64,000 bases of DNA from Anthoceros angustus (taxonomy: Eukaryota > Plantae > Anthocerotophyta), in the NCBI GenBank assembly GCA_010909165.1, contig VJWM01000151.1, positions 186,001 to 250,000 of the forward strand. The letters run 5' to 3'. The position numbers and the translations under genes are program-made. The notes beneath the pieces were generated by a model. The model ran no database searches. It was not told the origin of the DNA and saw only the letters and a program-made list of their open reading frames with translations. This document shows positions 1-64,000 of this stretch, one piece after another (position 1 is the stretch's first letter; each line of letters opens with the position of its first letter).

Positions 1-1250
1 CTACTATCTATTGAAAGCGTATTAGAACAAGATGGGCACGATTTGAGTATTAAACATGTGAAAACTATCTTTTTGCTTGCTTTCTTACATATTAGATTGC
101 TTTGCAAATGCACAACAAAATAAGTAGTTTAAAATAGTGCTCTATCTTTCTATAATGTCCTAACACTAGATCTGAAGCAAGCTGATTGAAATCTCAAGAC
201 ATCAATGATCAATCCTCATCAATCAATTGTGTAACACTTGTGTGGTGTGACATGTGGTTAAAACTCATGACCATTGCCATCAAATCTTTTCACCATTTCG
301 ATTGATTAATTTCTAGGTAAATGCAATAATTAAATAGGTTTCAATTATAGTATTGAAAGACTCTAATTCCAAAACAAGTATAGGTTGATCTTTTGTAATC
401 ATCCATTCTTGGGTGAGTTGATGGAAATTCCCACATTGTGCTTTTACTTGCCTTCCCGCTTGGCGTGGAACTCTTCCGCCATTCTTTACCATCCATAGAT
501 TAGCCATGTGGCAACATTTTATGTTTTCCAATGCTTCAAGAAGCATATTGTAATTTCTATATGTTTTTATAAAGAATTTTTGCCTCTTTACATTATTATG
601 ACATATCAATAAAGAATTTTCCGCTCTCTAAGTAATACTTAAGCAAATTTCTAAATAAAGTCAAGAAAGCAAATCACCTATGTTTCTTTTTGGTTGAAAT
701 TTTCTATCCATTAGAAGCTATTTTATCAAGAAACAACATAAAAATGTCATGCACATCTACATATGCAATAATAAAAATGATCACTTTCCTCCTCATCAAC
801 AACTACATACCATTACGAAATATGGAAATGGTGTAGACCAATTACATTATAATTACATTATAATAAATATGTTCATAAGAATGAATGATGAATACTACTT
901 TCTAACTTTGAAAGACATAACTCTTCATAAGCTAACCTTTGAAAAGATATTGATAATCTATATACACACCACATATATCTAGGTAATATCGACCTAATGA
1001 GTCAACACCTATTATTAATAGTTTAGGTACTTGAAATAAATGAAAGTAAAATCTTGCTTGGTAGGCCTCGTTGCATTCACACACAAATTAGCAATACTTT
1101 CATCATTCGCGGTACACTTGAAGATAACCTTGAGTTATTCATGGAGTGTGCAACGCAAAAGTTTGGGTCCCTTTGTCATTTTGATCCGATTCGGTTCATT
1201 TTGGTTCAATCTTTATTCAAAGTGATCGGTGAGTAAGTGAGTGTTTCTTC
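1..1250 (-). pseudogene. Decayed F-box gene paralogue (copy A)
   Basis: Collinear with 6540-7770: e.g. 'cacctatgtttctttttggttgaa' and 'aataataaaaatgatcactttcctcctcatcaacaacta' occur in both. Below 1020 it is AT-enriched and CpG-depleted; 1020-1250 is near-identical to 7537-7770 and encodes the F-box start LPSKILLSF. Confidence 0.5.
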
Positions 1251-3230
1251 TTGAGCCATCCAGAAAGTTAGGGACAAGGGTAGGAATTTGGAAGTTTCTC
1301 AAGCCTAGATAGATGAGCGGGTAGGGTAGAATCTTGCCCCATAGACTATATGTGCAAAGGGAATTAGTGATTGATTTGGAACCCCTAGTTTAAGTAGCAT
1401 AAAATAGGAATGTATGTTTCGGAGCGTGCTTAAAGGCGGCCGCTTGGAAGTTCTGGGCACATAGTTGGAAGGAGCTAGGAGCTGCAAGGAGTGTCTTTGG
1501 AAGTAGCACGGGCTAATTGTAAGGCATGCAAGTTGGAAGAGGGCGGCGTTGTCGTGGGTGTGCGAGGCAAGAGCTCAACTTTTGGAGCTAAGGTGTGGAG
1601 AAGCCAAGATAGAGTCATCACGGAAGTTGGGATTTTGGGAGAAATTTGTGCCTTGTGAGCCGTGAGGCCATGAACTGGAGCTTGTGATTAGTGGAACTTA
1701 GGAGGTGATGACCTTGCAATGTGAGAAGTGGAGTCTGGTTGTGGGCTACGAAGGGTGTGAATTGTGAAGAAGGCAAGCCTTTGCCTTTTGCTCGCACAAC
1801 CAAGCTGGCGGAATTGACATGATTACGAGGTGTGGTCTGCAAATGCTAGGAGGGGCCTAGGTCTTGTTTGGCAAGCACGCTTATGTGAGCTTTGGGGATC
1901 CGGCAACATGGTGAAGGAATCGCGATGGGGATTCACTTGAGGAAGGCGAAATTTGTATTTGGGCTGCAAGCAAATGTGAAAGGGGCCATCGTGGTGGCCG
2001 CTCGAGAATTGGGCAGCGAGGTCAAGCAAGGGAGATTTGGCGGAGTTCACTAAGGAGAAATGTTGCTAAGGAGGTTGGTGAGGAGCTCGCTAGGGAACAG
2101 TACCATATATTCAAGGTGTGTGATGTGCTCGAGGGAGCTTGGGTGTGTTGGACATGAGCATGTAAGAACTCGAATTGAGATCCTTGGGGTAGGATGTTGT
2201 TCCCTACCCATGTTGAAGAGCATAGGGGCCATGCTCGGCTTGGAGGAACGTTCTCTTAGGGAGATGTGCCCTTAGGGAGATGTGGTCTCCCTATCCTTTG
2301 ACACGCATCAGCTCGATAAATTTCCATGTCCCTTTGCATAGTGGACCACCAAAAGCCGATCAAAATCTTCTTCGATCCACTTGCGAATAATGTCCCCGCC
2401 TCCTTAGTATGTAGAGGGCCTCCGCCACCGCAATTTGTTCGCCTCCAAACACCTTGAACTACTTTGTCTAGTCCTAGCTTATAGAGGATTCCTTTCCTCG
2501 ACAATATGGTGCGCCTTATGCACGAATCTGACTTTTCCTTCTCGTGATAATCCGGTTGGTATCCGTCCCTAGTTGCGCCCCATCTCGATGTGCGCCACGT
2601 GTCCTCCTCGATGATCCGATCATCAAATCTCATCTTCTATATACGGATAAGCGACATGTATATATAGCCCTCTGCGTGACATTCGAGAAATTGAACCCCC
2701 TCCCGCCCCGAATTCCAAGGAAGTTATCCTCCTTGGCTCATGAAATGCATGGCTCTATCTCATATCCTTTTTCTACCATGGTCTCGACAAGGAACTTTCT
2801 ACGAAACCCCAAAGGCCAAGGACTTCCTACCCGCTTGGATATTTATAGTGAAGTCCAAGGAACTTTGTTTCTCGGATGTCATAATAGACCCCTAATTCCC
2901 CTATATATGTATCAAATGGGTTTTCTAACATATCCTACTCTCGCCTCCTTTCTACCCGTTAACGCCTAAGTCTAGGACATCCTCCTGGGTTCTCTCAATT
3001 AACCAAGTCCGGACCACCTACGGACGTCCTACAGGACTTACCTACTATCTACCTTCCGCCTCGAAACTCGATTACGCTAGCTCGGACGCCTACAAATCCC
3101 CTACTTCCTACGAATTGTAGTCATCCTCCCTTCATCCATCTGCAAAAACTTCCCTACGGAACCCGCCTTGGTCCCCAAATTGTCTCGTGTTTTGCCAAAA
3201 CTTAGGCTAAACTTTTCCGTTCCACAAACT
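1250..3230 (-). mobile_element. Degenerate Ty3/gypsy integrase fragment (copy 1)
   Basis: Frameshifted minus-strand peptides KGILYKLGLDKV..LHTKEAG..KKILI.FWW.TMQRD..CDACQRIGRP match the integrase HHCC zinc-binding region, followed by decayed core. Ends are approximate; the sequence differs from the 16-33 kb element. Confidence 0.75.
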
Positions 3231-3311
3231 TTTAAAAGCTTGTTTGAAAAGTTTGACAAAGTGCTTCTTTGTCCTCTTGATGAGTAGAATCAAGTTATAT
3301 CTTTTACAGTT

Positions 3312-4670
3312 ATGATGACCTTAAACAATTCCAATCACTTGGAGATACAAGTCACAATAACTTGTTCTGCAACTAATTTAAAAGAGAAGGCCAAAATTGC
3401 TCAAAATCATCTCACAAGAACTCTTCTATCTACTGTACAGATATATGCGTTAGGTCATGCTGTAAAAGATGCACAGACTTTGGTCAAGAGGATCATTGAA
3501 ACAAATTTTTTGCAATTGCAAGTAGACTTTAAATTGATTCCTTTCACGACGAAATCGTCCTACAATTAAAAAGTAACCACTATATATTGGGAAGTCCTTC
3601 AAAATGTCGCTATATTTTCAAACTAGATCCCTTGTGGAGCAACAAAATTAGTGCCATACTTCCAAAACATCTTGGAATTGAGTGTGGCGACTTCCTTGTT
3701 GACGAAGACATTCTTAGTACAAAAGACAATTATGAGGAATTTTTCTAAGTGATGAAGAAGAAGAAGAAGATTATGTAGAAGAAGAAGAAGAAGAAGATTA
3801 TGTAGAAGAAGAAGAAGAAGAAGATTATGTAGAAGAAGAAGAAGAAGATTATGTAGAAGAAGAAGAAGAAGAAGAAGAAGAAGAAGAAGATTAAGAAGAA
3901 GAAGAAGATTATGTAGAAGAAGAAGAAGATTATGTAGAAAATGAGGAAGAGGAAAATGAGTATGAGCATAATAGTTCAATGACAAAGAAAGCAAATATGA
4001 GCAAGACATTCATCTTGATGTGGAAGACATGAAAAAATCGTCCAGGTCCAAGGTATGAAGAAATTGAATGTAGCAACTCCTTCACTAATGACGAAGATAT
4101 TCTTGGTGAGGATGAAGATGATGATGAGGGAATATTTCTAAGCGAGAGGAAGAAGATTATGCAAAAATATTTTTGCTGAAGAGGGAATAACTATAAGGAA
4201 AATGATGAAGAAAAGAATATAAAGAAGATGAAGAAGGAAACTACTACAAGGAAAATGAAGAAGAAATCGATTATAACGACAAGCATATTTTTAGTGAAGA
4301 ACACTAATATGAGCAATACATTTTACTCAAGACGAATATGAGGAGGACATTTCTACTCAAGAGGTAAACCAATATGCCGAGGACATTTCTACGCATCTTC
4401 GTCTAGGTACATTTTTATGAAGAAAAAATGAATATGAGAACGAAGAATTTCTCTTAGAAGAAGTAAACCAATATGAGGAGAACTTAGATATTTTTATAGA
4501 GCAAGAAAATGAATATGAGAAAGATATTTTTATTGAAGAGGAAAACAAATATGAAGAAGACGTCCTTAAGACATTCACTCAAGACATTCTTACTCCACAA
4601 GAAGATGAATATGAGGAACTATGGAATGCCATTTGCAACACGCCATATCTTTTTCACGTGAGGCGTAAGT
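3312..4670 (+). pseudogene. Acidic low-complexity gene with putative Alba-like N-terminal domain (derived copy, frameshifted)
   Basis: ORF 3312-3569 (LEIQVT..IQIYALGHAVKDAQTLVKRII) is homologous to 39758-41171 and continues into an E/D/Y-rich tail ending ELWNAIC. Confidence 0.6.
3752..3955 (+). repeat. Compound minisatellite (GAA)n-GATTATGTA
   Basis: Repeated gaagaagaa..gattatgta units encoding En-DYV; sister array at 13580-13810. Confidence 0.95.
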
Positions 4671-4689
4671 GGCGTGCTTCTCCATGCGG

Positions 4690-5220
4690 TCAAGCAAGGT
4701 CAATTAGGGCTCATCTCATCATGTACCTCGTCCGTGGTGATCAAGTCTCTGAAACTAAGTGTGACAACATGAAGTGCACTCTTCATTTTTTCGCTTTCAA
4801 ATGTATGGCACATTGGTGAGGACTTTGATAAATTTTATCAAGTCTGCGCTCAAGCCTTTCACGGTCACATACATGGTGTGGGGCTTCCTAGCTCTTGGAC
4901 TTCACAGCTTTCTTTCCACAACATGTGTCCATTGCTCTCCAGGCTCGAGGCATCCTTAGGACAATGATAATAGGTGATCATGGTGACACCTCGATTGGTC
5001 CAGTGATCCTGTGGCACACCGTTTTCATCGTGAATCGAGCCACCAAAGCGTGCTCACATCCTCTAAAACCTACTTAGTCATGATATTGCGGGAGCCATAG
5101 ATTTTAGATTGAGCTTAGTTGCTTCCACTCGGACCCTTGAGGTCCCTAGCTAGTGTTAGCCTTTGAAAGGTAGATGGGCTTACCCCATCTCTTCTCCTTT
5201 AATAAAAGCCCTTTTATTTT
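4690..5220 (+). mobile_element. 5'-truncated non-LTR retrotransposon fragment (CRE/R2-like REL endonuclease 3' end)
   Basis: Flanked by a 13-bp direct repeat cttctccatgcgg (4677-4689 and 5221-5233). Encodes remnants RSIRAHL, MYGTL.(E)DFDKFIK and QHVSIALQ.R.ILR. Confidence 0.65.
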
Positions 5221-5655
5221 CTTCTCCATGCGGCATGTATTATTTGTTACTTGCAAATATATTTTACTATATATATCAAATTTTATATTTTTGTATTTAA
5301 CTATTTAAGTTATAAAAATATAAAATACAAAGTATCGATACTCACCTATAGGTGTGGGCCTTGTAGCGTGTCTTCGACAATTAGGTGCTATGTACCAAGG
5401 GAAGAAGCTTCATACATGATGCCCATGTCTATGGCGTGAAGGATGTGGTGGACATGTGGTGATTGTAGGATATGGTCGTGAGGAAAGGTAAAGGCCCTAG
5501 ATCATCATGCAGCTAGGCAGCGGGCATCACTCCAATAGGACGTACATTGTCTGACCTCTTTAGATCAAGCGTTTGCCATGATGCGATTAGCTTCATGTAT
5601 AAATTTGCAAATTTAAAGGAGCTTGGGCGAGGATCGCTTGTTGGCAACTTTTGGT

Positions 5656-5660
5656 GCTAG
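5656..5660. other. Empty insertion site (single GCTAG) of the 16023-33043 retrotransposon
   Basis: ttttggt-gctag-atatgagtgcg here, versus ttttggt-gctag|TGTGG..element..|gctag-atatgagtgcg in unit 2. Confidence 0.9.
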
Positions 5661-6539
5661 ATATGAGTGCGAAATGAGGGACTTGCACGATGCAAGCTCA
5701 TGCCATCCCGAGGTCGCTCCATTCGTGAGCTCCACTCATATAGAGCAAGCACCTCAGCTGGCCAGCCCTTGTTGCCGGTGGGCATAGGCTATGCCATATC
5801 ACCACACTCTTTGTGTTCATGCTGAAAACGTGGCGTGCCTCAAAGTTTGAGTTCACCACATTTTGCATACCCCTACCCATACCAATAATCTCCATGTCAT
5901 CATATCATTTGTGCCATGCTATGAGAAACCTAACCGGCAAAATGACACGTAAGAACCTAATTTGACGTGCATTTTTAGTTGTCCATATTTTACCGCCACT
6001 CCGACTATGTTCCTACCTTGCACTCAAACTTTGTTCACTTTGTTGAGGCACTTTAGTTTTCATGCGTCGAAAAGGAAATAAAATAGTATTATATTATTTT
6101 TTATTTCTACAATTATTCAGCTATGGAATTCGAGCGTGAATCAATGTATGTAAAATTTAAAGTAAAAAAAAGGTAAAGATACATTCGTGAAAATCTGGAC
6201 AAAAATAGAGAGAACGTGGAGACTTTATAAATATGCAAGAGATAGGAAGTCCCCATCTACACCGGGTGATGGAACAACTCTCTGGGACCTCGGGCCAAAG
6301 GGACTAGCCCCCGTTGTCAACCTCGATTTAAGGGGACAAATAAGCAATGAAAGATACAACAAGATATAATTTCTTTCAGATTACATTGTCCGTGGACTAA
6401 AAAGATTTCTTTTCAAGAATCGCTATTTGATTTATCTATGTTGTAAGAATCGGTTTTGTATCTAAATTCTAGTATACTTATTTAGACTTTTGTCAAGTAG
6501 ATCATTTCTAGATGATGAACAAACATGAAAAATTTTGAA

Positions 6540-7620
6540 CACCCCAAAATGGAAGTTGGTCCTTCTAGGCTTCATGTCCTCATGGGGTTGACAATTTCAT
6601 CTTGAAACACAATTCTCCATCCATTGTAATTATATGCAGATAAGGTAATGTACACAACTCCTATCATCTTTTTGTCTTTTCGATTTCTTAACTGTACAAA
6701 AATGTAAATATATAAAGTCGCCAATTCCAAACACTTCCATTGACTAGGTGGAACAACGTGCAAATAGGCTTTGTATTGCAAAGTCCTCGTGATTAAACTT
6801 TCCCACTTGAGCGCTTGTTGGTTACGCTTGTAGATGGCGATAGAAAACTTCTTACCCCTTCTTTTACCATCCATACCATAAAAGTGTCCATTGTGGGCAA
6901 CAAATCCAATTTCCGTACTTCACCATATGGATGTAAATTTAAAGGCTCAAGAGGGTTTCCACTCATAAAGGTTTGCGGACTTGTAATTATCTCATTATCA
7001 AATGACAGCTCAAATAATACATCATAATTGTCGTCTACAACATGTGCAATCAAAGTAATATTAACTCGAATCTCGATAGCACAGCACTTACGATTACGAT
7101 GAACATGTCACCTATGTTTCTTTTTGGTTGAATTCTTGAACCGTCCATTGACCTATGGCTAAAGAATATACATATAAATGAAACATGTCACGTGAATCAT
7201 CGTCCAGCTCATGCGCTAGAAATAATAAAAATGATCACTTTCCTCCTCATCAACAACTAGCACTAGCTTCTCGAGTGGTGGAAGCCGGTCCCAAATATCC
7301 GAATCTAAATCTAAATGCGAATATGAATTTCATCCATATATAAGGTGTCGACATACTAGTTCAACTTTGAAATCGTATCCCATATCACTTCTCGCCTAAC
7401 CTTTGAAAAGATATTGATAATACAAATCCGCATCACCCAACTATTTGGATCCTTCGATGATTTTGTTTCCTTCATAATGTATTTACGACCATGCGACAAC
7501 GCTGCAAATATCCATCATTGTTGTCCATTAACTAGTTTAGGTACTCGGTGGAAATAAATGAAAGTAAAATCTTGCTTGGTAGGCCTCGTTGCATTGCGGC
7601 ACACAAATTAGCAATACTTT
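6540..7620 (-). pseudogene. F-box protein gene with beta-propeller-like C-terminal region (frameshifted as assembled)
   Basis: Minus-strand peptides LPSKILLSFI..YL..LQRCRMV (F-box LP..IL..I..L..L.RCR.V pattern), LDSDIWDRLPPL.LVVDEE, then ORFs 6793-7053 and 6572-6874. No introns evident. Confidence 0.55.
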
Positions 7621-7769
7621 CATCATTCGCGGTACACTTGAAGATAACCTTGAGTTATTCATGGAGTGACGCAAAAGTTTGGGTCCCTTTGTCATTTTGA
7701 TCCGATTCGGTTCATTTTGGTTCAATCTTTATTCAAAGTGATCGGTGGTAATGTGAGTGTTTCTTCTTG

Positions 7770-9765
7770 AGCCATCCAGAAAGTTAGGGACAAGGGTAGG
7801 AATTTGGAAGTTTCTCAAGCCTAGATAGATGAGCGGGTAGGGTAGAATCTTGCCCCATAGACTATATGTGCAAAGGGAATTAGTGATTGATTTGGAACCC
7901 TAGTTTAAGTAGCGATAAAATAGGAATGTATGTTTGGTGAGTGCTTAAAGGGGCTTGGAAGTTCTTGGGCACATAGTTGGAAGGAGCTAGGAGCTGCAAG
8001 GTGTGTCTTTGGAAGTAGCAGCTAATTGTAAGGCATGCAAGTTGGAAGAGGCGCGTTGTCGTGGGTGTGTGAGGCAAGAGCTCAACTTTTGGAGCTAAGG
8101 TGTGGAGAAGCCAAGATAGAGTCTTTATCACGGAAGTTGGGATTTTGGGAGAAATTTGTGCCTTGTGAGCTAAGCTGTGAGGCCATGAACTGGAGCTTGT
8201 GATTAGTGGAACTTAGGAGGTGATGACCTTGCAATGTGAGAAGTGGAGTCTTGGTTGTGGGCTACGAAGGGTGTGAATTGTGAAGAAGGCAAGCCTTTGC
8301 CTTTTTGCTTGCACAACCAAGCTGGTGGAATTGACATGATTACGAGGTGTGGTGCTGCAAATGCTAGGAGGAGGCCTAGGTCTTGTTTGGCAAGCACAGT
8401 TATGAGCTGAGCTTTGGGGATCTGGGCTGCAACATGGTGAAGGAATCGCAATGGGGATTCACTTGAGGAAGGCGAAATTTGTATTTGGGCTGCAAGCAAA
8501 TGTGAAAGGGGGCCATCGTGGTGGCCGCTCACGAGAATTGGGCAGCGAGGTCAATCAAGGGAGATTTGGCGGAGTTCACTAAGGAGAAATGTTGCTAAGG
8601 AGGTTGGTGAGGAGCTCGCTAGGGAACGCAGTACCATATATTCAAGGTGTGTGATGTGCTCGAGGGAGCTTGGGTGTGTTGGACATGAGCATGTAAGAAC
8701 TCCGAATTCAGATCCTTGGGGTAGGATGTTGTTCATGTTGAAGAGCATAGGGGCCATGCTCGGCTTGGAGGAACGTTCTCTTAGGAGATGTGCCCTTAGG
8801 GAGATGTGGTCTCCCTATCCTTTGACACGCATCACACTCGATAAATTTCCATGTCCCTTTGCATAGTGGACCACCAAAAGCTGCGGTCAAAATCTTCTTC
8901 GATCACTTGTGCAATAATGTCCCCGCCTCCTTAGTATGTAGAGGGCCTCCGCCACCACTGCAATTTGTTCGCCTCCAAACACCTTGAACTACTTTGTCTA
9001 GTCCTAGCTTATAGAGGATTCCTTTCCTCGACAATATGGTCGCCTTATGCACGAATCTGACTTTTCCTTCTCGTGATAATCCGGTTGGTATCCGGTCCCT
9101 AGTTGCGCCCCATCTCGATGTGCGCCACGTGTCCTCCTCGATGATCCCGATCATCAAATCTCATCTTCTATATACGATATAAGCGACATGTATATATAGC
9201 CCTCTGCGTGACATTCGAGAAATTGAACCCCCTCCCCTCCGCCCCAATTCCAAGGAAGTTATCCTCCTTGGCTCATGAAATGCATGGCTCTATCTCATAT
9301 CCTTTTTCTACCATGGTCTCGACAAGGAACTTTCTACCGAAACCCCAAAGGCCAAGGACTTCCTACACTTGGATATTTATAGTCAAGTCCAAGGAACTTT
9401 GTTTCTCGGATGTCATAATAGACCCCTAATTCCCCTATATATGCGTATCAAATGGGTTTTCTAACATATCCTACTCTCGCCTCCTTTCTACCGTTAGCGC
9501 TAAGTCTAGGACATCCCTGAGTTCTCTCAATTAACCAAGTCCCGGACCACCTACGGACGTCCTGAGCGACTTACCTACTATCTACCTTCGTCTCTCAAAC
9601 TCGATTACGCTGGCTCGGGCCTACAAATCCCCTACTTCCTACAGATTGTAGTCATCCTCCCTTCATCCATCGCAAAAACTTCCCTACGAACCTTCCTTGG
9701 TCCCCAAATTGTCTCGTGTTTTGCCAAAACTTAGCTGACCAAACTTTTCCGTTCCACAAACTTTT
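7770..9765 (-). mobile_element. Gypsy integrase fragment (copy 2)
   Basis: Near-identical to 1250-3230; ORFs 8903-9157 and 8708-8890 carry GILYKLGLDKV and CDACQRIG. Confidence 0.75.
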
Positions 9766-12700
9766 AAAAGCTTGTTTGAAAAGTTTGACAAAGTGCTTCT
9801 TTGTCCTCTTGATAAACCGTAGAATCAAGTTATATCTTTTCGATTATGATGACCTTAAACAATTCCAATCACTTGGAGATACAAGTCACAAGAACTTGTT
9901 CGCAACTAATTTAAAAGAGAAGGCCAAAATTGCTCAAAATCATCTCACAAGATCTCTTCTATCTATACGGATATGCGTTAGGTCATCTTTGTAAAGATGC
10001 ACGGACTTTGGTCAAGAGGATCATTGAAACAAATTTTTGCAATTGCAAGTAGACTTTAAATTGATGAAGGCAAGCCTTTGCCTTTTGCTCGCACAACCAA
10101 GCTGGCGGAATTGACATGATTACGAGGTGTGGTCTGCAAATGCTAGGAGGGGCCTAGGTCTTGTTTGGCAACTAGGTTAGTGAGCTTTGGGGATCCGGGC
10201 TGCAACATGGTGAAGGAATCGCGATGGGGATTCACTTGAGGAAGGCGAGTATTTGGGCTGCAAGCAAATGTGAAAGGGGCCATCGTGGTGGCGCTGAGAA
10301 TTGGGCAGCGAGGTCAATCAAGGAGATTTGGCGGAGGAGTTCACTAAGGAGAAATGTTGCTAAGGAGGTTGGTGAGGAGCTCGCTAGAGAGTACCATATA
10401 TTCAAGGTGTGTGATGTGCTCGAGGGAGCTTGGGTGTGTTGGACATGAGCAGAACTCTATTAAGCATCCTTGGGGTAGGATGTTGTTCCCTACCCATGTT
10501 GAAGAGCATAGGGGCCATGCTCGGCTTGGAGGAACGTTCTCTTAGGGAGATGTGCCCTTAGGGAGATGTGGTCTCCCTATCCTTTTCTTCACATGATATG
10601 GTCTTGCCTTAGTGGACACGAATACTTTTCCTTCTCGTGATAATCCGGTTGGTATCCGGTCCCTAGTTGCGCCCCATCTCGATGTGCGCCACGTGTCCTC
10701 CTCGATGATCCCGATCATCAAATCTCATCTTCTATATACAATTATAAGCGGGTATATATATAGCCCTCTGCGTGACATTGAAATTGAACCCCCTTCCCGC
10801 CCCAATTCCAAGGAAGTTATCCTCCTTGGCTCATAAATGCATGGCTCTATCTCATATCCTTTCTACCATGGTCTCGACAAGGAACTTTCTACCGAAACCC
10901 CAAAGGCCAAGGACTTCCTACCGCTTGGATATTTATAGTGAAGTCCAAGGAACTTTGTTTCTCGGATGTCATAATAGACCCTAATTCCCCTATATATGTA
11001 TCAAATGGGTTTTCTAACATATCCTACTCGCCTCCTTTCTACCGTTAACTAAGTCTAGGACATCCTCATGTTCTCTCAATTAACCAAGTCCCGGACCACC
11101 TACGGACGTCCTGAGCGACTTACCTACTATCTACCTTGCGTCTCGAAACTCGATTACGCTGGCTCGGACGCCTACAAATCCCCTACTTCCTACGAATTGT
11201 AGTCATCCTCCCTTCATCCATCGCAAAAACTTCCCTACTAGAACCTTGCTTGGTCCCCAAATTGTCTCGTGTTTTGCCAAAACTTAGACCAAACTTTTCC
11301 GTTCCACAAACTTTTAAAAGCTTGTTTGAAAAGTTTGACAAAGTGCTTCTTTGTCCTCTTGATAAACCGTAGAATCAAGTTATATCTTTTACGCTTATGA
11401 TGACCTTAAACAATTCCAATCACTTGGAGATACAAGTCACAAGAACTTGTTCGCAACTAATTTAAAGAGAAGGCCAAAATTGCTCAAAATCATCTCACAA
11501 GATCTCTTCTATCTATGATATGCGTTAGGTCATCTTGTAAAAGATGCAGACTTTGGTCAAGAGGATCATTGAAACAAATTTTTGCAATTGCAAGTAGACT
11601 TTAAATTGATGAAGAAGGCAAGCCTTTGCCTTTTGCTCGCACAACCAAGCTGGCGGAATTGACATGATTACGAGGTGTGGTCTGCAAATGCTAGGAGGGG
11701 CCTAGGTCTTGTTTGGCAAGCACGCTTATGAGCTGAGCTTTGGGGATCCGGCTGCAACATGGTGAAGGAATCGCGATGGGGATTCACTTGAGGAAGGCGA
11801 AATTTGTATTTGGGCTGCAAGCAAATGTGAAAGGGGCCATCGTGGTGGCCGCTCGAGGAGCAGCGAGGTCAATCAAGGGAGATTTGGCGGAGGAGTTCAC
11901 TAAGGAGAAATGTTGCTAAGGAGGTTGGTGAGGAGCTCGCTAGGGGCAGTACCATATATTCAAGGTGTGTGATGTGCTCGAGGGAGCTTGGGTGTGTTGG
12001 ACATGAGCATGTAAGAACTCCTAATTCAAGATCCTTGGGGTAGGATGTTGTTCCCTACCCATGTTGAAGAGCATAGGGGCCATGCTCGGCTTGAGGAACG
12101 TTCTCTTAGGGAGATGTGCCCTTAGGGAGATGTGGTCTCCTATCCTTTGACACGCATCACTCGATAAATTTCCATGTCCCTTTGCATAGTGGACCACCAA
12201 AAGCCGCAATAAAATCTTCTTGATACTTGTGCAGAATAATGTCCCCCGCCTCCTTAGTATGTAGAGGGCCTCCGCCACCACTGCAATTTGTTCGCCTCCA
12301 AACACCTTGAACTACTTTGTCTAGTCCTAGCTTATAGAGGATTCCTTTCCTCGAGACAATATGGTGCTGCCTTATGCACGAATACGACTTTTCCTTCTCG
12401 TGATAATCCGGTTGGTATCCGTCCCTAGTTGCGCCCCATCTCGATGTCGCCACGTGTCCTCCTCGATGATCCCGATCATCAAATCTCATCTTCTATATAT
12501 TATAACGACATGTATATATAGCCCTCTGCGTGACATTCGAGAAATTGAACCCCCCTCTCCCCCCTTTCCAAGGAAGTTATCCTCCTTGGCTCATGCATGG
12601 CTCTATCTCATATCCTTTTCTACCATGGTCTCGACAAGGAACTTTCTAAACCCCAAAGGCCAAGGACTTCCTACTTGGATATTTATAAGTCCAAGGAACT

Positions 12701-13350
12701 TTGTTTCTCGGATGTCATAATAGACCCTAATTCCCCTATATATGCGTATCAAATGGGTTTTCTAACATATCCTACTCTCGCCTCCTTTCTACCGTTAACG
12801 CCTAAGTCTAGGACATCCCATGTGTTCTCTCAATTAACCAAGTCCTGGACCACCTCGGACGTCCTGAGCGACTTACCTACTATCTACCTTGCGTCTCGAA
12901 ACTTATGCTCGGACGCCTACAAATCCCCTACTTCCTACGAATTGTAGTCATCCTCCCTTCATCCATCCGCAAAAACTTCCCTACCGTAACCTTCCGCCTT
13001 GGTCCCCAAATTGTCTCGTGTTTTGCCAAAACTTAGGTGACCAAACTTTTCCGTTCCACAAACTTTTAAAAGCTTGTTTGAAAAGTTTGACAAAGTGCTT
13101 CTTTGTCCTCTTGATAAACCGTAGAATCAAGTTATATCTTTTACAGTTATGATGACCTTAAACAATTCCAATCACTTGGAGATACAAGTCACAAGAACTT
13201 GTTCGCAACTAATTTAAAGAGAAGGCCAAAATTGCTCAAAATCATCTCACAAGATCTCTTCTATCTCATGCAGATATGCGTTAGGTCATCTTGTAAAAGA
13301 TGCACTTTGGTCAAGAGGATCATTGAAACAAATTTTTGCAATTGCAAGTA
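8280..13350. repeat. Tandem triplication of a ~1.77-kb segment (integrase relic + 5' end of acidic gene)
   Basis: Junctions 'gtagactttaaattg|atgaag(aa)ggcaagcc' at ~10062 and ~11607 join positions equivalent to ~3538 and ~1765. The middle copy has an internal deletion. Confidence 0.9.
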
Positions 13351-14520
13351 GACTTTAAATTGATTCCTTTCACGACGAGAAATCGTCCTACAATTAAAAA
13401 GTAACTGCACTATATATTGGGAAGTCCTTCAAAATGTCGCTATATTTTCAAACTAGATCCCTTGTGGAGCAACAAAATTAGTGCCATACTTCCAAAACAT
13501 CTTGGAATTGAGTGTGGCGACTTCCTTGTTGACGAAGACATTCTTAGTACAAAAGACAATTATGAGGAATTTTTCTAAGTGATGAAGAAGAAGAAGAAGA
13601 TTATGTAGAAGAAGAGAAGAAGAAGATTATGTAGAAGAAGAAGAAGAAGATTATGTAGAAGAAGAAGAAGAAGAAGATTATGTAGAAGAAGAAGAAGAAG
13701 AAGATTATGTAGAAGAAGAAGAAGAAGAAGAAGATTATGTAGAAGAAGAAGAAGAAGATTATGTAGAAGAAGAAGAAGAAGATTATGTAGAAAATGAGGA
13801 AGAGGAAGAGGAAAATGAGTATGAGCATAATAGTTCAACCGACAAAGAAAGCAAATATGAGCAAGACATTCATCTTGATGTGGAAGACATGAAAAAATCG
13901 TCCGGGGTCCAAGGTATGAAGAAATTGAATGTAGCAACTCCTTCACTAATGACGAAGATATTCTTGGTGAGGATGAAGATGATGATGAGGGAATATTTCT
14001 AAAAGAGGAAGAAGATTATGCAAAAATATTTTCTGAAGAGGGAATAACTATAAGGAAAATGATGAAGAAAAAGAATATAAAGAAGATGAAGAAGAAAACG
14101 ACTACAAGGAAAATGAAGAAGAAATCGATTATAACGACAAGCATATTTTTAGTGAAGAACACGTAATATGAGCAATACATTTTCAAGACGAATATGAGGA
14201 GGACATTTCTACTCAAGAGGTAAACCAATATGCCGAGGACATTTCTACGCATCTTGATCTAGGTACATTTTTATGAAGAAAAATGAATGAGAACGAAGAA
14301 TTTCTCTTAGAAGAAGTAAACCAATATGAGGAGAACTTAGATATTTTTATAGAGCAAGAAAATGAATATGAGAAAGATATTTTTATTGAAGAGGAAAACA
14401 AATATGAAGAAGACGTCCTTAAGACATTCACTCAAGACATTCTTACTCCACAAGAAGATGAATATGAGGAACTATGGAATGCCATTTGCAACACGCCATA
14501 TCTTTTTCACGTGAGACGTA
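13149..14520 (+). pseudogene. Acidic Alba-like gene, derived copy 2
   Basis: Collinear with 3312-4670; ORF 14283-14609 encodes the acidic tail ending ELWNAICNTPYLF. Confidence 0.6.
13580..13810 (+). repeat. Compound minisatellite (GAA)n-GATTATGTA, copy 2
   Basis: Same unit as 3752-3955, with different run lengths. Confidence 0.95.
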
Positions 14521-14545
14521 AGTGGCCGTGTGCTTCTCCATGCGG

Positions 14546-15575
14546 TCAAGCAAGGTCAATTAGGGCTCATCTCATCATGTACCTCTCCGTGGTGATCAAG
14601 TCTCACTAAACTAAGTGTGACAACATTCTCTTTCAAGACATCCTTACTCAAAGAAGAAGATGAGGAACTATGGAATGCCATTTGCAGCATGCCATATATT
14701 TTTACGTGATACGTAAGTGGTGCATACTTCTCCATGCGGCTAAGGTCAATTAGGGATTAGTTGTACCTGTGCGTGGTGACCAAGTCTCCATGAAATTGAG
14801 TGTGACTACCTTTCCACTCAAGACATTCTTACTCAACGAGAAGACAAATATGAGGAACTATGGAATGCCATTTGCAGCATGCCACATAGTTTTTTTTTCG
14901 TGATACGTAAGTGGCCATATACTTCTCCATGATCAGGTAGGGTCAATTAGGCCTGACTTGTACCCCATCCGTGGTGACCAAGTCTCCGTGGTAAACGTGG
15001 TGCTCACTGACCCTACAAGAGATGCCAACTCTATACTGGCTAATCATCACGAACCGCCCATGTTGGGCAGCTGTTGGAGCGGCGGCGCTCAAGGTCAATA
15101 AGTACAAGGAGATGGAAGTGCACCAGCTCTTCATTTTGCTCGCTTTCCAAATGTATGGCACATTGGCTGAGGACTTTGATAAATTTATCAAGTCGCTCAA
15201 GCCTTTCACGGTCACATACATGGTGTGGGGCTTCCTAGCTCTTGGACTTCACAGCTTTCTTTCCACAACATGTGTCCATTGCTCTCCAGCCCATACGAGG
15301 CATCCTTAGGACGACAATGATAATAGGTGATCATGGTGACACCTCGATTGGTCAGTGATCACCTGGCACACCGTTTTCATACGTGAATCGAGCCACCAAA
15401 GCGTGCTCACATCCTCTAAAACCTACTTAGTCATGATATTGCGGGAGCCATAGATTTTAGATTCGAGCTTAGTTGCTTCCTACACGGACCCTTGAGGTCC
15501 CTAGCTAGTGTTAGCCTTTGAAAGGTAGATGGGCTTACCCCATCTCTTCTCCTTTAATAAAAGCCCTTTTATTTT
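14546..15575 (+). mobile_element. CRE/R2-like REL fragment with triplicated 5' junction
   Basis: Direct repeat cttctccatgcgg at 14533-14545 and 15576-15588. ORF 15022-15309 reads GAAALKVNKYKE..LFILLAFQMYGTLAEDFDKFIK. Confidence 0.65.
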
Positions 15576-16022
15576 CTTCTCCATGCGGCATGTATTATTT
15601 GTCACTTGCAAATATATTTACTATATATATCAAATTTATATTTTTGTACTTAACTATTTAAGTTATAAAATATAAAATACAAAATATTGATACTCACCTA
15701 TAGGTGTGGGCCTTGTGCTGGCGTGTCTTGTCGACAATTAGGTGCTATGTACCAAGGGAAGAAGCTTCATACATGATGCCCATGTCTATGGCGGAAGGAT
15801 GTGGTGGACATGTGGTGATTGTAGGATATGGTGTGAGGAAAGGGTAAAGGGGCCTAGATCATCATGCGATAGGCAGCAGTGAGGGCATCACTCCAATAGG
15901 ACGTACATTCGTCGGACCTCTTTAGATCAAGCGTTTGCCCGGCGCTTAGTGCGATTGTATAAATTTGCAAATTTAAAGGAGCTTGGGCGAGGATCGCTTT
16001 GTTGGCAACTTTTTGGTGCTAG

Positions 16023-19000
16023 TGTGGGCTATGGACTTCCCTTGGGGGGTAGGAATTAAGGGGGGCTTTGTTTTTTTGGTAGGTTGGAATATTAAAATAA
16101 GGCGGAAAAGGAGGAATAAGCACGGATAGCACTCCGGACTGGACTCCGGAGTATACTCCGGACTCCGGAGTGGGCAACGTACGGAACCACAGGCGAGCCT
16201 GACTCGTCGGTTGAGCAGGATAAGTCCGGACCCACTCAAGGTCAAAAGCAAATAAACGCTAGGAAAGTAACTTAGTTGAGTCGTGAGGATAGACTAAGCG
16301 GGCGCCACTGGACCACCTTGAGTGGAGGTCGGGCATCACGACTGTAGCCTTGCGAGGCCGTTATAGCGGTATTCACGCCCAGCAGCTGCCTTGGCGGCGT
16401 AAAGGCTTGAGAGGTCCTGGGAGCCATGGAACTGGTAGGCGCAACATTGTGACCGGCGCTATCCGGACTTTGGGCCCAGGCTGGGAGGCGGGGGAATTAG
16501 TCAGTGGCACTTGGATGTGTTCAGTCATGCAGGCGTTTGTCACTCTGGTCAGGAGTTCGCGGAAGATGTTGGCCAGCAAGGAGGTTGATCCAAGAACCTC
16601 GGGAGGATCTAAGCGATGGACCTTGGAGGTCTGAGGCCTCGCCCAAGGAGGAAGAAGGCGTGGTTCAGGCCCCTCAAGGCGAGAAGGAAGATAAAAGCGA
16701 TCTTTGAGGCACAGGCAGCGGACAACCAGGTGGTTGATATACGGGCCATGAGTAGGCATAGCCGGATTATTATCCATTGGAACACTGCTCACCAAGGTGG
16801 ATCACCTTGGTGATAACTTATTGTATTCTGCATGCGTTCGTGAGGAAGAGGCGGGGAGGAAGGATTATCTTCGCCCGGTTCGATCGAGGCCATGGTGAGG
16901 CGAAGCCCTCGCCATCAGGTGTCCCATGCAGTCATGTATGGGGACATTTGAACTCTGAAGGAGGAGAGATCGGCGGGGCGCTCGGGAAGGGTGGAGGCCC
17001 TGGGAAGTGGAGGCGTGCAAGGCGCCCGAGGTGGGGGCCGACCCTCTAAGGCCAAGCGGACCGGGAGGAGGGCGGGAGGATTCGGACTCCATCGTGGAGC
17101 GGACCCCTCACCACCCGAGGGAAGTATGGGAGAAATCCCTTCCCTTCTCACAGTGCCTCCTCCCAGCAACCGGGAGGAGGCAGGAGGAAGCGGGAGGCGG
17201 GAGTTGGCGGTTGCGGCTCGGTAGCCCGGCAACCGACGTGAGCCCGGACTCGGCGGGAACCAGGCGCAAGGCAGCGTCTGTGACACCTCGACGGTGCAGT
17301 GCCCTTACCCTTGCAGTGTAAGAGGCGGTGGAGGCGAGAAAGGGGCCAGGAGGCGGCGAGGCGGAGGTCCTTGGCGGCCGCACAGGCAGTCATCCCCAAG
17401 CAGGGAAGGGGCAAAAGGCTCCGGACCCCTCACCCCCAGGCCCAGGGAAGAGGGCAAATAAGGCCCAGCGGCCAAGAGGGCCAAGGAGGGTGGCTCGGGG
17501 CTCACTCGGGACCTAAGGGTCTGATTAGGTCCGGAGAACCGTCGGACTTACTCGGTGCGGTATGGAGGTCCTTGGCGGACCGGCCCGCTCCCTCACGGAC
17601 TTTGTGGGGGCCTCACCGTGGCGGCCGTGGAAGAAACACGGCGGGTCACAGCTCGTCATGGGCCGGTATGCTTTGGGGTCTCTGGGGGCGGAAGACCCGA
17701 GGTAAAGCCACCGGGCGTATGGTGCTCCTCCGGGAGGCGGTTGGAGGGGCCCGGGAGGCGAGGAGGCGAAGCTCTCGGCGCATCGAGGAAGGAAGCGAGG
17801 CCGAGAGGAAGTCGGTCCATCCGAAGGACGGACTAAATTCCTTGTGGGTGGCGGTGAGCGACCTGAGAGGCCCAAGCAGGCGGAAGACCTCTGCAGGCGG
17901 AGGAAGCGGAGGAGGCCGGGCGCAAGCGGAGAAGGCTCGTGGCTGGCGGAGGCCCGGCGGACCCAAATGGGTGGCTTCAGTGAAAGCGGCAAGGAGGCCG
18001 TACTCAAGCCGGGATCACTATCGGCGTGATCGGGCGGTGGAGGAGGCGAGGATAGGCTAACTCTGAAGAAGGCGGGGAGGCGGCGGGCAGTGCAGGCCGG
18101 CCATGCAGGAGGAGGAAGCGGCAAGGAGATGGAGGATCTCGGTCTCGGTGCGTGGTGGGCGTGGCGGGGAGATGGAAGACGCAAGGAGACCACAGGCTGC
18201 GGCTCAAGTTACCATTGAGAGGAATGGTAGTCGGGCGTGATCGCGGATCACGAGCGAAATAAGCTCCGGCTCTGTTGGCGGAGGAGGCGGCGATGGAGCA
18301 GAGGCGGGGCGTCGCGAAATGGAGAAGGACACAGGCGAGGCCCATGATCAGGCGAGTTGTTGCCGCTTTGGAGAGGAGATGGCGGAGTTACGGCGGAATG
18401 AGCGGAGGCGAGGCTGGGCCTTGAGAAAAGAAATTGGTCCGATTGAGAAAGCGGAAGGGCAGCTGCGCTATGTAGCTAGCGGAGGCGAGAGGCTGGGCGG
18501 GGCGGAGCAGCAGTGGCGGGGAGGTGGCAGCGCCCTTGTAGCCTCGCGTGTCTGACCGGCTCAATTTGTCAAACTGGCGGGGAGGTGGCCCAAGCAGGCG
18601 GAGGCCCGGCAGGAACACCTATGGCGAAGGGAGTATCGGGTGCTCGGGGCTGCGTGGAAGAAAATTCGACAAGTTGATTCGGACTTTGCCTATTACCGCA
18701 GCTCCTTAAGACATTGGCGACCTCTCGGTGCCGTCAAATCGGACCTGGAAGGCTCGGAAGGATGAAGGGCATGGGGCGGCCGCAGGGACTCTAGTGGCCT
18801 GTTTGGAGGCAGCAGTGGCGGGGAGAAGAGCATCGGGAGGAGGCGGGGGCCATGAATCCCGAGGTAAGTCAGCACACTTTTCGGGAAGATAGGCGGGGGC
18901 CTTGAAGAGTGGAAGGAGGAAGCCGGCCAAGACAAGGTCGGTGGGAAGGATGAGGACCTAGCGATGAGAGGTCCCAGAGAGTCGGGCGTGAGGCCGGACC

Positions 19001-19989
19001 CCGGTAATAAGTCGGACCAGGTCCAGACCCGAAGATGAGGACCCAGTGAGGCCGGACTCGGGAAGAGCGGACTCCGAGTTCCGACTCGGGTCGAGGCCGG
19101 ACCAGTCGGGACTCGAAATGAGGAGTCCCCTCAGACTTCTGTTGGGAAGGCAGCGGTCGGTGGCCCTGGACGGGGACCAGGGGCCAGAAGCAGCGTTGTG
19201 TGATCGTCGGGCCGATGTAAGACGGGATTCGGGAAGAGGAAGGGTCCGCCTCGCGGATCATCCGATTAGGTGCGCCCATGTCGAGCGGAGATTGGACCAC
19301 CAATCCCGGGAACCGGGACCTTCAGACCGTGAGCGAAGGAGATAGGAGGAGGAATAGGATGGTAGGCGGCGATTAGGCGTCTTGGTGGCCGGCTCGAATA
19401 GGGGTGTAATAAAGGCGCCGACCTCGTAGTATAAGAGGTGAAATGCTCTAAGTAAAGTATCTTTCTCTTGGTGTTGATGCGTTCTTGCGGACCCTTGTCG
19501 TCTTCTTGCTAACGTGAGTCTGAGTCACGGCGAGCCGCGGCCGGAGGCGTCAAGGTTACAGTGTGGACCCTAACGTGTGGTGGTGTGTGCGAGAAGGGTG
19601 GCGGACCCCTGAGCGGCGCGCGTCGAGCGGCCGGAGCGTGTGAGCGGAGGACTCGGGAGGCGTGTAGCCGGACGGAGGCCCGGCGAGCAGCGGAGGAGGT
19701 CGGGCTGCATGTAGCGTTTTCCTAAGGCATGAGTGTGGTGTGAGTGGAGAGAAGAGCGGACTAGAGGTGCAAGTGAGCGTGAGCGATCTGGAGACAGGTC
19801 CCTAAGCGTTTAGCCACACGGGCATGCGGTGAGCGTTGCGAGTAGTTAGATCTGAGCGAATATGCGTTGAGGCGGAGCAGACGAGTGAAAGAGTAAATGC
19901 GAAAGCAGCGGCAAGCGCTATCATTCCCTTGAGCGGACTCCTTCCTACAAACGGGATTGTGCGGCGTGGCCGTCGGTAGTCGCGCCACA
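16023..19989 (+). repeat. 5' LTR (3967 bp)
   Basis: TGTGG...CCACA termini; collinear along its full length with 27386-33043. Confidence 0.88.
19430..19435 (+). promoter_or_regulatory. Candidate LTR TATA box
   Basis: TATAAG in an AT-richer island ~550 bp before the LTR end; conserved at 32467-32472 in the 3' LTR. Positional inference only. Confidence 0.35.
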
Positions 19990-19992
19990 TTT

Positions 19993-20009
19993 TGGCGCCG
20001 TTGCGGGGA
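19993..20009 (+). other. Primer-binding site, tRNA-Asp type
   Basis: tggcgccgttgcgggga begins 3 nt after the LTR end; it is one C short of the Athila consensus TGGCGCCGTTGCCGGGGA. Confidence 0.85.
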
Positions 20010-20214
20010 ATGAAATCGTTCCGTAGCGTGGATGCGTGGAGGGCGTGAGGTAGTTAAGGGGAATTTGAGAGTCGGACGTTGTGCCGAGGCGCTCCGTGCG
20101 AACCGTGAGACGAGCTCGGCGAGGACACCGATGCAGGTAGCGCGGTGGAGTTAGCCGGATCGTGAGGAGGCGACCCGAGTCGGTGGCGATAAGGGAGGCG
20201 GTTCCTCTCCGCGA

Positions 20215-21120
20215 CGATGGCAACAACAAAAACAAGCCTACTCCCTCTTTGGGGAAAGAAGGAGGATGAAACCTTTGTGGAGGATTTGTGTCAGCGGAAC
20301 TTCAACGGAGAAGGATCGGATGCACGACTCATCCGGTATTCGAGGTCCTTAGGAGCAGTGACTCAATGGTGCAGAGAAATGCAAGCCACCCCGCTCCTGC
20401 TACCTTCGAAGCACTGAAGGATGCCTTCTTGGAAAGATTCCGCGGAATCGACCAGGAAGGCTACGTCCTGTCCAAGCTTAAGAATCTAAAGCGGGGCAAG
20501 ACGGAGAAGCTGGGATCGTACATCGAGCGGTTCTATGCCCTTTAGGATCGGCACCCCACTCACACCACGATGCAAGCGGTGCGCTGGTTCGCAGCCGGCC
20601 TACCTAAGCCAATGGCTAAGCATGTCTTTTGCTTGCGAGAAGGATGTGAGTAAAGGCGGTCTGCGGCGAGAACTCAGAATCGATGCACCAGCGGAGGCGA
20701 GAACAACTCGGGAGGAAGAAGAAGAAGAAGGCGGTCGGAATCCGAGATGAAGAGCCCTCGGAGGAGGAGGAGGAAGAAGCGAGGCCACTTGGAGGAAGAG
20801 GAGGAGATTTCAGTGGAATCCAAGCCTCACGGAGGCGGAGGAACCCGCGTCGTAAACCAAGAAGAAGCGTGGTGAAGCGGCGCGAGAAGAAGGAGGTTGC
20901 GATACTAGCTCGGTCACGAGGCACCTCGGACCCAGCGCCCTTGAAAGAGGTAGCTGGTTTGAGGAAGACACAGAGAGAGTCATAAAGAAGGTGGAGGAGT
21001 TAACGATCAATCAAGTGAAGATCGTGAGCGGCGAAGGTGGCCACCAGTCGGACTCATTTGTGGTGTGCGGTGTGCCACCGGCATGGGCACTCGGTGCCCC
21101 TCCGGACGTGAACCGGTGAA
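20215..21120 (+). pseudogene. gag: gag (retrotransposon gag domain + CCHC knuckle), frameshifted
   Basis: ATFEALKDAFLERFRG..VLSKLKNLKRGKTEKLGSYIERF (20288-20545); WCAVCHRHGH knuckle near 21060. Confidence 0.8.
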
Positions 21121-21989
21121 AGTACTATGAGGAGGCGAGGCGGTGGAGGATGCTTACGTGCAAGAAGCACCCCGGGCCGCGATACGCGATGTATCCCGGT
21201 AGAGGTCCATCCATACACGCCCTCCGATGCAACCCGAATGGGAGGACCCCGGGAATTCTTGAGCGGTGGTCTCTGGGCCTTGGAAACCGGGCACTATTCA
21301 ATGTCCATACCCCACGGGCAAGGTGAGTTGAGCAGCTTGTGTGGAGATTGCGGTGGGGCACATGCCGAGGCGGTGTGTCACCTCGCTCGGGGAGTGCGCG
21401 CCATGAGGGAGCCAAAGCGCCTCCCTTTAAGGCCGTCGTCTGATTGAAGATGCGGATGGCGGAGTGGGAGGACACCAAGGGAACTTGGAGCAGGTGGCAA
21501 GTTCGCCAAGGAAGGAGGAGACCGGAGTCTTGGAGGTGTCAACGAGCCCGGGGAAAGAGCGGAAGGAAAGGCGGTTGAAAAGAAGAAGAATGGGAGAGTA
21601 CAGCGGACACGGAGGAGGTGTTCGGAAGGAGGAGACTCGGTTAAGGGGCAAGTTGGATCAGAACCCCGGCAAAATTAAGAAAGGCTCCCAGATGGTAAGG
21701 AGCGGACTCCCCAACCCGATTTCCGGATGTGGTTGGGAGGTGCGGAGATGCTTCAAGAAGAAATCCGGGATCCGGGTGGTCCAGTCAGCGGAGTAAGAAC
21801 CTCGGAGCCCGGATGTGCGTTGCTCTCTGAAGTCCCACCATTCAAGGTGGCGGACACGATGATGAACCAACATCTAGTCCCTTTGATTGTTGAGAGACAA
21901 CCAATCTCGGAGGAGGTCACGCCATCGGAGAAGCAACCACGGAAGCTCCTTCAGCCGTAAAAAGCGTGGAGGTAAGAGTGGTATCCCAC

Positions 21990-24900
21990 GGACCCGAGCG
22001 TGGTTGGTGGAGATCGGGGATGCGTGGTCAAGAAGCATGCCCCTGGATACGGGATCGGGGGTTAACCTCATTACGGAGGCCACCGCTCGGCGCCTGGGGT
22101 TTACTACGTTCGAACACTCCACCAAAACCCTAAGGATGGCGGACATGTCGGGCGTGCGCTGCGAGGTACTCGCGGTCAAGCTAATATCTCGGGAGCTGTA
22201 CCTGGACTTTGTGGTCATCAAGCGGGGCCTCTCAGGTAAATCTGTTGGGCGTCGTGGCTGGACTTGCTCAGACGAAGTTACACTTCGGCAGGAAGGAAAT
22301 CCACTTTAAACCCGTGGATTGGGATCCGAAGGTAAGAGAAGAAAGAGTGGCGCTCACTTGGAGTAAGGACACATACTGTGGGGAAACTGTGAGCACCACT
22401 GAGGGGTACACCTCGGCCGAGGATAGTGCAAATGATGAAAGGGAAGACACGGACGATGCTTACCCTTTCCCCAAAATCACATGGTCAGAGGAGGAGATGG
22501 ATTACAGGGGCCTTTGAGGCGGAGGTGGGCGAGGAGGATTGCTTCCGGGTGGCGCATGAGAACAAGGCGGCGAAGGTCAGCGGAGGATGAAGAGGAGGAC
22601 GGAGGAAGTGACCGCTTCACCTCGGACGAACTCTTAGAGTGGGGAATGCGTGAAGATGAACCTCGGGTGGAGGATGGCGGCGGCGTGGCGAAGCGAAGAG
22701 AAAGGCGGTCAATCCGGCGATGTGGAAGGCGTGGAGGTCCGTCAGGAAATTCCTAAAATTCCAAGGTATGCCGTGAGGAAAAGCGAGACCTCCACGGTTG
22801 TTGGGGGAATTCAGTGAGGTGTTGCTTCAAGGTCCACGGATATGAAGGCATTCCCAAAGCGGTGAGAACAGGATAGACTGAAACCGGAGGCGTGCAGGTT
22901 CGGATCCGTCGATTATAAGCTAAATCCCAAGCACTCGCTCAAGGTCAAAGAGGTCTGGACAAATATTTGGCGGACATCATCTTCCCAATCGTGAATAGTG
23001 GTGGTAGCACCATCGTGTCGTGCCAAAAACAACAGGATTCGCGTCGGGATTGGAGAAAACTCAAGCCTTCGGAAGGACCACTTTCCCATGCCCTTGATGA
23101 CATCTTGGACAAGGCGGGGTGATACCTCCTTTTTGGGCTACCATTGCACCTACGAGTCGGATGGGATAAGACAGCGTTCACCACGGAGTAGGGCGTTACC
23201 TAGCAAGCGCCGGGATGGCAGAGCACCGGATCATTCATGCGGATGGTGACCAATGTCTTCAGGGACTTCCTAAGGGACTTCATGGAGGTATTCCTGGACG
23301 ACTTTTGCGTGCACGGGGAAGAGGAAAAGCACGTTGGACACTTGCGGAAGTGTTTGGAACGTTGTAAGGAGACCCAACTGTGCCTGCATCCGGAGAAATG
23401 CTACTTCGGCATGACTGAGGGAATCTTACTGGGACATCGTGTGTCGGCGCGAGGGATAGAGGTGGACCAAGACAAGGTGAAGGTCATCCAATCCCTACAG
23501 CCGCCCACGAATTTGAAGGAGTTGCGGGGGTTCCTGGGCATGGTGGGTTACTACAGGCGTTTCATCCAAGACTTTGCAAAGCGGGCCGCCAGGCTAACGG
23601 AGCTACTCAGGAAGGAGGAAGAATGGACCTGGACACCAGAGAGGGAGGCGGCATTGAGACCTCAGACCACTCACGATCCCCGTGAAGGTCGGAAGCGATT
23701 CCATGTGTATGTGGATGTGTCGGCCTTTGCCATTGGAGTGGTGCTCGATCAAAAGGGCGATAAGCGGAGGGATCATCAATCTACTACGCGAAGGCGGCTC
23801 ACGCATGCGAGCAGGTACACTACTACGGGCAGGCGTTAGGGATGGTCTCTTGATTAAAATTCGGGGCATTACCTTACAATGAGTTTGTGTTCTATGTCGA
23901 TCACTTGGCGCTCAAGCATTTGGTGAACAAAGCGAGACTTGTCGGACAGTGCGAGTGGATTACATTGCTCGGAGTTCACCTTTGAGGTGGAGACCGAGCA
24001 AGGCGGCAACACCAAAGCGACTTCTGTCAGTTAAAGGCGGAGCTGTCTGCGGGATCGGAGGACACCTTCCGGATGGAATTGGTGGCGATGGAGGAAGGCG
24101 TGGAGGTGCGGTAGGACAAACCCTAAGCTTGTGAGCAGCGGAAGCGGAGAAGGGAGGCGGGCCGGCCCTCTTATCGAGTTGGAGCAGTACCTATGGGAGA
24201 TGGAACTACCAAGCAGCGGGTCCGGTAGCGGCCTTTGTGCACTCGCTCGCCCTTTTGGTATATAGTTGCATCTTTAAGGTGGGGCGGACGTGGAGCAGAA
24301 GGTACCTCCAGCACGGAGCGGAGGTGGTAATAAAGGGGATGCACGAAGGACTAGGTGGTGGACATTATCGGTGAGTCACCACCAAGAAAATCTTGGAGGT
24401 GAGTCTTGGTGGCCCACCATGTATGGGGAAACACACCAATTTGTTGAAGATGTGATGCTTGTCGTGGATCGGAAGCTCCACAACACAATGGCCGTTGGTG
24501 CCCATCGCACTAGCACCATTTGAGAAATGGGGCATCGACCCGGACCTATCGATAGACACACGCGGAAGAGTACATTTGGTGGCGGACTCACACGGTGGGT
24601 GGAAGTGGCACAGAGCGGACTCTGCAAACACGGTGGCCAAAGTTCCTCTGAAAACATCATCACGGTATGGGTGTCCGGTTGATGGTGATAGAGAACTCAT
24701 TTCCTCAATGATGTGATAAGCGCAATGACGGACTATTTGGCATCACACGCCATGAGCGGCCCCATACAACCCGAAGGCCAATGGGTTGTGAGAGAAGACC
24801 AATGGGCTTATCGCATCTGAATAAGCTCACGATTAACTATGCGATTGGGATACAGCTAGCCGGCACTATGGGCCTTGAGCGGAGAAGGTGACTGCATACT

Positions 24901-25680
24901 ATTACCGGACCTATGGGCATTCACGGTTATGCGGTCGAGTTTGAGGTGCCAACACTTGGTCATGATGGAAGGCGGCTAGCAGGAGAAAGCCAAGCTGGGC
25001 GATTGCTAGGGTTTGTATCCCTCACGGAGGTCGGAAGAGGCGCAACAGCGGATGCAACTTATGAGAACATCATCACGGTATGGGTGTCATTGCGGTTGTG
25101 ACGAGGGAACTCATTTCCTCAATGATGTGATCAACCTTTATGACTGACATCACATCGCAAGGCGCCCCATACAACCCGAAGGCCAATGGGTTGTGAGAGA
25201 AGACCAATGGGCTCATGCATCTGAATAAGCTCACGGTGAACTATGCATACGATTGGGATACAAGCATACACTATGGGCCTTGAGCGGAGAAGGTGACTAC
25301 ACAGAGCGCGTATTACGACCTATGGGCATTCACGGTTATGCGGTCAATTTGAGGTGCCAACACTTGGTCATGATGGAAGGCCGGTAGCAGGAGGAAAATG
25401 CTGGAGGCATTGCAGGGTTTATCCGGCATCGGAGGGTCGGGAAGAGGCGCAACAGCGGATGCAACTGCGAGAATCAAGCAGGCGTGCATGGCGCCTCGGA
25501 AGTATGTGAAGGAGGAGATTTGGCCCTTCTTCTGACGGTCGCCACATGCACGGGCAAGCTCCACCTCGGTGGATGGGACCTTACCAGTAGTGCGGTATGT
25601 CGCAATGGGTCGTTACCGGCGGTTGGATGGTGCTGGCTGCGGGTGAGCAGGTGGCGGGTGAAAAATCATGCCTAGTGTTG
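21990..25680 (+). pseudogene. pol: pol: aspartic protease, RT, RNase H, integrase (frameshifted)
   Basis: Protease LDTGSGVNLI (~22045). RT FMEVFLDDFCVHG..HPEKC.F..LRGFLGMVGYYRRFI (23237-23640). RNase H FHVYVDVSAFAIG (~23700). Integrase WWPTMY, APFEKWGID and RWMGPYQ (GPY/F motif). Confidence 0.9.
24650..25465 (+). repeat. ~410-bp tandem duplication inside integrase
   Basis: 'gaaaacatcatcacggtatgggtgtc' at ~24651 and ~25063; both copies end in 'gcggatgcaact'. Confidence 0.8.
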
Positions 25681-25692
25681 GCGGAGGCATGT

Positions 25693-25708
25693 GAGATGAG
25701 AAGAGGAG
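25693..25708 (+). other. Polypurine tract (second copy 27369-27383)
   Basis: gagatgagaagaggag, 2 nt before an LTR start TGTGG in both places. Confidence 0.75.
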
Positions 25709-25710
25709 TA

Positions 25711-27385
25711 TGTGGGCTACGGACTTCCCTTGGGGGTTAGAAATTAAGGGTTTTGTTTTTGGTAGGTTGGAATAGTAAAATAAAGCGGAAAAGGAGGAAT
25801 AAGCATGGATAGCACTCGGGATGGACTCGGAGTATACTCGGACTCGGAGTGGGCAACGTGCCGGAACCACAGCGGGCAGGACTCGTCGGTTGAGCAGGAT
25901 AAGTCAGGACCCACTCCGGGTCAAAGCAGGATAAATGCGAGAAGTAACTTAGAAGTTGAGTCGTGAGACGGACTAAGCGGCGCCACGTGGGCGGCCTTGA
26001 GTGGAGGTCGGGCATGCGGCAGGGGCCGTAGCCTTGCAGGGGCGTTATAAGCGATATTCACGCCCAGCGGGGCTGGCGTAAAGGCTGCAGGAAGACATGG
26101 AACAGTAGGCACAACATTGTGACCCGGCGCTATGGACTTTGGGCCCAGGCTGGAGGAAGGGTCGAGGAGTGGCACTGGATGTGTTCCGGTATACGGGCGT
26201 TGTGACGTCGCTCACAGAAGGGGAGTTCGCTCGGAAGATGTTGGCGGCCGAGGAGAGTTCGGTCCAGAACCTCCGGGAGGATCGAGCGATGGACCTTGGA
26301 GGTCTGGTGACCTGGCCTTAAGGAGGAAGAAGGGGCGTGGTTCAGGCCTCAAGGCGAAAGAAAAGGAAGATGGGGCCGGCGGAGCGATCTTGAGGGCACA
26401 GGCGATGGACAACCAATGGTGGTTGATACTCGGACTCCGGAGTACGAGTAAGGCTGGCCGGATTATTGTCCATTGGAACACTCACCAAGGTGGATCCCTT
26501 GGTGATAACTATTAGTATTCATGCATGCGTTGTTGAGAAGAGGCGGTGAGGAAGGATTATCTTAGCGGTTCGATCGAGAGCCATGGTGAGGAGGCGAAGC
26601 CCTCGCCATGGGGCATCGACCCGTTACTCTGACCAGCGACACACACACAAAGGGTACATCTTGGTGGCAACGGACTGCACCGGTGGGTGGAAGCGGTGGC
26701 AACAAGAGCGGACTCTGCAAACACGGTGGCCAAATTCCTTTATGAGAACATCATCACAAGGTATGGGTGTCATTGCGGTTAGTGGCGGGGAACTCATTTC
26801 CTCAATGATGTGATAACGCAATGACGGACTATTTGGCATCACACGCCATGGCCCCTACAACCCGAAGGCCAATGGGTTGTGGAGAAGACCAATGGGCGCA
26901 TCTGAATAAGCTCACGTTAACTATGCACGATTGGGATACAAGCTACCATCGGCCACTATGGGCCTTGAGGCGAGAGGGTAACAACACGCGTATTATGACC
27001 TATGGGCATTCACGGTTGCGGTGAATTTGAGGTGCCAACACTTGGTCATGATGGAAGGCCGGCTTAGAGAGAAAAAATAGGCGTTGCTAGGGTTTTGTCC
27101 GGCCTCGGAGGAAGAAGGCGCAATGATGCAACTGCAGAATCAAGCAAGTGGCATGAGGCGCCTCGGAATCGGGAGTATGTGAAGGAGGAGATTTGGCCCT
27201 CCTTCACGGCGTCGCCACATGCACTTTCGGGCAACTCCACCTACGATGGATGGGACCTTACCAGTAGTGCGGTATGTCGCAATGGGTCGTTACCGGCGGT
27301 TGGATGGTGGCACTCGGGTGAGCGGTGGCGGGTGAAAAGTATCATGCCTAGTGTTGGCGGAGGCATGCAGATGAGAAGAGGAGTA
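25711..27385 (+). repeat. Partial LTR (0.9 kb) plus repeated integrase 3' end: tandem duplication of the INT-PPT-LTR junction
   Basis: LTR sequence stops at ccctcgccAT (26608-26609) and resumes as integrase ATggggcatcgac (equivalent to 24527). Confidence 0.85.
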
Positions 27386-30300
27386 TGTGGACTAGGACTT
27401 CCTTGGGGGTTAGAAATAAGTAGGGTTTTGTTTTTTGTAGGTTGGAATAGTAAAATAAAGCGGAAAAGGAGGAATAAGCATGGATAGCACTCGGATGGAC
27501 TCGGAGTATACTCGGACTCGGAGTGAGCACGTGCCGGACCACTGGCGGGCAGGACTCGTCGGTAGCAGGATAAGTCCGGACCCACTCGGGTCAAAGCAGG
27601 ATAAATCGCCGAGTAACTTAAGTTGAGTCGTGAGGACGGACTAAGCGGCGCCACGTGGGCGGCCGAGTGGAGGTCGGGCATCTGCAGGCGGCCTTGCGAG
27701 GCCGTTATAGCGGTATTCACGCCCGCGGGGCTGGCAGGCGTAAAGGCAGTAAGGCGATGGAATGTAGGCGAACAGTGTGACCCGGCGCTATGGTTACTCC
27801 AGGCGGAGAGCGAGAGGTGGTCGAGGAGTGGCACTGGATGTGTTCCAGCACTGCGGAGCGTTTGGCTCACTCAGAGGTCAGGGAGTTCGCTCGGAGATGT
27901 TGGCGGCGACAAGGAGGTTCGGCAAGAACCTCGGGAGGATCTGCGATGGACAGGAGGTCCACGGCCTAACCCGCCCAAGGAAGAAGGGGCGGCGAGTTGG
28001 GCCTCAAGGCGGGGGAAGATGAAGCTGGCGGCGTCTTGAGGGCTGGAGCAGATGGACAACCAAGGAGTTGATCTCGGATGCTTGACTGAGTAAAAGGGGA
28101 GGGATATTGTCCGGGAACTGCTCCAGGTGGATCACCTTGGTGATAACTTGTATTATTCACGCATGCGTTGAGGGGGAAAGGCGGGGTGAGGAAGGATTAT
28201 CTTGCGGTTCGATCGAGGCCATGGCGGAGGCGAAGCCCTCGCCATGAGGTCCCATACACAGTCCATGTATGGGGACATTTGAACTCTGAAGGAGAGAGAG
28301 ATCGGCGGGCGCTCGGGAAGGGGGTGGAGGCCTACGGAAGTGGGCGTGCAAGGGCGCCGAGGTGGGGTGACCCTCTAAGGCCAAGCGGACCGGGAGGGCA
28401 GGGAGGATTAGGACTCCATGCAGAGCGGACCCCTCACCACCAGTATGGGAGAAATCGCTTCCCTTCTCTGCCTCCTCGGAGCAACCAGCAGCGGGAGGAG
28501 CAGCGGAGGCGGGAGTTGGCGGTTCTGACTCCAGTGGCCCAGCCAGCCCGGCGTGACCCATGGGACTCGGCGGGGAACGCAGCCGGCGTCTACCAGCGCG
28601 GCACCGACGGTGCAGTGCCTACCCCTTGGTAACAAGTGAGGCGTGGGAGGCGAAAGGGGCCAGGAGGCGAGAGGTCAGCGGCCGCACCGAGGCAGTCCAT
28701 CCCCAGCAGGAAGGGCAAGGCTAGCTCCGGACCCCTCACCCCGAGCCCAGGGGCAGAAGGCAAATAAGGCTGGCGGCCAAGAGGGCCAAGGAGGGTGAAG
28801 CTCGGGCTCGGCCTCAGGGACCTAAGGGTCTGATTAGGTCCGGAGAACCCGTCCGGACTTACTCGGGCTGGTATGGAGGTCCTTGGCGGACAGCGAAATG
28901 CCCGCTCCCTACGGACTTTGTGGGGGCCTCACGGTGGCGGTAGTGGAAGAAACACGGCGGATCACAGCTACCGTCATGGGCGGTATGCTTTAGTCTCTGG
29001 GAAGAAGACCCGGAGGTAGAAGCCACCGAGGCGTATGGTGCTCCTCAGGGAGGCGGTTGGAGGGGCCAGGAGGCGAGGAGGAAGCTCTCGGCCGCATCGA
29101 GGAAGGAGGCGAGGAGGCCGAGGAATCGGGTCCATCAAGCGGACCGGGAGGAGGCGGGAGGGTGGACTCCATCGTGGAGCGGACCCCTCACCACCGAAGT
29201 ATGGGAGAAATCCCTTCCCTTCTCTGGTGCCTCCTCAGCAGCGGGAGGAGCAGCGGCGTTGGCGCGCCCGGTAGCCAGGCCCGAGCCAGCCCGGGCCCAG
29301 GACTCGGCGGGGAACGAAGAGGCGCAAGGCGTCTGGCGCACACCTCGGGGCGGTGCAGTGCCCTTACCACCTTGCAGTGGAGGCGGAGGCGGAGGAGGCG
29401 AGGAGGAGGAGGCCCGGGAGGCGGAGGTCAGCGGCCGCACCGAGCAGTCTGTCGCAGGAAGGGCAAAGGGCTAGCTCCGGACCCCTCACCCCGAGCCCAG
29501 GAGAAGAGGCAAATAAGGCTGGCCAAGAGGGCCAAGGAGGTGAAGCTCGGGCTCGGCTCGGGACCTAAGGGTCTGATTAGGTCCGGAGAACCCGGTCAGG
29601 ACTTACTCGGGCTGGTATGGAGGTCCTTGGACGATGCCCGCTCCCACTACGGACTTTGTGGGGGCCTCACGGTGGCGGCCGTGGAAGAAACACAGCGGAT
29701 CACAGCTACCGTCATGGGCGGTATGCTTTAGTCTCTGGGAAGAAGACCCGGAGGTAGAAGCCACCGAGGCGTATGGTGCTCCTCAGGGAGGCGGTTGGAG
29801 GGGCCAGGAGGCGAGGAGGAAGCTCTCGGCCGCATCGAGGAAGGAGGCGAGGAGGCGGAGGAAGTCTGGTCCATCAAGCGGACCGGGAGGAGGAGGCGGG
29901 AGGTGGACTCCATCGTGGAGCGGACCCCTCACCACCGAAGTATGGGAGAAATCCCTTCCCTTCTCTGGTGCCTCCTCAGCAGCGGAGGAGCAGCGGAGGC
30001 GGAGTTGGCGGAATGAGCGGAGGAGGCCGGACCCAGTGGCCGGACTCGGCGGGGAACGAAGAGGCGCAAGGCGTCTGGCGCACACCTCGGGGCGGTGCAG
30101 TGCCCTTACCACCTTGCAGTGGAGGCGGAGGCGGAGGAGGCGAAGGGAGGCCCGGGAGGCGAGGAGGTCCTTGGCGGCCGCACCGAGCAGTCTGTCGCAG
30201 GAAGGGCAAAGGCTAGCTCCGGACCCCTCACCCCGAGCCCAGGAGAAGAGGCAAATAAGGCTGGCCAAGAGGGCCAAGGAGGTGAAGCTCGGGCTCGGCT

Positions 30301-33043
30301 CGGGACCTAAGGGTCTGATTAGGTCCGGAGAACCCGGTCCGGACTTACTCGGGCTGGTATGGAGGTCCTTGGCGGACGAAATGCCCGCTCCCACTACGGA
30401 CTTTGTGGGGGCCTCACGGTGGCGGCCGTGGAAGAAACACAGCGGTCGCTACCGTCATGGGCGGTATGCTTTGGGGTCTGCGGGGCCGAAGACCCGAGGT
30501 AGAAGCCACCCGGGCGTGGTGCTCCTCAGGGAGGCGGTTGGAGGGCCGGGAGGCGGAGGAAGGCCGAGCTCGGCCGCATCGAGGAAGGAGGAAGCAGGGA
30601 GGCGGGGAGGGTCGTCCATCCGCAGGACGGACTAAATTCCTTAATGGGTGAGCAAGCGAGCCTGAGAGGCCAAGCACAGGCGGAAGACCTCTGCAGGCGG
30701 AGGAGTGGCCGGGAGGCGGTTGGAGGAGGCAGGAGGAGGCAAGCTCGGCCGCATCGAGGAAGAAGCGGGGGCAGGAGGAAGTGGTCCATCCGCAAGAGGA
30801 CTAAATTCCTTTGGGTGGCAATGAAACGAGGCCAAGCAGGCGGAAGACCTCTGCAGGCGGAGGAGTAGCGGAGGCGAGAGGAGGCCGGGCGCAGCGGAGA
30901 AGGCTCGTGGCTGGCGGAGCGGCGGACCAGCGCCAAATGGGTGGCTTCAGTGAAAGCGGCAAGGGAGGCGGAAGCCGCTAAAAAGCCGGGATCACTATCG
31001 GCGTGATCGGGTGGAGGAGGCGAGGATAAATGCGGCTAACACTGAAGAAGGCGGGGCGGGGCGGAGGCAGTGCAGGCCGGCCATGGGGAGGAGCAGCGGA
31101 GGAGATGGAGGATCTCGGTCTCGGTGCGTGAGGTGGGCGTGGCGGAGATGGAAGGCCGCAAGGAGACCACAGGCTGCGGCTCCACTACCATTGAGAGGAA
31201 TGGTAGATACTGCGGGCGTGATCGCGGATCACGAGCGAAATAAGCTCCGGCTACTGTTGGCCAGACTGGCGATGGAGCAGAGGCGGGGCGTCGCGAAATG
31301 GAGAAGGACACAGGCGAGGCCCATGATGAGCGAGTTGCCCCCACTTTGGAGAGGAGATGGCGGAGTTAGCGGAATGAGCGGAGGAGGCGAGAGCCTTGGG
31401 CCTTGAAAAGCTGCTGGTCCCGGTTGAGAAAGGCGGAAGAGGCTGCGCTATGGCGGGTAAGCTAGCGGAGGCGGAAGCAGCGGAGGAGGCGGGGCGGAGC
31501 AACGTGGCTGCGAGGAGGTGGCCAAGGGCCTTAGCCTCGCGTGTCTGGCCCGGCTCCGGTATCAAACTGGCGGGGAGGTGGCCCAACAAAGGCGGGGCGG
31601 CCCGGAACACCTATGGCGAAGGGAGTATCGGGTGCTCGGGCTGCGTGGAAGAGCAATTGACAAGTTGATTCGGACTTTGCCTATTACCAGAGCTCCTTAA
31701 GACATTGGCGACCTCTCGGCGCCGGCATAAACCGGACCTCTGGAAGGCTCGAGAGGGATGAAGGGCAGGGGCGGTGCAGGGGACTCTAGTGGCCTGTTTG
31801 GAGGCAGCAGTGGCGGGGAGAAGAGCATCGGAGGAGGCGGGGCCGGCCCGGTAGCAATCCCGAGGTAAGTCGGCAGCACACTTTCGGGAGATAGGCGGGG
31901 GCCTTGAAGGGGAGTGGAAGGAGGAAGCCCATAGGCCAAGACAAGGGTCGGTGGGAAGGATGAGGACCTAGCGATGAGGTCCGCGGGTAAGAGTCGGGCG
32001 TGGAGGCCGGACCCGGTAATAAGTCGGACCTTTGGTCCAGAACCCGAAGATGAGGCCGGACCCAGTGAGGACTCGGGGAAGAGGCAGACTCCAGTTCCGA
32101 CTCGAGTCGAGGCCGGACCCAGTGGCCGGACTCGGGGAAGAGGAGGAGTCCCCTCAGGCTTACGTGGAGGCGATCGGTGGCCCTAGGACGGACCTTTGGG
32201 GAACGAGAAGCAGCGTTGTAGCTTGAGGTCGTCGGACCGCCCGGTAGCTAACTGTGAGTTCGGGAAGAGGAAGGGTCCGCCTCGCGGATCATCCGATTGG
32301 GTGCGCGCAATGTCGGAGAGATTGGACCACCAATCCCAGGCGGAACCGGGACCTTCAGACCCCAAGCCGAAGGAGATAGGAGGAGGAATAGGATGGTAGG
32401 CGGCGATTAGGCGTCTTGGTAACCAGCTCGAATAGGGGTGTAATAAAGGCGCCGACCTCGGCGTAGTATAAGAATTTGAGGCTCTAAGTAAAGTATCTTT
32501 CTCTTGGTGTTGATGCGTTTCTTGCTGTCGTCTTCTTGCTAACGAGTCTGAGTCAAGAGCCACGGCCCGGAGGCGTCAAGGTTACGGTAGCGGACCTAGC
32601 GTGTGGTGGTGTGTGCGAGAAGGGTGGCTGGGGACCCGTGTTCGTCGAGCGGCCAGTGTCAGCAGGCCGGAGCGTGTGGTGGAGGAACTCGGGAGGCGTG
32701 TAGAGCCGGACGGAGAGGCCAGCGAGCAGCGGAGGAGGTCGGGCAGCCCCGTTTTCCCTAAGACTAATGAGTGTAGTGTGAGTGGAGAAGAGCGGACTAG
32801 AGGTGCAAGTGACGTGAGCGATCACAGGCGCGAGGTCCCTAAGCGTTTAGCCACACGGGCTGTCACGGTGAAGCGTTGCGAGTAGTTAGATCACAGCGAA
32901 TGTGTGCGTTGAGGGGAGCGGACGCAAAGTGAAGTAAGAATAAATGCAGCAAGCAGCAGCGGGCCTATTCCCTTAGGAGCGGACTCCTTCCTAGCGACAC
33001 GGGATTGTCTGGCGCGGCTGGCCGTCGGCCGAAAGTCGCGACG
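27386..33043 (+). repeat. 3' LTR (5658 bp), expanded by a ~740-bp unit x3 and a smaller duplication
   Basis: Junctions 'gtccatc|aagcggaccgggagg' at ~29135 and ~29875; extra ~170-bp repeat near 30615-30850. Ends ..gtcgcgacg rather than ..ca. Confidence 0.85.
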
Positions 33044-34322
33044 GCTAGATATGAGTGCGAAATAAGGGGACTTGCGATGCAAGCTCATGCCATCTGAGGC
33101 ACTCCATTCGTGAGCTCCACTCATATAGAGCAAGCACCTCCGGCTCCGCCCTTGTTGCCGATGGGCATAGCAGCTATGCTATCGAGGCAATCCATATCAC
33201 CACACTCTTTGTGTTCATGCTGCGGTGGCGTGCCTCAAAGTTTGAGTTCACCACATTTTGCGTACCCCTACCCATACCCAGCAATCAGCACCATCCATGT
33301 CATCATATCATTTGTGCCATGCTATGAGAAACCTAACCTGGCCTGCATCAGCTGGAAATGACACCGTAAGAACCTAATTTGACGTGCATTTTTTAGTTGT
33401 CCATATTTTACCGCCACTCCCGACTATGTTCCTACCTTCCGGCACTCAAACTTTGTTCACTTTGTTGAGGCACTTTAGTTTTTCATGCGTCGAAAAGGAA
33501 AGAAAATAGTATTATATTATTTTTTATTTCTACAATTATTCAGCTATGGAATTCCAGAAACTGTGAATCAATGTATGTAAAATTTAAAGTAAAAAAAAAA
33601 AGGTAAAGATACATTCGTGAAAAATCTGGACAAAAATAGAGAGAACGTGGAGACTTTATAAATATGCAAGAGATAGGAAGTCCCCATCTACACCGGGTGA
33701 TGGAACAACTCTCTACGGACCTCGGGCCAAAGGGGACTAGCCCCGTTGTCAACCTCGATTTAAGGGGACAAATAAGCAATGAAAGATACAACAAGATATA
33801 ATTTCTTTCGGGATTACATTGTCCGTGGACTAAAAAGATTTCTTTTCAAGAATCGCTATTTGATTTATCTATGTTGTAAGAATCGGTTTTGTATCTAAAT
33901 TCTAGTATACTTATTTAGACTTTTGTCAAGTAGATCATTTCTAGATGATGAACAAACATGAAAAATTTTGAACACCCCAAAATGGAAGTTGGTCCTTCTA
34001 GGCTTCATGTCCTCATGGGGTTGACAATTTCATCTTGAAACACAATTCTCCATCCATTGTAAATTATATTGTTGCGAGAAGGTAATGTACACAACTCCTA
34101 TCATCTTTTCCGTCTTTTCGATTTCTTAACTGTACAAAAAATGTAAATATATAAAAGCCAATTCCAAACACTTCCATTGACTAGGTGGAACAAACGTGCA
34201 AATAGGCTTTGTATTGCAAAGTCCTCGTGATTAAACTTTCCCACTTGAGCGCTTGTTGGTTAAGCTTTTAGATGCCGATAGAAAACTTCTTACCCCTTCT
34301 TTTACCATCCATACCATAAACG

Positions 34323-34736
34323 CGGCTTCCACCACTCGAGAAGCTGGTGCTAGTTGTTGATGAGGAGGAAAGTGATCATTTTTTATTATTTATAGCGCAT
34401 GAGCTGAACGATGATTCACGTGACATGTTTCATTTATATGTATATTCTTTAGCCATAGGTCAATGGACGGTTCAAGAATTCAACCAAAAAAGAAACATAG
34501 GTGACATGTTTCATTTATATGTCGATGTAAGTGTCTAAAGATTCGGAGTTAATATTACTTTGATTGCACATGTTGTAGACGACAATTATGATGTATTATT
34601 TGAGCTGGTGTCATTTGATAATGAGATAATTACAAGTCAGCAAACGTTTATGAGTGGAAACCCTCTTGAGCCTTTAAATTTACATCCATATGGTGAAGTA
34701 CGGGAAATTGGATTTGTTGCCCACAATGGACACTTT
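34323..34736 (+). pseudogene. Inverted fragment of the F-box gene
   Basis: Reverse complement of 6881-7287 (IAHVVDDNYDVLFEL..GNPLEPLNLHPYGEV), directly after a direct copy that ends at the position equivalent to 6882. Confidence 0.85.
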
Positions 34737-35765
34737 AGTGTAGTTTCTTGTGGGGCAACATTTTGTGGGACATCGTCTTGTGCAATAACATTTGATCTAT
34801 CCATCCAATGTTTGCAGCCGCCTACAAACTTGAAGGAGTTCACGAGTTCACAGGCATGGTGGGTTACTACGGCGCTTCATCCGATTTCCGCGCGCCGCCA
34901 AGCTAGAGTTACTCGGGAAGGAGGAGGGTCTGGACATCCAAAGGGAGGCGTTCGAGACCTACAAACCACCAGTCGGTGCCCGATGTTGAAAGGTCGGGGC
35001 GGGAAAGCGATTCCATGTGTATGTGGATGTGTCGGCCTTTGCCGTTGGAGTGGTGCTCAGCCAAAAGGACGATAAGCGGAGGGACCATCCAATCTACTAC
35101 GCAGGAAGGCGCTCACGCATGCGAGCAGTACACTATTACGGGCGCGAGGCGTTGGGGATGGTATCTGTGATTAAGAAATTCGGGCATTACCTTACACCCC
35201 AATGAGTTTGTGTTTATATGTCGATCACCGGCGCTCAAGCATTTGGTGAACAAAGCGAGATCTGTCAAGGCGAGGTGGATTACATTGCTGAGTTTACCTT
35301 TGAGGTAGTGACCGAGGCGGCCGCTGTGGCTTCTTGTCGAGTTAAAAGCAGAACTGTCGCACGCAAGACGGAGGCGCCTTCCGGACGAGGCGGTGGCGTG
35401 ATAGAGGAAGAAGCGGAGGAGTGCGGCAGGACAAACCCTAAGCTTGGAAATGGCGAAACCACAGCGAAGCGGAGAAGGGAGGCGGGCCTTGAAGGCGGCC
35501 ACTTGTGTGGAATTGGGCGGTACCTATGGGAAATGGAACTACAGAGTTGAAGGTGACAGGCCTATGCCTCGCCCGTCCTTTTAGGTTGTATAGCCTTTGC
35601 ATCTTTAAAATGGGGCAGGAGCAGGCGTGGGCAGGCCACCTTCAAGGCGGAGACGGAGGTGGTAATAAAAGGGATGCACGAAGGATTGAACGGTGGACAT
35701 TATGCAGCACAGGTCACCACCAAGAAAATCTTGGAGGCTGGGTACTGGTGGCCCACCATGTATAG
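34737..35765 (+). mobile_element. Gypsy RT-RNaseH-integrase fragment, same family as the 16-33 kb element
   Basis: Collinear with ~23400-24425: LQPPTNLKE, MYVDVSAFAVGVVLSQK, caccaccaagaaaatcttggagg, WWPTMY. Confidence 0.85.
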
Positions 35766-36639
35766 GGATACATGCATTGATTCTAAAGAGTTTATTCTTT
35801 AAAAAAATCATTTACTTATTTCCTGAAAGATTCTGATTTTTTATAGAGTTCCACAACAGGGGCACCGGGCGCACATTGACATAGCAGTGGTTGAGTCATG
35901 GCTTTTTGTACCCTGAAACTCGACGGTGGTCAAAGCGAGACAAGAAGGCTTGTGGAGCTTGGATTCATGGGTAGAAGCTGTGATTAGTTAGCGACTAGAA
36001 AATGGGTGCTATGAAAAAGATTTCCACCTGAGTTGCTTCAGCTAGATCATGATGCTTCTATAGGAATAGATCTATCACCTGCATACTGGCACACTGGAAC
36101 ACAAAGAAGACAAATATCTTCACGCAATCTCATGACGAACAGCGGCGGCTTTACATGAAGCAGCATCACAGCGTAGATAATACCTATCGTGCATACTCAC
36201 CCAGTACTTGTCTTCCCTCTTCCGCCATATGCATGTCTCCACACGATCCTAGGAGGTCTTTTCGCCTAACATTTTTTGTCTAACATTTTCTATGTGAGGG
36301 GGAGTATTCGAACAGAAAGCAGACAGATCCCGATAGGCCATTCATTTGCAACATCGCACCTTAGGGGGGGATGGCATTCCAGCCTGCTGTTGCTCATTGC
36401 TCTGCTCATCATCGGTTGTGCCCATAGTACCGTCTGGCAAATTATCAGGCAGTGCACTTACGCATCAACTGTGGCAACCGCATGAATCTTGGCTTGCAAA
36501 ATCGGATGTTGGCAGGGAATCTAACTGTTAAACCATTCGGCATGCTTCCGGCACATACTTGCTTATGGAGGCATAATTTCATTCGAAGCGGGCAATTGTC
36601 CGGCCCACCAAATCCTCTGAACTGTGAATTTTGACAGGT

Positions 36640-36701
36640 GCCTCGTTCATAGACGAGTCACCCTACAGCAGCCGTAGGGTGACTGGTTTATGAACGCAGG
36701 C
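36640..36701. other. Near-perfect ~27-bp-stem hairpin
   Basis: gcctcgttcatagacgagtcaccctac-agcagcc-gtagggtgactggtttatgaacgcaggc: 1 mismatch, 1 G-U pair, 1 bulge. Confidence 0.8.
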
Positions 36702-36748
36702 TACGATCACGGCTACGATCGCTGCCGCTGTGTCAAGACTCCAAAGCG

Positions 36749-37066
36749 GTGACATTTGATCTTCTTGAGGTTTGGCATCTGGAGTTCATGAAGCTTCTAG
36801 GGCCAGGTCCTGAGATCTTGTTTGTGGCCGCAGAATTGGCCGAGGAAGGAGAGGTGTACTACTACCCAAACGGCAAGGAGTTCTACTTCACCACCACCGA
36901 AGTTCCTGGCCAGCCAATTGATCCAGGTTTGGAGTCAAGATGCCAACCCCAGCAGCTCCCTTATCTGCCACGGCCAGCTATTGCCGTGAGCCAGCGAGCT
37001 GAAGAGCAGCTCAAAGAGAAGGAATGGACACCAGATCATCGTCCAGATGAGGCTCATAGCCGCTAG
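36749..37066 (+). CDS. Possible coding exon or gene fragment of unknown protein
   Basis: 105-aa open frame with coding-like codon usage (EEGEVYYYPNGKEFYF). No recognisable domain and no clear start. Confidence 0.25.
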   Translation: MTFDLLEVWHLEFMKLLGPGPEILFVAAELAEEGEVYYYPNGKEFYFTTTEVPGQPIDPGLESRCQPQQLPYLPRPAIAVSQRAEEQLKEKEWTPDHRPDEAHSR

Positions 37067-37289
37067 AGCTAGACGAAGGAACCAAGGGTAGAACTAGAGG
37101 TTAGACTGAGCAAGATTAAGCTAACCCCAGTCAGTCACTAACCAGTCCAGTAGTTAAGTTCCCTCAGGTAAAGAAATGGTCGGAACCTAACCGTATTGTA
37201 GCAAGTCCTCCTCATGCGATCTCGGCTATGGCCGTATTCTCTATGGAGGATCAATAATTCGCTTTCTATGCACGAATAAAGTAAAATTT

Positions 37290-38590
37290 ATGTCCAAAAC
37301 AAAAGATGAAAAAATAAGTACAAGGAAGATGAAAGGGAAAATGAATTTAAGGAAGATGAAGGGAAAAATGAGCTTAGGGAAGATGAAGGGAAAAATGAGT
37401 TTAAGGAACAGGAAGAAAATAAGTATGAGTAATATCAAGGATGAAACGATTATATGGACACAAATATGAGCAAGATCTATTTCTTAGGAAAGGAAATTGA
37501 ATATTTGGTAAATATTCCTACTGAAGAAGAACTCCAAGAAATACTCTAAGAGTTGGAATGCTTCGATGACAACGCTTTAAAACTCAGATGTGACTTGTAG
37601 AGAGAACCTATACTAAGTGACTTGAAGGACGATATGTGTAAGGAGTTTGATAGGTGCGTTCTACTCTACATATCTGAATAGCGCAAAGTAGAAGGCATTC
37701 ATCTTTATATGCAAGACAAAACTAAAATCGTTCAACTTCTAAGGCCTCTTGGAATAGAGTTTGGCGGCCTTTCTACTAATGAGGAAAAGGATATTCTTCC
37801 TCAAGAAGAAAGTGAATATGAGTCTAGATACATTTTGTCTGAAGAAAAAGACAAATATGTGTACGACAACATTCTTCCAAAAGAAGAAAACAAATATAAA
37901 GAGGACATTATTTCTACTCAAGAAGTAAACCAATATGCCGAGCAAAGTTTTACGCATCTTGAATCTAGATACATTTTCTCTGAAGAAAAAAGAGACTATG
38001 AGTATGAAGACATTCTTACACAAGAAGTAAACCAATATGAGGAGGACATTTTTACTCAAGAAAAAAAACCAATATCGAGAGAAAAAATTCACTCAAGATG
38101 TAAACCAATATGGCGAGGAAATTTTTACACATCTTGAATCTAGATACATTTTTTTTTGAAGAAAAAGGAAAATATGAGAATGAAGACATTCTTACCAAAG
38201 AAGTAAACCAATATGAGGAGGATATTTTTACTCAGGGAAAAAAATAAATATCACCTTTTCACTCAAGACAATCTTACTGAACAAGATAACCAGTATGAGA
38301 AACACCGTGGCTTATTTGAAGACGAAAACGGATATAACGAAGGCATTTTAATAGAGTACGAAAATGAATACGAGAAAGATATTGTCATTGAAGAGGAGAA
38401 CAAATATAATATAGATGTTCGTCTTAACATGGAAAATTTAACTCCGGTTGTCGAACTTCCAACACATCTTGGAAGTGAGTATGACTATCTTTTCACTCAA
38501 GATATTCTTAGTCAACAAAAAGACGAATATGAGGAACTATGATATGTTATTTGCACCATGCCATATAAATTTTCTTGCAGTACATAATTA
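37290..38590 (+). pseudogene. Diverged acidic-family pseudogene containing a fragment of the X1/X2 domain
   Basis: Acidic repeats (QEVNQY.E, RYIF.EEK) and a C-terminus EEL*YVICTMPY homologous to ELWNAICNMPY. In-frame stop codons; no REL insertion. Confidence 0.65.
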
Positions 38591-39213
38591 GCCGTAAACT
38601 TGTCCATGAGACATGAATCTATGTTACTTGCAAATATAACTATGTACTATGTATATCAAATTTTGTTTTTATTTATTTTATTCTATAAAATTTTACATAT
38701 TTTTATTAAGCAAGTAGATTTTTAAAATAGAGAACGCACATACTTCTTACAACAATAGCATAAAAGTTTACTGCACACATCTTTGCTATGGAATACCGAT
38801 GTGTGCAGCGACAAGTTTGAGCTGTTTAATTGTTTTTTTCTTTTTCGCCAACATGGAGATCTAGATCTAGCCCCTGAAACTCCATCTCTGGGACTCAGGT
38901 GGAGCTCTAACTCTGTACTTGTATATACAAAATGAGGCTGTGAGTTTTAACGATGGTGCTACCTTGGTGTGCCTCATGCTAGTGCGTGCTGGTCGGTCTT
39001 CATCAAGGAAAGGAGATTCATGCTCAGATGAACCGAAAGATGGTTGCAAGGTTTACTAACTTCCTGGCTGGGCTTTGGTGTATATGTATGTCAAATGTGG
39101 GAGTACTAGTAGTGTGTGGGGCAAGCATGCCACACTGTGCTTTTAGTTGAGGGGATCATGCTCTAGGGGGTGGAGTGATCAAGGTCCGTGAACCAAATGG
39201 ATTTGTCATTCCT

Positions 39214-39290
39214 CACAACTATGTCGTCCGGGCTATCACAACTATGTCGTCTGGGCTATCATAACTATGTCGTCCGGGCTATCACAACTA
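39214..39290. repeat. 23-bp tandem repeat x3
   Basis: cacaactatgtcgtccgggctat units. Confidence 0.9.
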
Positions 39291-39377
39291 TATACTTGTT
39301 TGCCACCAACTCCGCTTTGAGCATCTTAAAGTTACAAGATCCGTTCAATGTAGGCTGTATATGCTCTCTAAATAGGA

Positions 39378-39510
39378 TAGCTAACTATATTGGGAAATAG
39401 CTAGCTATATTAGAAAATAGCTAGCTATATTAGAAAATAGCTAACTATATTAAGAAAATAACTAACTATATTAAGAAATAGCTAGTTATAATACGAAATA
39501 GCTACTATTA
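39378..39510. repeat. 20-bp tandem repeat x~6
   Basis: atagctagctatattagaaa and variants. Confidence 0.9.
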
Positions 39511-39757
39511 TAATACCTTCTAAGTGAGGCAGTGCACTTGCCTGGGCCTATATAATCAACTACTTTGTATTTTTTTATACTTACTTCTCAGTGCTTTTCA
39601 CTTTCTTTCTTATGCTATAGCATGTTTAAAAGCTGACTGAAAATTTATTTTTCTTACTTATGCTATAGAACTTTTAAAAGCTTGTTTAAAAAGTTTGAAA
39701 AAGTGCTTCTTTGTCCTCTTTGGTAAACTATAGAATCAAGTTATATCTTTTACAGTT

Positions 39758-41171
39758 ATGATGACCTTAGATAATTCCAATGACTTGGAGATACAAGTCA
39801 CAAGAACGTGTTCTGCAACTAATTTAGAAGAGAAGGCCAAAATTGCTCAACATCATCTCACAAAATCTCTTCTATCCACTATTCAGATATATGCCTTAGG
39901 TCATGCTGTAAAAGATGCACAGACTCTGGTCAAGAGGATCATTGAAACAAATTTTTTGCAATTGCAAGTAGATTTTAAATTGATTCCTTTCACGACGAGA
40001 AATCGTCCTACAATTAAAAAAGTAACCTGCACTATATATTGGGGAAGTCCTTCAAAATCTCGCTATATTTTCTTACTAGATCCCTTGTGGAGCAACAAAA
40101 TTAGTGCCATACTTCCAAAACATCTTGGAATTGAGTGCGACGACTTCCTTGTTGACGACGAAGACATTCTTAGTACAAAAGACGAATATGAGGGAATGTT
40201 TCCAAGTGAAGAAGAAGAAGAGGAATATGTAAAAAATATTTTTAATGGAAACGAAAATGAGTATGAGGAAGATGAAGAGGAAAACGAGTATAAGCATAAT
40301 AGTTTAACTAAAAAAGAAAATAAATATGATGAAGACATTCATCTTGATGTGGAAGACATGACAAAAATTGTCCAGGGTCCAAGGTATGAAAAAATTGAAA
40401 ATAGCAACTCCTTCACTAATGATGAAGGTATACTTAGTGAGGGTGAAGACGATGATGAGGGAATATTTCTTACTGAAGAGGAAGAAGACTATGCAGAAAA
40501 CATTTTTGCGAAAGAGAGGGATGAGTATAAGGAAGATGATGAAGAAAAAGAATATGAAGAAGACAAAGAAGGAAACAACTATGAGGAAGATGAAGAAGGA
40601 ATCCACTATAACGACAAGCATATTTTTAGTGAAGAACAAGATGAATATGAGCAATACATTTTTACTGAAGACGAATATGAGGAGGACATTTCTACTCAAG
40701 AGGTAAACCAATGTCACGGAGGACATTTCTACATCGGTCTAGTTACATTTTAATGAAGAAGGAATCCACTATAACGACAAGCATATTTTTAGTGAAGAAC
40801 AAGATGAATATGAGCAATACATTTTTACTGAAGACGAATATGAGGAGGACATTTCTACTCAAGAGGTAAACCAATATGCGGAGGACATTTCTACGCATCA
40901 GTCTAGTTACATTTTTAATGAAGAAAAAAATGAATATGAGAACGAAGAAATTCTCATAGAAGAAGTAAACCAATATGAGGAGAACCAAGATATTTTTATA
41001 GAGCAAGAAAATGAATATGAGAAAGATATTTTTATTGAAGAGGAAAAGAAATATGAGGAAGACGTCCTTAAGACATTCACTCAAGACATTCTTACTCCAC
41101 AAGAAGATGAATATGAGGAACTATGGAATGCCATTTGCAACATGCCATATATTTTTTCACGTGAGACGTAA
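39758..41171 (+). CDS. Uncharacterised protein: putative Alba/Rpp20-like domain + long Glu/Asp-rich tail (best-preserved copy)
   Basis: 331-aa ORF 39758-40753, broken near a ~157-bp internal duplication; the acidic frame resumes to ELWNAICNMPYIFSRET* (TAA 41169-41171). A splice-acceptor-like ttttacag lies just before the ATG. Confidence 0.55.
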
Positions 41172-41195
41172 GCAGCCGTATACATCTCCATGCGG

Positions 41196-42239
41196 TCAAG
41201 CAAGGTCAATTAGGGCTCATCTGTACCTCGTCCGTGGTGATCAAGTCTCTGTGAAATTTAGTGTGACTACATCCTCTTTCAAGACATTCTCACTCCATAA
41301 AAAGATGAATATGAGGAACTATGAAATGCCGTTTGCAGCATGCCATATATATTTTTACGTGAGACGTAAGTGGTCGTATACTTCTCCATGCGGCGAGGTA
41401 AGGTCAATTAGGGATGACTTGTACCTCGTGCGTGGTGACTAAGTCTTCGTGAAATTGAGTGTAACTACCTTTTCACTCAAGACATTCTTACTCAACAAGA
41501 AGACAAATATGAGGAACTATGGAATGCCATTTGCAGCATGCCATATAGTTTTTCACGTAATACGTAAGTGGCCATATACTTCTCCCTGCGGTCTGGTAGG
41601 GTCCATTAGGGCTGACCTGTACCCTGTCCGTGGTGACCAAGTCTCTTAGGTAAACGTGGTGCTCACTCACCCTACAGGAGACGCCTATACTGGCTAATCA
41701 TCACTAACAGCCCATGTTGGGAGGCTGTTGGAGCGGCGGCGCTCAAGGTCAGAAAGGAGATGCAAGTGCACCAACTCTTCATTCCGCTCGCTTTGCAAAC
41801 GTATGGCGCATTGGCTGAGCACTTTGATAAATGTATCAAGTGCTGCGCTCAAGCCTTTCACGGTCACGGACATGGTGCGGGGCTTCCTAGCTCTCAGACT
41901 TCACGGCTTTCTTTTTACAACATGTGTCCATTGCTCTCCAACGGGCGCTCGCACGAGCCATCCTTAGGACGACAATGACAAGAGGTGATCATGGGTGACA
42001 CCTCGGGTGGTCCAAGTGACTTTGTGGTACACCAGTTTCATATGTGAATCGAGCCGCCAAAGCGTGCTCACATCCTTTAAAACCTACTTAGTCGTGATAT
42101 TGTAGGAACCATAGGTGATTTTAGATTCAGAGCTTTGTTGCTTCCGCTTACACTGACCCTTGAGGTCCCTCATGTCAACCTTTCAAAGGTAGATGGGCTT
42201 ACCCCATCTCTTCTCCTTTAATAAAAACCCTTTTATTTT
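41196..42239 (+). mobile_element. CRE/R2-like REL endonuclease 3' fragment (best copy)
   Basis: IRADLYPVRGDQVS*VNVVLTHPT (R.D..DV..HP pattern), FIPLALQTYGALAEHFDKCIK and QHVSIALQRALARAILR. Flanked by catctccatgcgg (41183) and cttctccatgcgg (42240). Confidence 0.7.
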
Positions 42240-42937
42240 CTTCTCCATGCGGCATGTATTTTGTGTTACTTGTAAATATTATATTTTTTGTATTTAACTA
42301 TTTAAGTAAAAATAAAATAAAATATAAAGTATTGATACTTACCTATAGGTGTGGGCCTTGTGCAAGCGTGTAATGTCGTTAGGTACCAATGGAAAGAAGC
42401 TTCATGATGCCCATGTCTATGGCCAGGAAGGATGTGGTGGACATGTTGTGATTGCAGGATATGGTCAGCAAGGAAAGGGTAAAGGAGCCCTAGATCATTA
42501 TGCGGCTAGACAGCAGCAATGCATCACTCCAGGAGGACGTACATTCGTCAGCAATGCATCACTCTAGGAGGACGTACATTCGTCGACAGGAGGCTTTCTA
42601 GCGTTTGCCATTCAACTCTATGTACAAATTCTCGCAAATCCACGTTACATTTCAATCTTTCCCATTTTTCTACCTTTCAATTCCCTCTTTCTTCTCCCCG
42701 TCTACATAGCCCAGCTCTCCATCACTTCCGCCACAAAAACGTACTACCCATCACCAGAATTTTAACATACAAATTTCTTCCAACAATTTTTCCTTTCGCA
42801 AACTAAGGGCTGTACAGAAGTTTGAAGTTCTACCGATACTAACACAACTAATAGGAATTTTCTAGGTGTTTACATGGCCAGCAAGTTTTTGGTAACCCAG
42901 CTATTGCTCCGTGACCGCCTTGAGTGTTGAAGGCTTA

Positions 42938-44948
42938 TCATTGCTGTTGGAGAGGTTGGGATTTCTCCCAAATGCAGTAACCGTTGCCTACTGCTGCCAC
43001 ATTGTATTCATCCAAGCTGGGTGCCAAATCACCAATCTCAATTCTGTCCCCAATCTTCATCACTACTCGATCATCAATCCGTGCAACATACACATCGTTC
43101 TCTGCGGTCACAATGTCCACATTGCTCCGGGAGTTGATTCCGTTGCGATTTCTGATGCTGATGAAGTTTCTCAGCTCTTCCTTCAACCCCCAATCAAAAT
43201 AGTGGTCATAGAACTGCACCATCCAAACACCAAGAGGTGTATCAGTCACCAGCGCATGTTACCAATTAGCTGCGTTAAATGATGCCAGGAACAGGAAGAG
43301 CAGGCCAGGTAGAAGAAAAAAAAGCTTACAATGCAGGGAATGCCGGGGTGCGTCATGATGTAAGCATATCCCTGCATGACTTTGTCAGCCGGGAAGGGCC
43401 AGTGAGCCTGCGTGGATCCCGTGTCGTGGTTGTCGATGAAGGTGACTGCCCTGGAAGGCCAATACCCCAGCATACCCGGAGGCTTGTTGTTGTTATCCCT
43501 CAGCCTCCACAACTCCCCGTTCACAGCCTGCTGCAGGATTCCCTTGGTAGTGAAGTCGAAGCCGTTGCTCGATCACCGGTGGCATGCACCCAGTCCACCA
43601 GCTCCTGACGATGGCTATCCTGGTTGTAATCCAGCCCCTGATCGCCGTATCTGCAGGTAGTCCAGACCTCCCCCACAGAAAACAGGGGCTGCGTCCGCTC
43701 GATGTACATGCCCACATATCCGCCTGCGAAACCCTTGGCAAAGTCGAACCTCCAGCCATCGAAGCCGATGTCCACCTTGAGCCACCTCATCCAGTCGGAA
43801 AGCTCATCCTGCACCGTGGGGTTGGTGTGGTCCAGGTCAGGAGCCGCACCGAAGTCCTCCCCGGTGTCAGGGTTGCCGGAGCCATCGCTGTAGGGTAGTC
43901 GTTCCCAGCGATAGCCCATGGGCCCCAGTCCAGCCGGTCGTCCGGGGTTCCCCTTCGAACAGGCACCACTCGCCTCTCTCATCCTGCCTGTCCGCGCACC
44001 GGTGGTTGATGACGATGTCGGCAATGCAGCGCACTCCCTTTGGTGGAAGGCATCAATCACAGCCTTGAGCTCATCCTCGTTCCCGTACTCGGTGTTGTCC
44101 AGATCCAGGAGCCTGTTAGGCATGTAACCTGCGCCCCCGCACATCACAAGCACACTGTCAACATTTTCTCGAAACCTAGATGGATCACTGTCCAGAATCG
44201 TGCCTGTGCAGGTAGTCATTAGTGCAAGCTGGCTAGAACAAAATCAGATGACGCGGTCAATCCGCGTGAAAGCTGCCTGACATTAAACACAAGTGATATC
44301 ATACTGTGCCAGAGTGTAAGGCTATTGCAATAGATACCTTGAGGCGCCACAGAGTGAGTGGCCGGAGGAAACCAAATATCCGTCACACCTGCTTCCGCCA
44401 AATCATCAACATTCTTCTTCAACACATTGTACCATCCATCCTTATGCTTCCAAGACTCCCAATTAAACCCCTGACAGCGAGCCTTTCCATCAGAAAACGT
44501 GCCACAGCCACCAGATCCTACATAGATCAACGTTTCGAACACAATGTTCAAGCTTCCGTAGCCTCAAAGAGCCTCCTACCTGGAACATGATGATCTTGCT
44601 CCAATCAGCCTCAATGTTGCCGCCGCGAGACACCGTCTCCTGGGGCTCGGCCTCAACCTCACCAGGACTAACTTCCACCGCATTCAACACAACTTCCTCA
44701 GCTCCGGCGGCCTCCTGCACCGCTTCCGCTCCTGCCACCGCGTGCAGGCGGCAGGAACTGCGCCGGGTGCGGCTTCTCCCTCGGCTTCCGGAGTACCTCA
44801 ACCCAGGCTCCGCCAAGCGGCTAGACCTCACTCTCACAACGCCATAGCCACTGTGCGCAGAGCATTTCTGCCTTTGTGGCGCCGGGGAGCACTCGGACAG
44901 GCTGCCACACTGCACCACGCTTCTGAAACCGGCTGTAAGAGCCGCCAT
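42938..44948 (-). CDS. AMY1: Alpha-amylase (GH13, plant family-1-like), 4 exons: 44948-44580, 44470-44338, 44128-43330, 43213-42938
   Basis: [74 protein letters not shown] introns. Apparent frameshifts lie only in homopolymers. Confidence 0.92.
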
Positions 44949-45325
44949 TGTTGGAATTGAGAGCCGGCAGCCAGCAAAGGAGGCTTCCAGCAGCTGAACA
45001 AGGGACACGAATGCAAGTGTTGGTGGAACCCTGGCAGATCAGGTCGAGATAGGAGCAGACGATCTTTGGAATGCCGCGACGGGGGTGAAATTGGAATGCT
45101 CTTCTCAAAGAGCTCGTGCGTTTATAAGGCTCATGTTTGGCCTCCATCGGAGCTGTCAGGACACAGGTGGCGCCAAGGTAACGCTTGCCACGCGGCTATC
45201 TGTAAGAAATTGCGGCGCAATGGGCCGCTATGGCGACGCCGCGCGGCACAACAATATCACGTGGAACCGGGGTACGACGTTCTGGACCGCGAGCCAAAAG
45301 GCTCCAGGTGTTCGGCTCCAGCTCC
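42953..45325. repeat. Left arm of ~2.4-kb inverted repeat (right arm 56213-58600)
   Basis: Reverse-complement match from the promoter region to just before the stop codon. Confidence 0.93.
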
Positions 45326-45825
45326 CTTGGAAGATACACATGGTGTCATGAAATAAGTGTGTTCTGTTATGAATAATAAAGTCTTGCTAGACTAATTCAG
45401 TGCCCTATTCTTGTGTCTTGTTCAGTACGCTAAGCATGTTGTCTGATATGGGTGCCTGACCACCAATGTCCTGGGCTAGCCAGAGCCTCCACCTAGCCTC
45501 TGCAATCGTGCACACAAGCGTTTCATTTAACTTCACCAGCAGGACTTGTTTGTGACATCCAAACAGTGTTTGCTTACAGTGATGTTTCTGGTCTGCCAGC
45601 TTCAACAGTATACCACCCTGTCCGGTTTTGTGTAGGAAACAGGAGCTCTGTAATAAGGTGACACACCTGCAAGCCTTTGAGGCACACGACTGTATGTTCC
45701 CCATAAATCCGTATTGAATCCTCAGCTGCAATCTGTCGGGTTAGAACTACGCACCTTTTAGGAGAAGGGTGCGTACCACCTTAGAGGATCTTACACTAGT
45801 TAACATCTGATCACACACAAGGCAT

Positions 45826-45957
45826 AACTGGAAGGTGTCAATGGATCTGAGGACCTTCCTTCTCGCATCCTTGATTGCTTTCCCAGACTCCATGATCATG
45901 ATGACATGAGCAACATCCTCTGCCCTCTTCCTCAAGGTTTTGACCGCCTGATATAAC
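45826..45957 (-). pseudogene. Aldehyde dehydrogenase (ALDH21-like) gene fragment
   Basis: LRKRAEDVAHVIMIMESGKAIKDARRKVLRSIDTFQL fits the ALDH E.GKP..DA..EV.R.ID motif and, from memory, closely resembles moss ALDH21. Flanks are non-homologous. Confidence 0.7.
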
Positions 45958-46023
45958 CCCTGTGCTGATGCTAACAATTTGTGCGATTACACCTTTGACT
46001 GATTGCAGACATTCTGCGCAATC

Positions 46024-48243
46024 CTAAGTCTTGCTCGTAAGCTTGCTGCGCCTGGTTTCTTGCACAGGCTCGGGAGACGTGTTATCATCTAGTTGCAGCA
46101 TTTTCTTCGCAACTCTTTTCTGCTCCTCAAAAGCTTTGGCAAGTCCAGCTTGCACCTCCGTCACGAGGGAACGCTGCTTCTGGAGGTCGTGCTTCATTTT
46201 CCCTAAAATCTGGAGGTGTTGTTGCAAATCGGTGACCCATTGCTTCCAGGCGGTGTACTGAGCATAAGTGAACTCTGGCCATGGATGCACAGGCTTCCTA
46301 CGGAGGATGTCAGAATACTTCCTGTTAGCCTGTTCAAGAAGGGCCTCTCGCATATCCAGTCTTCCCTGATGGAGGGCCAGTCTCGATTTCAGGTTCTGAG
46401 TTCTTTCTTCCGCCAGAGTCATACTCAGACGCACATCCTCCCTTACCTCTTCCCGTTTGCCATCCTCCGACATGTAGTGTAAGGCTTCTTGGTCGAAAAG
46501 CTCCAGAGCGTATTCCCCAGCCGAGGTCCGTATCAGCCGTCTCTTAAGATCCGCCCTAAGACTCTGCAGGTGGTCATCTAGAGAGCCACGGAAGTCCACC
46601 ACGCCACCAGGACCCGGATTCGAACCTGCGACAGTGCCTCTGTAAGGTTCGATCTGGAGAGGCCGGGCTTGGGGTTGCGGTTGTGTTCTCTTATCAACCT
46701 CTCCTGAAGGGCACACATCCTGATGCAGAGCCGAACACATATCCACATCCTCATTCCGCTTAGGCTCCTTAGCTGGATCAGGCTGCTTTCGTTGATCTAT
46801 TCTCAAGGGCCCACGCACATACTGATGAGGCTCCGGCTGCTTCGGTCGGTTTCTTCTCAAATCCTGATCCCGATCCATCCCCGCCTCCTTAGCCGGGATA
46901 CCAGGACCAGGACCCAGACTCGAACCTGTGACAGGGCCTCTGTAAGGTTCGATCTGGAGAGGCCGGGGTTGGGGTTGCGGTTGTGCTCTCTTATCAATCT
47001 CCCTTGAAGGGCACACATCCTGATGCAGAGCCGAACACATATCCACATCCTCATTCCGCTTAGGCTCCTTAGCTGGATCAGGCTGCTTTCGTTGATCTAT
47101 TCTCAAGGGCCCACGCACATTCTGATGAGGCTCCGGCTGCTTCGGTCGGTTTCTTCTCAAATCCTGATCCCGATCCATCCCCGCCTCCTTAGCCGGGATA
47201 CCAGGACGAGGACCCAGACCCGAACCTGTGACAGTGCCCCTGTAAGGTTCGATCTGGAGAGGCAGGGCTTGGGGTTGCGGTTGTGCTCTCTTATCAACCT
47301 CTCCCGAAGGGCACACATCCTGATGCAGAGCCGAACACATATCCACATCCTCATTCCGCTTAGGCTCCTTAGCCGGATCAGGCTGCTTTTGTTCATCTGT
47401 TCGCAAGGGCGCACACACGTACCGATGAGGCTCCGGCTGCTTTGGTCGGTTTCTTCTGAAATCCTGACACAAATCCTGATCCCGATCCATCCCCGCCTCC
47501 TTAGCCGGGATACCAGGCTCCTTCCGCTGGTCTGTTTCGAAAGCCGGACACATATCCTCATCCTGATCCAGCTTCACCTCCTTAGCGGGACCAGGCTCCT
47601 CTGATCCCTCCATTTTCACGATTGCACGCACACGCTGCTCCGGCTTCGGATCCTTCGAGTGTTTTACTCCTTCAAATTCCTTGTCCTTGAGGAACAGCTC
47701 CTGTCTGCCGCCAAATCCTGCAGAGCTCGCCATCGGGAGTATGCTTTGTGTATCAGACTCAGACTCCGAGTCATCGTACTTCAATTCTCCTCCTGGCCCC
47801 CGCCGCTCTAGCTTCCTCAGCACCTGCAATTCCACCACCAGGTATCGGCATACGATCCGCATCAGAACGTAGCACCAGACAAACGGGAAGATAAAATTGT
47901 GCACCATTTCAAAGCTCAAACTGTAACGGCTACCTACCTCTCTCACAATGGTTGCTGCTTCCTTGGGATTTTGGTTCTGCAGCGCCAAATATTTCTCAGC
48001 TATGTCATCAGGTACTATACTAGACGACGGTACGAATGGGCGGGAGTTCTGATTTACAACGGTTGTGGTGCGTTGCTCACACATAACAACACTTGCTTCA
48101 AGATCACACCAAGTATCCAGCACTTCTCCCTGCTCGATCCCTCGAGAGTCAGATGAATTCATGAGGATAGTATGTAGCAGGTGCTCAGCTCCCACTTCAA
48201 GAGAACGAGAACTCTTAAACGAAACTGAAAGGAAGACGATCAT
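46024..48243 (-). CDS. Uncharacterised protein X1 (three ~100-aa repeats + C-terminal helical domain)
   Basis: 739-aa ORF; probable in-frame 114-nt phase-0 intron 47937-47824 (GTAGGT..TTGCAG). Start uncertain (48243, 48162 or 48084). Confidence 0.75.
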   Translation of the reverse strand: MIVFLSVSFKSSRSLEVGAEHLLHTILMNSSDSRGIEQGEVLDTWCDLEASVVMCEQRTTTVVNQNSRPFVPSSSIVPDDIAEKYLALQNQNPKEAATIVREVGSRYSLSFEMVHNFIFPFVWCYVLMRIVCRYLVVELQVLRKLERRGPGGELKYDDSESESDTQSILPMASSAGFGGRQELFLKDKEFEGVKHSKDPKPEQRVRAIVKMEGSEEPGPAKEVKLDQDEDMCPAFETDQRKEPGIPAKEAGMDRDQDLCQDFRRNRPKQPEPHRYVCAPLRTDEQKQPDPAKEPKRNEDVDMCSALHQDVCPSGEVDKRAQPQPQALPLQIEPYRGTVTGSGLGPRPGIPAKEAGMDRDQDLRRNRPKQPEPHQNVRGPLRIDQRKQPDPAKEPKRNEDVDMCSALHQDVCPSREIDKRAQPQPQPRPLQIEPYRGPVTGSSLGPGPGIPAKEAGMDRDQDLRRNRPKQPEPHQYVRGPLRIDQRKQPDPAKEPKRNEDVDMCSALHQDVCPSGEVDKRTQPQPQARPLQIEPYRGTVAGSNPGPGGVVDFRGSLDDHLQSLRADLKRRLIRTSAGEYALELFDQEALHYMSEDGKREEVREDVRLSMTLAEERTQNLKSRLALHQGRLDMREALLEQANRKYSDILRRKPVHPWPEFTYAQYTAWKQWVTDLQQHLQILGKMKHDLQKQRSLVTEVQAGLAKAFEEQKRVAKKMLQLDDNTSPEPVQETRRSKLTSKT
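46606..47517 (-). repeat. In-frame 300/312-bp tandem repeat x3 in X1
   Basis: Anchor gccgggataccagg at 46892, 47192 and 47504; PGIPAKEAGMDRDQDL..PLQIEPYRG units. Confidence 0.95.
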
Positions 48244-48584
48244 AATATCTATCTGGTTGTTAACTTTGTGTTGCCCAATCTATGTACAAGGATATTTCAA
48301 AGCATGCAGAACTACGTGGTTGCACATAGCTGCACAGGAACTGCAGTTCAAATGATTCCATTTCCAGCAACCATACTGTGTCGGTGATGACCGTCACGTA
48401 AGCTATTTGCCAAAACCTGTTACTGTTGGAGACGCATGCAGAGCTTGTTATGAATAATCGTTTGTCGCTCGCAAGGCTTAGCTTATTCTAGACCTTGAGC
48501 GGGAAGAGATTGCTCTTTGGTTCGTTTTTCCTATCCTATGCCAACTTCTACTTGCTTCTGAGCGCTTTACATGTTCTATGTTCT

Positions 48585-50869
48585 ATGTCGAACATGGAGT
48601 CTTTGGATGTTCCAGACGACATTAAGGAAATCCTGACTCCAGAGCAGAAGGCGCTGCTGATTGAGCGCCGAAAGCTGCCAGCCGAAATTAAGGAGCAAGT
48701 AATCGGGGCAGATTCTAAAGGAGAAGCCAGAGGTGGTGCCAACCAGCAAGATGAAACGGGTTTTCCTAAAGCACAAGCCAGGGGTAGTGCCAACCAGCAA
48801 GATGACACGGGTTTTGCCGTTGTTGCTTGCCGGACCCCTGATTCTCCACCAGATGCAAGATATCAAAGTGCGTCACAAGGGGTTAGGTTACTGGCCCTTG
48901 ATAATGGGTGCTGTGTTTTCTGGTCCTGCCACTGGCTCAGTTTTCTGTTGCTTCCACTTGGTGGAGTTTTCTGTTGCTTCCCTGGTGCAGTTTTCTGTTC
49001 CTTCCATTGGGGCAGTTTCCTAATTCCTAAGGACATTTCTAGGAATCATTCTAATTTTACGGACATTTTCAGGATTCAGGTGCCATCCAGGTGTATATGC
49101 ATACTGGGCGTCCTCCTGGGCAGGAGCTGTATCAGCCTCCTCCTCATGCACAAAACTCCCGGTATCTGCCGCAGCCTCATCCTCACCAGTTGGATCTGTC
49201 GCAACGACAACAAGAACCATCTCAGCAATTGCAAAAACGGAAGCACCAGCCTCAACCGCCTCAGCAACCGCACATGTTTCATCAGTATCCGCCTCAGCAA
49301 TTGCACCAACAGAGTCACCGTCCTCAGCAACTACACCAGCAGAATCAGCGATACTTGGCTCAGCAGAATCAGCGATTCTTCCCTCAGAAGGCGGTATTTG
49401 ATAGAGGGTATCCAACCAGCCAATGGGGGCCTAATCCGAGCACTCCGATGCTAGACTATGAGAGTCACCAAAATTTGCCATGCACGGGAAGCTATGACAG
49501 TCAACAAAATTTGGACAGCAGGTTCTACACGGCAGATCAGAGGCTGGTGCCACCGAGGAAAGGTTATCAAAGTGCTTCCAACAGGGTGGATGAGACTGCA
49601 GCCAACAAAAGGGTTGGGGTGGACGAGACTGCTCTCACCAGGGTACAGGAGAGTGGGGATAAGAGGGCTTTAAGCTACTGGGAGAAGAGGGGTCTGCCGA
49701 CTGACGGCATACTCTTAAACAAGAAGATGTATCTGTGCGGCCTCACACCTGATAGGGTGCTCTTCAAGTATTTTACTAAAATACAGGGGTCTTTGGTCCC
49801 TGATCGGCCTATGGATAAGAAAATGCAGGAGAACATGGAAGTTTTGTATGAGAAGATCTTTGAGAGACCGTTGAACGTATTAGATGGGAAGGTGAGCATG
49901 AAGTTTGGGAGAGCCTTTATTGCCCAGGAACTGAAGAAAAAGAAATTCAATTGGGCTCAGTATGCTATGTCGGAATATATACGTATTGCAGACAGAAATG
50001 CGAAGAAAGCTTTGGCTTTGAAGAGGAGACAGTCGAAGCCGATGGTAGAAAATGACCACGATGCTGAAGGAGATGGTGATTGGGATGGAGACGGTGATGG
50101 GGATGGGGACGGCGATGGAGAATGGGAAGCTGAAGGTGAGGGCGAAGGGTTAGGTGAAGGTCATGACGTAGATGATATGAAACTGGACACCCAATACCAA
50201 ATTTCCGGGCAGGCTGAAGAGGTGGAGTTCGGTGAGAGCGACCGTCACGCTCACTTGCCTTACACGCCCACCACTCCTTCTGAGACCCAAACGCACACGC
50301 ATATCCGCGGTAAGTTGGATGAAGACATCCAGAAACTGAGAGTTGAATTGCAGAGAGGTCTCATGCTGACAGACTTTAAGGACGAGATGCTTGGTGAGTT
50401 TGATAGGTGCGTTATGCCCTACCTGTCTGAAAAGTGCAAAGTGGAGCAGGACAAGGCGGACCTAAATCAAGCACTAGTTCTGGCCGAGAATAAGTGTAGG
50501 CTCCTGGAGGCCGATCTATACTCTGCCAAGGGCAAGAAGGACATGGAGAGCTTTTGTGTCCACGAGGGCATTCAATCTCTCCAGGCTGTTGTTGCAAGGA
50601 AGCCTGCGGAGTCCGCGGACCCTGAAACAGTCGAAACGAATCTGGCAGCCGCGAAGAAATGGATCCAGGAATTGAAGGAAGGGTGCATGCACGTTGGGTA
50701 CTCAAAGCACGGGGTCCAAGAACAGGAAAAGGCATACGAGAAGTTTGCTGCAGAGCATGCTGCGGCCTCGGCTGAGCGGATTGCCCTCACCAGGAAGCTC
50801 AACCAGCTTCAGGCCTTACGGTCGATTGGAGATACGGAAGATGCCAGCAACAAGCGTCTCAAACTCTGA
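48585..50869 (+). CDS. Uncharacterised protein X2 (~697 aa; exons 48585-48881, 49073-50869)
   Basis: Exon 1 MSNMESLDVPDDIKE..; GT at 48882, T-rich intron, TTTTCAG at 49072 joining in frame to the 592-aa ORF. Q/P-rich region, globular YWEKRG..NWAQYA block, DG repeats, C-terminal helical domain, terminal KRLKL. Confidence 0.8.
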
Positions 50870-51030
50870 CCAGGCACGTACACACTAGTGTGCCACTGTC
50901 TAAGTTGGGCGATGAACAGTTCTCGCTGGAACCTCATGAACCTCACCTCATGAACCTCATGGGAACCTCATAGACAAGCTCACGAGCAGTTGTTGCCGAA
51001 ACCTCAAAGCCTTTCCCTTCAGCTCATATC

Positions 51031-51325
51031 GTTGCTCGTGTGTTGAAGTTTCGTTGCTCATGTGCTGAAGTTTCGTTGCTCATGTGTTGAAGTTTCGTTG
51101 CTCATGTGTTGAAGTTTCGTTGCTCATGTGTTGAAGTTTCGTTGCTCATGTGTTGAAGTTTCGTTGCTCATATATTCAAGTTTCGTCGCTCATGTGTTGA
51201 AGTTTCGTTGCTCATTTGTTGAAGTTTCGTTGGTCATGTATTCAAGTTTCGTTGCTCATGTGTTGAAGTTTCGTTGCTCATTTGTTGAAGTTTCGTTGCT
51301 CATATATTCATATTTCGTTGCTCAG
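51031..51325. repeat. 22-bp minisatellite x~13 with an emerging 66-bp higher-order unit
   Basis: gttgctcatgtgttgaagtttc; variant order is A-run, then B-A-C-B'-A-C-B''. Confidence 0.95.
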
Positions 51326-51861
51326 ATGTTCAGGCTTGGCTCAAAGAAATAGTGGGCTCACGACGTCTTTGAAGTTCATTTCAACACAAAAGGTTACGTA
51401 CATATCCAATGAGAGCCTATGGATCTAGGAGTTTGTTTTTGTAGGATTTCGGATTGTTTTGAGAGTCTTGCAGGGGTGATATGGCCAAAAAAAAGAGCAT
51501 CCTTACAAAGTAATTATATCTTGTTTTCACCTGATATCATCCCCATGGTTCGTGTTCTTTCATAGTCTAGTATTCTTTGAAAGGGGATATATAATACTTA
51601 TTCCTTTTCAAAGAATTTATCTATACTAAAAGTTCCCGAAAAGTATAGGTGGATAGTCTTATATAGAGGTGTTTTTAGGACTTCTTTGCTCCTCTCATGG
51701 GTAGGTACGCTCCTCTTGGACCTTTTATTTTACATCCCTCTTGTTAGCCTGTCTTGTAGTATCTGTCTATCTATCAGAGCTGCATGCACAATAAAAACAC
51801 ATCTTTTTAAATCTCAAACATGCACGATAAAATGCACGATAAAATTGGCTTCTAGAACCAC

Positions 51862-52130
51862 CCAATGCTAGAGATCCTGCTTATTCAAGACTTGCTTCTC
51901 AATCAACCCAATGCTCGAGATCCTACTTATTCAAGACTTTGCTTCTCAATCAACCCAATGCTAGAGATCCTGCTTATTCAAGACTTGCTTCTCACTCAAC
52001 CCAATGCTAGAGATCTTGCTTATTCAAGACTTGCTTCTCAATCAACCCAATCCTAGAGATCTTGCTTATTTAAGACTTGCTTCTCAATGCTAGAGATCCT
52101 ACTTATTTAAGACTTGCTTCTCAATAAACC
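51862..52130. repeat. 46-bp tandem repeat x~6
   Basis: caatgctagagatcctgcttattcaagacttgcttctcaatcaacc; starts at 51863 and 51909. Confidence 0.93.
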
Positions 52131-52702
52131 GCTGCTCATCCCCTCAATCAAGCTAAACAACAGCTCATCGTCCTATTTAATTAATTTTATTATTTATTTT
52201 AGATCATTTAAAAATAACTATATTATTTCTATTAATTATAATAAATTATAAAAAGATAAAAGCTTATTTGAATGGAGGTGCTATCGAAGTAAGGTAAGGA
52301 AGGAGATTAAAGAAAGGAGATCTTCTATTGAATAAATAAGGTAATGAATGACAAGAGAGGATCATTTCAACGTTTCTAATATTTGGAGCAAGATCATTGA
52401 ATTTAGAAATTCCAAATGTCTTTTTTGTCCGTTTTAAACATGTACAATTAGAGTTTATTTTTGAAGCCACACATGCATTTTTTATTTTTGTCTTATCTTC
52501 AAGAGTGACATCTAGACGTGGATCCATTTGAACTTGATTGTGTGCACAATGACAAAAGCTAAAAAATGGTTGGTTATAACTAGCCTAAAGGTCTTGAGAA
52601 TCTGGGTGCTCCTGTTAGATACACACATACTAAATAGAGATGTGCGGCTTCAGACATACAAATATTAGCATATGCCCCTACACACATAGTTAAGTTTCTT
52701 GT

Positions 52703-52920
52703 GATAAAGTTTGATAGAGTCCACCAGTCAAGCTTACCTAAAAAGTTTAATAGAGTCCACCAGTCAAGCTTACCTATAGTGTTTGATAGAGTCCACCAGT
52801 CAAGCTTACCTATAGAGTTTGATAGAGTCCACCAGTCAAGCTTACCTATAAAGTTTGATAGAGTCCACCAGTCAAGCTTACCTATAAAGTTTCATAGAGT
52901 CCACCACTCAAGCTTACCTC
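52703..52920. repeat. 36-bp tandem repeat x6 (second array 54592-54800)
   Basis: ataaagtttgatagagtccaccagtcaagcttacct units. Confidence 0.93.
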
Positions 52921-53649
52921 AATTACGGGGACTTATAGAATGCCAATCTTGCACAATCTTTTTAGCTTGTGATAGCGGCTTTGTGACAATCTACAGTTCA
53001 AGAGGGCCGTGCATTTGCACCGACATAAACCAATTCTGCACCGTCCTCTAACTGCAACAACTTCCAGTGATGGGGATGCCAGAGCACTAGTACTCCTAAA
53101 GCGAGATGTTGCAGGGCTTACCTTGCCTCCTTCCAACTCATCTGGTGGACACCTTGACTCTCAAACATATCAGGGAATTCGAAGGATTCAAACAGATTAT
53201 AACTTAGATAGAAGTGCAAGTCATGGTTGGGTACTGGAATCGGCCACCGGCCACCGGCCACCTGGTACAATTCAAGAGGACAGCTTCTTCTATATGTAGG
53301 TCTACCCTCATACTCCATTTCCAAGGTCTTCTATCTCTGGAAAACCTCTTGCACGCTTGGTCATCGCCCAAAAGTAGCCTCTCCCTTCCGGATTACGTTC
53401 ATCACAGGCAGCTGCTGCACTAACGACCCTTTTCCTTAAGAGTCCATGCATTGCATATAAACACAAGCTTAAAGTACTAAATTAGTCGAACTAGAAATTA
53501 TTTATAACAGTTAAATTATTTTATGATTTTTCAAGTTGTGCCAAGAAAGACATGCGAAATGAAATCGTATTGTATGTATTTGATTTTTTTTTCTTCTAAT
53601 TATTTGAGGTAACTAATCGCTTGTATTTTATGTCCGTTTCAATAAGAAG

Positions 53650-54060
53650 TGAAATTAGTGAAACAAAATTGCTGCGTTTCTACAAGCCACCACCTCCTCC
53701 AAGTAAGTCCATACGCCTTGCGTCTCCTCTCTCTCCCTTATCCCATAGGCTTGACACTTATAAACAGTATTTTCGTACTTTATCCAATTCTGGGAAACCA
53801 GTGCTCCCTCTTTACCTTCGCATCCCTGTGTCTTTCAAATTAAGGATGATTATAGGTAATCTTCGTGTCGAGTCTCACCGTCTTAGGATTGAGACGGATA
53901 GATGGCTACTTCCTAAGCCACCAAAGGAGTCTAGAATCTGCAGGTTATGCAACAGGGGGTGGAGACTGAAGAACACTTTGTGTTCCTCTGTCACATCTAT
54001 GAAGATATTCGGTGGAATTTTATCCCTCTATTTACAACAGCACGATCTTCACTTCACGTT
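53650..54060 (+). mobile_element. LINE ORF2 3' fragment (post-RT CCHC region); second copy ~55500-55900
   Basis: IGNLRVESHRLRIETDRW..ESRICRLC, then after a frameshift GVETEEHFVFLCHIYEDIR: the C-X2-C..H..C motif of LINE C-termini. Confidence 0.8.
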
Positions 54061-56603
54061 TTCTCTTTTCCGATCCTATTTAATTAATTTTATTATTTAT
54101 TTTAGATCATTTAAAAATAACTATATTATTTCTATTAATTATAATAAAATTATAAAAAGATAAAAGCTTATTTGAATGGAGGTGCTATCAGTAAGGTAAG
54201 GAAGGAGATTAAAGAAAGGAGATCTTCTATTGAATAAATAAGGTAATGAATGACAAGAGGATCATTTCAACGCTTTCTAATATTTGGATAAGATCATTGA
54301 ATTTAGAAATTCCAAATGTCTTTTGTCCGTTTTAAACATGTACAATTAGAGTTTATTTTTGAAGCCACACATGCATTTTATTTTTGTCTTATCTTCAAGA
54401 GTGACATCTAGACGTGGATCCATTTTGAACTTGATTGTGTGCACAATGACAAAAGCTAAAAATGGTTGGTTATAACTAGCCTAAAGGTCTTGAGAATCAC
54501 GGGTGCTCTGTTAGATACACATACTAAATAGAGATGCTACCAGACATACAAATATTAGCATATGCCCCTACACACATAGTTAAGTTTCTTGTGATAAAGT
54601 TTGATAGAGTCCACCAGGTCAAGCTTACCTAAAAGTTTAATAGAGTCCACCTCATCAAGCTTACCTATAGTGTTTGATAGAGTCCACCAGTCAAGCTTAC
54701 CTATAGAGTTTGATAGAGTCCACCACCAAGCTTACTATAAAGTTTGATAGAGTCCATCAAGCTTACTATAAAGTTTCATGAGTCCACCACTCAAGCTTAC
54801 CCCTCAATTCACGGGACTTATAGAATGCCAATCTTGCACAATCTTTTTAGCTTGTGATAGCGGCTTTGTGACAATCTACAGTTCAAGAGGGCGTGCATTT
54901 GCAATCGTACATAAACCAATTGCACCGTCCTCTAAGCGCAACAACTTCCGATGATGGGGATGCCGAGCACTAGTACTCCTAAAGCGAGATGTTGCGGGCT
55001 TACCTTGCCTCCTTCCAACTCATCCGGTGGACACCTTGACTCTCAAACATATCGAGAATTCAAGGATTCAAAGCAGTTATAACTTAGATAGAAGTGCAAG
55101 TCATGGTTGGAGTCGGAATCGACCCACACCGCCACCTAGTACAATTCAAGAGGACAGCTTCTATATGTAGGTCTACCCTCATACTCCATTTCAAGGTCTT
55201 CTATCTGGAAAACCTCTTGCACGCTTGGTCATCGCCCAAAGTAGCCTCTCCGGACACGTTCATCACAGTGCACTAACGACCCTTTTCCTTAAGAGTCCAT
55301 GCATTGCATAAACACAAGCTTAAAGTACTAAATTAGTCGAACTAGAAATTATTTATAACAGTTAAATTATTTTATGATTTTTCAAGTTGTGCCAAGAAAG
55401 ACATGCGAAATGAAATCGTATTGTATGTATTTTGATTTTTTTTTCTTCTAATTATTTGAGGTAACTAATCGCTTGTATTTTTGTATCCGTTTCAATAAGA
55501 AGTGAAATTAGTGAAACAAAGGCGTTTCTACAAGCCACCACCTCCTCCAAGTAAGTCCATCGCCTTGCGTCTCCTCTCTCTATCCCATAGGCTTGACAGC
55601 GGTATTTTCGCATTTTTATCCAATTCTGGGAAACCAGTGCTCCCTCTTTACCTTCGCATCCCTGTGTCTTTCAAATTAAGGATGATTATAGGTAATCTTC
55701 GTCGAGTCTCACCGTCTTAGGATTGAGACGGATAGATGGCTAAGCCACCACCAAAGGAGTCTAGAATCTGCAGGGTTATACAGGTGGAGATCAAGAACAC
55801 TTTGTGTTCCTCTATCACATCTATGAAGATATTCGGGGGAATTTTATCCCTCTATTTACAACAGCACGATCTTCACTTCGCCGCTTTTTCTCTTTTCCTG
55901 ATCCTATTTCTGTAGGTGTCTGCCTAAAGCAAATGTGGGAGAAGCGGACTCAACATTTTCAAGAGTTCAACATACATGACATTACATAATGATTCATGTC
56001 ACTAGTTCTCAGGCCAGATTCAGAATAGCGGTTAATTTTTCATTATACCTTCTTCGTATGTATGACAAATCAGTCCCATGACAGAAACCATCCTTAGTGG
56101 ATTTAAATAAAATTTTTCCCTCTCACCTGAAATCGACTAGACACCAGTTTACAGGCTAGCGTTGCATAGACTTTATAAACTAAACTAGGATCCATTGATC
56201 CATTTTGATGACAGGAAGCGGGAGCCGAACACCTGGAACCTTTTGGCTCGCATTTCTGAAAATCTGCGTCCGAGTTTCCTTGTGATACCATTGATGCCGC
56301 GTGGCGTTTCTACACCGTCGCATTCCCCGCAATGTCTCAAAGATAGCCTCGTGGCAAGTGCTTCCTGGCGCCACCTGTGTCCGGCCGCTCCGACTGGAGC
56401 CAAAACATGAGCTTGTAGACCACGCGCGGGAGCTGCGTGCGAGGAGCGTTCGAAAGCACTGCCTTCGTTGCGTTCCACAGACCATCTGCTCCGCTGTCGA
56501 TCACATCGGTCAAGGTTCCACAGAAATTGCATCTGTCTCTCCTGTTTGATCGCTTCAGCTGCGTCAAGCTTCCTTTGCTGGCTGCCGGCTCTCAATTCCA
56601 ACA

Positions 56604-58614
56604 ATGGCGGCTCTTACAGCCGGTTTCAGAAGCGTGGTGAAGTGTGGCAGCCTGTCCGAGTGCTACCCGGGGCCACAAAGACAGGAATGCTCTGCGCACA
56701 GTGGCTATGGCGTTGTGAGAGTGAGGTCTAGCCGGTTGGCGGAGCCTGGGTTGAGGTACTCCGGAAGCCGAGGGAGAAGCCGCACCCCGGCGCAGTTCCT
56801 GCCGCCTGCACGCGGTGGCAGGAGCGGAAGCAGTGCAGGAGGCCGCCGGAGCTGAGGAAGTTGTGTTGAATGCGGTGGAAGTTAGTCCTGGTGAGGTTGA
56901 GGCCGAGCCCCAGGAGACGGTGTCTCGCGGCGGCAACATTGAGGCTGATTGGAGCAAGATCATCATGATCCAGGTAGGAGGCTCTTTGAGGCTGTGGAAG
57001 CTTGAACATTGTGTTCGAAGTTGATCTATGTAGGTTCTGGTGGCTGTGGCACGTTTTCTGATGGAAAGGCTCGCTGCCAGGGGTTTAATTGGGAGTCTTG
57101 GAAGCATAAGGATGGATGGTACAATGTGTTGAAGAAGAATGTTGATGATTTGGCGGAAGCTGGTGTGACGGATATTTGGTTTCCTCCGGCCACGCACTCT
57201 GTGGCGCCTCAAGGTAACTATTGCAATTGCCTCACACTCTGGCACAGTATGATATCACTTGTGTTCAATGTCAGGCAGCTTTCACGCGGATTGACTCCGT
57301 CATTTGATTTTGTTCTATCCAGCTTGCACAAATGACTAGTGTGCACAAGCACGATTCTGGACAGTGATTCATCTAGGTTTCGAGAAAATGTTGACAGTGT
57401 GCTTGTGATGTGCGGGGGCGCAGGTTACATGCCTAACAGGCTCCTGGATCTGGACAACACCGAGTACGGGAACGAGGATGAGCTCAAGGCTGTGATTGAT
57501 GCCTTCCACCAAGGGAGTGCGCTGCATTGCCGACATCGTCATCAACCACCGGTGCGCGGACAGGCAGGATGAGAGAGGCGAGTGGTGCCTGTTCGAAGGG
57601 GAACCCCGGACGACCGGCTGGACTGGGGCCCATGGGCTATCGCTGGGAACGACTACCCCTACAGCGATGGCTCCGGCAACCCTGACACCGGGAGGACTTC
57701 GGTGCGGCTCCCGACCTGGACCACACCAACCCCACGGTGCAGGATGAGCTTTCCGACTGGATGAGGTGGCTCAAGGTGGACATCGGCTTCGATGGCTGGA
57801 GGTTCGACTTTGCCAAGGGTTTCGCAGGCGGATATGTGGGCATGTACATCGAGCGGACGCAGCCCCAGTTTTCTGTGGGGGAGGTCTGGACTACCTGCAG
57901 ATACGGCGATCAGGGGCTGGATTACAACCAGGATAGCCATCGTCAGGAGCTGGTGGACTGGGTGCATGCCACCGGTGATCGAGCAACGGCTTTCGACTTC
58001 ACTACCAAGGGAATCCTGCAGCAGGCTGTGAACGGGGAGTTGTGGAGGCTGAGGGATAACAACAACAAGCCTCCGGGTATGCTGGGGTATTGGCCTTCCA
58101 GGGCAGTCACCTTCATCGACAACCACGACACGGGATCCACGCAGGCTCACTGGCCCTTCCCGGCTGACAAAGTCATGCAGGGATATGCTTACATAATGAC
58201 GCACCCCGGCATTCCCTGCATTGTAAGCTTTTTTTTCTTCTACCTGGCCTGCTCTTCCTGTTCCTGGCATCATTTAACGCAGCTAATTGGTAACCTGCGC
58301 TGGTGACTGATACACCTCTTGGTGTTTGGATGGTGCAGTTCTATGACCACTATTTTGATTGGGGGTTGAAGGAAGAGCTGAGAAACTTCATCAGCATCAG
58401 AAACCGCAACGGAATCAACTCCCGGAGCAACGTGGACATTGTGACCGCAGAGAACGATGTGTATGTTGCACGGATTGATGATCGAGTAGTGATGAAGATT
58501 GGGGACAGAATTGAGATTGGTGATTTGGCACCCAGCTTGGATGAATACAATGTGGCAGCAGTAGGCAACGGTTACTGCATTTGGGAGAAATCCCAACCTC
58601 TCGAACAACAGTAA
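56604..58614 (+). CDS. AMY1: Alpha-amylase (GH13, plant family-1-like), 4 exons: 56604-56973, 57081-57213, 57424-58222, 58339-58614
   Basis: Same motifs and intron positions as the minus copy; catalytic regions RFDFAKG, GEVW and DNHDT intact. Frameshifts lie only in homopolymers. Confidence 0.92.
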
Positions 58615-59485
58615 CAAAAACGCGCACCGTAGGTTGTGCATGGTTAGAGGTGGCTGTACAACAGAAACAGGCAGACTGTAAAAAGGTAGATAATTTATGT
58701 ACATTAAGATCTGATTCAAAGTTTGAAGAGGAACATGCAGTTATGCGCATGTCAGTCTGCCTGTTCAAATTAGAAGGCCAGGTCCCCCGCAGAACAAACA
58801 GAAACTGGTAGAATGTAAAAAGGTAGAGAAGTTATGTACATTGATGTTATCATTGAAAATTTGAGGGGATATATGCAGTGTCCATGTCAGTCTGCTTGTT
58901 GAAATAGAAGGCGCACTGGTAAATAGCAGCTGCCAGTTCCCTCGCAGAACAAACGGAGAGCAGATCATATCCAGTACAAATGGGAAATAGATCATATCTA
59001 AAACAAACGTCACAACGTCTATGGCTCGAGTCGAAATTCTAGGCGAGGTAGCTGCCTGTCAGAACTGGCAGAATGCATGCATATCCAGTTCTAGTATGCT
59101 TCGAAGATGTACATTTTCCTCGTCTGTCAGAATCGGGAATCAAAGAACGTTAGCTGACAGGCTGGGCAACTCAACCTACATAGTAGCTTGTCCTCAACCT
59201 GGGTTCTGCTTTTTTCTATTTTCCTAAAGCTAACAAAGGACGCTGAGAAGCTGGAGCTAGTGTGAATGCTACAAATCTGTTCACATGCCTGCAGCCTCTC
59301 CTGTGGCGCCTTCGGATGGTCAGAGGGGACAACAAATCTGTTATTTAGTCCCCGATCTAGTTAGGTTGCTGGGCTGGAGTACTGGTGGGTAGGAGACAGG
59401 TCCTAGCATGCATCCAGAAGGAAGTTTACGAGCTTGGACAAATAACCTGTGCTGCTAGCCTGCCTTGTCTTTGGGCCAGCGAAAG

Positions 59486-62400
59486 TCACTGGTACTGACT
59501 CAACTCATGGCTGCTGGTGCGGCTGATTACCAGAGAGCTAAACCGCATGGACAATGCGCCCCTCTGAGAGGAGATAAAATTGTCAACCTGGTTTCCATTT
59601 GCGTTGTGGCGCTCTTCTCCCTCCCCAGAACCTCTGCCCATGGAAAATATGTCTTCTCTCGACTGATAGTCCGCTTGTCTGGGACTACCTTCAGGCGTGC
59701 GGCTAGGAGTGTGCCGAAACTTGTCGCTGTTGTTTCGTGCCTCCAGGACCAGGCCATTAACGACATTGGATCTGGTGTGCAGACCATTTGGCGACCTCGA
59801 CAGGTTCCTGTATCCGTCACCACCCGCGAACCCCCCTGCTTGGGTTCCGTAAGGTCGAACCTGAGAGCTACCATAACCTCCACTTGGTGGAGTCATGGTC
59901 CCTGGGGTTACACCACCAGAGTAGAGGTTTCCGGAACCCCGCTGTTGGTATTGATGACTAGCTCCTAGTGCTCTTGGGGACTCACTGCAGACGAGCATAG
60001 AGTCAAAAACGACTTGAAGACGCAGCACTAGAATACTCATGGACACAGGCCACACAGAGTATCAATAATCAAACCTTGAGAAGGCCTCTCCAGATCTTCC
60101 TCTCAAACTTTGAGCAGAACTATCAACGTCGTATGAAAATACTCTTCTGTGCCCAGGCCCCCTCCCTACATTCTGCAGGCAAAGACAAATCCCAAATCTG
60201 ATACAAAAGTCTGGACTCCAGCATCCAGACATCAGGTAAAGCGTTCAAACCAAAACTTACCAATGGTCTCATTGACGTGGTCAGTGCCCCTACATGGTCT
60301 GCTCCAGCCACCTGATCATCTGGTCGGAACATTACACTGCTAATTTGGTCATCAACTTTCCTCAAAAACGGATGCTCCAACAGTTGGCCAGCAGTCGGTC
60401 TCTCAGCAGGATTCCTTTGGAGACAAGCTCGAATGAAGTCTTTCGCCTCATCAGACAAAAAATCCGGGATCTGAGGAAGATCCTTTGTGTGCCCTATCTT
60501 AAACATAGCTGCCACCTGTATCCACAAGAACAAGGAAACAGCTGTTCAATACATCTGGTCCAAAAATGATTCACAAACAGCAAAACATGCTGGATACGCT
60601 TCACTGACCCCTTCATACTGACTCCAAGGTGGCTTTGCTGTTGCCATCTCAATGACGGTACAGCCCAGGCTCCAAATATCTACAGCCAGATCATGACCTC
60701 GAACACTGGATTGTGGGTTGACAACCTGACGTAGCCCACAAAAAGTCAGTGACAAAACTCAAGTGCATGCATCTGCCATGCAATTTGCCGAGCAGCCAAC
60801 TACGAGCATTTGTACCTCAGGAGCCATCCAATATGCTGTACCCTTCACAGAGTGAGTTGACTGGTACCGAGAAATCTGCATTACCAAATTCAGAATAAGT
60901 AGTCCTCCTTTGACAGCAAGACCTGGAATCAACCAACCACCATTATTTTCTGTAAACTAGGGGGTAGAGAAGTTCGATCGCTATGCATACATGTTTGGCC
61001 ATTCCAAAATCCGCAACTTTGACTTGCCCTTCATTGTTTACAAGAATGTTTGCTCCCTTGATATCTCTGTACAAGGCACCAGGAAATTTTGTGAAGGGAG
61101 GTCACAAGGCGTCCTAATACAACAACCAAAAAAGTAGAGGCCACGTAGTGTAGTTACCTGTGAACAGTGTTCATACTGTGAAGGAAAGATAGACCCGCAA
61201 GAATCTGGCGAGTATAGTTGCGGATTAAAGGTTCCTTAAATGCACCATACTCATGAAGTAGCTTATGAATAGAACCTCCTGAGACATACTCCAAATATAT
61301 GTACAGCTTGTCTTCAAACTGGAAGATCGAGATAAAACACATGAATTCAACTTACTTGACAAAGTTACCAACATGATGGAAAGTAAGAACAATGGAAATG
61401 CTCTGAACAACATCTAACACTCCTAACAGCAGACACAACTTACAGAGTCACTTGAATAGTACTGCACAATATTTGGATGCTGAAACCGACTCAACATGGC
61501 TATTTCCTGGATGCCCAACAGAGTTTCAAAATCAACCCCAGGAAATAGGCTGCTAGTGGTAGTTCCAAGGCCAACATACAAAGATATACCAGACCACCAT
61601 CTCAAAAATACAACAAAATGTATTTTGTTGCAACAAAACGCATCATGGAAGATTTACTTTACAACCACGGACTTTTCTCAAGAGTACTGCTCATACCTGC
61701 TCTAATTGCTTTACACTTTCCCTTGACTTGCTGTCATCAGACACAAGCAGAACCTCCTTCATCGCACAAGATTTACCACTATGGCTGCCAAGAAGAATTT
61801 ACATTAGCACCCTCTGGACATAAAGTTTGACTTTGACAATTGCAACAGAAACCACATAAAACAGGAGATCAGCTAGACAAAGGGCTAGAGGAAACAGGGA
61901 TTTCTGACTTAAGTTGAAAACATTATCCTAGTTCTATGCACCATAAGAGGAAGAGCATCATACCTGTTAAAACCTTTGTAGACATTACCAAACGTCCCAC
62001 TCCCAATCAACTGCCCTTTTTTCCATTCATTCGGAATAGGCTCAGCCCTCACACCTTCTGCTCGGGCTGGCCGAGGCGACTGCGGCATTGATACATACTG
62101 AGTTGGATGGGCAAAAGGAGGGGCGTTGGTATAAGCTGGAGGGGGTAGAGGTAGAGGATGTGCCATCATTCTCTCATCATGCCAACCGGGTGAATCAGAG
62201 CCCCTCCCACCAACAACAGGGTGCAAAGGAGAGACTGTAGCACTCTGACCTCGTGAACTTGGACCTGGGCTCCGCAGTCTTGGGCTTAGGATGGGAGATC
62301 TCTCTGGACTGGTTTTCTGCCAGAGAAAGTGATCTCCAACCGAAGAATTATGACCAGAGTTGTAGACCGAGCCCGGATTAGAGCCTTGGGCTTCTGTGCT

Positions 62401-63444
62401 CTTGGAGTGCCAATAAGCATTTAGAGCTCCCTGGTCTTGCTGGGTAAGCCTTCTCGGACTGCGAGAGGGACTCGACATGGAACTGTCAGGTGCACTAAGC
62501 AAACCATTCACATGTGGTATATGCAGGGGAGGAAGCTCTCCAGGTCGCCTAGAAGAAGTCACTGCCGGTTGCCCACCCAGATGAGGACTGGCCGGACGGG
62601 ACAGATCAACCCGTGACAGATCAACCCGGGAATTCCTTCTGCTGTGCTTCGGAGTAGGCTGGACAGAGCCAATTTGCTGAATTCTGAATACCAGAAAGGA
62701 AACACCGGTTATCACATGAAGGCGACATTCAATACGAGGAAGTGGACTCCCACATAAGGTACAGTCAACACGGCAACTATCTTCAGAGTAACCACGCACA
62801 CCACCATCTTGGACTAGACAGCAAGACAAGCAGCAGCCGAGAGTAAAGAGCAAACAATGAAGTGATGAATCTTACTGAAGTGGTCGTGCAGCATCGATCA
62901 TTTCCCCATCTTGGGGTGGCCTCAGGTTGGAGATGCGATTAGACACACCAAGTGGCCATGGTTCGGCACCCACTTGGTCTCCACTGGCTACGGAGCTGAC
63001 ACTGGAACCCGAACCCGAACCACAGCCAGAAGTCAACCCGTCAACATCTCCAGGCTCCAATTTGGCCGCCAACTGCTGATAGGAATGCGAAGGCATCGAA
63101 GATCCATGCTGAGGCAAGTAACCAAGTTGCACGTGCAGGGGGACCTGCGAGGAAAGTTGCACACCAGAATGTGTCCTTCCCAAAGGAGGCGCACAAGGCA
63201 AGGGAAGAGGGGTTCCATGCGAGGGACGATCTCTGAAACTAGGAGAGCGTGTGGCTGGGGTAGGAGGAGAAGGCGACCTGGGGGACTCGGCTTCAGACGG
63301 CAGATCTAAGCTCTGCCTGGACCTTCTAGAACTACTATCATCCTCCGATTGACTATGCTTAGGTCTGCTTCTCAGTATCTTCGGGAGACGAGTCTGAGAG
63401 CCATCAGCCTTGGGCTCCTTCGGAGACTTCTGCCACCAGGGCAT
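59486..63444 (-). CDS. YDA: YODA-like MAP kinase kinase kinase, 11 exons (63444-62876, 62683-61964, 61784-61697, 61506-61444, 61318-61158, 61066-60991, 60875-60816, 60725-60609, 60515-60261, 60172-60075, 59984-59486)
   Basis: N-terminal MPWW.KS; HPLPLPP; [69 protein letters not shown]. All introns are GT-AG and phases join without frameshift. Confidence 0.93.
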
Positions 63445-64000
63445 TTTCGGGATCCACAAGACCTAGCACTCAACCTAATGCTACGCCCCACACTTCAGCT
63501 CCAACATCCTTCTTTCCTCGCGGACCCTGCATACACCAGCTCATAGATATCTAAGCCCCTGCCAACCCCTGCCAAGTCAGGTACCCGACCTCCAGACCTA
63601 GAAGCCCTGCACAATGAACCCTCGCCCTGTGCAACAAGCACACGATCGAGTCCATGCCCTCCCCGTCTCAGTCCGTCACCAATCCTAACCCCTGTCCACT
63701 GCATTCCTCCCACAATTTACTCCATAACGTGTCCCCGCTCTTCATATCCTCAACCTATCAAAATCAAAGCAACATCACCATCGCCCACCACCACTCCTAC
63801 CCCCTCCACCATACACACATCTCCCCCCCGCAGCCGTAGGCCCTAACCTCCAAATGCGCGCAACTTCATCGCTCTAACTCTTCCACAGTCCCCAAAATGA
63901 CACTCCCAGAAAAGGCCGTAGTCCAGCCTCCGGCCTCTCCAGCACATGATCTCCACTAGACCCACCATCCTCCAAAAGCCCAAATCCCGATCCCCCTCCT

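Follow-up and report, generated by a model that had tools for sequence, protein, structure and literature searches.

A head-to-head pair of predicted hornwort genes sharing an apparently taxon-restricted helical domain

Two predicted genes, X1 and X2, lie head to head within the window, by which we mean the whole 64,000-nucleotide stretch of DNA that was analysed. The layout is as follows.

46024-48243, minus strand: X1 gene, head-to-head with X2
48163-48584, no strand: X1-X2 spacer, a candidate shared promoter, placed from start-codon coordinates
48585-50869, plus strand: X2 gene, the divergent neighbour of X1

The distance between the two start codons depends on which ATG is chosen for X1: it is 422 bp with the ATG at 48162, and becomes 341 bp or up to 500 bp with the alternative start codons at 48243 and 48084, respectively, in agreement with the separation of less than 0.5 kb given in a preliminary description of the locus. 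The head-to-head layout was not seen in the relative in which further family members were found, where P0002 and P0003 stand in tandem on one strand, and a comparison of the window with the relative's contigs found no synteny outside the family genes.

The two proteins have a common C-terminal region of about 185 aa, with 49 identities in 169 positions (29%). This similarity, previously put at about 170 positions by manual count, was reproduced at the same coordinates by several routes. Searching the window with X2 (tblastn) matched 46593-46090, where 29% of 169 aa are identical (E 1e-16), BLASTP with compositional adjustment gave 30% over 141 aa (E 1e-15), and the Smith-Waterman (SW) score was 196, compared with 36 +/- 6 in shuffles (shuffle maximum 74; z 24-28). 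Leu, Glu, Lys, Gln and Ala are abundant in both regions, and long helices are predicted for each, as would be the case if the similarity were a by-product of coiled-coil composition with no common descent. However, the E value of 1e-15 was obtained despite compositional adjustment, z was still 24 when shuffling was confined to 7-residue blocks, and five of five sequences hold invariant residues outside the heptad pattern (RKP at the hairpin turn, FD, W, G and T). Since z was 24-28 against every type of shuffle used (global, 14-residue block and 7-residue block), the similarity withstands control for coiled coils and composition, and we rejected a composition artefact as its origin, leaving that explanation a negligible probability. 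X1 and X2 are true and very old paralogues. Their middles are unrelated, as already described, being tandem repeats in X1 and, in X2, a globular block between a stretch rich in Gln and Pro and an acidic Asp-Gly/Glu-Gly stretch.

X1 was resolved into the following parts.

47938-48162, minus strand: X1 exon 1, from its open reading frame and sequence reading; 75 codons from the ATG at 48162
47824-47937, minus strand: predicted X1 intron, 114 nt, in frame, GT..AG, acceptor ttgcag/GTG
46024-47823, minus strand: X1 exon 2, an open frame; stop codon 46024-46026
46606-47505, minus strand: X1 tandem repeats, 3 x 300 bp, from TRF and a repeat search
46027-46602, minus strand: X1 C-terminal helical-hairpin domain and tail ...RRSKLTSKT, from alignment, tblastn and shuffles

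Exon 1 contains VPDDIAE and ends in ...ATIVRE at the phase-0 donor GAG/GTAGGT. Residues 36-75 of this exon are homologous to residues 49-88 of P0001, with an SW score of 62 against 25.8 +/- 4.6 and none of 3000 shuffles as high. Exon 2 runs from a 103-aa acidic unique stretch through three 100-aa repeats to the C-terminal domain. The repeats (by TRF, period 300, 2.9 copies, 94% matches) have units of 100-104 aa that are 86-97% identical and rich in Pro, Arg, Gln and Asp. Between units 2 and 3 there are 13 nt differences, which fall in 10 non-synonymous and 0 synonymous codons, and the repeats are thus without visible purifying selection.

The corresponding parts of X2 are listed below.

48585-48698, plus strand: X2 exon 1, from sequence reading; 38 codons, MSNMESLDVPDDIKEILTPEQKALLIERRKLPAEIKEQ; phase-0 donor CAA/GTAATC
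48699-49072, plus strand: predicted X2 intron 1, 374 nt, acceptor ttttcag/GAT
49073-50869, plus strand: X2 exon 2, an open frame; stop codon 50867-50869
49649-50035, plus strand: X2 globular block, about 125 aa, pI 9.9, net +13; X1 has no such block
50036-50293, plus strand: X2 acidic linker, net charge -25, from segment composition
50294-50866, plus strand: X2 C-terminal domain and basic tail NKRLKL, from alignment; AlphaFold2 pLDDT 86.9

Exon 1 is homologous to L004:422-526 (MEIELPEDVKAIMTTEQLALLLERRK...EIRE), with an SW score of 85 against 22.6 +/- 4.2 (0 of 3000 shuffles as high), and the homology ends at EIKE. Intron 1 holds small repeats of 51 nt and 25 nt, and stops close the exon-2 frame upstream of about 49052; as an alternative to the predicted structure, exon 1 may extend further 3'. 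In a spliced transcript of the relative, the counterpart of exon 2 is a single unbroken exon. The linker includes an 18-nt Asp-Gly/Glu-Gly repeat at 50069-50118, while homologues carry Asp/Glu-rich linkers at the equivalent position and also terminate in basic clusters. The globular block and terminal KRLKL attributed to X2 are both there, the first at about 125 aa and the second within an end that reads NKRLKL. The C-terminal tripeptides LKL, MRL and LRL that follow basic residues could alternatively be weak peroxisomal PTS1-like signals.

The first introns of both genes are predicted to be phase 0 with GT..AG ends, as had been proposed. The L004 sequence has a 114-nt phase-0 in-frame intron (L004:1055-1168), inside an X2-like gene, at the position homologous to the X1 intron, and this intron is removed in the transcript contig L001. 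Overall, L001 equals L004 minus 14 canonical introns (GT..AG, CT..AC or GC..AG), together with two additional gaps that have no placeable canonical splice pair. A family homologue is transcribed and spliced in the related organism. For the genome of X1 and X2, the one RNA run available shared next to none of its sequence words with the locus and yielded zero alignments there, a result that speaks neither for nor against transcription. The other shared N-terminal feature that had been put forward, VPDDI.E, is present as a literal motif in X1 and X2, and is probably not a homologous feature: the match has an SW score of 31, which 100 of 3000 shuffles reached (p about 0.03), and the X1 and X2 segments around it each have their homologue in a different part of the relative's gene.

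We used searches at several levels to establish the range of the family. A C-domain profile run against 1.84 billion representative proteins found P0001, P0002 and P0003 only, all of them X2-like and all from assemblies of one organism, and for the block it returned P0004 and P0005, which are partial copies in the relative. Word-index searches made P0010 the sole addition to the family, a transcript of the hornwort Nothoceros aenigmaticus that is 81% identical to P0003; with the X2 C-domain as query, the word-index search gave zero matches. A Pfam search with the X1/X2 regions and the members also gave zero matches, PDB sequence and profile searches gave nothing below E 0.1, and the best values of ESM Atlas feature searches with the C-domain and the block (0.82-0.85) were at shuffle level. 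A literature search on the plant mobile domain (PMD) and hornworts returned general hornwort papers only. The earlier failure to recognise a known family is therefore borne out by the empty Pfam and PDB sequence searches and by the three C-domain relatives in so large a protein set.

Across X1, X2, P0001, P0002 and P0003, 21 columns are invariant, and the C-domains follow the pattern D-x3-Q-x-LR-x2-L ... T ... L-x2-FD ... S ... E ... RKP ... K-x-W-x3-L ... G ... Q. The basic block before the acidic linker is present in X2 and P0001-P0003, and absent in X1. A tree of the five C-domains groups X2 with P0001 and P0002, with support (78/90) too weak to place X1. A further copy in the window is fragmentary and closer to X2 (47% over 60 aa).

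37562-37741, plus strand: pseudogene fragment covering the first domain helices, tblastn E 4e-8; two in-frame stops

On the evidence of these comparisons, the C-terminal region of X1 and X2 is an undescribed, taxon-restricted domain family. Its apparent restriction to hornworts may be due in part to the small number of hornwort proteomes in the databases; other plants are well covered.

The AlphaFold2 model of the C-domain (50288-50866; pLDDT as listed) has helices at residues 3-25, 31-45, 48-103 and 112-185, a confident prediction of a long antiparallel helical hairpin of generic type, with two short helices on its N-terminal side. Foldseek gave a best E of 0.02 and nothing at E 0.001, with TM of 0.2-0.5 and 8-19% identity. 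Of the claim that the pair defines a new domain of about 170 aa, the undescribed and taxon-restricted family stands, and the novelty does not extend to the predicted fold. The block was modelled as mixed alpha/beta, with confidence in two of five AlphaFold2 models, and comparison of this model with PDB structures gave no clear match.

Because X1 shows no similarity to the block (hhalign found no remnant of the X2 block in it), we describe it as a block-less variant. Another way to view X1 is as a decaying paralogue that has lost the block and leaves X2 as the sole working gene, the X1 frame staying open largely because a 300-bp unit free of stops was recently triplicated. Consistent with decay, the block is missing even though all four other full members have it, the differences between repeat units are all non-synonymous and distributed 8/3/2 over the codon positions, the remaining frames over the repeats are likewise open, the profile search yielded no X1-type protein from the relative, and the locus has already given rise to the pseudogene fragment at 37562-37741. 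The C-domain of X1, however, runs for 192 codons with neither stop nor frameshift, although it is old, as judged from an overall identity of only 26-35% to every relative, and it retains 21 of the 33 columns (64%) showing no variation among the four X2-like sequences. Homology to P0001 can still be recognised in exon 1, and the consensus GT..AG ends, phase and length of the intron have been retained. We consider it unlikely that X2 alone works.

A transposon origin has also to be weighed, in which the family derives from a transposon-borne protein and a distant relative of the PMD (PF10536), shortened and now domesticated, survives as the X2 block. PMD proteins are nuclear and non-enzymatic, and the PMD has roughly 350 aa, compared with about 125 aa for the block. 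A search of the ESM Atlas by the shape of the block matched a cluster that is 100% PF10536 with TM 0.55 over 112 residues (rmsd 4.0; TM 0.55 by query but 0.34 by target) and, with TM 0.57, a 135-aa cluster whose only recorded phylum is Streptophyta; moreover, there are several partial copies, both in the relative (P0004, P0005) and in the window. Such TM values are nevertheless near chance level for short helical models, and come from a block with two confident models out of five. In hmmscan, PF10536 was unmatched by any of the six members at E up to 10, or by X2 in a separate scan with E up to 1, and the HMMER profile search returned no PMD protein, the feature search ranked no PMD, and the PDB matches of the block included no solved PMD structure. 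The genomic setting also argues against this origin: the X1-X2 pair has neither terminal inverted repeats nor long terminal repeats at its flanks, no transposase, reverse transcriptase or integrase lies beside any copy, and no transposon domains were found in the neighbours of the six loci (the window and five related ones), among which are ordinary host genes for an amylase, an S1P-type protease and a RanBP1-like protein. The preliminary description had offered a domesticated transposon accessory protein as one possibility and asked whether homologues sit in transposon contexts; with no flanking repeats, host-type neighbours, conserved intron positions and five related loci free of nearby transposon domains, that suggestion is not supported, and we regard descent from a PMD as highly improbable.

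On balance, we think it somewhat probable that X1 and X2 are anciently diverged members of a small family, so far detected in hornworts only, of non-enzymatic scaffolds or adaptors, and are not transposon genes. X2 and the three relatives each have, in order, a short N-terminal helix motif and a disordered stretch of low complexity; the basic globular block (about 125 aa) and a strongly acidic linker follow, and then the helical domain (about 180 aa) with its short basic tail. X1 keeps an N-terminal exon, the conserved intron and the helical domain, and where X2 has the block and linker it carries three recently amplified disordered repeats of 100 aa. Antiparallel coiled-coil and helical-hairpin modules usually mediate self-association, and the predicted structure suggests that the hairpin may act in this way, so that family members would form homo- or hetero-oligomers. 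Judging by charge, the basic tail and a basic patch after the block could direct the proteins to the nucleus, while the X2-type basic block may bind an acidic partner, possibly nucleic acid, with the adjacent acidic linker modulating that binding. The head-to-head position may place X1 and X2 under joint regulation.

A bolder version, which we hold to be quite unlikely, would make the family a hornwort-specific invention of two domains that lack described relatives, in which X1 and X2 build a heteromeric nuclear scaffold through their hairpins, the rapidly changing X1 repeats supply a variable interaction or condensate surface, and the fold of the block is perhaps new to the PDB. If true, it would link the variable surface of the X1 repeats to hornwort-specific biology. 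The significance of the locus is that genes restricted to hornworts, a land-plant lineage that is deep and has received little study, are candidates for the unusual biology of these plants, and that it combines two unannotated domains, a gene structure that is conserved and evidence of expression in relatives with a natural block-less variant, X1, adjoining the full-length X2. At present it stands as a catalogue entry for an uncharacterised new family, rather than a mechanistic discovery, and the fold of the shared domain is ordinary.

Among known systems, the top Foldseek and Atlas rows for the C-domain were SMC arms, BAR/F-BAR domains, Vipp1/PspA/ESCRT-III proteins and the soluble forms of alpha-pore-forming toxins. 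The C-domain is shaped like these generic coiled-coil modules, with predicted helices of 56 and 74 residues folded back on each other and two short helices besides, but has no sequence relationship to SMC, BAR or ESCRT-III-type families, and X1 and X2 are without the ATPase heads, membrane-binding surfaces and pore-forming heads of those proteins. Membership of an SMC, BAR or ESCRT-III-type family was rejected (Foldseek E 0.02, TM at most 0.5, Pfam and PDB sequence searches empty). The PMD, known from MAIN/MAIL and from transposon-borne copies, is plant-specific, as is the X1/X2 family, and differs from X2 in that there is neither an HMM match nor a transposon context here. Finally, X2 lacks the HMG-box of HMGB-type proteins, or any other Pfam DNA-binding domain, and its block is predicted to be mixed alpha/beta, and yet the architecture is analogous: in X2, likewise, a basic globular domain (+13) is placed directly before an acidic stretch (-25).

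The X1/X2 observation is confirmed. Tblastn recovered the 49 identities that the preliminary description had reported between the two C-termini, over 169 positions and in exactly the same place (E 1e-16), and the similarity survived correction for coiled-coil composition, with an E of 1e-15 by composition-adjusted BLASTP and a Smith-Waterman score of 196, compared with about 36 +/- 6 (maximum 74) for 2000 shuffles of each of three kinds, one confined to 7-residue blocks. By sequence comparison, homology of the two C-termini (the helical C-domain, about 180 aa) is confirmed. The middles are unrelated, as had been described, that of X1 consisting of three 300-bp units and that of X2 of a Gln/Pro-rich stretch, a globular block and an acidic Asp-Gly/Glu-Gly tract. 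The block and the KRLKL terminus attributed to X2 are both present, and X1 holds no trace of a block remnant. The 13 nucleotide differences between X1 units 2 and 3 alter 10 codons, all non-synonymously and none synonymously; these repeats are young and without visible constraint. Of the 33 columns that do not vary among the four X2-like sequences the X1 C-domain retains 21, and it has no stop in 192 codons, which argues for constraint on it.

The window is plant DNA, with retroelement remains, and the features are as follows.

37562-37741, broken third C-domain fragment with two in-frame stops (tblastn and translation)
43.5-44.2 kb, minus strand, plant-type alpha-amylase exons
46024-48243, minus strand, X1 open frame of 739 codons
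57.7-58.3 kb, plus strand, plant-type alpha-amylase exons
60-63 kb, protein-kinase gene

The C-domain fragment (37502-37771) lies just upstream of, and overlaps, an acidic-repeat ORF (37709-38137), one member of an acidic family that has been amplified locally and occurs again at 39758-40753. The X1/X2 pair lies between the arms (42935-44998 and 56554-58617, 96-100% identical) of a 2.06-kb inverted repeat that bears the alpha-amylase exons; the repeat is centred at ~50776, off the X1/X2 midpoint of ~48400. Because the arms are 96-100% identical and X1 and X2 only 28%, the arms are far younger or else homogenised. Satellites of 22 bp (50985-51380) and 46 bp (51841-52124) lie directly 3' of the X2 stop codon. 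Predicted X2 intron 1 contains, within 48715-49018, a 51-nt duplication in the exon 1 frame (GEARGGANQQDETGF and AQARGSANQQDDTGF) and about four copies of a 25-nt repeat.

Reading the DNA, we predict that X1 exon 1 ends in ATIVRE at 47938 (donor GAG/GTAGGT) and that exon 2 begins at 47823 (acceptor ttgcag/GTG), giving an in-frame, phase-0 intron of 114 nt and a spliced protein of 674 aa counted from the ATG at 48162. X2 starts at 48585 with a predicted exon 1 of 38 codons ending EIKEQ (donor CAA/GTAATC). Stops close the large-exon frame upstream of ~49052, and therefore ttttcag/GAT at 49072/49073 is the likely acceptor, for a predicted protein of 636 aa. Alternatively, X2 exon 1 could be longer, reaching into predicted intron 1. 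On the predicted models both first introns are phase 0, as had been proposed, and the start codons lie 341-500 bp apart, in keeping with the separation of less than 0.5 kb noted earlier. The one RNA run listed for this organism gave no sequence at the locus, a blank that speaks neither for nor against the models.

Transcription was apparent in a relative. One contig (L001) equals a contig from another run (L004) minus 14 segments with canonical intron ends, GT..AG in plus-strand genes and CT..AC in the minus-strand RanBP1-like gene, where a GC..AG pair was also called once, at a junction that is repetitive; two further gaps had no placeable canonical pair. L001 was therefore assembled from spliced RNA, which shows that the X2-like gene P0001 is transcribed. 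L001 joins spliced transcripts of three neighbours on both strands (the X2-like gene, the RanBP1-like gene and an S1P-type subtilase), which implies overlapping transcription units in a compact genome. P0009 is P0001 read through its intron, and its contig ends ~420 bp upstream of the first exon. A phase-0, in-frame intron of 114 nt in the P0001 gene (L004:1055-1168) is spliced out in L001. Residues 36-75 of X1 exon 1 form a gap-free alignment with P0001 49-88 (score 62 against 25.8 +/- 4.6, 0 of 3000 shuffles), both stopping exactly at introns of equal length and phase. This exon/intron match gives good indirect support to the X1 intron and to X1 family membership beyond the tail. For X2 exon 1 the homologous exon of the P0001 gene is another one, further upstream (L004:422-526, score 85 against 22.6 +/- 4.2). 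The VPDDI.E motif said to be shared is literally present in both proteins, but its score of 31 was matched or beaten by 100 of 3000 shuffles and the exons carrying it correspond to different exons of the relative; we take it for a coincidence or a very ancient internal echo rather than a shared N-terminal domain.

No known family had been recognised, and searches of Pfam, and of PDB by sequence and profile, likewise returned nothing for X1 or X2. Exhaustive HMMER search of 1.84 billion representatives with a profile of X2 residues 184-592 plus the X1 C-domain gave 8 matches below E 1e-3, 3 of them Asp-Gly low-complexity. Block and C-domain occur together in P0001, P0002 and P0003; P0004 and P0005 have just the block, and all five were assembled by Logan from two runs of a single organism. 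The ORF after the P0004 block (L005:3937-4608) contains degenerate first helices of a C-domain (D-x3-L-x-IR-x2-L ... T ... L-x2-F), weakly detected by hhalign (E 0.008, probability 5%), and P0004 may represent a full-length member that has diverged or been broken. A six-block profile added P0010, a 109-aa Trinity transcript 81% identical to P0003, from the hornwort Nothoceros aenigmaticus, the sole named organism among the relatives found. Given the heavy representation of other land plants in the searched libraries, the family has at the least a strongly restricted range and, as far as seen, is limited to hornworts. C-domain identity is 28% for X1-X2, 35% for X1-P0001, 41% for X2-P0001 and 61% for P0001-P0002, and the tree places X2 with P0001 and P0002, and X1 outside beside long-branched P0003 (weak support). 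The X1/X2 split therefore predates that of the two organisms. P0002 and P0003 adjoin in tandem on the same strand; thus neighbouring paralogues recur in the relative, whereas the head-to-head layout does not.

Between the basic X2 block (pI 9.9, net +13) and an acidic tract of 86 aa (net -25) lies a short basic patch, and all members have basic C-terminal clusters (NKRLKL, KRRRMRL, KSRRLRL, KKRKVATL, RRSKLTSKT). Family members would be nuclear, non-enzymatic adaptors associating via the C-domain hairpin, the acidic tract of X2-type proteins tempering a basic ligand-binding block, and X1 being a block-less partner or a variant with a fast-evolving repeat region. The basic tails could instead be weak PTS1-like signals. 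As had been suggested, X1 and X2 might form a heterodimer and share a promoter. The suggestion of a domesticated transposon accessory protein fared poorly: no terminal repeats, inverted or direct, were found flanking the pair, family genes neighbour an amylase, an S1P-type subtilase, a RanBP1-like gene or genes without a transposon domain, and intron positions are conserved. The best AlphaFold2 model of the block (six sequences; pLDDT 84.7, pTM 0.77; 3 of 5 models poor) had no Foldseek match in PDB, and in the Atlas it matched an unnamed 135-aa cluster recorded from no phylum but Streptophyta (TM 0.57) and, over 112 residues, a cluster of the plant mobile domain (PF10536; TM 0.55). The PF10536 HMM matches no family member, even at E 10. 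Kinship of the block with this domain is a lead only, and apart from this weak shape match a transposon origin is unsupported.

The C-domain was modelled confidently by AlphaFold2 from five sequences (pLDDT 86.9, pTM 0.65), with predicted helices at 3-25, 31-45, 48-103 and 112-185 before a disordered basic tail, and the invariant RKP located where one long helix turns into the other. The domain called new is so at the level of sequence family, with Pfam and PDB empty, but its predicted fold is ordinary. The pair is of moderate interest. Foldseek against PDB and the Atlas shape search matched the model only to generic long-helix proteins (best E 0.02), namely SMC arms, BAR domains, Vipp1, ERM and HlyD-type hairpins.
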